From: a virus | Lineage: Duplodnaviria > Heunggongvirae > Uroviricota > Caudoviricetes | Length of the DNA stretch: 11,025 bases | Direction: 5' to 3' (one strand) | Virus record (IMG/VR): IMGVR_UViG_2541047885_000020 | Coordinates: 1-11,025 of that record | Shown: positions 1 through 11,025 of the stretch, piece by piece | Layout: each line of letters begins with the position of its first letter | Numbering within the stretch: position 1 is the stretch's first letter | Program-made: the position numbers and the translations under genes | The notes under the pieces: generated by a model | The model's input: only the letters and a program-made list of their open reading frames with translations | Told to the model about the DNA's origin: nothing | Database searches by the model: none

Positions 1-339
1 TCACAATATTAATTTCGTTTCATGCCAGCCTTTAGTCACCCAGCATTGCGAGTCACCATTACACGGGCATGAATTCACAGGAACTCTCTCGCCGCACTTA
101 CCGCAACGTTTTCTGCTGATCGATTTTATACGCCCGTGCACGCGCGCATCATCCTGGCGGATCAGTAACGCTATATACTCACCAAATTCGTAAGGCGCAC
201 GCCCGGGGCGACGTGTGGCACAGTTACGCTCCAGCATTTCAATTTCCTGAGCATCAAGCACAATCTCCAGCTTACGCACACCAGATGCAGCTTGTCTGGC
301 TATCTGAGCGGCTTTGCGCTCTGCTGCTGCCTTGGTCAT
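1..339 (-). CDS. Hypothetical prophage protein with a C-terminal Cys-rich motif (C-x2-C-x9-C-x-C-x5-C), possibly zinc-binding
   Basis: Complete ORF, stop at 1..3 (TGA on - strand). The track starts it at GTG 351, but ATG 339 lies 8 nt after a GGTGG Shine-Dalgarno, so 339 is the likelier start. Last gene of the leftward accessory cluster. No family recognised. Confidence 0.5.
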   Translation of the reverse strand: MTKAAAERKAAQIARQAASGVRKLEIVLDAQEIEMLERNCATRRPGRAPYEFGEYIALLIRQDDARVHGRIKSISRKRCGKCGERVPVNSCPCNGDSQCWVTKGWHETKLIL

Positions 340-424
340 TACCATATCCACCCAATTTCACCAGACATGATTCTCGCAATCACTATCATCACCAAAGTGA
401 TAATCACAACTTTAACTGGCGGCA

Positions 425-1312
425 TTATTCACCATCATGCTGCGGCGGTTCTGGTAGCGGCATCCAGTGTGATGGTATCCACGACGCACCAGGTATTACC
501 CACCCATCATTAGCGTCAGGATGCCCCGGGATGTAAGTCGCCCATTTCATTCGCCAGTCACCTTTCCTGTCAAACTCCCTGGCAACAAGAACGGCTGTTT
601 TGGTATCCGGCATTCGCTCACTACAGCTTATCCAACCATCCGGAGTTACCGGAACTTGTGGAATGGCTGTCTGCTCTCGAACGTCATTAGGCGCTATAGG
701 TTCTGCTGCCAACTGACTGGCATATTTGTTAATGGTAACGATAAGCTCTTGCTCAGCCTCATCCAGACAATCACCGATACCTCGCCTGTCACCGTCAAAA
801 TCATCGAAATCGGCACGAATCCTGGCAACCTTCAGGATTGCGGACAACACCTCACTAGGAATTGCCGGATAGTTGGTTGACGTTTCCGCGATTTCCCGAA
901 AATTATTGGTTGACGAATTCTTGTTTTCCCGAAAGTTTCCGGACTGAAGCATGGCGGCGCGGCAGGCGTTCCAGGCAAATAGTGCGGCTTCTTCCACTGA
1001 AGGCGGAGAGTATCGCTCGATAAACGCCTGTGCATTTGACAGCCTCCACTCATGAGGCAATACCGGCGCTGGCGGGGCGATGCGTCCAAGCAACTTATTT
1101 ACCTCTTTCGCCATCGCGTCATATTTATCTAAATAGCGATTAGCTTCTAAGCAGACTCGGTGCATCTGATCTGAGTTAACTCGTTTAACGGGATCTGCTT
1201 CCAGCGATGCCAGAGCAATTCGTGCCAGTTCCATTTGTTCGCCACGGGTAAGTCCGTTATCAAGCGGATTTTTAATGAATAATTCGATACGTTCTTTGGT
1301 AATAGTGGTCAT
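425..1312 (-). CDS. DUF551-domain prophage protein (C-terminal DUF551-like signature, N-terminal ~200 aa of unknown function)
   Basis: 295-aa ORF; ATG at 1312 preceded by AGGTG with 8-nt spacing. The C-terminus (...WVIPGASWIPSHWMPLPEPP) matches the conserved end of DUF551 proteins common in lambdoid prophages. Adjacent to the stop of the upstream 63-aa gene. Confidence 0.65.
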   Translation of the reverse strand: MTTITKERIELFIKNPLDNGLTRGEQMELARIALASLEADPVKRVNSDQMHRVCLEANRYLDKYDAMAKEVNKLLGRIAPPAPVLPHEWRLSNAQAFIERYSPPSVEEAALFAWNACRAAMLQSGNFRENKNSSTNNFREIAETSTNYPAIPSEVLSAILKVARIRADFDDFDGDRRGIGDCLDEAEQELIVTINKYASQLAAEPIAPNDVREQTAIPQVPVTPDGWISCSERMPDTKTAVLVAREFDRKGDWRMKWATYIPGHPDANDGWVIPGASWIPSHWMPLPEPPQHDGE

Positions 1313-1314
1313 AG

Positions 1315-1506
1315 CTATTTCACCTTAATCTCAACATTTCGCAGCTTTAGCTCTACTGGCAGGTCTGACTTTCCTGTTAATGCTAATGCGAGATTTTCTG
1401 GAGTAATGAGAGCAGTTATTGTTTTCCCCCTCGCCAGACGAATAATCATTCGTATCTCGCGATCGTCACATGCTCCCGGTCGAACAATTGATATTTGTCC
1501 GTCCAT
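1315..1506 (-). CDS. Small hypothetical prophage protein (63 aa)
   Basis: ATG at 1506 preceded by AGGAG with 6-nt spacing; tightly packed between neighbouring genes in the same operon. No recognisable motif. Confidence 0.5.
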   Translation of the reverse strand: MDGQISIVRPGACDDREIRMIIRLARGKTITALITPENLALALTGKSDLPVELKLRNVEIKVK

Positions 1507-1507
1507 C

Positions 1508-2032
1508 TCACTCTCCTTTGATGCGAATGCCAGCGACGCGTAATGCGTGTTCTAGGTCAATCAGGTAAAGCCAACTGCCATTTTCTTTAGGTATCATGAC
1601 ATGTCGCTCATCTGCATTTATCGGGTGTCCATATCGAAGGTCGTAGCGAGTCGGTAATTGAACTTCCCGCGCTTCCAGTTCAGCAATACGCTTCTCTGCG
1701 GCCTCTGCCCTGCATTGTTCCCGTTGGAACATTTTGTGGGTGCGGTCGAGCGCCTCAAGTCTAGCTGCTGATGTTTTCTCTTCTGCTTCAAGCTCAACGC
1801 GCAGCTTCCCTACCGTTAGCGCAATATCCTCGTTCTCCTGGTCGCGGCTTTTGATGTATTGCAGGTTTCTTTCCCGTTCATCCAACAATGCCAGCGCGAT
1901 ATCTGGCGAAAAGTGCTTCATAAAATCGTTAAGCGCATTAATTCGCTGATCGAAAGGCATTACAGGTGCTTCACCAGCAATTTTTGTTTTTTCAGCGATT
2001 TCACGAAGCTTTTGATAGTCAATCTTGCTCAC
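1508..2032 (-). CDS. Ead/Ea22-like coiled-coil prophage protein (putative)
   Basis: 174-aa ORF starting at GTG 2032 with a perfect AGGAGG 6 nt upstream; GTGA start/stop overlap with the upstream gene. Charged, heptad-like central region (RVELEAEEKTSAARLEALDRT...AEAAEKRIAELEAR). Family assignment is from memory of Ea22-like N-termini and needs profile confirmation. Confidence 0.5.
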   Translation of the reverse strand: MSKIDYQKLREIAEKTKIAGEAPVMPFDQRINALNDFMKHFSPDIALALLDERERNLQYIKSRDQENEDIALTVGKLRVELEAEEKTSAARLEALDRTHKMFQREQCRAEAAEKRIAELEAREVQLPTRYDLRYGHPINADERHVMIPKENGSWLYLIDLEHALRVAGIRIKGE

Positions 2033-2466
2033 TGGCTGCCTCCTTTGCGAAGCTGGGCGGCTAACTCATCACATATGTGCGTCAAAGAACAAAGTTTGAT
2101 TGATGGATGTTCGCGCATCATCTCTACCCCCTGCGCCCGCACTTCAGACAGGAAAGCATCGGTGGCTGGCATATTTCCTGTTGCCTTCATTGCCTCCAAA
2201 ATAACCAGAACGCCATCTCGCCCAATCTCCTCGCAGATAACCTCGGTGCTGTCGCCAACAACATCGCAAAATGCCTGAACTGCTTTACGAGCCAGCGCAT
2301 TCTCCGCAGCCAGCGCATTAGCACGCACCAGTTGCACTTCCAGTTGCGTTGCCAAATAGCTGATCAGCTTTGCCACACTGCGCATATCAACGGCACCACA
2401 TTCTGCTTTCAGTTCCGAAGCCATCTCATGCCCGGCGGCAACTAACCATTTGATATTACTTTCCAT
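2029..2466 (-). CDS. Hypothetical prophage protein (145 aa)
   Basis: ATG at 2466 preceded by GAGGG with 5-nt spacing; stop overlaps the start of the next gene. No family recognised. Confidence 0.55.
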   Translation of the reverse strand: MESNIKWLVAAGHEMASELKAECGAVDMRSVAKLISYLATQLEVQLVRANALAAENALARKAVQAFCDVVGDSTEVICEEIGRDGVLVILEAMKATGNMPATDAFLSEVRAQGVEMMREHPSIKLCSLTHICDELAAQLRKGGSQ

Positions 2467-2527
2467 CTTTACCCTCGCTTATCCACATAACTTATTGATT
2501 ACATTGATAACTAAAAAGATCGTCGAT

Positions 2528-2875
2528 TCAGAACTCTTCGATGTTCCAGCCACCACCTGCTTTCTTTGGCTTAACCGTTACCCCGATGATTCGGAACGGA
2601 TACTGATCTGCGGCGACTTTGGTTTTCACTCTGGCGTCATCGGTCCAGAATCCCCCTTTCACTTCGTGCAGCTCCATCTCGCCGGTGGCGAGCATCACAG
2701 CGAAATCGGGCGTATAGAACGTGTTATTAGCTAACCGCAGCTTGATACCCTCGAATCGATACCAGGCGATTTCCCCTGCACGTTTACGCAGCTCAAGGTG
2801 CTGGCAATACGCAGATTCAGTTTTGTTCATCTGGCCTGTTTTGAGTCGACCAAGAGCCTGTATCTGTTTTCTCAT
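2528..2875 (-). CDS. DUF1064-like small protein, putative PD-(D/E)xK-type nuclease
   Basis: 115-aa ORF; ATG at 2875 preceded by GAGGT with 5-nt spacing. Motifs (NKTESAYCQHLEL...AGEI...TPDFAV...ELHEVKG) resemble the D...E-x-K pattern of DUF1064 proteins found after replication genes in lambdoid phages. First gene after the third operator/promoter module. Confidence 0.5.
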   Translation of the reverse strand: MRKQIQALGRLKTGQMNKTESAYCQHLELRKRAGEIAWYRFEGIKLRLANNTFYTPDFAVMLATGEMELHEVKGGFWTDDARVKTKVAADQYPFRIIGVTVKPKKAGGGWNIEEF

Positions 2876-2878
2876 GAT

Positions 2879-2955
2879 TTACCTCTGAGGTAATTAAAAA
2901 CCACATAAGACATGAAATCAATAGAGCTTATAATATTTTGTTACCTAACGGGTAA
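2879..2955 (-). promoter_or_regulatory. Third operator/promoter module: two perfect TTACC-N5-GGTAA palindromes flanking a leftward promoter
   Basis: Palindromes at 2879..2893 (TTACCtctgaGGTAA) and 2941..2955 (TTACCtaacgGGTAA), centres 62 bp apart, the same spacing as in the PL module. On the - strand the 47-nt spacer aligns with the PL spacer (shared CTATTGA; -35 TTGATT = plus 2916..2921; -10-like TTTAAT = plus 2893..2898). Boundaries are approximate. Confidence 0.45.
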
Positions 2956-2967
2956 TTATCGAGGCGT

Positions 2968-2987
2968 AAAAAAATGCGCTATCGCGC
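2968..2987 (-). terminator. Weak intrinsic terminator after the P-like gene
   Basis: On the - strand: GCGC-GATA-GCGC hairpin (4-bp stem) followed by A and seven U residues, immediately after the P-like stop codon (2993..2995). The short stem makes this tentative. Confidence 0.3.
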
Positions 2988-2992
2988 TGGTA

Positions 2993-3793
2993 TTACTTGA
3001 TAAATCCTGCCGCCTTTCCCCGCCTGTATTCCTCCATCAGCCACTGCGCCGGTGTTATTCCCCCAAGGGTGGCGGCGTTAGGCATGCACCCGAAACTTCG
3101 CCCTGGTGGATGGTAAACGTCTCTCCCTGTGTCCGGAGGTGTACTCATGGGCTCTGGCTTTGCCTGTATGCTGATCACCGGATCGGGTATCTGCTGTCCG
3201 GAAGCCACCTTTTTCGCCCAATCATCGAGCAACCTGCGCGCGTGTTTCTCAACCTCAATCTCGCTAAGCTGGCGCTGATACATTGCACGACGGGTATCAC
3301 ATACGACCCAGTACATAACCGGATGCCGCCACGGGAATCTTTCGGGACCACCAGGATATAAACTTTTTTCCTTGCTGTACCGGTGAAACTCCGCCATCAC
3401 ATCGTCAATGGTGACGCCAAGAACCATCTTGCTGTCTTTGCACCACTTGATGAATTGCCCTGGCGACGGCCAGAACGGAGATTCACTGGCGCGGGCGTGG
3501 CGCATACCAGCAGAAACCTGTTCACGGGTACGTATTCCCCCTTCGGCAAACGCAGCAATCCACTGCTGTTTTGCAGCAACTTCCTGCTCTGGCGTCTTCA
3601 GGTTGGTTACCACTGCCGCCGGAAACAGTTGTTTCAGCTGTTTGAAAAGTGCATCAACAAGCCTCTCTGCTGACATGTTCACCACATTGTCATTGTTGAC
3701 GTACTGATGCTCATAACCTGACATGCGAGAAAGGGCTTCTCCGTCACGGTTTTGTATCGCGGTAAAAACGTTGTTCACAAGAAATCCTCCCAC
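2993..3793 (-). CDS. Lambda P-like replication protein (DnaB helicase loader)
   Basis: 266-aa ORF. By recollection of the lambda P sequence it shares FPA..., Q.W..AF.E.GI.T.EQV.AGMR.AR, PF.PSPGQF..WC and LYP....PW motifs in the same order. GTG start at 3793 overlaps the O-like gene end (3775) by 19 bp. Confidence 0.8.
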   Translation of the reverse strand: MGGFLVNNVFTAIQNRDGEALSRMSGYEHQYVNNDNVVNMSAERLVDALFKQLKQLFPAAVVTNLKTPEQEVAAKQQWIAAFAEGGIRTREQVSAGMRHARASESPFWPSPGQFIKWCKDSKMVLGVTIDDVMAEFHRYSKEKSLYPGGPERFPWRHPVMYWVVCDTRRAMYQRQLSEIEVEKHARRLLDDWAKKVASGQQIPDPVISIQAKPEPMSTPPDTGRDVYHPPGRSFGCMPNAATLGGITPAQWLMEEYRRGKAAGFIK

Positions 3794-4590
3794 GCTTCAG
3801 GGCTGTTCCAGTGCGGAACGTTGTTATCAGGTAATGTTGATTGCTTCTGTCTGCTAATCTGCAGCCGCCTTGCCAGCTTCTGCTCCCACTGTGCCTGATG
3901 GTATGCCTTACCCTCAGCCATCCAGTAAATTCTGAACTCTGCAAGTTCCTGTGCCGTTGGCAGACTGTCCAGGTAGATTCCCTGCAATGAGCTTTTCCGA
4001 AGAAAGTCATCTGATGGCTGCCATTGTTCATGCATGACAAATTTGCCTAATTGCCCTGGCCCACCAGGAGGAACAAAGTTATTCATCACGGCGTTGTTTG
4101 CGCCGGGGTCATGAGGCACAGAATCCCCGGTTTTTGTCCTGCTCTCCCTCTCTTGGTTAAATGACTGGTTATATGACTGGTTCTGGATCCCGTTTTTGGG
4201 ATCATTCAACATCCCGTTTTTGGGATCATTCAACATCCCGTTTTTGGGTATATTCCCGTTTTCGGGAACATTACCGTTTTCGGGTTCATTACACCCTTCT
4301 AGGTTGCCTTTAATGTTCCCGTTTTTGGTTATATTAAGAGAGAAAACCCGCACTCTTTTTGTCGCTCCCTTTCTCTCTCCGGTATCTGAAATAAGCCCCA
4401 TTTTCATGAGCGATATAAGCCCGGCCTGCACGGTTTTTTTATTCAGGCAAGTGTCTTTAACGAGGCGTTCTATGCTGGGGTAGCAGAGGTTATATTCATC
4501 GGCTCTGTCAGCCATCGAGAGCAGTATGAGCTTTAATGATGAGCTACCTGGATCTGTCTCCCAGGCCCAATCTGTTGCATGTCTGCTCAT
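3775..4590 (-). CDS. Lambda O-like replication initiator with an iteron-encoded repetitive linker
   Basis: 271-aa ORF; ATG at 4590 preceded by GGAG with 7-nt spacing. N-terminal HTH replisome-organizer-like region (LKLILLSMADRADEYNLCYPSIERLVKDTCLNKKTVQAGLISLMKMGLI); central low-complexity repeats (PENGNVPENGNIPKNGMLNDPKNGMLNDPKNG) encoded by the iteron array; position immediately upstream of the P-like gene. Confidence 0.75.
   Translation of the reverse strand: MSRHATDWAWETDPGSSSLKLILLSMADRADEYNLCYPSIERLVKDTCLNKKTVQAGLISLMKMGLISDTGERKGATKRVRVFSLNITKNGNIKGNLEGCNEPENGNVPENGNIPKNGMLNDPKNGMLNDPKNGIQNQSYNQSFNQERESRTKTGDSVPHDPGANNAVMNNFVPPGGPGQLGKFVMHEQWQPSDDFLRKSSLQGIYLDSLPTAQELAEFRIYWMAEGKAYHQAQWEQKLARRLQISRQKQSTLPDNNVPHWNSPEAWEDFL
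4187..4340. repeat. Iteron array, probable phage origin of replication inside the O-like gene
   Basis: Exact 24-bp tandem repeat ATCCCGTTTTTGGGATCATTCAAC at 4187..4210 and 4211..4234 (internal palindrome ATCCC/GGGAT), then degenerate copies (CCCGTTTTTGGGTAT, CCGTTTTCGGGAACATTAC, CGTTTTCGGGTTCATTAC, CCCGTTTTTGGTTAT) and an A/T-rich stretch to about 4340. Same layout as ori-lambda. Confidence 0.7.
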
Positions 4591-4605
4591 GATTAATCTC
4601 CGCTA

Positions 4606-4806
4606 TCAGCTTGAGTGTTGTGGGGAGGAATTAATCATGATCTGCTTAATCTCTGCCCTGATGCGACGGTTTGATTCCATGGTGCACTCAACACAGTGTC
4701 CGTTGTAAACCCAGCGTTCACTGTCATGTCCATGCTTACATGGTTTTCCGGTGTAGTAGCGTTTAAGTCCGCGCTTTGCGGCATCAATACGTGTAATGAT
4801 TTCCAT
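4606..4806 (-). CDS. Small Cys/His-rich (zinc-ribbon-like) protein at the cII position, putative regulator
   Basis: ATG at 4806 preceded by AGGG with 6-nt spacing; the longer track ORF starts at TTG 4869 with no ribosome-binding site, so the 66-aa form is preferred. Motif PCKHGH-x10-HCVEC could bind a metal. Function not recognised; not similar to lambda CII as I recall it. Confidence 0.5.
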   Translation of the reverse strand: MEIITRIDAAKRGLKRYYTGKPCKHGHDSERWVYNGHCVECTMESNRRIRAEIKQIMINSSPQHSS

Positions 4807-4904
4807 GGTAAGCCCTGTTATTAGTATTGGGATTACGGTCATTTTGTGCTGACACAAAAAAAAGATCAACCAGATTTGGTTATTTATTACCTTTGAGGTA
4901 CGAA

Positions 4905-4935
4905 TAGATATGAAAAGACCGCCGGGTGGCGGTCT
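4905..4935 (-). terminator. tR1-like intrinsic terminator between the cro-like and cII-position genes
   Basis: On the - strand: perfect 8-bp stem AGACCGCC/GGCGGUCU with ACCC loop (plus 4916..4935), followed by UUUCAUAUCUAUU. It lies about 20 nt after the cro-like stop and about 100 nt before the next start. Confidence 0.4.
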
Positions 4936-4956
4936 ACAGAGGGTTGTAGCTGGATA

Positions 4957-5187
4957 TCATGAGTAGAAGAAGTATGCCAGTTCTGCTTTTGAGCGCAGCC
5001 ATTGTCTTGTTTTACAGGCTTTAAAAAGCCCATTCATCAATACTTTACCTGGCATTTTGCGCTTACCTGTTAAGTGAGTCTGGATATAGTGACTCGTCGT
5101 TCCGGCTTCCTGTGCGAAGGCTTCACGCTCATCCGGAGTAAGTGCAAGCCAGTGCTTTTTGAAATCGAAATGTCCGTTATCGCTCAT
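4957..5187 (-). CDS. Cro-like small HTH regulator (putative)
   Basis: 76-aa ORF divergent from the repressor gene across a 154-bp operator region; ATG at 5187 with AGG 8 nt upstream. HTH-like segment (DEREAFAQEAGTTSHYIQTHLTG). The call rests mainly on position and size. Confidence 0.5.
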   Translation of the reverse strand: MSDNGHFDFKKHWLALTPDEREAFAQEAGTTSHYIQTHLTGKRKMPGKVLMNGLFKACKTRQWLRSKAELAYFFYS

Positions 5188-5212
5188 AGCTATTGCCTGA
5201 TATTTATTTCAG

Positions 5213-5286
5213 ATAATAAATATTCACCCATAAGGTAACAAAAATCAAGGATAGTTACCTATGAGGTGCATTTACCTGTTGGGTAA
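5213..5286. promoter_or_regulatory. OR-like divergent operator/promoter region with three operator sites
   Basis: Operator-like sites at 5224..5238 (TCACCcataaGGTAA, 9/10), 5255..5269 (TTACCtatgaGGTGC, 8/10) and 5272..5286 (TTACCtgttgGGTAA, perfect). Leftward PR-like promoter on the - strand: -35 TTGTTA (plus 5236..5241), 17-nt spacer, -10 TATTAT (plus 5213..5218). The rightward repressor promoter was not confidently located. Confidence 0.5.
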
Positions 5287-5341
5287 TATTGCTTTAAATT
5301 GAATCATCTACTGATTCATATATGAGGCGATTTTCCAGAAA

Positions 5342-5926
5342 ATGAAAAGTATCCAGGACGTCCGCAGGCAAAATCTCAACGACTTGATCGACCGTGAATT
5401 CAATGGTGTTCAGACGCGGATGGCAGAAAAACTTGGAACTCAGGCAAATCTGGTAAACCGCTGGGCTCTTGGCAAGAAGGTTATCGGCGACCAGGTTGCG
5501 CGAAAAATTGAAGCTGCCGCCAATAAACCCCGTAACTGGCTTGATATCGATCGCTCGCTTTCTCAGGAAGGTTTTCAGCCTGTCGGCCCAAGCGACATTG
5601 GTCAGCTGGCGGCTCACAACCTGGAACGCTGGATGAGCGAAAGCCGCGACCTTTCAACGCAGGGAAAACTTCACCGCGCATCCGGCGTCGCCCAGGTGAC
5701 AATCAGTCGCCTGTTAAACAATGAGGTCAGCGTTTCCATTTCCACCCTGGAGAATGTTGCATCCGCATTCGGGCGTCACGGCTATGAATTACTGATTCAC
5801 CCGCACGACCCTGCGACCATCAACTATGACCGCTCGCGCTACGCATTGTTACCCGAAACCGAGAAAGCAAAGATCGAAAGTTACATTGAATTTGTCATCA
5901 ACCAGAACGAAAAAAACAAACAATAA
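5342..5926 (+). CDS. Prophage immunity repressor, XRE-type with two HTH-like segments and no LexA/S24-type autocleavage motif
   Basis: 194-aa ORF between the OR-like and OL-like operator clusters, followed by an intrinsic terminator. HTH-like segments near residues 24-45 (VQTRMAEKLGTQANLVNRWALGK) and 110-135 (LHRASGVAQVTISRLLNNEVSVSISTLENVA). No Ala-Gly/Cys-Gly cleavage site and no GDSM/Ser-Lys dyad visible. Confidence 0.6.
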   Translation: MKSIQDVRRQNLNDLIDREFNGVQTRMAEKLGTQANLVNRWALGKKVIGDQVARKIEAAANKPRNWLDIDRSLSQEGFQPVGPSDIGQLAAHNLERWMSESRDLSTQGKLHRASGVAQVTISRLLNNEVSVSISTLENVASAFGRHGYELLIHPHDPATINYDRSRYALLPETEKAKIESYIEFVINQNEKNKQ

Positions 5927-5946
5927 AATCATACTTTTCAGTAAGT

Positions 5947-5970
5947 AAGCCGCCTTCTGGCGGCTTTTTT
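5947..5970 (+). terminator. Rho-independent terminator downstream of the repressor gene
   Basis: AAGCCGCC-TTCT-GGCGGCTT hairpin (8-bp stem) followed by TTTTTT, 21 nt after the repressor stop codon; no U-tract in the opposite orientation. Confidence 0.7.
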
Positions 5971-5983
5971 ATTGCCTATACTA

Positions 5984-6060
5984 TTACCTGATGGGTAATT
6001 TTTTTAACTCATATCTATTGACATCAAACCAAATACGCATAATTATTACCTCAACGGTAA
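5984..6060 (+). promoter_or_regulatory. PL-like early-left promoter flanked by two perfect operator palindromes
   Basis: Operators at 5984..5998 (TTACCtgatgGGTAA) and 6046..6060 (TTACCtcaacGGTAA), centres 62 bp apart. Consensus -35 TTGACA at 6018..6023; -10 candidates CATAAT (6038..6043) or AATTAT (6041..6046) abut or overlap the downstream operator. The first downstream start codon is at 6080 with GAGG at 6067..6070. Confidence 0.6.
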
Positions 6061-6079
6061 CAGACCGAGGTAACAAGTT

Positions 6080-6232
6080 ATGCAGTGGAAAATCATCAAC
6101 GGTTGGTACTGCGTTACTGCATGCGGATTCATGAGCTGGAAGTTCCGCACCTTACAGGAAGGCATTAAGTGGGCTTTCGTCAGCAAAGAAGCTCGCGATG
6201 TGGCCAACGATAACGAGATATGGGAGGGCTGA
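6080..6232 (+). CDS. Small Trp-rich hypothetical protein (50 aa), first ORF of the early-left operon
   Basis: Absent from the ORF track (below its length cutoff); hand-translated as MQWKIINGWYCVTACGFMSWKFRTLQEGIKWAFVSKEARDVANDNEIWEG. ATG 6080 is 9 nt after GAGG; TGA at 6230..6232. Not arginine-rich, so not an N-like antiterminator. Confidence 0.4.
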   Translation: MQWKIINGWYCVTACGFMSWKFRTLQEGIKWAFVSKEARDVANDNEIWEG

Positions 6233-6234
6233 TA

Positions 6235-6534
6235 ATGAACGTTAATCAGCAGAAAAATCTTCAAAAAATCATGCTGGCATTCGACAAGGACTACCGCCTG
6301 TCAGAACAGCTATATGACCGACAAGTTGAACTGATTGAGAGCATCCGACTTCATCAACTGTCCTCAACTTTCGACGTTGTAACAGGCAAAGGCGTTCGTC
6401 AGGAAGTGCTGGAGGCTGCTAAAGACAGCCCTGAGTTCGAAGAACTGATGGATGCCTACCGGCGCGAGGCAATGGCAATTATAGCGCGCTGGGATCTGGC
6501 GGATCAGCTTGATGGACAGAGGGACGCGGCATGA
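6235..6534 (+). CDS. Hypothetical protein (about 100 aa) coupled to the recombination module
   Basis: ATG at 6235 preceded by GGGAGGG; the track ORF starts at 6220 but the ribosome-binding site favours 6235. Its stop overlaps the exonuclease start (ATGA, 6531..6534). No family recognised. Confidence 0.6.
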   Translation: MNVNQQKNLQKIMLAFDKDYRLSEQLYDRQVELIESIRLHQLSSTFDVVTGKGVRQEVLEAAKDSPEFEELMDAYRREAMAIIARWDLADQLDGQRDAA

Positions 6535-7352
6535 AACCGGGAATTTATTTCGACATCAGCAACGAAGACTACCACGCCGGTGACGGCGTGAGTAAGTCGC
6601 AACTGGACATGGTTGCCAAGAATCCGGCGCTTCTTAAATGGGTTCAGGCAGCACCAGAAGACGAAGAGAAAAAGTCTGCACTGGATATGGGAACCGCATT
6701 GCACTGTCTGCTTCTGGAGCCTGGAGAGTTCGACAAACGCTTCATTGTTTCACCGAAATTCGATCGTCGGACGAAACAAGGTAAAGCTGACGAAGAGGCA
6801 TTTCTTCGTGATGTGGCGGATATGGGGATTACGGTACTTGATGCCGAGCAGTGGCGGAAACTGGAGCTGATGCGTGATAGCGCAATGGCTCACCCGGCGG
6901 CACGCTGGATGCTGGAAGCACCTGGTTACTGCGAAGCATCAATGTACTGGAATGATGAAGAGACTGGTGAGTTGTGCCGCATTCGTCCAGACAAATGGCT
7001 GAACGAGCACAACGTGATCGTCGACGTGAAAAAGGTTGCAGATATGGATCGTTTTGCACGCCACATCGAGGAATTCCGCTACCACGTGCAGGACGCAATG
7101 TACCGCGAAGGAGCGATGAGGGTTACTGGTCAGTCGCATGGTTTTTTCTTTCTTGCCGTGAGCGAAAGCATTGATTGTGGTCGGTATCCGGTACGCATGT
7201 TCGCGCTGGATGCGCCGGATGTCGATGCCGGGCACGCTCTGTTCCGCCGGGATCTGAATACCTATCACGAATGCCGCATCAATGATGAATGGGGCGGCGT
7301 GGAAATTATTAAACGCCCTGACTGGGCACGTAAACAGGATATGTACGTATGA
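6531..7352 (+). CDS. RecE-like PD-(D/E)xK exonuclease (exodeoxyribonuclease VIII-like domain), recombination partner of the annealing protein
   Basis: 273-aa ORF with a PD-(D/E)xK-like arrangement (...CRIRPDKW...IVDVKKV...YHVQDAMY...) and an N-terminal GIYFDISNEDYHAGDGVSKSQL motif resembling the RecE C-terminal nuclease/DUF3799 family. ATGA-coupled to the downstream annealing protein gene. Confidence 0.6.
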   Translation: MKPGIYFDISNEDYHAGDGVSKSQLDMVAKNPALLKWVQAAPEDEEKKSALDMGTALHCLLLEPGEFDKRFIVSPKFDRRTKQGKADEEAFLRDVADMGITVLDAEQWRKLELMRDSAMAHPAARWMLEAPGYCEASMYWNDEETGELCRIRPDKWLNEHNVIVDVKKVADMDRFARHIEEFRYHVQDAMYREGAMRVTGQSHGFFFLAVSESIDCGRYPVRMFALDAPDVDAGHALFRRDLNTYHECRINDEWGGVEIIKRPDWARKQDMYV

Positions 7353-8230
7353 GCAATGATATCGCAATCACATCACAACCAGGCGCAACTGTAGGTACTG
7401 CTGCGGCAATCTTCAGCCCGGAGGGCATGAATCAACTGGTGCGTTTCGCGGAGTTGATGTCACAAAGCAAAGCGACTGTACCGAAACATCTTGAAGGCAA
7501 ACCTGCCGATTGTCTGGCGGTGACCATGCAGGCGGCACAGTGGGGAATGAACCCTTTCGCCGTGGCGCAGAAAACGCATGTGGTAAACGGAACGTTAGGC
7601 TACGAAGCACAGTTGGTAAACGCGGTCGTATCCTCTTCCAGCCTGCTGGCGACACGCCTGAATTATCGCTGGAGCGGTGACTGGTCGAATGTTAACGGCA
7701 AAACAGATAAATCACCGAATCTGACGGTAACTGTGTCAGCAGTTCTTAAAGGAGAAGCAGAACCCCGTGAGCTTACCATCAGTATGGCGCAAGCCGGAGT
7801 GCGTAACTCTCCATTGTGGGAACAGGATCCGCGCCAGCAGCTTGCCTATCTTTGCACGAAACGATGGGCTCGCCTGCACGCTCCTGATGTGCTTCTCGGT
7901 GTTTACACCCCTGACGAATTACAGGAAACGGCACCGCGCGTTGAGCGAGACATTACTCCGCAAACAACTACTGCTGCGGGAATGAACAGTCTGATCAACG
8001 CTAAACCAGTGAAAAAGCCTGATGAGCAAACTCGTAAAGCGGATAGCCGTGATCCAGAAGAAATGCTGATGGCCTTTACCAGCGCAGCGATGAATTACAG
8101 CACTGTCTCCGAACTGGATAAGGCTTACAAATACATTGCACAAAAACTTTCAGATGATGACGAACTGCTGGCAAAAGCCACCGACGTTTACAGCGTTCGT
8201 CGGGAAGAATTAAACGAAACATCTATGTAA
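7349..8230 (+). CDS. RecT/Redbeta (Bet)-family single-strand annealing protein
   Basis: 293-aa ORF. From memory of lambda Bet it shares the core A-D-x-x-A-x-x-x-x-A-x-Q-x-G-[LM]-N-P-[WF] (ADCLAVTMQAAQWGMNPF here vs SDAQFIALLIVANQYGLNPW in Bet) and a downstream ERDITP motif. Sits directly after the exonuclease, as in recE-recT modules. Confidence 0.7.
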   Translation: MSNDIAITSQPGATVGTAAAIFSPEGMNQLVRFAELMSQSKATVPKHLEGKPADCLAVTMQAAQWGMNPFAVAQKTHVVNGTLGYEAQLVNAVVSSSSLLATRLNYRWSGDWSNVNGKTDKSPNLTVTVSAVLKGEAEPRELTISMAQAGVRNSPLWEQDPRQQLAYLCTKRWARLHAPDVLLGVYTPDELQETAPRVERDITPQTTTAAGMNSLINAKPVKKPDEQTRKADSRDPEEMLMAFTSAAMNYSTVSELDKAYKYIAQKLSDDDELLAKATDVYSVRREELNETSM

Positions 8231-8279
8231 CCACCACCGCGGCGCCACACGCGCCGCACTGCAACCAAGAGAGGTATTT

Positions 8280-8528
8280 ATGAAAGGTGCATTAGATAAG
8301 AAGAAACTCCTGGCGGTGGTGCCACTGTCATGGAGCACTATCGACCGTATGGAGCGCGCAGGGGAATTTCCTAAACGCTGGTATATCACTGACAAACGCT
8401 GCGCATGGAACCGTGACGAAGTTGAGCGTTGGCTTGATGAACGTCAGGCAGCAAGCCCGGCAGAGTTCCAGGGTAAAAAGCCTCCTGTTCAGCAACGTGT
8501 ATATCGTCCTGTGAGAAACGCTGCATGA
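8280..8528 (+). CDS. AlpA-family excisionase / DNA-binding regulator (Xis-like)
   Basis: 82-aa ORF; ATG at 8280 preceded by AGAGAGG with 6-nt spacing. Motif (LLAVVPLSWSTIDRMERAGEFPKRWYITDKRCAWNRDEVERWL) matches the AlpA/phage excisionase winged-helix family that typically accompanies P4-type integrases. Confidence 0.75.
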   Translation: MKGALDKKKLLAVVPLSWSTIDRMERAGEFPKRWYITDKRCAWNRDEVERWLDERQAASPAEFQGKKPPVQQRVYRPVRNAA

Positions 8529-8637
8529 GTGTGCTGCTAAGGCACTGGAGCAAATGGTCAGGATGGTACTTATTCCTGGCCTCTGTTTCAGCATGGCTTT
8601 ATCTGCTGGCATTAATTTTCAGAGAGGGTTGGATTAA

Positions 8638-8937
8638 GTGAGAAAGTTAAGCCGACTTGAAAAATATCACATGAATAAGGTTTCAATGCGCAGTCCGTCA
8701 AAGATTGTCGCCGTTACTCCTGCGGCGATAGAGATCGAAAAACGCGCGATTGAAAGAGAGAAAAAAGGGCAATTCCGCATTGCCGCTCACCTTTGGCTTC
8801 AGTGTATGGATGTTGCTTCTGGTGATGTTGAACGTGCAAGGATCGCGGTTCGCAGGGACCAATGTATCACAAAAGGTAACGGCCTTCGCCGTGGCGACTA
8901 TAGCGGCATAGGATGTTGTGGGGTGGTTTATGACTAA
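8638..8937 (+). CDS. PerC/ANR-family-like small transcriptional regulator (putative)
   Basis: ORF with a GTG start at 8638 (AGAGAGGG 9 nt upstream); ATG starts at 8671 or 8686 are possible alternatives. Motif EKKGQFRIAAHLWLQCMDVASGDVERARIAVRRDQC resembles the PerC-family pattern (G-x-[FYW]-R-x-A-A-x-x-W ... ER ... RR..C). The stop overlaps the methyltransferase start. Confidence 0.5.
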   Translation: MRKLSRLEKYHMNKVSMRSPSKIVAVTPAAIEIEKRAIEREKKGQFRIAAHLWLQCMDVASGDVERARIAVRRDQCITKGNGLRRGDYSGIGCCGVVYD

Positions 8938-9580
8938 GAAATACACACTAATCTATGCAGATCCACCCTGGGTATACCGGGACAAAGCCGCAGATGGTAA
9001 TCGCGGTGCCGGTTTTAAATATCCGGTTATGAGTGTGCTGGATATCTGCCGCCTTCCTGTGTGGGATTTGGCCGATGAAAACTGTTTGTTGGCCATGTGG
9101 TGGGTGCCAACACAACCACTCGAAGCACTAAAAGTTGTTGAAGCCTGGGGATTCCGTCTGATGACCATGAAGGGCTTCACGTGGATAAAATGTGGTAGTC
9201 GACAACCAGATAAACTGGTTATGGGTATGGGACACATGACTCGCGCCAATAGTGAAGATTGCCTGTTTGCGGTAAAGGGAAAACTACCTACGCGCATTAA
9301 TGCAGGGATCGTTCAGTCATTTACCGCACCGCGGCTTGAGCATTCAAGAAAGCCAGATGTCGTTCGTGAAAAACTTGTGCAATTGTTAGGCGATGTTTCT
9401 CGCATTGAACTGTTCGCCCGCCAGTCGTCTCATGGTTTCGATGTTTGGGGTAATCAGTGCGAAGACCCGGCAGTGCAACTACACCCTGGATACGCGTTGG
9501 ATATTGCCAGATTAACAAATGCATTCAGCAATGCTCCGCTGTCACCAACAGACAACCAGGGGCGGGAGCGTGCTGCATGA
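8930..9580 (+). CDS. MT-A70-family DNA N6-adenine methyltransferase (orphan, phage-encoded)
   Basis: Catalytic DPPW motif near the N-terminus (MTKKYTLIYADPPWVY...), typical of MT-A70 methyltransferases. ATG 8930 preferred over the track start at GTG 8918; GGGTGG lies immediately upstream. No cognate restriction endonuclease gene nearby. Confidence 0.8.
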   Translation: MTKKYTLIYADPPWVYRDKAADGNRGAGFKYPVMSVLDICRLPVWDLADENCLLAMWWVPTQPLEALKVVEAWGFRLMTMKGFTWIKCGSRQPDKLVMGMGHMTRANSEDCLFAVKGKLPTRINAGIVQSFTAPRLEHSRKPDVVREKLVQLLGDVSRIELFARQSSHGFDVWGNQCEDPAVQLHPGYALDIARLTNAFSNAPLSPTDNQGRERAA

Positions 9581-9771
9581 ACAGGGCATCACCAGCAGAT
9601 TTAAGAAAATGCCTTGAAACTGCAAACATGCTTGCACACAGCGGGATCAGGTTTGTTCCAATTCCCGCTGTCACTGATGCTGAATTTGCAACACTGTCAG
9701 CAATATTCGAAAACAAAATTGAATCACTGGCAGCAGAAGCAGAGATGGAAGAAAATCAGCAGAACTATTAA
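9577..9771 (+). CDS. Small hypothetical protein (64 aa), last gene of the early-left operon
   Basis: ATG 9577 overlaps the methyltransferase stop (ATGA). The track ORF from 9457 is extended upstream in a frame overlapping the methyltransferase, so the short form is preferred. Ends 3 nt before the convergent integrase stop. No family recognised. Confidence 0.5.
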   Translation: MNRASPADLRKCLETANMLAHSGIRFVPIPAVTDAEFATLSAIFENKIESLAAEAEMEENQQNY

Positions 9772-9774
9772 ACG

Positions 9775-11025
9775 TTATTCCCCCGCCATCCACTTCTCAA
9801 ACTTCGACGGGGAGAACGGAATCAGATCCGTATGCTCCCCGTCAATCCAGGAATCAATCATATCGGCCCACTGCTGCAACATGTAGGCGCGCTGTCTGGC
9901 GTATTCCGCTTTGTTATATACGGCGCGCACACCTTTCTGCTCATGTGCCAGAGCCTTTTCAATCCAGTCTGAAGGATAACCAGCCTCATGCAACAACGTA
10001 CTGGCTGTACGGCGCATATCATGTACGGTGAAGTCCTGAATATGCTCACCATCTTCATTTATTATTTTCACCGTTCTGTCGATCAGAGAGTTCAGCGCGG
10101 CATTAGATAATGGCTTCCGGAAGTTGTAACGACCAGGAACCAGATATTCACTTCCACCAGCGCACATCTGCAACCCGACCAATATATCCTGTGCCTGTTT
10201 AGGCAGGTAAATAACATGCGCCCGGCTTCCCTTCATGCGGTCTGAAGGAATTGTCCATGTCCATTTTTTAAAATCTATTTCGTCCCACGTTGCATTGGTG
10301 AATTCGCCTTTACGAACCATAGTGATAAGCACCAGCTTTAAAGCCATTTTCATAGTGCCCATAGCACCAATGGCATCCAGCGTGCGGAAGAACAGGCCAA
10401 TTTCTTCTGGTGTCAGTGTTCGCTCTCGTGGTTTAAATATGGCGATAGACGAAGGTTTAATGTCAGCCGCAGGATTAAACAAACCATGACCACGGTCATT
10501 GGCGTGACGGTATACGCTGCTGATGATCTCCCTGGCCTGCACTGCTGTTGCCCGACCACCGCGTTCGACAATCCGGTCACACAAATCACGAACCATCGAT
10601 GTGGTAATTTCAGTCATCATTTTGTTGCCAAGAACCGGAAGTATGTCACGGTCGATCACCGCCTGCTTCATTGCGCGGGTACTGTCAGCCAGGATGACAT
10701 GTTTCATATAACTGTCGGTATGTACCGCAAACGTCTCGGCACCACGAATCTTTTTGATACCGTCACGTTTAGCCGCAGCCGGTGACTGGCCTGCTTTAAG
10801 CAGCTTCTTTGCAGCAATCAGTTCTTCTCGCGCTTCTGCCAGGCTGATACCGTCACGCCCATACTGCCCGATTACCAGTGTTTCGCGGCGACCGTTGATA
10901 CGGTAGTCATAGCGAAACGAGACCGTGCCTGACGTAAGCACAGCTACATACAGCCCGTCACGATCGGAGACCTTGTACAGTTTGTCCTGCGGCTTGAGGT
11001 TTTTTAATTTTGTATCGGTAAGCAC
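9775..11025 (-). CDS. int: Tyrosine site-specific integrase, P4/IntS-like; N-terminus at the window edge (possibly GTG start or 5'-truncated by the window)
   Basis: 416-aa ORF with the LTDTKLKNLKPQDKLYKVSDRDGLYVAVL N-terminal arm-binding motif typical of P4-type integrases and a C-terminal catalytic region (R...HDMRRT...LAHE...VRAVYNKAEY) with the conserved H-x-x-R and terminal Tyr. The first codon is GTG at 11023..11025, exactly at the window end. Confidence 0.9.
   Translation of the reverse strand: MLTDTKLKNLKPQDKLYKVSDRDGLYVAVLTSGTVSFRYDYRINGRRETLVIGQYGRDGISLAEAREELIAAKKLLKAGQSPAAAKRDGIKKIRGAETFAVHTDSYMKHVILADSTRAMKQAVIDRDILPVLGNKMMTEITTSMVRDLCDRIVERGGRATAVQAREIISSVYRHANDRGHGLFNPAADIKPSSIAIFKPRERTLTPEEIGLFFRTLDAIGAMGTMKMALKLVLITMVRKGEFTNATWDEIDFKKWTWTIPSDRMKGSRAHVIYLPKQAQDILVGLQMCAGGSEYLVPGRYNFRKPLSNAALNSLIDRTVKIINEDGEHIQDFTVHDMRRTASTLLHEAGYPSDWIEKALAHEQKGVRAVYNKAEYARQRAYMLQQWADMIDSWIDGEHTDLIPFSPSKFEKWMAGE

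Follow-up and report, generated by a model that had tools for sequence, protein, structure and literature searches.

The window analysed here covers 11,025 nt and represents the early region of a phiV10/epsilon15-like (Uetakevirus) prophage, whose repressor gene lies on the plus strand (5342..5926). Divergent from it, on the minus strand, is a cro-like gene of 76 aa (4957..5187; phrog_35, ‘transcriptional repressor’, E 6e-13), transcribed from PR, the rightward-early promoter, which points leftward in the window. The same strand carries a lambda-P-like replication gene (2993..3793; PF06992, E 1.5e-56), which ends upstream of the operator module termed P3 (2879-2955), and a gene for a DUF1064 protein (2528..2875; Pfam PF06356; phrog_190, E 2e-43), probably a Holliday-junction resolvase given the phrog_190 annotation ‘Holliday junction resolvase’. 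The latter would be the first gene of an operon ending with a putative transcriptional regulator (1..351, minus strand; phrog_536, E 1e-52) of the phiV10 gp55 / epsilon15 gp49 family, which is located directly before the terminase genes and is syntenic with phiV10 and phiv142-3.

Based on PDB 5D50, Pfam and alignment, the repressor was identified as a homologue of Rep of Salmonella phage SPC32H. The match to PDB 5D50 (E 4e-42) spans residues 1-190 of 194, and the protein comprises an N-terminal DNA-binding domain, a middle domain with HTH_3 fold and a C-terminal tetramerisation domain. It shares 43% identity with the Rep proteins of SPC32H and epsilon15 and 78% with that of Tyrion, and the NLVNRW helix is invariant among them. 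Pfam returned only HTH-type domains for this repressor and no S24 peptidase (autocleavage) domain. The repressor is not lambda-cI-like and belongs to the SPC32H Rep type, a tetramer lacking an autocleavage domain. According to open papers that relate the work at second hand, SPC32H Rep binds palindromic sites as a tetramer and is released by Ant. The fold of the Rep tetramerisation domain has been reported to be common with that of a DNA-looping domain, and the role of the repressor was demonstrated in phage ZX5, where overexpressing Rep reduced the transcripts of holin and endolysin by over 99.9%. The Ant locus lies outside the 11-kb window; ant is annotated in SPC32H, and phiV10 and epsilon15 have a small gene at the same position. 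Ant of SPC32H-type systems is a small LexA-controlled antirepressor.

An exact search for TTACC-N5-GGTAA identified five perfect copies in the window, at 2879, 2941, 5272, 5984 and 6046. Number and coordinates agree with the preliminary description, which had put the chance expectation at about 0.01; in 200 dinucleotide-preserving shuffles of the window the mean was 0.00 and the maximum 0. When up to two mismatches were allowed, 14 matches were found versus 2.98 expected, among them the degenerate copies already proposed at 4887 (one mismatch), 5224 (one) and 5255 (two), while the other six are located inside coding sequence and are compatible with chance. Related phages contain 8-11 perfect sites per genome of 39-42 kb, compared to none in 100 kb of the E. 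coli K-12 chromosome. The palindromes are present in all epsilon15-like phages, and the motif was found in every checked genome with a full-length Rep homologue, co-occurring with the Rep recognition helix NLVNRW in seven genera. The half-sites were identical in every relative compared. Taken as (A)TTACC-N5-GGTAA(T), the palindrome is supported as an element that behaves as the operator of the prophage repressor, to which Rep would bind.

The sites are positioned, as had been suggested, at the repressor/cro divergence, at the early-left promoter (PL), which precedes the recombination operon, and upstream of the DUF1064 gene; SPC32H, epsilon15, Tyrion and phiV10 likewise have those at the divergence and at PL. 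Three sites at the divergence (OR), at intervals of 17 and 31 bp, overlap the divergent promoters of the repressor and cro genes. One of them, with one mismatch, lies in the PR core (5224..5238) between TTGATT (5248-5243) and GAATAT (5225-5220); the same pattern occurs in 153 of 153 loci and is conserved in SPC32H, epsilon15 and Tyrion. The other two are adjacent operators between PR and the repressor gene (5255..5286), one with two mismatches (5255-5269) and one perfect (5272-5286), with centres 17 bp apart. SPC32H and epsilon15 have this adjacent pair too, with both sites perfect. The three operator/promoter modules counted originally are an undercount, since the site at 4887 belongs to a fourth conserved module in the window, P2. 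Here a single operator, TTACCTTTGAGGTAC (4887..4901), with one degenerate half-site, is found behind the strong intrinsic terminator that follows the cro-like gene (4916..4935, minus strand; MFE -15 kcal/mol, z-score -4.6). It is located 17 nt upstream of a conserved promoter-like sequence of the replication operon, TTGATC(4869-4864)-17-CAAAAT(4846-4841). A pattern search recovered the P2 module in nine of eleven genomes, always with one degenerate half-site, and a wider survey yielded 121 loci.

The PL module (5984..6060, plus strand) has the terminator of the repressor gene directly upstream (5947..5972, plus strand; MFE -18.7 kcal/mol, z-score -5.2). It consists of a distal operator (5984-5998), a promoter with -35 TTGACA (6018-6023) and -10 AATTAT (6041-6046) that matches the consensus at 10 of 12 positions, and a proximal operator (6046-6060). 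The module is present in 11 genomes, and its operators are 62 bp apart in 145 of 152 loci, the remaining loci having spacings of 61-63 bp.

P3 is arranged in the order weak terminator, operator, CTATTGA -35 block, 17 bp, -10 and operator on the ribosome-binding site. The intrinsic terminator after the P-like gene (2968..2987, minus strand), formed by a 4-bp GCGC stem, a tetraloop, A and T7, is weak as had been claimed (MFE -7.4 kcal/mol, z-score -1.3), and GCGC-N4-GCGC, A (G in one genome) and T7 recur in 11 of 11 genomes. It is annotated as a terminator in phiV10. Both operators were located by exact search: the distal one, TTACCTAACGGGTAA (2941..2955), is centred at about -62 from the predicted start, and the promoter-proximal one, TTACCTCTGAGGTAA (2879..2893), overlaps the -10 and start region as well as, on the minus strand, the GAGG Shine-Dalgarno of the DUF1064 gene, with the ATG 3 nt away. 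The putative -35, TTGATT (2916..2921, minus strand), was read from the sequence starting inside CTATTGA (2918-2924), and the putative -10, TTTAAT (2893..2898, minus strand), follows after 17 nt, its last base being the first base of the proximal operator. TTGATT-17-TTTAAT matches the consensus at 9 of 12 positions, and its place and hexamers are conserved across the 11 genomes. The -10 lacks an A at position 2; on its sequence it would be a poor element, which counts against reading P3 as a promoter. A consensus promoter scan did not report the P3 promoter and called an antisense one.

An invariant 12-mer, TCTTATGTGGTT (2899..2910, minus strand), makes up the 3′ part of the P3 spacer. It represents a degenerate version of another conserved palindrome of 10 bp, CCATATATGG, whose distance to the operator is exactly 7 nt in each of PL, P2 and P3. 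The 12-mer hints at a putative second regulator, and for this reason P3 may not be a simple constitutive promoter. The CCATATATGG palindrome may be a site for a further regulator, either the cro-like protein or the middle helix-turn-helix domain of Rep.

PL and P3 have identical geometry: 19 nt separate the distal operator from the -35, the spacer measures 17 nt, and the last base of the -10 is shared with the proximal operator. The equal 62-bp spacing reported earlier holds (centres 2886/2948 and 5991/6053), and so does the shared CTATTGA, which is found in both modules 16-22 nt after the distal site. The further proposal that P3 is a copy of PL with alignable spacers stands for the architecture but not for the sequence, as outside CTATTGA only 14 of 40 positions agree (P = 0.40 versus shuffled).

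When related prophages were searched for the third module, the P3 pair was found in all 156 related contigs as well as in eleven genomes of about seven genera; its spacing is 62 bp in the 156 loci and almost always exactly so overall. Among the 156 loci the proximal operator is perfect in 152 and has one mismatch in four, and its N5 is restricted to T-N-A-G-R, preserving the ribosome-binding site. In 80 loci the distal operator showed a pi of 0.000 at the half-sites versus 0.48 at N5, and at the centre and outer flank of the distal operators, which would be uncontacted, diversity exceeds that of synonymous sites four- to eightfold. This diversity may reflect selection or a hotspot tuning operator strength between competing homoimmune phages. 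Ten of 11 genomes have CTATTGA and Tyrion has GTATTGA, at an unchanged distance from both operators, and among E. coli loci hardly any variation is seen in the -35 block or the spacer. In other genera the equivalent of the -10 is TTAAAT or ATAAAT. The cassette is kept in the 11 genomes despite differing upstream and downstream genes; in epsilon15 and Tyrion, for instance, a RuvC-like resolvase replaces the DUF1064 gene behind the same cassette. Complete relatives (phiV10, SPC32H, epsilon15, Tyrion) have about ten modules with 14-18 sites at intergenic places, four of which modules fall in the 11-kb window. In epsilon15, 14 of 15 sites are intergenic, compared to an intergenic share of 6.6% of the genome (P = 5e-16). 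Of 5426 complete E. coli genomes, 539 have the repressor and 529 the module, about one in ten.

We consider it probable that P3 is a promoter repressed by Rep through this operator and driving the DUF1064 operon; sequence, conservation, geometry and homology are what is shown here, and Rep binding, promoter activity and bridging are deduced from them. With no antitermination cascade apparent, the early-right region would be split by terminators into units with their own operator and promoter, PR serving the cro-like gene, P2 the replication genes, and P3 the operon from the DUF1064 resolvase to the putative regulator before the terminase genes. P3 would be a weak sigma-70 promoter on the minus strand, TTGATT-17-TTTAAT, flanked by an operator near +1 that extends over the ribosome-binding site as well and by another 62 bp upstream. 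As 62 bp correspond to about 5.9 helical turns, the two operators would lie on the same face of the helix. In the lysogen, Rep on both sites would exclude RNA polymerase, probably as one bridging tetramer or else as cooperating tetramers; that a single tetramer spans the 62 bp is suggested by the geometry. Once an antirepressor dismantles Rep, P3 would fire independently of PR.

Because transcription from upstream could pass the weak terminator, a promoter at P3 is not strictly required. It is conceivable, if unlikely, that Rep binds the pair without any promoter between the sites and acts there as a roadblock or as a loop anchor to OR, 2.3 kb away, while the DUF1064 operon is served by read-through from P2 or PR. 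The poor -10, left uncalled by the scan, and the low stability of the terminator (-7.4 kcal/mol, z-score -1.3) would fit this, as would the looping-type tetramerisation domain of Rep and a potentially leaky P2, whose only operator lies upstream. However, CTATTGA at the PL-type -35 position, a fixed 17-nt spacer and an A/T-rich hexamer recur in 10 of 11 genomes, in Klebsiella the -10 is near-consensus (TATAAA/ATAAAT), and a cassette that travels with different upstream genes fits a self-contained promoter.

The sole promoter called by the scan in the module, at 10 of 12 positions, points the opposite way (plus strand: AAGACA 2907-2912, 16 nt, TATAAT 2929-2934) and could produce a Rep-repressible RNA antisense to the 3′ end of the P-like gene. 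Across E. coli prophages both of its hexamers show good conservation, most often with TAGAAT as the -10, but in SPC32H, epsilon15, Tyrion and the other genera conservation extends to the module and not to these hexamers. Neither an Rfam family nor a fitting downstream open reading frame was found, and promoter-like matches in the region are as numerous as expected by chance (4 versus 4.7 expected), which makes this orientation distinctly improbable. We regard as more improbable still that the palindrome is read by another protein, be it the cro-like protein alone, the 1-351 regulator or a host factor. In relatives the sites do precede late units (head, tail, lysis, terminase), as sites of a late activator might, but they also overlap the PR and PL cores, where a late-gene activator would make no sense. 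In addition, 100 kb of host DNA contain no perfect copy of the motif, which keeps company with the NLVNRW helix across the seven genera and is attributed to the repressor by the epsilon15 authors.

The proposed Rep-controlled P3 shares features with several known systems. As in lambda, the repressor gene diverges from cro and shares its orientation with PL, and the early promoters are overlapped by palindromic operators. Each lambda operator consists of three adjacent sites, the RecA-cleavable lambda repressor assembles from dimer to octamer, and the lambda nin/Q region is reached only by N-dependent read-through from PR. Here, unlike in lambda, PL and P3 each carry a pair of operators at 62 bp instead of a tripartite operator, the tetramer, which lacks an S24 domain, would be disabled by an antirepressor, and each unit has an operator of its own. 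In phage P1 the C1 repressor controls many separate units genome-wide, including the route to late gene expression, through operators that are asymmetric 17-mers. The many dispersed operators controlling separate units (14-18 sites in relatives) resemble this arrangement, although the sites here are palindromes, often paired, and the repressor matches only Rep and HTH families, C1 being unrelated. The TetDloop tetramerisation fold of Rco of the Bacillus conjugative plasmid pLS20 is reported to be common with SPC32H Rep. Rco bridges separated operators by looping, while its operator layout differs and, for Rep, bridging is presumed.

Operators of this kind were already known: every epsilon15-like phage has these sites, and the epsilon15 record carries an annotation for one of them. 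The repressor-binding sites of epsilon15 were reportedly predicted by Kropinski et al. in 2007, and the Rep/Ant switch of SPC32H is said to have been described by Kim and Ryu in 2013 and Kim et al. in 2016. The latter switch (PDB 5D50, 5D4Z) has the same repressor family, operator half-sites and 62-bp P3 pair as this prophage. In epsilon15 (RefSeq NC_004775.2) the ATTACC-N5-GGTAAT motif and its placement are as here, and seven such sites are annotated as repressor-binding. One of them, at 35906-35922 after the replication gene (‘protein_bind repressor’), is the homologue of the distal P3 site 2941-2955. Of the P3 pair the record includes the distal site alone, the three OR sites are missing from it, and no promoter is described. 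The neighbours of P3 differ in epsilon15, with only a DnaT-like gene upstream and the RuvC-like resolvase downstream.

The P3 findings do not overturn current views of phage regulation. They point to a compact, portable Rep-controlled promoter cassette, which would lend itself naturally to testing how a tetramer represses over a distance of 62 bp. Members of this phage group change the O-antigen and are used for detection and as engineering chassis, and for such engineering the modules show which short cassettes to retain or mutate. More speculatively, and with considerable doubt, distributed locking may replace antitermination in these phages, with a Rep operator at every lytic unit and a single Rep tetramer clamping a 62-bp micro-loop at PL and P3. 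The high diversity within the distal operators and the CCATATATGG palindrome could be further layers of such a scheme. An operator of its own at each lytic unit would explain the silence of a phage without an N/Q-type cascade.

An exact search of the window for the palindrome TTACC-N5-GGTAA, the putative operator of the prophage repressor, returned five perfect copies (at 2879, 2941, 5272, 5984 and 6046), while none occurred in any of 200 dinucleotide-preserving shuffles. With up to two mismatches allowed, 14 matches were found against 2.98 expected; these include degenerate copies at 4887 and 5224 (one mismatch each) and at 5255 (two mismatches), and the remaining six, all within coding sequence, could have arisen by chance. 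The five perfect and three degenerate copies of the preliminary description were thereby confirmed in every detail, as was the centre-to-centre distance of 62 bp in both perfect pairs, within which CTATTGA occupies the same position. The motif was absent from the 100 kb of the E. coli K-12 chromosome that were searched, compared with 8-11 perfect copies per related phage genome.

The prophage that carries these sites is a podovirus of the phiV10/epsilon15 type (genus Uetakevirus); the window covers its early region and, across most of its length, shows 97-98% identity to phiv142-3, ZX5, phiV10 and TL-2011b. The minus strand encodes a putative regulator (1-351), DUF551, Ea22-like and unknown genes (425-2466), a DUF1064 protein that is probably a Holliday-junction resolvase (2528-2875), a lambda-P-like gene (2993-3793), a DnaT/O-like gene with iterons (3775-4590), a 66-aa gene (4606-4806), a cro-like gene (4957-5187) and the integrase (9775-11025); on the plus strand lie the repressor (5342-5926) and, from 6080, recombination, AlpA-like, PerC-like and methylase genes. 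Within the DnaT/O-like gene, at 4184-4336, six iteron-like repeats (CCCGTTTT[T/C]GGG, periods 24 and 18) probably form the replication origin, by analogy with lambda O. A structured RNA reading was dropped, as no Rfam match was obtained anywhere in the window.

The repressor/cro intergenic region holds three operator sites: one separates the -35 from the -10 of the cro-like gene's promoter, and the others are neighbours at a centre-to-centre distance of 17 bp. The repressor gene itself (ATG at 5342) lacks a preceding Shine-Dalgarno sequence, and 5287-5341 yielded no convincing promoter for it. Its mRNA may, by analogy, be leaderless or nearly so, as is the lambda cI mRNA from PRM.

The module ahead of the DUF1064 gene (P3) is described here as read on the minus strand. 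The stop codon of the P-like gene (2995-2993) is followed by a weak terminator (2987-2968; 4-bp GCGC stem, tetraloop, A, T7; -7.4 kcal/mol), the distal operator (2955-2941), a gap of 19 nt, a putative -35 (TTGATT, 2921-2916, inside CTATTGA), a 17-nt spacer, a putative -10 (TTTAAT, 2898-2893) whose last base is the first base of the proximal operator (2893-2879), and finally ATC and the DUF1064 start codon (ATG at 2875). The early-left promoter (PL), scored as strong by the consensus scan, has the same measures: 19 nt, TTGACA, 17 nt, and an AATTAT whose final base likewise opens the proximal operator. From these shared measures the operator centres would lie at about -62 and +1 in both modules. 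The description of P3 as an apparent copy of PL holds for this architecture and fails for the sequence: the 47-nt spacers are identical at 21 positions (P = 0.03), and once CTATTGA is excluded 14 of 40 positions match, no better than in shuffled sequence (P = 0.40); a recent duplication of PL was rejected.

The promoter call at P3 has one minor competitor. The -10 of P3 lacks the A at position 2, and the scan instead calls AAGACA-16-TATAAT on the plus strand, which would be an antisense promoter; however, its conservation stops at the E. coli clade. Expression of the DUF1064 operon by read-through has likewise to be considered, since the weak terminator leaves room for it. A separate switch at P3 fits the presence of terminators after both cro and P, together with the lack of any recognisable antiterminator in the genome, and a P3 silenced by the repressor and switching the operon from the resolvase to the regulator is our favoured explanation.

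Conservation of the third module in related prophages, a check proposed in the preliminary description, was found at two scales. Among the IMG/VR loci covering it, the operator distance was 62 bp in 156 of 156, and both sites were perfect in 152. Across 80 loci the distal half-sites showed no diversity (pi 0.000), against pi values of 0.48 for the distal N5 and 0.26 for the 10 nt flanking this operator on its outer side; the -35 block and spacer were almost unvarying, and the proximal N5 was confined to T-N-A-G-R, a restriction that preserves the overlapped GAGG ribosome-binding site. Eleven genomes, representing about seven genera, all retained the two operators together with the terminator, the spacer length of 17 nt and the ATG junction, and ten of them the CTATTGA block, while the upstream gene (P-like, or only DnaT-like) and the downstream gene (DUF1064, or a RuvC-like resolvase) varied. 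In the epsilon15 group the match to the window was limited to the intergenic cassette. Judged from sequence, this pattern marks the module as a self-contained regulatory cassette.

At the distal operators of P3 and PL (2941-2966 and 5973-5998), the N5 centre and about 10 nt of outer flank were hypervariable among near-identical E. coli prophages (L001-L160; pi 0.27-0.48, half-sites 0.000), with 27 distinct N5 sequences in 80 loci; at four-fold synonymous sites in ten genes nearby, pi was 0.013-0.145. Candidate causes are a hotspot, short-patch recombination, or diversifying selection acting on operator strength.

Several observations link the motif to the repressor. No S24 peptidase domain was found in this protein by Pfam search, and its residues 1-190 are homologous to Rep of Salmonella phage SPC32H (PDB 5D50, E 4e-42). 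The accessible part of the literature on Rep describes a tetramer on palindromic sites, with DNA-binding domain pairs drawn from different dimers, its release by a tetrameric antirepressor, and a C-terminal fold of the DNA-looping tetramerisation type. In the nearly identical phage ZX5, overexpression of the annotated repressor (ORF21) has been reported to abolish free phage and to reduce holin and endolysin transcripts by >99.9%; that paper defines no operators. Seven features of the epsilon15 RefSeq record ("protein_bind, repressor, lysogeny") have exactly this motif; of the 15 epsilon15 sites that deviate from it by no more than one mismatch, 14 lie wholly between genes, in a genome of which only 6.6% is intergenic (P = 5e-16). 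The motif occupies the same places in every full-length-Rep genome found (phiV10, SPC32H, epsilon15, Tyrion, and prophages of Superficieibacter, Erwinia, Klebsiella, two Citrobacter species and Scandinavium). In a covariation search for relatives with an altered recognition helix and a matching change in the P3 sites, the half-sites were identical for all full-length Rep homologues (four phage genomes, 160 IMG/VR loci and six further species), and five remote matches to the N-terminal domain only (35-40% identity) had no such motif.

The three modules originally proposed are present, but represent an undercount. A fourth (P2) is formed by the operator at 4887-4901, in which one half-site is always degenerate; it comes behind the strong cro terminator (-15 kcal/mol) and is itself followed, at a distance of 17 nt, by a conserved promoter-like TTGATC-17-CAAAAT (4841-4869) ahead of the replication genes, an arrangement found in 9 of 11 genomes. 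This operator has no promoter-proximal partner, and silencing of the replication operon in the lysogen is hard to account for with this single site. In whole genomes of relatives, additional sites precede the terminase genes, the head operon and the integrase, and others fall in the antirepressor/tail-fibre and conversion/lysis regions. As 1-351 is the last gene before terS, the terminase pair lies just past window position 1.

In phiV10 (L161) two operator sites (87 and 105) fall downstream of the annotated start (41) of the small terminase gene. Their counterparts in epsilon15, SPC32H and Tyrion are intergenic, and the ATG near 120 is probably where the phiV10 gene really begins. The same genome has a perfect operator inside an inverted repeat with 13-bp arms (GGAGTGCTTATAT-operator-ATATAAGCACTCC, 20484-20524), just downstream of a small gene at the position of SPC32H ant, and Tyrion has a perfect operator at the matching position.

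Another palindrome is conserved as well: CCATATATGG(T/A)T, in many cases degenerate, occurs at 2899-2910 (minus strand), 4870-4879 and 6028-6038, at an offset of exactly 7 nt to the P2 operator and to the promoter-proximal operator of both P3 and PL. Copies lie in phiV10 (3307, 20920 and 24738) and Tyrion (L165; 34217, 35387 and 37310); where relatives have a single operator at a head, tail-fibre or lysis promoter, the palindrome is found 28-40 nt downstream of it. A further regulator may bind this palindrome, which, compared by eye, resembles none of the CRP, IHF and DnaA consensus sites.

In the proposed mechanism Rep would silence P3 directly, making it a separate switch for the resolvase-to-regulator operon. 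A spacing of 62 bp corresponds to about 5.9 helical turns and would place both sites on the same side, where one Rep tetramer, with its two DNA-binding pairs, could hold both; this bridging we infer from the geometry. The repressor family, the motif and its dispersed sites are already public for epsilon15, whose RefSeq record annotates the homologue of the distal P3 operator as a repressor-binding site. A full-text search for the operator sequence and a search on Uetakevirus repressor binding sites gave no match. As far as the accessible literature shows, four features are new: the paired -62/+1 layout that PL and P3 have in common, the cassette's portability, its occurrence in about 10% of complete E. 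coli genomes, and its sharp conservation footprint. The P3 finding is solid, though one that would not surprise a specialist.

What the first reader, a model, noticed from the sequence alone, without database searches (positions are those of the whole stretch)
4187..4340. Palindromic iteron array inside the O-like gene marks the probable replication origin and encodes a repetitive protein linker
Two exact 24-bp tandem repeats plus four degenerate copies, each built around the ATCCC...GGGAT inverted repeat, are followed by an A/T-rich stretch. This matches the ori-lambda layout, where the initiator binds iterons within its own coding sequence. The repeats translate on the - strand into the low-complexity linker PENGNVPENGNIPKNGMLNDPKNGMLNDPKNG. 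Iteron sequence and number should set replicon specificity.
Basis: partly seen in the sequence, partly recalled or inferred. Interest (0 to 1): 0.4.

Follow-up and report, generated by a model that had tools for sequence, protein, structure and literature searches.

The report
Prophage replication origin inside initiator gene
The repeats are real and are most likely the binding sites (iterons) of the replication origin of a phiV10-like E. coli prophage, sitting inside the gene of the initiator that binds them. This layout is well known from phage lambda, but here the initiator belongs to a different protein family.

Summary
The array is confirmed. Six copies of CCC(A/G)AAAACGG lie at 4187-4339 on the coding (-) strand, with 0.35 expected by chance. 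The gene (3775-4590, -) encodes a winged-helix HTH_36 N-domain, a disordered linker and a DnaT-like C-domain. A lambda-P-like helicase loader gene follows it.

Forty-eight diverged lineages of this initiator all carry the same palindromic motif just after the N-domain. The motif often sits in different reading frames and at spacings that are not multiples of 3, and its outer arms covary. It is therefore a DNA element, not a peptide repeat.

Copy number slips in frame among near-identical prophages (4-9 cores, 263-311 aa). Iteron number is therefore not a specificity determinant, and the array is not a recent artefact.

The claimed A/T-rich stretch is weak (55-73% AT, against 78% in lambda). 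What follows the last iteron is a conserved second tandem repeat, AACCAGTCATAT x2.4 at 4154-4182. It is family-wide and is the least variable part of the gene, so it is the likelier unwinding element.

Verdict: a lambda-style intragenic origin with a non-O initiator, a new variant of a known kind. Replication itself is untested.

The parts
3775..4590 (-). Replication initiator gene (271 aa): winged-helix HTH_36 N-domain, repeat-encoded linker and DnaT-like C-domain.
   Evidence: Pfam gives HTH_36 at aa 18-67 (E 1.8e-10) and DnaT at aa 184-252 (E 1.1e-15). It matches phrog_1032 'replication initiation protein' at 2e-108. It is 97-99% identical to phiV10 gp43 and to genes in 424 of 5426 E. coli genomes.
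4324..4590 (-). Coding region of the N-terminal winged-helix DNA-binding domain (aa 1-89), the presumed iteron reader.
   Evidence: The AlphaFold2 model built with alignment A5 has pLDDT 83-97 over aa 1-89, with four helices and a beta-hairpin wing. The nearest folds are MarR, ArsR and Fur-type winged-helix proteins and staphylococcal RepA NTD. All 37 diverged homologs scanned hit HTH_36.
4316..4331 (-). Iteron 1 in gene order: outlying, degenerate (core ACCAAAAACGGG), 45 bp from iteron 2.
4271..4286 (-). Iteron 2 (core CCCGAAAACGGT).
4253..4268 (-). Iteron 3: perfect palindrome TTCCCG-AAAA-CGGGAA.
4235..4250 (-). Iteron 4 (core CCCAAAAACGGG, outer arm imperfect).
4211..4226 (-). Iteron 5: ATCCC-AAAAAC-GGGAT, within an exact 24-bp unit.
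4186..4203 (-). Iteron 6, the last in gene order: GATCCC-AAAAAC-GGGATC with 6-bp arms and two GATC sites.
4151..4185 (-). Second repeat element: AACCAGTCATAT x2.4 directly after the last iteron. It is the proposed unwinding or single-strand-binding element and sits where lambda has its AT-rich tract.
   Evidence: TRF places it at 4154-4182, period 12. Copy number is 1-3 among close relatives. It has the lowest nucleotide diversity in the gene (pi 0.0016, 2 of 35 sites polymorphic among 71 alleles). Equivalent 9-13-bp GAAC(C/A)/GAATC-headed tandem units follow the last iteron in most of 43 diverged lineages: by eye on the printed sequences in roughly 35 of 43, while TRF scored a tandem repeat in 25 of 43, a few of them unrelated.
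4125..4136 (-). Possible seventh, degenerate iteron (ACAAAAACCGGG, 9 of 12 matches) on the far side of the 12-bp repeats.
   Evidence: the repeat finder family D2 and the motif listing. Some alleles read ACAAAAAACGGG and score as a seventh core. This part is weak.
4054..4323 (-). Linker-coding segment (aa 90-179). It contains the iterons and the second repeat, and all length polymorphism of the gene lies here.
   Evidence: AlphaFold2 gives pLDDT below 50 and no secondary structure for aa 90-210. Alignment A1 shows every indel among 792-870-nt alleles falls in the 24-, 18- and 12-bp arrays. Proteins range from 263 to 311 aa.
3796..4053 (-). Coding region of the DnaT-like C-terminal domain (aa 180-265).
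   Evidence: phmmer against PDB sequences matches E. coli and Klebsiella DnaT C-domain chains 9zbt, 6aep, 4ou6, 4ou7 and 2ru8 at E 6e-21 to 2e-19.
2993..3778 (-). Lambda-P-like helicase loader gene, overlapping the initiator stop codon (ATGA).
   Evidence: Pfam Phage_lambda_P at E 1.5e-56 and phrog_109. The phiV10 annotation has the same 4-nt overlap.
4916..5241 (-). Upstream context: pR-like promoter (5213-5241), cro-like gene (4957-5187) and tR1-like terminator (4916-4935). The cII-like gene (4606-4806) lies between this stretch and the initiator gene, outside these coordinates. This is the transcription that would run into the origin.

Best explanation
The array is the iteron part of the replication origin of a phiV10-like (Uetakevirus-type, lambdoid early region) E. 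coli prophage. The origin is embedded in the linker-coding middle of the initiator gene.

Proposed mechanism:
1. Dimers of the initiator's N-terminal winged-helix domain bind each palindromic iteron (half-site about (A/T)TCCCRAA, dyad between the central A's). This is inferred.
2. Six sites spaced 18-24 bp (one at 45 bp) assemble an O-some-like nucleoprotein complex. This is inferred by analogy with lambda O.
3. The duplex opens in the adjacent, strictly conserved 12-bp tandem repeat zone (4151-4185). This zone occupies the position of the lambda AT-rich tract. This is inferred.
4. The DnaT-like C-domain, tethered by the flexible linker, recruits the P-like loader with host DnaB and/or holds the single strand. 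This is inferred from DnaT structures and from gene adjacency.

Because the sites lie in coding DNA, they translate into a low-complexity P-(K/E)-N-G linker. Replication slippage changes copy number in frame. What is shown directly is the sequence anatomy, the family-wide conservation at DNA level and the domain architecture. Binding, unwinding and origin activity are not shown.
For: **Location and motif**
- The gene order is lambdoid: repressor, cro-like, cII-like, initiator, P-like loader.
- The motif is confined to the array: 6 hits against 0.35 expected.

**Family-wide conservation**
- All eight phage homologs examined, with 36-58% identical N-domains from Edwardsiella, Vibrio, Acinetobacter, Burkholderia and an uncultured podovirus, carry an array of the same palindromic core. 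It lies 270-450 nt into the gene, just after the winged-helix domain.
- A protein-blind DNA scan of viral contigs for CCAAAAACGG-N14-34-CCAAAAACGG found 119 loci. Of these, 98 lie in an ORF whose product matches the N-domain HMM.

**DNA element, not peptide repeat**
- Iterons occupy more than one reading frame in 30 of 43 lineages.
- Spacings of 22, 23 and 25 bp are common.

**Dyad symmetry is maintained by covariation**
- The second flank position is complementary in 36 of 43 lineages across G-C, C-G, A-T and T-A (permutation p below 5e-5).
- The first flank position is complementary in 29 of 43 (p = 0.003).

**The N-domain and iterons travel together**
- The GF-2 initiator is 52% identical to the window protein over aa 1-127 (N-domain plus iteron linker).
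- It is 62% identical to the lambda O C-domain over aa 137-280.
- C-domains vary (DnaT, Phg_2220_C, others) while HTH_36 plus the array is constant.

**Constraint among 71 close alleles**
- Third-codon-position diversity is 0.019 in iteron cores against 0.067 in the spacers.
- The 12-bp zone is the least variable part of the gene.

**Resemblance to characterised origins**
- Lambda iterons (ATCCCTCAAAACGAGGGA, gene nt 349-433) resemble these in motif, in the reading frame of the CC(T/C)-NAA-AAC stretch in lambda iteron 1, and in position within the gene (PMC7466680).
- The P22 origin is annotated at the same place in gene 18.
- The N-domain models as a winged helix, and the repeat-encoded segment is predicted disordered.
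Against: - There is no experimental evidence of binding or replication for this phage group, and I found no paper describing a phiV10 origin.
- The canonical AT-rich unwinding tract is missing here. The downstream 47 bp are 55% AT.
- The 18-bp spacings are not in helical phase.
- The lineages used for the covariation test are phylogenetically related, so the p-values are optimistic. Most were found with the core motif itself, so core invariance is partly an ascertainment effect.
- Low diversity inside tandem repeats can also come from concerted evolution.
- A perfect DnaA box in an 83% AT intergenic stretch at 2479-2516 is an untested alternative or auxiliary site.
Confidence: 0.78

Rival explanations
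1. The repeats are only a hypervariable coding minisatellite. Selection, if any, acts on the P-K/E-N-G peptide repeats of a flexible linker, and the DNA has no binding role.
For: In this window all six copies are in the same reading frame and all spacings are multiples of 3. Copy number slips freely between near-identical prophages. The encoded segment is predicted disordered.
Against: Across the family the same DNA core appears in two or three reading frames within one gene (30 of 43 lineages), at spacings such as 17, 22, 23 and 25 bp. The palindromic arms covary, which a peptide constraint does not predict. Third codon positions in the cores are more conserved than in the spacers.
Confidence: 0.06
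2. The sites are bound by the initiator (or another phage or host protein) for regulation rather than as the start site of replication. Possible roles are autoregulation, copy-number 'handcuffing', or a roadblock to transcription or translation of the replication operon. The true origin would then lie elsewhere, for example at the AT-rich intergenic region with a perfect DnaA box at 2479-2516.
For: There is a perfect TTATCCACA box next to the most AT-rich 30 bp of the window. The array has no strong AT-rich tract beside it. Three GATC sites sit in the last iterons and could recruit SeqA.
Against: The iteron array followed by a short tandem repeat, in the middle of the initiator gene, is the layout of the experimentally defined lambda and P22 origins (PMC7466680). 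The array and second repeat are conserved in 40-odd lineages regardless of downstream gene content. A single DnaA box is near chance level: about 0.08 exact boxes are expected, and 2.5 with one mismatch.
Confidence: 0.12
3. The + strand hairpins formed by neighbouring half-sites (GGGAT-N8-ATCCC followed by a T run) act as intrinsic terminators of antisense transcription through the initiator gene.
For: The terminator scan reports two such sites at 4197-4216 and 4221-4240 on the + strand.
Against: The stems are weak (6 pairs, 3 G-C). The number of terminator-like hits in the region (4) is no more than in shuffles (3.4 +/- 1.8). The hairpins are a by-product of the 24-bp unit and are absent in family members with other spacings.
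Confidence: 0.02

Closest known systems
ori-lambda within gene O of phage lambda and the Stx phages (O protein, four to six 19-bp iterons, AT-rich tract, P loader)
   Same: - The origin sits inside the initiator gene, between the N- and C-domain coding parts, about 260-430 nt from the start codon.
- The iterons have dyad symmetry and a very similar motif: lambda ATCCCTCAAAACGAGGGA against ATCCCAAAAACGGGAT here.
- Spacing is roughly two helical turns.
- The iterons encode the linker.
- A P-family loader gene follows, and the origin lies downstream of cro- and cII-like genes.
- Iteron number differs between relatives, as with the 4 iterons of lambda and the 6 of Stx phages (PMC7466680).
   Different: - The initiator is HTH_36 plus a DnaT-like C-domain, not Phage_rep_O plus Phg_2220_C.
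- BLASTP finds no similarity, and hhalign gives only 49% probability over the HTH and wing.
- The iteron core is one codon (3 bp) shorter.
- There is no 78% AT tract. A 12-bp tandem repeat of 59% AT takes its place.
Phage P22 ori within gene 18 (annotated rep_origin, NC_002371 32840-32984)
   Same: It has the same position in a 271-aa initiator gene. Iterons are followed by a short tandem repeat (ACAAAAGACAATA x2). Its fourth iteron, GAATCAGTCAAAC, resembles the second-element unit GAACCAGTCATAT here in 10 of 13 positions.
   Different: P22 gp18 is a Phage_rep_O protein and partners with its own DnaB-like helicase (gene 12). Its iterons are direct repeats (GATCGGTAAAAC), not CCC/GGG palindromes.
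DopC/DopE of Cellvibrionales and Oceanospirillales (Brezellec et al. 2017, PMC5509034)
   Same: The protein architecture is identical (HTH_36 N-domain plus DnaT C-terminal motif), and the gene sits immediately upstream of a lambda-P-family gene.
   Different: DopC is chromosomal and domesticated, and it is reported to have no iteron-like sequences and no origin function. The window gene is in a prophage and keeps a full iteron array. It looks like the phage form from which such genes derive.
Iteron plasmids (RK2 TrfA, F RepE, R6K pi; Rep binding to DUE 13-mers, PMC4081077)
   Same: A winged-helix initiator binds repeated sites. Next to these sites is an unwinding element that itself consists of short tandem repeats, one strand of which is bound by Rep.
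   Different: Plasmid iterons are 17-22-bp direct repeats outside the rep gene. The Rep proteins have two winged-helix domains and bind iterons as monomers. Here the sites are palindromic and intragenic.

Membership tests
Lambdoid intragenic origin (ori-lambda type) | The origin repeats lie inside the initiator gene, in the segment between the DNA-binding and loader-recruiting domains. | tested here: met
   The array is at gene nt 259-405. The N-domain ends at about aa 89 and the DnaT-like domain starts at about aa 180. Lambda iterons lie at gene nt 349-433.
Lambdoid intragenic origin (ori-lambda type) | Four or more iterons with internal dyad symmetry, spaced about two helical turns apart. 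| tested here: met
   There are six copies. Three have 5-6-bp perfect arms and three are partial. Spacings are 24, 24, 18, 18 and 45 bp.
Lambdoid intragenic origin (ori-lambda type) | A roughly 40-bp, roughly 80% A/T tract directly promoter-distal to the last iteron. | tested here: not met
   The 47 bp after the last iteron are 55% AT, and the 12-bp repeat zone is 59%, against 78% in lambda. Family-wide, the 50 nt after the array are only 0.11 richer in AT than the gene mean.
Lambdoid intragenic origin (ori-lambda type) | The initiator belongs to Pfam Phage_rep_O (PF04492). | tested here: not met
   The window protein hits HTH_36 and DnaT only, whereas lambda O and P22 gp18 hit PF04492. BLASTP E-values are 0.07 and 0.14. 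hhalign probability is 49%.
Lambdoid intragenic origin (ori-lambda type) | A helicase loader of the lambda P family is encoded immediately downstream. | tested here: met
   PF06992 at E 1.5e-56, with a 4-nt overlap with the initiator stop codon.
Lambdoid intragenic origin (ori-lambda type) | The initiator binds the iterons, and the region supports initiator- and loader-dependent replication. | not testable with these tools
   There is only indirect support: co-inheritance of the N-domain and array, arm covariation, and the GF-2 chimera.
   The window and 40-odd diverged lineages show it.
   The window has AACCAGTCATAT x2.4 at 4154-4182. Most of 43 lineages show it: by eye on the printed sequences in roughly 35 of 43, while TRF scored a tandem repeat in 25 of 43, a few of them unrelated.
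DopC (domesticated O-like protein, PMC5509034) | HTH_36 N-domain plus DnaT C-terminal motif, next to a P-family gene. | tested here: met
DopC (domesticated O-like protein, PMC5509034) | A resident chromosomal gene without prophage context and without iterons. | tested here: not met
   The context is a prophage (repressor, cro, cII, Ead/Ea22 and DUF551 genes) and a six-copy iteron array is present. It is therefore the phage counterpart, not DopC itself.
Plasmid iteron replicons (RepA/RepE/pi/TrfA) | Direct-repeat iterons outside the rep gene, bound by monomers of a two-winged-helix Rep. | tested here: not met
   The sites are palindromic and intragenic, and the protein has a single winged-helix domain.

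The most novel reading that the evidence does not exclude
The array is one instance of a large, so far undescribed origin class shared by HTH_36-type phage initiators of Gamma- and Betaproteobacteria. The class has two conserved DNA elements:
- lambda-like palindromic iterons (CCC-N6-GGG with covarying outer arms);
- directly after the last iteron, a sequence-specific tandem repeat of 9-13 bp (GAAYCAGTCAT-like).

In this reading the second repeat replaces the generic AT-rich tract as the unwinding or single-strand-binding element, by analogy with DnaA-trios or the Rep-bound 13-mers of plasmid DUEs. The phiV10-type HTH_36-iteron-DnaT_C/P pair would also be the phage ancestor form of the bacterial DopC/DopE helicase-matchmaker candidates, and would show that the DnaT-like domain was already present in the phage.
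Probability: 0.35. Interest if true: 0.55.

Novelty: new variant of a known kind. Interest (0 to 1): 0.38.

Why it matters
- It assigns a probable origin to phiV10-like prophages, which occur in about 8% of complete E. coli genomes and whose records annotate none. phiV10 is used as an O157 reporter and engineering phage.
- It shows that the lambda 'origin inside the initiator gene' design extends to a different initiator family, with a nearly invariant palindromic core.
- It gives a simple sequence signature (winged helix, then CCC-N6-GGG array, then GAAC repeats) for locating origins in many uncultured phages.
- It identifies a phage counterpart, with iterons, of the domesticated DopC/DopE pair proposed as a third bacterial helicase-loader system.
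- In practice, the repeat array is a hot spot for in-frame length variation and for assembly breaks.

Tried and rejected
- **AT-rich tract.** I looked for a lambda-grade AT-rich tract with AT content and nearest-neighbour stability profiles. None lies next to the array.
- **Direct homology to lambda O or P22 gp18.** BLASTP was negative. hhalign with shallow profiles was inconclusive at 49%.
- **Single-sequence AlphaFold2.** The model was useless (pLDDT 37). The run with database homologs (A5) worked for the N-domain only.
- **Fold search against PDB.** It returned only generic winged-helix proteins with E above 1e-3.
- **The search for related loci.** With 5 sequences it returned only near-identical relatives. 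These were useful for the copy-number census but not for diversity.
- **Literature.** Searches for a phiV10 origin or iterons, and for the iteron sequence, found nothing.
- **DnaA boxes.** None lies near the array.
- **CRISPR-like array.** Rejected, because there are no unique spacers and the units abut.
- **Antisense terminators.** Rejected as a by-product of neighbouring half-sites.
Full report
**1. Observation**

Tandem Repeats Finder reports a 24-bp unit (ATCCCGTTTTTGGGATCATTCAAC) x2.6 at 100% identity at 4187-4248. An overlapping 18-bp unit x3.1 lies at 4238-4292, and a separate 12-bp unit (TGGTTAAATGAC) x2.4 lies at 4154-4182. The repeat finder puts six copies in register at 4187, 4211, 4235, 4253, 4271 and 4316, with spacings of 24, 24, 18, 18 and 45 bp.

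The 11-nt core CCCRAAAACGG (up to 1 mismatch) occurs six times in the 11,025-bp window. All six are in the array on the - strand. Chance expectation is 0.35, and 0 of 200 shuffles reach six.

Two details are weaker:
- **Inverted repeat.** ATCCC...GGGAT is exact only in the 24-bp copies. The last copy is a perfect GATCCC-N6-GGGATC, one 18-bp copy is a different perfect palindrome (TTCCCG-AAAA-CGGGAA), and three copies are partial.
- **A/T-rich stretch.** This is marginal. The best 30-40-bp window is 4307-4346 (70-73% AT, 97th-98th percentile). It overlaps the outlying copy and is on the promoter-proximal side. The gene-downstream flank 4140-4186 is 55% AT, and the lambda tract is 78%.

**2. Context**

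On the - strand the window carries a lambdoid early-right operon:
- a pR-like promoter (5241-5213);
- a cro-like gene (4957-5187);
- a terminator (4935-4916);
- a cII-like gene (4606-4806);
- the 271-aa repeat-bearing gene;
- a lambda-P-family gene that overlaps its stop codon.

A divergent repressor lies at 5342-5926.

The repeat-bearing protein has Pfam HTH_36 (aa 18-67) and a DnaT DNA-binding domain (aa 184-252). It matches PHROG 1032, 'replication initiation protein', at 2e-108. Its C-terminal 86 residues align with the solved C-domain of E. coli DnaT at E 6e-21.

The gene is 97-99% identical to gp43 of phage phiV10 and to prophage genes in 424 of 5,426 complete E. coli genomes. None of those records annotates an origin.

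**3. Close relatives**

An alignment of alleles of 792-870 nt shows that every length difference lies in one of three tandem arrays:
- the 24-bp unit, x1-3 plus a terminal partial copy;
- the 18-bp unit, x0-5;
- the 12-bp unit, x2-3.

The flanks are invariant. In 80 IMG/VR contigs whose N-domain is at least 99% identical, the protein ranges from 263 to 295 aa with 4-9 iteron cores. The 271-aa form, as in this window, is the commonest. Database proteins reach 311 aa.

The array is therefore old and always present, but its copy number slips in frame. This removes the 'recent slippage artefact' refutation. It also shows that iteron number does not track initiator identity.

Among 71 distinct alleles, nucleotide diversity is as follows:

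| Region | Diversity (pi) | Third codon positions |
|---|---|---|
| 12-nt iteron cores | 0.016 | 0.019 |
| Inter-core spacers | 0.037 | 0.067 |
| 12-bp repeat zone | 0.0016 (lowest in the gene) | not computed |

Concerted evolution within repeats may contribute to these low values.

**4. Distant relatives**

tblastn with the N-terminal 99 aa found phage homologs at 36-58% identity in Edwardsiella, Vibrio, Acinetobacter, Burkholderia, E. coli (PPompW) and an uncultured podovirus. Each of the eight examined has an array of the same palindromic core 270-450 nt into the gene.

A DNA-only scan of viral contigs for two CCAAAAACGG motifs 14-34 nt apart gave 119 loci. Of these, 98 lie in an ORF whose product matches an HMM of the N-domain.

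Clustering gave 48 lineages at about 80% N-domain identity. Three results bear on mechanism:
- **Reading frame.** Iterons lie in more than one reading frame in 30 of 43 lineages. Spacings of 22, 23 and 25 bp are common beside 24 and 18. The conserved unit is therefore DNA, not peptide.
- **Arm covariation.** The bases flanking the CCC/GGG core differ between lineages but stay complementary (GAT..ATC, AGT..ACT, ACA..TGT, ACC..GGT, AGG..C). The second flank position is complementary in 36 of 43 lineages across four pair types (permutation p below 5e-5). The first is complementary in 29 of 43 (p = 0.003). This is what binding by a symmetric dimer predicts. The lineages are related, so the p-values are optimistic.
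- **Core conservation.** The core itself barely changes across initiators only 30-60% identical. Any replicon specificity must therefore sit in the outer arms or in the spacing. Part of this invariance comes from ascertainment, because most loci were found by scanning for the exact core motif. The protein-ascertained phages show variants such as CCCAAAATTGGG and CCGAAAACGG.

**5. Modularity**

All 37 diverged proteins scanned have HTH_36. C-domains differ: DnaT in 4, Phg_2220_C in 3, and the rest unknown to Pfam. Downstream partners also differ: a P-like loader here and in GF-2, and a DnaB-like helicase in AB1 and AP22.

Edwardsiella phage GF-2 is a natural chimera. Its aa 1-127 (N-domain, iteron linker and start of the second repeat) are 52% identical to the window protein. 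Its aa 137-280 are 62% identical to the lambda O C-domain. The N-domain and the repeats move as one cassette. This is the pattern expected if the N-domain reads the iterons, as the classical lambdoid hybrid studies established for lambda O (established knowledge).

**6. Second element**

In the window the last iteron is followed at once by AACCAGTCATAT x2.4 (4154-4182). The same position in the other lineages holds 2-4 tandem units of 9-13 bp headed by GAACC, GAATC or GAACA. Examples are AGAACCAGTCATT x2.5 in Vibrio H20, GAACAGTAG x3.8 in Bcep176 and GGAACAGGAA x2.8 in the EBPR podovirus. By eye on the printed sequences, roughly 35 of 43 lineages show it. TRF scored a tandem repeat in 25 of 43, and a few of those are unrelated repeats.

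Periods of 10, 11 and 13 bp again exclude a peptide explanation. The 50 nt after the array are on average 0.11 richer in AT than the gene (n = 43, Wilcoxon p = 1e-10). In this window the excess is only 0.04.

Lambda has its AT-rich tract with AAAAGAA repeats at this position, and P22 has ACAAAAGACAATA x2. A degenerate seventh iteron may lie beyond it at 4125-4136.

**7. Protein structure**

With an alignment of database homologs, AlphaFold2 models aa 1-89 as a winged helix (pLDDT 83-97). It gives aa 90-210 pLDDT below 50 with no secondary structure, which is consistent with a flexible linker. The C-domain is under-sampled in the alignment.

Foldseek finds only generic dimeric winged-helix DNA binders (MarR, ArsR, Fur) and the staphylococcal RepA N-domain, all with E above 1e-3.

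**8. Comparison with known systems**

- **Lambda.** The layout matches ori-lambda in position within the gene, dyad iterons, linker coding, a P-family loader and operon context. Even the motif is alike (ATCCCTCAAAACGAGGGA against ATCCCAAAAACGGGAT), with the lambda site one codon longer (PMC7466680).
- **Not an O-family member.** The protein is not in the O family (PF04492). BLASTP to lambda O and P22 gp18 is negative, and hhalign of shallow profiles gives 49% probability over the HTH and wing. Brezellec et al. report an HHpred link between the lambda O N-terminus and HTH_36 (PMC5509034). It works like ori-lambda but fails two membership features: the initiator family and the AT-rich tract.
- **DopC/DopE.** The same paper describes chromosomal DopC/DopE, an HTH_36 plus DnaT_C protein next to a P homolog, with no iterons and no origin function. 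The window gene pair is the phage form of that architecture with the iterons intact.

**9. Verdict**

The interpretation as an intragenic iteron origin is well supported by comparative evidence but is untested experimentally (confidence about 0.78). The corrections are:
- the initiator family is different;
- the AT-rich stretch is weak and misplaced, and a conserved second repeat stands in its place;
- iteron number is polymorphic rather than specificity-defining.

For a specialist this is an expected kind of element in a new guise, so interest is moderate to low for the single locus. The family-wide two-element signature and the DopC link are the parts worth following up.

Noticed in passing
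window 2479-2516: A perfect DnaA box (TTATCCACA, + strand) abuts the most AT-rich 30 bp of the window (83% AT). It lies in the intergenic gap between the DUF1064 gene and ORF 2029-2466, about 1.7 kb downstream of the iterons. It could be an auxiliary or alternative initiation or regulatory site.
   Followed up: partly
window 4186-4227: Three GATC (Dam/SeqA) sites fall within 42 bp, created by the GATCCC/GGGATC iteron arms. The window average is one per 283 bp. Lineages with AGT..ACT arms lack them, so this is not a family feature.
   Followed up: partly
L008 (Edwardsiella phage GF-2) 1501-2343: The initiator is a natural chimera. It has a phiV10-type N-domain plus iterons plus GAAC repeats, fused to a lambda-O-type C-domain that is 62% identical to lambda O aa 156-299.
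   Followed up: yes
window 2993-4590, compared with PMC5509034: This gene pair has the same architecture as the domesticated bacterial DopC/DopE (HTH_36 plus DnaT_C next to a P homolog), but in a prophage and with iterons. The DnaT-like domain was therefore probably already present in phages before domestication.
   Followed up: partly
L215 (phage P22) 1841-1985: The fourth P22 origin iteron, GAATCAGTCAAAC, matches the second-element unit of this family (GAACCAGTCATAT, or GAATCAGTCATTA in GF-2) in 10 of 13 positions. This may be chance or a shared element.
   Followed up: no
L002 (PP488543 phage BP9, 138 kb 'Vequintavirus') and H4 (PP350014 phage PH444, 115 kb): A phiV10-type replication module sits at the end of records assigned to unrelated large phages. 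These are probably mixed or chimeric assemblies.
   Followed up: no
L021 and L056 (IMG/VR contigs); P0121-P0237: Some alleles are truncated within or just after the array (182 and 231 aa). Many database homologs are N-domain-only fragments of 90-160 aa. Both patterns suggest frameshifts or contig breaks caused by the repeats.
   Followed up: no
L127, L151, L152, L162, L165, L182, L186 (viral contigs): An unrelated recurrent element, CCAAAAACGG-AAAATAAAACGACAATATTTT-CCAAAAACGG, lies outside long ORFs in several contigs. It was picked up by the motif scan and has no link to the initiator family.
   Followed up: no
window 4197-4240, + strand: Neighbouring half-sites form GGGAT-N8-ATCCC hairpins followed by T runs, which score as terminator-like on the antisense strand. 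This is probably a by-product of the repeat structure.
   Followed up: partly
window 5342-5926: The repressor-like protein has two HTH regions (a YdaS-like match at aa 21-61 and HTH_3 at aa 106-147) and no peptidase S24 domain, so it would not be a LexA-like self-cleaving repressor.
   Followed up: no

Follow-up and report, generated by a model that had tools for sequence, protein, structure and literature searches.

In phage λ, the terminator tR1 depends on Rho, and N acts at nutR to overcome it. In Escherichia phage phiV10 (genus Uetakevirus, ε15-like podoviruses), an element between PhiV10p41 and PhiV10p42 is labelled 'putative rho-independent terminator' in the GenBank record (DQ126339.2, 33078..33100). 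The GenBank record of ε15 lists 'repressor / lysogeny' sites that read ATTACC-N5-GGTAAT, and a tetrameric Rep model for the SPC32H repressor is outlined in the summary given in PMC9638917. In N15, the CB repressor was shown experimentally to bind operators at a separate repA promoter (PMC4488713).

We analyzed 11,025 nt of the IMG/VR virus record IMGVR_UViG_2541047885_000020 (the window; positions in Table 1). A 2-kb query spanning the region after the cro-position gene was 98.4% identical to phiV10, and of 5426 complete E. coli genomes, 562 (∼10%) carry a matching prophage (97–99.5% identity). These matches identify the window as the early part of a Uetakevirus prophage (ε15/phiV10 type). Its gene order is that of λ: repressor, divergent cro-position gene, terminator, small gene, and replication genes including one of the λ-P family. 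Rightward early transcription from pR reaches the cro-position gene first. Its product gave a sole match in PHROGs, to the broad family phrog_35 ('transcriptional repressor', E = 5.6e-13), and its counterparts are phiV10p41 and ε15 gp39. The 66-aa protein encoded after the terminator belongs to phrog_1081 (function unknown; E = 9e-43) and had no match in Pfam or NCBIfam. Pfam assigned the next two genes to replication, in agreement with the original prediction that replication genes lie beyond the terminator. The 116-aa regulator-like protein (1–351) matched nothing in a search of PDB sequences.

The terminator is already known from the phiV10 record, where the same element lies between the same two genes, and the regulation of this region is ordinary and largely annotated. 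What we add is a predicted operator and promoter after the cro-position gene that are conserved across enterobacterial genera. Neither the operator nor the downstream promoter is annotated in the records of phiV10, ε15, ZX5, Tyrion, and SPC32H. The terminator had been described as tR1-like in the original prediction. The likeness holds for its position between the cro-position gene and the replication genes, and fails for the mechanism: unlike in λ, the terminator of the window is predicted to be intrinsic and not Rho-dependent, a conserved candidate promoter follows it, and N, boxA, and a conserved boxB were not found in the searches given below.

Table 1. Early-region features in window coordinates, listed from the integrase end toward the DUF1064 gene
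Feature	Position	Strand	Details
P4-type integrase	9775–11025	−	
Early-left operon		+	includes RecE/RecT-like genes 6531–8230
Cassette after rep	5947..6060	+	terminator 5947–5966 (strong, score +45); operator 5984–5998; 19 nt; pL TTGACA-17-AATTAT (6018–6046); operator 6046–6060 at −10
Repressor Rep	5342–5926	+	two HTH domains; Pfam HTH_3
OR, three Rep operators	5224–5238, 5255–5269, 5272–5286		between rep and cro-position gene; overlaps pR
pR-like promoter	5241..5213	−	TTGTTA-17-TATTAT; promoter scan
cro-position gene, 76 aa	4957..5187	−	divergent from rep; TGA stop 4959..4957
Upstream hairpin, 5-bp stem / 6-nt loop	4949..4934	−	CUACAACCCUCUGUAG
Intrinsic terminator	4906..4935	−	AGACCGCC-ACCC-GGCGGUCU (4935..4916), tail UUUCAUAUCU; consensus scan
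Predicted Rep operator	4887–4901		TTACCTTTGAGGTAC (+ strand); one mismatch to TTACC-N5-GGTAA
Inverted repeat CC(A/G)-N4-(T/C)GG	4870..4879	−	conserved in the 12-lineage alignment; abuts −35
Prep, proposed σ70 promoter	4841..4869	−	−35 TTGATC (4869..4864), 17-nt spacer, −10 CAAAAT (4846..4841)
Cassette after cro-position gene			terminator (moderate, +17); operator 4901..4887; 17 nt; TTGATC-17-CAAAAT; no operator at −10 (TGACC)
66-aa gene, CxxH…CxxC	4606..4806	−	first after terminator; = phiV10p42 / ε15 gp40
HTH_36/DnaT initiator-like replication gene	3775–4590	−	Pfam
λ-P family (P-like) replication gene	2993–3793	−	Pfam
Cassette after P-like gene (P3)	2879..2987	−	terminator 2987..2976 (weak, 4-bp stem + T7; annotated in phiV10); operator 2955..2941; 19 nt; TTGATT-17-TTTAAT (2921..2893); operator 2893..2879 at −10
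DUF1064 gene	2528–2875	−	next after P-like gene

Terminator, upstream hairpin, and antitermination features

Genome contigs were queried with the cro-like protein, which gave diverged prophages of Citrobacter, Erwinia, Kluyvera, Pseudescherichia, Buttiauxella, Pseudocitrobacter, Scandinavium, and Klebsiella. Phages ZX5, Tyrion, and ε15 were added to this set, and the sequence between the cro stop and the start codon of the following gene was aligned for 12 lineages from 11 genera. An IMG/VR scan with the Cro-like protein retained 80 loci, all with a 100% identical protein, and these close relatives report population polymorphism only.

The terminator stem has 8 bp, 6 of them G-C, and closes a 4-nt loop (ACCC). 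Its U tract is UUUU followed by C; read behind a 7-bp stem, the tail is UUUUCAUAUCU, with U at 5 of the first 8 nt. When the − strand transcript was folded, as the original prediction had proposed, the terminator reached −15 kcal/mol (z = −6.0; equalled by 0 of 200 dinucleotide shuffles) and the hairpin upstream of it only −2.8 kcal/mol. GC hairpins of −11 to −16 kcal/mol were present at the equivalent place in all 12 enterobacterial lineages, with stems that vary (GACCGCC, GGCCGCC, GCCGCC, UGCCGCC…GGCGGCA, GGCCGC/GCGGCC, GCCACC/GGUGGC, and GCCGUC/GGCGGC). In an unrefined alignment of the 12 lineages, stem positions were paired in 83% of cells vs. 26–65% in slid controls, and two stem pairs showed changes on both sides. 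The covariation evidence is modest because many alignment rows are related; the pair counts are conservative because MAFFT misaligned hairpins with longer loops. Among the close relatives (n = 78), changes in the terminator fell mainly in the loop or were compatible with wobble pairing. The GC-rich stem-loop and U tract named in the original prediction were thus supported by the scan, the fold, the 12 lineages, and the phiV10 annotation. We consider the hairpin and U tract after cro to be real, and we infer that transcripts end there.

Reading the tails by eye, we found a U tract behind the hairpin in 8 of the 12 lineages. It is missing in ε15/SPC32H (unlike in the window), Citrobacter, Kluyvera, and Klebsiella, where the tails are UCCUUCC-like. 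A d'Aubenton-Carafa-type terminator score was +17 for the window and +17 to +32 for seven lineages including the window, marginal for Pseudocitrobacter (−8), and clearly negative for the same four lineages that lack the U tract. The scan overlooked the Tyrion terminator because maximal stem extension swallowed the U tract. Since 4 of the 12 lineages lack the tract, termination after cro is not required in all of them, and in these four, transcription that reads through from pR probably contributes. By this comparison, the predicted termination is a feature of phiV10/Tyrion-type lineages, and the promoter block described below is universal in the 12 lineages.

The hairpin is more widely kept (12 lineages) than the U tract (only 8), as would be expected if its main role were not termination but RNA stability or processing at the 3′ end of the cro message, or a role at the DNA level. 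We regard this explanation as very unlikely: a canonical U tract directly follows the stem in the window and seven other lineages, and the hairpin lies in the correct orientation on the strand of the cro-position gene, 22 nt past its TGA stop. The two roles are also not mutually exclusive, since a terminator hairpin stabilises the 3′ end as well.

Termination at this site could be partial. If the terminator were only a leaky attenuator, the replication genes would be transcribed mainly by read-through from pR, the terminator would set the ratio of Cro-like to replication protein, and the TTGATC…CAAAAT block would serve otherwise. The short U tract, the score of +17 vs. +45 for the rep terminator, and the read-through evidently tolerated in the four lineages without a U tract are in keeping with such an arrangement. 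We nevertheless think it unlikely, for reasons that come from the promoter block and are given in the next section.

The 5-bp stem / 6-nt loop hairpin that was predicted just upstream of the terminator exists as written and has two bases in common with the 8-bp terminator stem. Beyond its presence, it proved no better than chance. On the − strand, perfect hairpins of this class (5-bp stem, 3–8-nt loop) number 9 per kb vs. ∼6 per kb in shuffled sequence. All 5 pairs are kept in 26 of 78 near-identical IMG/VR relatives and broken in 52, where CCACA, CAACA, or TCACA stands opposite an unchanged UGUAG with no compensation. Tyrion, ε15, and the remaining lineages of the 12-lineage set have no equivalent. 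Given its low stability, its absence from other lineages, and its uncompensated breakage in these 52 relatives, the hairpin looks like a chance feature. It was also considered as a boxB-like element (6-nt loop ACCCUC) and rejected on the same breakage and its absence from other lineages.

The hairpin and terminator after cro resemble λ nutR–tR1 in position, and for several small early ORFs no function is known; in principle, RNA polymerase from pR could be subject to processive antitermination by an unrecognised factor that the phage encodes, either a protein or an RNA (nut/N, put, or Q type). We find this very improbable. The original prediction had noted that no Arg-rich N-like protein is encoded after pL, and this stands: the pL-proximal ORFs are not Arg-rich (50 aa with 2 Arg; 104 aa with pI 4.7), and neither these nor selected other early ORFs matched N- or Q-type families in Pfam, PHROGs, and NCBIfam. 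The boxA search (CGCTCTTTA-like) gave one site at 1 mismatch (1130–1138) vs. 2.3 expected, and no site close to pR, pL, or either hairpin. The hairpin considered as a boxB is unconserved and broken in most close relatives. The pR leader of ∼20 nt is too short for a put-type RNA, and nothing put-sized (∼70 nt) folds or is conserved here. An Rfam search of the whole window at E ≤ 10 returned nothing in 4880–4960 and weak chance matches elsewhere, although Rfam may hold no put model. The wider search for an antiterminator that had been suggested found none in the annotation of the entire phiV10 genome record or among the scanned early ORFs. RNA-based or host-factor antitermination, one of the three options offered in the original prediction, is thus left with no feature pointing to it.

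Candidate promoter of the replication genes

The proposed promoter Prep begins ∼47 nt past the terminator stem; its predicted start is near 4834, with a leader of 28 nt. It matches 8 of 12 σ70 consensus positions (the scan threshold was 9/12), among them A2 and T6 in the −10 hexamer, and 18 equally good σ70 sites lie on the − strand of the 11-kb window. For these two reasons the argument for Prep rests on its conservation, and the 8/12 match is a further point in favor of a leaky attenuator.

Mean column identity in the alignment of the 12 lineages was 63%. The only invariant runs of at least 5 columns were GGTAA, GGTTGAT, and AAAAT, and all other invariant runs were at most 1 column long. In each of the 12 lineages, 17 nt separate the operator end from TTGAT(C/A). 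Where measured (10 lineages), the Prep spacer has 16–17 nt, and the layout in Buttiauxella and Scandinavium is consistent with this. The spacer sequence is free to vary between lineages; the second hexamer reads CAAAAT, GAAAAT, or AAAAAT. Of 76 close relatives, 72 kept TTGATC and all 76 kept CAAAAT; polymorphism was located in an arm of the upstream hairpin, in the terminator loop, in the distal half and centre of the operator, and just past the −10. ZX5/TL-2011b-type phages carry another replication module. Their identity to the window is 98–99.6% as far as 4864, the end of TTGATC; past this point blastn gives no alignment, yet CAAAAT is retained 16 nt on.

Invariant hexamers at a fixed spacing, with a spacer free in sequence, form a classic promoter footprint. 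This footprint argues against a leaky attenuator as the whole explanation, as do the retention of the block across two unrelated replication modules, the location of ori-like iterons elsewhere, and the recurrence of the same element order at two further places where a promoter is expected (next section). We also considered the conserved TTGATC block as an origin of replication. The iteron-like tandem repeats (4154–4292) lie inside the HTH_36/DnaT initiator-like gene, so the ori is likely elsewhere; the block is moreover common to two replication modules, and this candidate was rejected. An antisense oop-like promoter, TCTACA-16-TATCAT (4933–4960, + strand), was rejected because it is unconserved outside the close relatives.

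We concluded that TTGATC-17-CAAAAT is most likely the replication genes' own σ70 promoter. A promoter of their own in 4810..4900 had been the third option of the original prediction, and with Prep at this place and the comparative data it is the best fit of the three. Our search for a published Uetakevirus transcriptome found none, nor did it turn up mapped start sites or Term-seq, Northern, or in vitro results on termination here, and the ZX5 paper offers generic promoter predictions only.

Repressor operators and repeated cassettes

Rep of the window matched SPC32H Rep (PDB 5D50) over residues 1–190 (full length; E = 4e-42), and with this homologous repressor the window shares the 15–17-bp operator palindrome (A)TTACC-N5-GGTAA(T) of ε15/SPC32H. 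Allowing up to 2 mismatches, the operator motif occurs 14 times in the window vs. 3.0 ± 1.7 expected, and 0 of 200 shuffles reached 14. Perfect or near-perfect copies are found at OR (three), flanking pL (two), and before the DUF1064 gene (two). This enrichment, and the identity of the motif with the annotated ε15 sites, upheld the operator-like site that had been predicted downstream of the terminator; judged by them, the site at 4887–4901 is one copy of the Rep operator motif and not a chance match. Its promoter-proximal half GGTAA is unchanged in all 12 lineages, and its distal half is lost in Erwinia and Scandinavium. Unlike the annotated repressor sites of ε15, the post-cro site is single and imperfect.

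The order terminator, operator, promoter occurs three times in the window: after rep, after the P-like gene, and after the cro-position gene. In the two complete cassettes the operators are 62 bp apart centre to centre. The same spacing is found in phiV10, ZX5, Tyrion, and ε15; in ε15, as in the window, the pairs flank pL and the promoter that follows the replication genes. It would fit one Rep tetramer bridging both sites. Near Prep no second full operator was found, and at the −10 there is at best a half-site. This half-site, T(T/G/A)ACC, would lie 59–60 bp from the post-cro operator, vs. 62 bp at pL and P3; it reads TGACC in the window, TTACC in 6 of the 12 aligned lineages, and TAACC in most close E. 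coli relatives.

The post-cro operator is 17 nt from the −35 hexamer, near the 19 nt found at pL and P3, and Prep would therefore be under repressor control, with Rep binding at 4887–4901 and repressing it. In this respect the locus resembles N15, where the prophage repressor also acts beyond OR, at a separate promoter of a replication gene. Unlike in N15, Rep binding in the window is a prediction; the phage, the repressor, and the operator sequences are unrelated, and N15 has a Q-like antiterminator. Long-range looping from the post-cro operator to OR was considered as well. The distance between them ranges from 324 to 341 bp among the lineages, and the helical phase is not conserved; with distances out of phase, looping was left as a low-probability reading.

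Proposed organization and its significance

We consider it fairly probable that the early-right region consists of separate units, namely pR–cro with its terminator and a replication operon with its own repressor-gated promoter, and that no N is needed. Transcription from pR would give a short transcript of the cro-position gene only, stopping at least partly at the terminator. The replication operon (the 66-aa, DnaT/HTH_36 initiator-like, and λ-P-like genes) would be transcribed from Prep, as its conservation suggests, and the operator upstream of the −35 would tie Prep to the prophage repressor. With such a promoter for each unit, an N-type antiterminator would not be required. Leaky termination may coexist with Prep.

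A broader reading, which we hold to be quite unlikely, is that ε15-type phages run their entire early programme without antitermination, as terminator-insulated, repressor-gated cassettes, with the post-cro cassette deliberately different. The latter has one full operator centred near −60 and a half-site only at −10. A position near −60 is typical for class-I activators. If this were true, tetrameric Rep would control Prep by another rule than pL and P3: it might give weaker repression, set the firing order during antirepressor titration, or even stimulate the promoter, and the post-cro operator might pair with the odd third OR operator across the cro gene.

The significance of the separate-unit organization is small: the presence of a terminator before essential replication genes in a phage without N would be explained by a separate, conserved, and probably repressor-controlled promoter. 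It may be of use in the annotation of the common ε15/phiV10-type prophages of E. coli and in the engineering of phiV10-type phages. The repeated layout, together with the invariant 62-bp spacing at pL and P3, may interest researchers working on tetrameric repressors of the SPC32H type.

Paired operators at the early promoters

Two perfect operators of the prophage repressor Rep (TTACC-N5-GGTAA) flank the early-left promoter pL, and their centres are exactly 62 bp apart. The DUF1064 gene's promoter likewise carries two perfect operators, again 62 bp centre to centre. At both promoters a gap of 19 nt separates one operator from the −35 element downstream of it, and the last base of the −10 element is also the first base of the other operator. 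Since the 62-bp spacing is identical in phages phiV10, ZX5, Tyrion and ε15 (L001–L004), the arrangement suggests that a single Rep tetramer clamps both operators around the promoter.

Positions in the window of the features described in this part
Feature	Positions	Strand	Sequence or composition
Paired operators around pL	5984–6060		TTACC-N5-GGTAA, two perfect copies
Paired operators at the DUF1064-gene promoter	2879–2955		TTACC-N5-GGTAA, two perfect copies
Operator-like sequence, cro-position gene	5063–5077		TTACCTGTTAAGTGA, 2 mismatches
Promoter-like site	4933–4960	+	TCTACA-16-TATCAT
Inverted repeat	4870–4879		CC(A/G)-N4-(T/C)GG
−35 hexamer, proposed replication-operon promoter	4864–4869	−	TTGATC
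Three tandem-repeat arrays	4154–4292		12 bp × 2.4; 24 bp × 2.6 (100% match); 18 bp × 3.1
Overlapping YqaJ/RecE-like exonuclease and RecT-like ORFs	6531–7352, 7349–8230
Phage-encoded adenine methylase	8918–9580

The operator-like sequence within the cro-position gene, which ZX5 and Kluyvera also have, falls on the conserved coding motif HLTGK and therefore probably just reflects the protein sequence.

The mosaic joint and its surroundings

A mosaic joint was located at 4864, the last base of the −35 hexamer TTGATC. ZX5, TL-2011b, HEMP4 and related phages match the window at 97–99.8% identity from about 5350 down to this base; past it, phages of this type carry a different replication module that blastn cannot align to the window. 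The immunity module, including terminator, operator and −35, travels as a single unit.

The invariant −35 hexamer includes the Dam target GATC, and an adenine methylase gene is among those of the phage itself. The inverted repeat directly upstream of the −35 is kept in 12/12 aligned lineages, several of which read TTATCCA there, resembling a DnaA box. On the opposite strand, a promoter-like site overlaps the hairpins; transcription from it would enter the cro-position gene at its 3′ end in the antisense direction, much as for λ oop. This site is probably a chance occurrence, because it is not conserved beyond close relatives.

Replication and recombination genes

The HTH_36/DnaT initiator-like gene contains three adjacent tandem-repeat arrays. 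These are iteron-like and probably mark the replication origin, as in λ O. Two of the repeat copies were called terminator-like on the + strand by the scan tool.

The exonuclease and RecT-like genes form two overlapping ORFs in the window, whereas the original phiV10 record gives one fused 'recET' CDS of 1761 nt. A 408-bp contig (L085, NZ_RAVW01000927.1; coverage 0.75) from an assembly of the myxobacterium Corallococcus exercitus has exactly the sequence of this E. coli phage region, and is almost certainly contamination.

Operator specificity across hosts

The TTACC/GGTAA half-sites at OR (the three operators at 5224–5286) and pL are common to prophages of nine genera (L086–L094, L003 and L004), namely Citrobacter, Kluyvera, Klebsiella, Buttiauxella, Pseudocitrobacter, Scandinavium, Erwinia, Enterobacter and Salmonella. 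The repressors of these prophages have diverged despite the identical half-sites. Temperate phages do not usually share one operator specificity over such a wide range of hosts.

Follow-up and report, generated by a model that had tools for sequence, protein, structure and literature searches.

A Rep-type immunity repressor, probably relieved by a small LexA-controlled antirepressor, in the early region of a phiV10-like Escherichia coli prophage

The window analysed here, a stretch of 11,025 nucleotides of viral DNA (positions 1 to 11,025 of the IMG/VR record IMGVR_UViG_2541047885_000020), is the early region of a phiV10-like prophage, which it covers from the start codon of the integrase gene, at the right end, to the nin-like genes. 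The ORF under study, referred to as rep, lies next to a divergent cro-like gene on one side and is followed on the other side by an intrinsic terminator and a PL-like promoter (Table 1). The latter serves the early-left operon, which comprises small ORFs, an exonuclease and RecT. The ATG start of rep is correctly assigned, since the N-terminus MKSI is invariant in the homologues. The first-pass annotation had located this ORF at the position of cI, between OR-like and OL-like operators and with its own terminator, and this arrangement was confirmed, with operators at 5224-5286 and 5984-6060 and a hairpin with a T-run at 5947-5976. The remaining ORFs of the window that were scanned with Pfam and PHROG encode only replication, recombination and regulatory proteins. 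Consensus scanning gave no convincing candidate for a PRM-like promoter of rep, and no Rfam family was found in the window.

Table 1. Features of the rep region and of the other operator sites in the window. Positions are those of the window; a dot marks features without strand.
Feature	Position	Strand	Remarks
Operator TTACCTCTGAGGTAA, perfect	2879..2893	.	directly upstream of the DUF1064 gene (start 2875, - strand); partner of the 2941 site
Operator TTACCTAACGGGTAA, perfect	2941..2955	.	62 bp from the 2879 site; motif scan
Operator-like site TTACCTTTGAGGTAC, 1 mismatch	4887..4901	.	just beyond the cro terminator; motif scan
cro terminator	4916-4935	-	
Cro-like gene, 76 aa	4957..5187	-	divergent from rep; phrog_35 (transcriptional repressor); homologue of phiV10p41 / epsilon15 gp39
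PR-like promoter of the cro-like gene, TTGTTA-17-TATTAT, 9/12	5213..5241	-	consensus match only
OR-region operator TCACCCATAAGGTAA, 1 mismatch	5224..5238	.	overlaps the promoter-like site toward the cro-like gene
OR-region operator TTACCTATGAGGTGC, 2 mismatches	5255..5269	.	motif scan
OR-region operator TTACCTGTTGGGTAA, perfect	5272..5286	.	motif scan
rep, predicted lysogeny/immunity repressor	5342..5926	+	ATG start, stop codon included, 194 aa
Rep residues 1-70, N-terminal HTH DNA-binding domain (DBD)	5342..5551	+	54% identical to SPC32H Rep
Rep residues 86-155, second HTH_3-like segment, corresponding to the SPC32H middle dimerisation domain (MDD)	5597..5806	+	31% identical to SPC32H Rep
Rep residues 156-194, C-terminal, corresponding to the SPC32H tetramerisation/Ant-binding domain (CAD)	5807..5923	+	51% identical to SPC32H Rep
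rep intrinsic terminator, hairpin AAGCCGCC-TTCT-GGCGGCTT + T-run	5947..5976	+	GC-rich 8-bp stem; hairpin 5947-5966
OL-region operator TTACCTGATGGGTAA, perfect	5984..5998	.	upstream partner in a 62-bp pair; motif scan
PL-like promoter, TTGACA-17-AATTAT, 10/12	6018..6046	+	between both OL operators; consensus scan
OL-region operator TTACCTCAACGGTAA, perfect	6046..6060	.	downstream partner; overlaps the end of the -10 hexamer; motif scan

With regard to the operators, the motif TTACC-N5-GGTAA was found at 14 sites in the window when up to 2 mismatches were allowed; 2.98 were expected, and each of 200 shuffles gave fewer than 14. Five sites are perfect (5272, 5984, 6046, 2879, and 2941). The spacing is exactly 62 bp both at 2879/2941 and at 5984/6046, and pairs with this spacing are present twice per genome in phiV10, ZX5, the prophage of E. 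coli APEC E18055, SPC32H, and epsilon15, giving 12 instances in six sequences. The spacing of the OR operators (17/30 or 48 bp) is also conserved in the phages compared. As 62 bp amounts to approximately six helical turns, this distance would be consistent with one tetramer that spans a promoter by contacting two operators on the same side of the helix. Judging from their positions, the sites at 2879 and 2941 probably constitute a third region under the control of Rep, situated downstream of the replication genes. The site at 4887 has counterparts at the equivalent position of phiV10, ZX5, and the APEC E18055 prophage. Complete phages carry further copies of the motif ahead of terS, the portal operon, int, and the ant/tailspike region. 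The TTACC-N5-GGTAA operators at early promoters are those expected of an SPC32H-type system, the motif and its spacings being common to SPC32H and epsilon15.

The phiV10-type phages with an identical Rep cover 72-87% of the window at about 97-98% DNA identity. The best whole-window coverage by megablast was 92% at 97.4% identity among complete E. coli genomes and 87% at 97.8% among phages. As no single complete genome or phage record matches throughout, the early region appears to be a mosaic. Between positions 4800 and 6300, the window is 99.9% identical to E. coli APEC E18055, in which the prophage adjoins guaA; phage ZX5 integrates at the 3' end of guaA (Li et al., PMC9782041).

At the protein level, tblastn against phage records showed that the window Rep is 100% identical to phiV10 gp40 and to ORF21 of vB_EcoP_ZX5. 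The identical protein is also present in phages phiv142-3, PAS61, and EC.W1-9 and in O157 typing phages 9 and 10; what sets the window apart from these phages is its mosaic surroundings, not the repressor itself. In ZX5, overexpression of ORF21 resulted in zero free phage (Li et al. 2022, PMC9782041) and lowered endolysin transcripts by 99.99% and holin transcripts by 99.97% (PMC9782041), which bears out the proposal that this ORF encodes the immunity repressor. In the PDB, the window Rep matched 5D50_A, named 'Repressor', with phmmer (E 4e-42, residues 1-190 aligned to 2-197), and 5D4Z was also matched. A tblastn search against phage records identified 5D50 as the Rep of the Salmonella phage SPC32H, which is 42% identical to the window Rep by BLASTP (E 2e-53). 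5D50 is the Rep-Ant complex of SPC32H, and 5D4Z comprises residues 92-198 of its Rep (Kim & Ryu 2013, Kim et al. 2016). Altogether, 86 Rep homologues were found, all of them in Enterobacterales; the full-length ones comprise approximately 190-235 aa, and a few shorter matches are partial.

Rep belongs to the XRE/HTH_3 superfamily, as the Pfam family HTH_3 scores above its gathering threshold (38.5 bits, cut-off 23). This family matches two stretches, the best being residues 106-147, and a YdaS/Cro-type HTH matches residues 21-61. The AlphaFold (AF2) model, obtained from an alignment of 25 homologous sequences (pLDDT 77.5), is all-helical, with no strands called, and exhibits an N-terminal domain (residues 4-59), a second domain (83-151), and a long C-terminal helix (172-193), residues 74-82 being of low confidence. 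HTH-like helix pairs are observed at 24-31/35-43 and 107-114/118-125, in agreement with the two HTH-like segments noticed by the first-pass annotation. When this model was compared with the PDB by Foldseek, 5D50 and 5D4Z came first, followed only by XRE-type HTH proteins (NHTF, SinR, HigA, DdrO, and Stl). The Pfam matches, which are exclusively HTH, the two helical domains and C-terminal helix of the model, and the Foldseek results all correspond to the three-part architecture of SPC32H Rep, which has no protease domain. In PMC9986798, SPC32H Rep is described as consisting of an N-terminal DBD, an MDD, and a C-terminal CAD; the CAD tetramerises and binds Ant, and only the N-terminal domain binds DNA. 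By analogy, the second HTH-like segment of the window Rep would be a dimerisation domain and not a DNA binder. The stronger HTH_3 match (residues 106-147) was considered as the DNA-binding domain and rejected, as it aligns to the SPC32H MDD and the NLVNRW helix is located in the N-terminal domain. This motif, putatively that of the recognition helix, is conserved in the DBD, with N36, L37, R40, and W41 being invariant, which fits a half-site, TTACC, that is retained even between phages with Reps of only 42% identity.

The first-pass annotation had seen no antirepressor gene in the window, and our searches agree with this: Pfam and PHROG revealed none among the other ORFs, five Ant/BRO-type proteins gave nothing better than E 0.26 by tblastn against the window, and no LexA box (CTGT-N8-ACAG) is present in it. 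In SPC32H, ant is a gene of 86 aa that is divergent from the tailspike gene. In phiV10, the same place is occupied by phiV10p24, which encodes an 85-aa Ant that is 88% identical to SPC32H Ant. ZX5 and the APEC E18055 prophage also carry a small ant, annotated as 'hypothetical protein', which is the label of Ant in most phage records as well. A LexA box that resembles the consensus (CTGT-N8-ACAG; CTGTATAAATATACAG, TACTGTATAAATATACAGT) lies just upstream of ant, as does a perfect Rep operator that abuts a TTGCAA hexamer, and the same layout is observed in SPC32H. Ant and the LexA box were seen in every complete phage or prophage with an identical Rep that we examined (phiV10, ZX5, and APEC E18055), the ant gene lying outside the part represented by the window. 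More broadly, of 36 phage records with a full-length Rep homologue, 35 also encode Ant, the exception being the 138-kb record BP9. Among the phages compared, Ant identity is 85-88% in those of Escherichia, Salmonella, and Enterobacter and 58-63% in those of Klebsiella. The expectation that an antirepressor is encoded elsewhere in the prophage thus holds for all the relatives examined; on the strength of these relatives, the window's own prophage probably carries ant as well.

The mechanism of this family has been described for SPC32H. According to the review PMC7380047, which cites, among others, Kim and Ryu 2013 on SPC32H, the antirepressor of several Salmonella prophages is made after LexA self-cleavage and inhibits the repressor by protein-protein interaction, cleavage of the repressor being no major outcome. 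According to PMC9638917, the form of SPC32H Rep that binds DNA is the tetramer, the dimer binding only weakly; the pairs of DNA-binding domains stem from different dimers, and the Rep tetramer is broken when an Ant tetramer engages two Rep dimers. A bioRxiv preprint (10.1101/2025.11.27.690993) is a further secondary source on the mechanism of SPC32H Rep and Ant.

Based on the homology with SPC32H Rep, the N-terminal HTH domain of the window Rep would read the 15-bp palindromes TTACC-N5-GGTAA, the second HTH-like segment would dimerise the protein, and the C-terminal 40 or so residues would form both the tetramer and the docking site of the antirepressor. The positions of the sites suggest that Rep would repress the divergent rep/cro promoters, the promoter of the early-left operon, and a third one ahead of the DUF1064 gene, as its operators overlap these promoters or flank them. 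Upon DNA damage, self-cleavage of LexA would derepress the small ant gene, which is expected approximately 28 kb away in the prophage, beside the tailspike gene. The Ant tetramer would then bind the C-terminal domains of Rep and split its tetramer into dimers, and Rep would leave the DNA. SPC32H Rep reportedly remains uncleaved during the SOS response, and a point mutation of the LexA box in SPC32N is said to result in constitutive ant expression, both according to the abstract of Kim and Ryu from 2013. For the window Rep, the absence of cleavage, the binding of Ant, and the tetramer are expected by analogy with an SPC32H Rep that is 42% identical overall and 31% identical in the middle domain. 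Induction would still be SOS-dependent, through the control of ant by LexA and without RecA-stimulated cleavage of Rep. That induction proceeds through an antirepressor rather than through autocleavage, as was initially suggested, is supported by this homology and by the presence of Ant and its LexA box in phages with an identical Rep. The initial description of Rep as a dimeric HTH binder was half right: the palindromic operators and the HTH agree with it, but SPC32H Rep binds as a tetramer (PMC9638917), and the DNA-binding form of the window Rep is probably a tetramer too.

Among the known systems, that of SPC32H is similar to the window in several respects. The two Reps are of equal length and share the DBD-MDD-CAD layout without an S24 domain, rep is located in both between a cro-like gene and the early-left operon, and the operators exhibit the same TTACC-N5-GGTAA motif and the same 17/30-bp and 62-bp spacings. 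In contrast, the 5 bp between the operator half-sites are A/T-rich in SPC32H and contain more G/C in the window, the Reps diverge most in the middle domain (31% identity), and SPC32H lacks the extra Ant-module proteins carried by the relatives of the window prophage. The Ant module is also found at the C-terminus of the APEC prophage's BRO-N protein and of a 300-aa protein with an 'antirepressor N-terminal domain', whose gene adjoins an Arc-family gene. The epsilon15 repressor, gp38 (AY150271.2), is 42% identical to the window Rep. Its GenBank record cites 5D50 for the repressor and already marks seven 'repressor' binding sites, ATTACC-N5-GGTAAT, at OL, upstream of terS, at the portal operon, at ant/tailspike, and in the nin-like region. 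Whereas the OL of epsilon15 comprises three sites (spacings of 76 and 62 bp), that of the window comprises two (62 bp).

More distant systems share part of this logic. The Ant of SPC32H is reportedly structurally distinct from the antirepressors of Sipho- and Myoviridae (abstract of Kim and Ryu 2013). The antirepressors of phage 186 (Tum), Gifsy-1/-3, and Fels-2 follow the same principle, in which a non-cleavable repressor is inactivated by the protein of a LexA-repressed gene (PMC7380047), and the Ant proteins of Gifsy-1/-3 and Fels-2 are called homologous to Tum in this review (PMC7380047). Lambda cI, P22 C2, and LexA share with Rep the position in the immunity region, the palindromic operators at divergent promoters, and the link of induction to the SOS response. 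However, they exhibit an HTH and a Peptidase_S24 domain, whereas the window Rep has no S24 domain, no cleavage site, and instead a helical dimerisation domain and a small tetramerisation domain. Rco of the Bacillus plasmid pLS20 (TetDloop repressors) also has an N-terminal HTH DBD and a C-terminal p53-like tetramerisation domain and is relieved by a partner protein (PMC9986798). An analogy between Rco and SPC32H Rep has been proposed (PMC9986798), but Rco, unlike the latter, has no middle dimerisation domain.

The position of rep between OL- and OR-like regions resembles that of lambda cI, and Rep could in principle be cleaved in a RecA-dependent manner, as lambda cI is, by a cryptic or very divergent autoprotease. 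Nothing positive was otherwise observed for this possibility. Peptidase_S24 (PF00717) gave no match in Rep in Pfam even at E<=10, none of the 86 homologues has a PF00717 annotation, and no S24 peptidase structure is among the Foldseek matches of the model in the PDB. The translation lacks cysteine altogether and contains neither Ala-Gly nor Cys-Gly as a dipeptide. Neither the S24 domain with its Ser-Lys dyad nor the Ala-Gly/Cys-Gly linker site of LexA/lambda cI-type repressors was found. The S24 fold is largely beta, unlike the all-helical model of Rep, and the end-to-end alignment with SPC32H Rep leaves no room for another domain. The profile search, the model, and Foldseek therefore concur with the first-pass annotation, which had recognised no S24/LexA-type autocleavage module, and cleavage of Rep is extremely improbable. 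It is also very improbable that another gene of the prophage is the true immunity repressor and that the rep product plays only an accessory part in regulation, for instance as an HTH protein resembling an antitoxin. One phage record does carry the name 'plasmid maintenance system antidote protein VapI' for the identical protein, and PHROG and Foldseek revealed some weak resemblance to HigA-type antitoxins. However, the identical protein was seen to repress lytic genes and to eliminate free phage (PMC9782041), Rep is orthologous to the product of the genetically and structurally defined SPC32H rep, its operators sit at early promoters, and no toxin gene adjoins rep. We are highly confident that the ORF encodes the Rep-type immunity repressor of a Uetakevirus (phiV10/epsilon15-like) E. 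coli prophage, a repressor that would not be cleaved and would be switched off by a small LexA-controlled Ant.

The antirepressor that was tested with the identical-Rep phage ZX5 is a larger BRO-N-domain 'anti-repressor', ORF4, and not the small Ant (PMC9782041). Its overexpression decreased the prophage titre from 10^9 to 10^6 and the repressor transcripts by 75% (PMC9782041), and proteins of this type could be the main inactivators of Rep instead of the small Ant, an alternative that we consider rather unlikely. The C-terminal 75 or so residues of ORF4 align with the complete small Ant at 42% identity, so ORF4 plausibly docks on the same Rep domain as Ant, and it probably acted as an antirepressor through this Ant module. 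Furthermore, the -10 hexamer of the promoter-like site of the BRO-N gene in ZX5 abuts a perfect Rep operator, and the leader that follows this site shows matches to isrK and C4 antisense RNA. Nevertheless, one antirepressor does not preclude the other. Lacking a LexA box, the BRO-N gene cannot alone tie induction to the SOS response, the BRO-N protein of phiV10 (phiV10p23) is truncated inside its Ant module whereas the small ant of this phage is intact, and SPC32H has no BRO-N gene and only the small Ant. The small LexA-controlled Ant thus remains the preferred inactivator of Rep.

In close relatives of the window prophage, the Ant fold of approximately 75 residues is encountered three times: alone behind a LexA box, fused to BRO-N behind a Rep operator and an isrK/C4 leader, and fused to an 'antirepressor N-terminal' domain beside an Arc-family gene. 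A tentative reading, which we regard as possible, is that the Rep of phiV10-like prophages is the common target of several antirepressors sharing one Ant module. If this is true, one non-cleavable repressor would integrate the SOS response, its own operator occupancy (by positive feedback), and an immI-like circuit, with the Ant-module fusions lying outside the window. No description of such a modular arrangement with multiple inputs was found in the literature, and the authors of the ZX5 study are silent on the Ant module of ORF4.

The Rep system itself is already known: the identical protein occurs in phages that have been sequenced and tested, and the family has crystal structures and a described induction mechanism, so the locus has little value as a discovery. 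Its value is mainly one of annotation. The rep locus is present in 562 of the 5426 complete E. coli genomes, or about one in ten, and the ant locus in 529 of the 5426, these being separate totals; in E. coli, the product of rep is labelled only 'helix-turn-helix domain-containing protein'. Recognition of the rep/ant pair would mark such prophages as SOS-inducible through LexA rather than through cleavage of the repressor. Given the similarity of Ant across phages, it might also cross-induce related prophages.

With regard to the operators of Rep, the 194-aa lysogeny repressor, a third perfect pair of the TTACC-N5-GGTAA palindrome is present in the window, after the replication gene P and just upstream of the DUF1064 gene. 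The two sites of this pair are spaced by exactly 62 bp (2879 to 2941), as are those of the OL pair (5984 and 6046). This 62-bp spacing occurs twice per genome in phiV10, in phage ZX5, in the prophage of the avian pathogenic Escherichia coli (APEC) strain E18055, in SPC32H and in epsilon15; in the epsilon15 record, a single site of this second pair is annotated. A single operator-like site is also found directly after the cro-gene terminator and ahead of the next small gene, and it is conserved in phiV10, ZX5 and the APEC prophage, at a constant 337 bp from the OR site.

Features of the window and of the compared loci (L006, ZX5; L003, APEC E18055 prophage; L001, locus of phiV10p23; L002 and L007, further loci with an ant/tailspike region)
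Feature	Location	Strand	Remark
116-aa protein gene	window 1-351	-	
Perfect Rep operator pair (third)	window 2879-2893 and 2941-2955		upstream of DUF1064 gene, start 2875 (-)
DnaT-like replication initiator gene	window 3775-4590	-	
Tandem repeats	window 4154-4292		inside initiator gene
Small gene	window 4606-4869		
Operator-like site TTACCTTTGAGGTAC	window 4887-4901		one mismatch; between cro-gene terminator and small gene
cro-gene terminator	window 4916-4935	-	
Exonuclease (PDDEXK/DUF3799) and RecT genes	window 6531-7352 and 7349-8230		separate, overlapping
isrK and C4 antisense RNA matches	L006 1821-1906 and 1931-2006	-	Rfam
Perfect Rep operator, BRO-N-Ant leader	L006 2043-2057		
Promoter-like site, BRO-N-Ant leader	L006 2057-2085		
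Perfect Rep operator, ant/tailspike intergenic region	L003 38698-38712; L002 20013-20027; L007 19895-19911		
Endosialidase tailspike	L003 38817-41936		
Ant-module proteins	L006 1078-1773 (-); L003 36525-37217 (-), 34351-35253 (+); L001 19646-20230 (-)		

Perfect Rep operators are not confined to the window. In the ant/tailspike intergenic region of three loci, such a site is immediately adjacent to a TTGCAA/TTGCAT hexamer, on the upstream side of the LexA box that precedes the gene of the small SPC32H-type antirepressor (Ant). Given this arrangement, the ant promoter or the divergent tailspike promoter may also be a target of Rep. The tailspike itself differs between phages: that of phiV10 is O157-specific, whereas the rep-carrying prophage of the APEC strain, which is of serotype O2:K1:H7, exhibits in its place an endosialidase specific for the K1 capsule. 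This prophage also harbours, beside the antirepressor region, a YafO-family toxin gene, annotated as part of a type II toxin-antitoxin system and adjoining a small hypothetical ORF.

A C-terminal module resembling the small Ant (42% identity over about 75 residues) is found on larger proteins, namely BRO-N proteins and a 300-aa "antirepressor N-terminal domain" protein adjoining an Arc-family gene; in phiV10p23 the module is truncated. The BRO-N fusion of ZX5 was assayed as "the" antirepressor of that phage, the small ant still being annotated as hypothetical (Li et al. 2022, PMC9782041). In the leader of this BRO-N-Ant gene, matches to isrK (77.9 bits) and C4 antisense RNA (77.7 bits) are present, an organization that resembles the immI control of ant in P1/P7. 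Ahead of them is a promoter-like site, the -10 hexamer of which directly adjoins a perfect Rep operator, and the C4 RNA is overlapped by an annotated "ash family protein" ORF.

The DnaT-like initiator gene contains iteron-like tandem repeats, with units of 24 bp (2.6 copies, 100% match), 18 bp (3.1 copies) and 12 bp (2.4 copies), and a small CCCGTTTTTGGG-type palindrome is present in each set. The same repeats encode a recurring "NGMLNDPK" stretch in the protein. They probably constitute the phage replication origin, whose placement within the coding sequence of the initiator would then match the situation in lambda O.

The exonuclease and RecT are likewise encoded by separate overlapping genes in the APEC prophage and ZX5, whereas a single fused 1761-nt "RecE-RecT" gene is annotated in the phiV10 RefSeq record. 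At the left end, the 116-aa protein exhibits a Cys-rich C-terminus (CGKCGERVPVNSCPCNGDSQC) and matches phrog_536, "transcriptional regulator" (E 1e-52). Its gene is the last before terS, the place that phiV10p55, described as resembling epsilon15 gp49, occupies in phiV10; judged by this position, the protein appears to be the counterpart of phiV10p55/epsilon15 gp49, and it may be a late-gene regulator. Both ends of the window are gene boundaries, and the right end coincides with base 1 of the integrase gene. The window is a mosaic: its coverage reaches at most 92% in complete E. coli genomes and 87% in phage records, while the rep region itself is present in 562 of 5426 complete E. coli genomes.

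Follow-up and report, generated by a model that had tools for sequence, protein, structure and literature searches.

A putative Gam-like protein heads the recombination genes of epsilon15/phiV10-like podophages

Introduction

The Gam protein of phage lambda blocks RecBCD, a DNA-degrading enzyme of the host. When Gam is bound to RecBCD, one subunit fills the single-strand channel of RecB with its N-terminal helix, and the Gam dimer contacts the duplex-binding arm of RecB extensively (PMC5218532). A 2025 survey of lambdoid recombination modules distinguished Gam, GamL, Abc2, and MuGam as anti-RecBCD types; Gam and the GamL of phi80 differ greatly in sequence but have a predicted common fold (PMC12315714). 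Strong avoidance of Chi is typical of phages that have Gam or Abc2, whereas phages lacking an inhibitor accumulate it (PMC3784561; PMC12315714, Table 1).

The gene analyzed here precedes the recombination genes of a temperate podophage and has been annotated as hypothetical in all its named relatives. Its product is very probably a Gam homologue with the fold of GamS.

The early-left operon

The window, i.e., the whole stretch of 11,025 nucleotides that was analyzed, is matched at 94-98% DNA identity by the temperate Uetakevirus podophages phiV10, vB_EcoP_ZX5, and TL-2011b, which are relatives of Salmonella phage epsilon15. It represents the early-left operon of a temperate podophage of the epsilon15/phiV10 type (Uetakevirus), and includes the following features:

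5342-5926, + strand: gene for a repressor with two HTH motifs
5947-5966, + strand: intrinsic-terminator-like hairpin with a T run, just 3' of the repressor gene
5984-5998, no strand: operator-like palindrome TTACCTGATGGGTAA, upstream of the -35 element of the early-left promoter-like site
6018-6046, + strand: sigma-70 promoter-like site TTGACA-17-AATTAT, 10 of 12 consensus matches, between two operator-like palindromes
6046-6060, no strand: operator-like palindrome TTACCTCAACGGTAA, sharing bases with the -10 end of the promoter-like site
2879-2893, 2941-2955, 4887-4901, 5224-5238, 5272-5286, and the two preceding sites at 5984-5998 and 6046-6060: copies of TTACC-N5-GGTAA
6080-6232, + strand: conserved 50-aa ORF, first gene of the operon (PHROG 898; epsilon15 gp37, phiV10 gp39)
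6223-6229, + strand: Shine-Dalgarno sequence GGGAGGG, five bases 5' of the Gam-like ATG
6235-6534, + strand: Gam-like gene, 99 aa, product predicted all-alpha, acidic (PHROG 856)
6531-7352, + strand: RecE-type exonuclease gene, 273 aa (DUF3799, PD-(D/E)XK)
7349-8230, + strand: gene for a RecT-family single-strand annealing protein, 293 aa (RecT match, E 1.2e-31)
3' of recT, in order: an AlpA-like excisionase, a PerC-family activator homologue (8638-8937), an MT-A70-type adenine methyltransferase (8918-9580), and a DUF1382 protein (9577-9771)
integrase gene, on the strand opposite to the early-left operon genes

The terminator-like hairpin separates transcription of the repressor from the early-left operon, and the phiV10 record lists a terminator at the corresponding position. 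The 15-bp palindrome occurs seven times in the window with at most one mismatch, against 0.16 copies expected. Two copies are located in the intergenic region between the repressor and the cro-like gene, two flank the early-left promoter-like site, and two further ones are found near 2.9 kb, upstream of a DUF1064-like gene. Repressor-binding sites are annotated at equivalent places in the epsilon15 record, and the palindromes are probably repressor operators. The promoter-like site, called from its consensus match and its position between palindromes, is the probable early-left promoter for the 50-aa ORF, the Gam-like gene, the exonuclease gene, and recT.

The 50-aa ORF encodes a Trp- and Cys-rich product with a 79% identical counterpart in SPN1S. 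Counterparts also occur in the divergent relatives L167, L169, and L175, there ahead of the Mog gene described below. Database comparison of this ORF returned PHROG 898 only, and no family with an assigned function. The exonuclease gene matches DUF3799 in Pfam (E 6.5e-22) and positions 606-873 of the NCBIfam exoVIII model, and thus corresponds to the C-terminal nuclease domain of exonuclease VIII. Together with the RecT match, this bears out the RecE-like and RecT-like neighbors named in an earlier note on this DNA.

The exonuclease-RecT region varies among the relatives. The two are separate genes with an ATGA overlap in ZX5, TL-2011b, and the window, and are annotated in phiV10 (L002 2132-3892) as a single fused protein of 586 aa, which is either a genuine fusion or a frameshift in the phiV10 record. 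In Salmonella phages of the SPN1S type (SPN1S, L003 3308-3718; SPC32H, same position), a 136-aa gene between the exonuclease and RecT genes interrupts an overlap of the window type; in SPC32H, a putative HNH endonuclease gene is annotated in this region. Further downstream, the PerC-like, MT-A70, and DUF1382 genes share the orientation of the operon, DUF1382 being the family of lambda orf63.

Reading frame, junctions, and selection

The Gam-like gene runs from an ATG at 6235 to a TGA at 6532-6534. These 99 codons are one fewer than the 100 aa of the earlier note, whose gene call is otherwise upheld. A Shine-Dalgarno of the GAGGTG type is kept 5' of the start in divergent loci. An alternative ATG at 6220 finds no support as the start, because all homologues begin with MN.

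The stop codon overlaps the exonuclease ATG (6531-6533) as ATGA at 6531-6534, and an identical ATGA at 7349-7352 links the exonuclease stop to the recT start, both junctions as previously noted. As the 50-aa ORF ends at 6232, two bases ahead of the Gam-like start, the four genes are packed closely together.

In the IMG/VR loci retrieved, the ORF is uninterrupted and the ATGA junction kept in 80/80. The 45 distinct alleles of these loci contain 38 synonymous against 21 non-synonymous codon variants, with 42 of the 59 base changes at third codon positions. The gene is therefore real and under purifying selection in the annotated frame. Homologues at 31-55% identity have 97-102 aa, occupy the same position, and overlap the next gene through ATGA or GTGA. 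The window protein has a net charge of -6 and a pI of 4.7.

Family and distribution

phiV10 gp38 has the same sequence as the window protein (100% identity), whereas epsilon15 gp36 and SPN1S_0041 are each about 50% identical to it; all three are annotated as hypothetical. The window protein matches PHROG 856 ('unknown function') end to end (E 1.5e-55). Searches of the window protein against Pfam (E<=10), NCBIfam, and PADLOC gave zero matches, and phmmer against the PDB sequences returned only Sec4 (E 1.4). Among 5,426 complete E. coli genomes, 563 (about one in ten) have a match to the gene, listed there under the RefSeq name 'hypothetical protein'. Current PHROG, Pfam, NCBIfam, and RefSeq annotation thus leaves it unnamed. 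The literature search found no paper calling this gene Gam-like, no experiment on the protein or any family member, and no report of RecBCD binding or inhibition.

Two scans of viral contigs gave only near-identical copies; the diversity and gene context of the family come from contigs encoding divergent members. When 1.84 billion representative proteins were searched exhaustively with an HMM, no more than 32 clusters emerged; these consisted of proteins of about 100 aa or of fragments, with no fusions among them. On this result, the idea that the protein is a part detached from the long N-terminus of Rac-type RecE was rejected. The one long match in that search was a TPR protein, matched through its repeats. 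Matches of the family profile to PPR and alpha-solenoid proteins were judged not to be homologous, no single stretch being above threshold.

Sequence relation to lambda Gam

The earlier note had seen no similarity to Gam. This holds for pairwise searches and for searches at curated thresholds (Pfam, NCBIfam, PADLOC), but not at the level of profiles and folds. Run against 177,635 PDB sequences, a profile built from 18 diverse members of the family (A2) placed the lambda Gam chains (5MBV, 2UUZ) at E ~0.14, a match treated as a lead only, in a colinear register (query 30-86 to chain 32-91). The best Pfam match of one family member (P0058) is Gam, PF06064, with E 0.0042 and 17.7 bits, residues 31-94 aligning to model positions 33-96 of 98. 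This score, the best in the family, does not reach the PF06064 gathering score of 25 bits. The second-best PHROG match of the same protein is the Gam group, PHROG 259, again in the same register.

Profile-profile comparison by hhalign of the family with an alignment of 14 Gam sequences gave a probability of 89% and an E of 2.3e-6 over 56 columns (31-86 against 33-90). Addition of the Gam of phiES15 (37% identical) gave probabilities of 85-86%, with E ranging over the runs from 2 to 6e-6. The Gam alignment columns were permuted singly, in blocks of 4, and in blocks of 7, for a total of 450 controls. The real score of 35.4 exceeds all of them (mean 12-13, sd 2.6, maximum 25.6) as well as the reversed-profile control (15.6). 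Family and Gam have in common the motif G-[VA]-[RS]..[VA][LI]..A..[DS].EF[EQ]E...A...R......IA, in which the segment after EF[EQ]E is an amphipathic helix ending in IA. The remote-homology check proposed in the earlier note has thus come out in favor of Gam.

In another reading, the protein is an unrelated small early product, such as a regulator, a Kil- or CIII-like factor of host takeover, or another anti-defense protein, with a coincidental resemblance to Gam. In favor of it, early-left operons encode many small, acidic, helical proteins, which evolve fast, and single-sequence searches gave no significant match. A chance likeness is nevertheless very improbable.

Predicted structure

From an alignment of close relatives only (A1), AlphaFold2 gave a model with a pLDDT of 65, for which Foldseek showed nothing meaningful. 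An alignment including the 31-55% identical members and containing no Gam sequences (A4) gave, without templates, a pLDDT of 92.6 and a pTM of 0.78, four of the five models having a pLDDT of about 92. The predicted helices span residues 3-13, 20-36, 39-52, 56-63, and 66-98. The top five Foldseek matches of this model in the PDB were all lambda GamS chains, with probabilities of 0.94-1.00 and target-normalized TM scores of 0.62-0.77, at weak E-values of 0.29-1.2. Four of the five chains superpose at 1.7-2.0 A over 69-74 columns, and the full-length chain 5mbv_A at 11.3 A over 94. The body that the predicted model has in common with Gam, residues 31-86, superposes on GamS at 1.4 A.

The model thus assigns the helical fold of GamS to the protein. 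AlphaFold was trained on the PDB and has thus seen the structure of Gam, so that this support, though strong, is not wholly independent. The structure prediction that the earlier note had called for has nevertheless provided a confident template-free model with GamS as its best PDB match, and together with the remote homology it supports that note's candidate nuclease inhibitor at the Gam position, RecBCD inhibition itself being inferred.

The N-terminal region and phi80 GamL

Similarity to Gam is absent from residues 1-32, where the N-terminal columns scored 7.0 in hhalign against a null mean of 7.8. This region is modeled as two helices with a break (3-13 and 20-36), as against one long helix in Gam. 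Alignment and model both indicate that the family has replaced exactly the helix with which Gam plugs the RecB channel.

Such a replacement makes an incomplete shut-off of RecBCD possible. A protein of Gam fold whose job is changed or weakened might modulate RecBCD so that Chi-activated recombination stays available, work only for a short time after infection begins, or address another host nuclease or defense protein that binds DNA ends, e.g., SbcCD. The unrelated N-terminus speaks for this reading. It is opposed by the size of the part in common with Gam, which is the larger body of the protein (31-86, 1.4 A), and by the extensive contact of the Gam dimer with the RecB arm (PMC5218532). A changed job of this kind is fairly unlikely.

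The GamL of phi80 offers a precedent for separate evolution of the two parts. Its first 26 residues (GamL, L170 5555-5836; lambda gam, L004 1817-2233) are common to both proteins (hhalign probability 91-95%), and it lacks the C-terminal part of Gam. That GamL has one half of Gam, the N-terminus, and not the other suggests that the halves evolve as separate modules, a further point for an altered job. Profile-profile comparison detected no similarity between GamL and the present family (hhalign probability 0.4%, score 12.4). Membership in the GamL family was rejected on this result, on the missing match to PF28165, and on tblastn, which at E<=10 misses phi80. As GamL and the present family match different parts of Gam, the three look mosaic, and Gam-like inhibitors seem, from these alignments, to be mosaics of two exchangeable parts.

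Gene context

Linkage to recombination genes was found in 36 phage records and 8 divergent metagenomic loci, and none of the loci examined has the Gam-like gene outside a recombination module. Lambda has the order kil-gam-bet-exo; a lambdoid-type contig (L174) has KilR, the Gam-like gene, an exonuclease, and RecT. The earlier note had placed a third co-translated partner where lambda encodes Gam. The slot is indeed the same, but the parallel in co-translation is only approximate, because lambda gam and bet are separated by a gap of 5 nt whereas the Gam-like gene overlaps its downstream neighbor.

In phi80, GamL is annotated as 'gam-like host nuclease inhibitor; toxic without Mog' and directly follows agt/mog, Mog being annotated as 'anti-toxin for Gam'; these statements on GamL and Mog rest on the phi80 GenBank annotation and PMC12315714. 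A homologue of phi80 Agt/Mog (L170 5844-6812) lies directly upstream of the Gam-like gene in five divergent relatives: L167 (2980-3993), L169 (3034-3993), L172 (1603-2628), L173 (1-411), and L175 (264-1244). The adjacency of Mog and inhibitor in the phi80 order mog-gamL-rec-exo is thus the same in these five. With the low-complexity filter on, the homologues show 40-74% identity in an N-terminal stretch of ~180 aa and 46-60% in a C-terminal one of ~40-50 aa. GamL being an anti-RecBCD protein, this common pairing argues against an attenuated job for the Gam-like protein.

Mog belongs to PHROG 1376 ('unknown function') and has a long central region rich in Glu, Ala, Lys, and Arg. In the relatives it forms an optional cassette, placed after the 50-aa ORF and before the Gam-like gene. 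No Mog was found in the window by tblastn, and none is annotated at the equivalent position in phiV10, epsilon15, or SPN1S.

The gene downstream of the Gam-like gene is exchanged among relatives. It encodes a DUF3799 nuclease in the window, RecT itself in L168, and a lambda-Exo/YqaJ-type nuclease in epsilon15 (gp35, L177 31113-32012), in L173 (715-1614), and in some E. coli prophages. In the prophages with the YqaJ-type nuclease, homology to the window ends exactly at the last base of the Gam-like ORF. The Gam-like gene stays more than 97% identical at the DNA level while its partner nuclease changes family, and its product is therefore an autonomous module and not the subunit of one nuclease.

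These observations weigh on the proposal that the protein is an accessory subunit of the exonuclease or RecT, i.e., a chaperone, processivity factor, or loader without a host target, its likeness to Gam reflecting a small helical fold. Such a role would agree with the ATGA or GTGA coupling to the next recombination gene conserved across the family, and with the constant location within recombination modules in the loci examined. A specific subunit interface is, however, hard to reconcile with a partner that switches between DUF3799, YqaJ/lambda-Exo type, and RecT next to a nearly unchanged gene, and the similarity to Gam is one of sequence as well as fold. Gam, too, is always accompanied by a recombinase (PMC3784561). 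An accessory role is accordingly improbable.

A separate arrangement was observed in Shigella phage 75/02 Stx, where a 682-aa protein (L086 1456-3504) is matched only by the N-terminal 'Exonuc_VIII' Pfam domain. Its gene overlaps a true gam gene, which it directly precedes; bet and exo come next. PMC12315714 mentions nuclease-less 'RecE-2' proteins, and the 682-aa protein may be an example.

Chi sites

Chi, GCTGGTGG, was counted in three Uetakevirus genomes against a trinucleotide model, which is not codon-aware:

phiV10 (L176): top/bottom strand 8/0; top-strand expectation ~2.0; Poisson P 0.001
epsilon15 (L177): top/bottom strand 6/0; top-strand expectation ~2.0; Poisson P 0.02
Tyrion (L178): top/bottom strand 9/1; top-strand expectation ~1.7; Poisson P 0.0001

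The sites are located in the late genes and the integrase gene, nearly always on the late-gene strand. None occurs in the early regions of phiV10, epsilon15, and Tyrion, and none from ~28 kb to the right end. The sole Chi of the window (10154-10161) is in the integrase gene. Such richness is unexpected for phages with their own recombinases and a Gam-like protein.

The Chi avoidance expected of a Gam-encoding phage is thus not found in these three genomes, and the pattern is real evidence against a simple and complete shut-off of RecBCD. The excess of co-oriented sites (6-9 against ~2 expected in 3/3 genomes checked) favors an altered or attenuated job, as a pattern of this kind accompanies the absence of an inhibitor in lambdoid phages (PMC12315714, Table 1; PMC3784561). 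On the other side, about 12% of inhibitor-encoding lambdoid phages are also Chi-rich, typically far from the Rec module, as here (PMC12315714, Fig. 7).

Proposed function

The preferred reading, by analogy with Gam, is that the protein encoded at 6235-6534 is a divergent member of the lambda Gam lineage that would inhibit RecBCD in the Gam manner, with a probability of roughly 0.6. Homology, operon position, and the pairing with Mog argue for it; the new N-terminus and the Chi pattern lower its weight.

Once a cell is infected or the prophage is induced, the early-left promoter, controlled by the repressor, would produce one message for the 50-aa ORF, the Gam-like gene, the exonuclease, and recT. 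The tight or overlapping junctions seen in the gene layout could deliver the products together through co-transcription and translational coupling. The acidic 99-aa protein, predicted to fold as GamS, would dimerize like it, and a DNA-like acidic surface would agree with its net charge (-6) and its pI (4.7). As a DNA mimic, the dimer might occupy the site for double-stranded DNA ends of RecBCD, and perhaps that of SbcCD, as homology would suggest. Linear phage DNA, rolling-circle tails, and the intermediates of exonuclease/RecT recombination would thereby escape degradation.

Chi-rich genomes and an unrelated N-terminal helix leave room for a modified activity. In a more speculative version, which is doubtful at present, the family would be a third Gam lineage in which the dimeric, duplex-mimicking body of Gam carries a different N-terminal helix and either gates RecBCD, be it in time or in activity, or has been retargeted to another end-binding nuclease of the host or a defense system. 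If gating were true, the phage would use both its own RecE/RecT pair and Chi-activated RecBCD, breaking the rule of 'inhibitor or Chi, not both' of lambdoid phages.

Implications

A conserved 'hypothetical protein' (phiV10 gp38, epsilon15 gp36, PHROG 856) gains a testable function. Surveys based on the Pfam families of Gam and Abc2 would score such phages as inhibitor-minus, and conclusions on Chi selection would therefore be affected. With phi80 GamL, there would be three lineages having different Gam halves in common, so that the inhibitor appears to evolve by exchange of N-terminal helix and C-terminal body. The window also constitutes a compact natural cassette of Gam-like, RecE(C-terminal)-like, and RecT genes, with a possible use in linear double-stranded DNA recombineering. 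The protein might also trigger or evade defense systems that guard RecBCD.

Comparison with known systems

Small early anti-RecBCD proteins encoded with or near phage recombination genes also include P22 Abc2 (PF11043; PDB 8B1T) and T7 gp5.9. The GamL of phi80 and Lula (PF28165; PHROG 1050) has about 93 aa, is acidic (net charge -7), and occupies the same operon slot as the Gam-like gene; it has the N-terminal part of Gam, whereas the present family has the C-terminal body (31-86). The closest counterpart is lambda. Its layout of cI, pL, and kil-gam-bet-exo-xis-int corresponds to the region of the window from repressor to integrase, and both gam and the Gam-like gene belong to a repressor-controlled early-left operon, at the head of the recombination genes. 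Lambda GamS (PF06064; PHROG 259; PDB 2UUZ, 2UV1, 5MBV) has 98 aa against 99 and is about 18-22% identical to the Gam-like protein; both are acidic (-10 and -6) and all-alpha, in the latter case by prediction. Lambda has no Chi, whereas the phages carrying the Gam-like gene are Chi-rich. The partners of Gam are Bet and Exo, and those of the Gam-like protein are a RecE-type nuclease and RecT.
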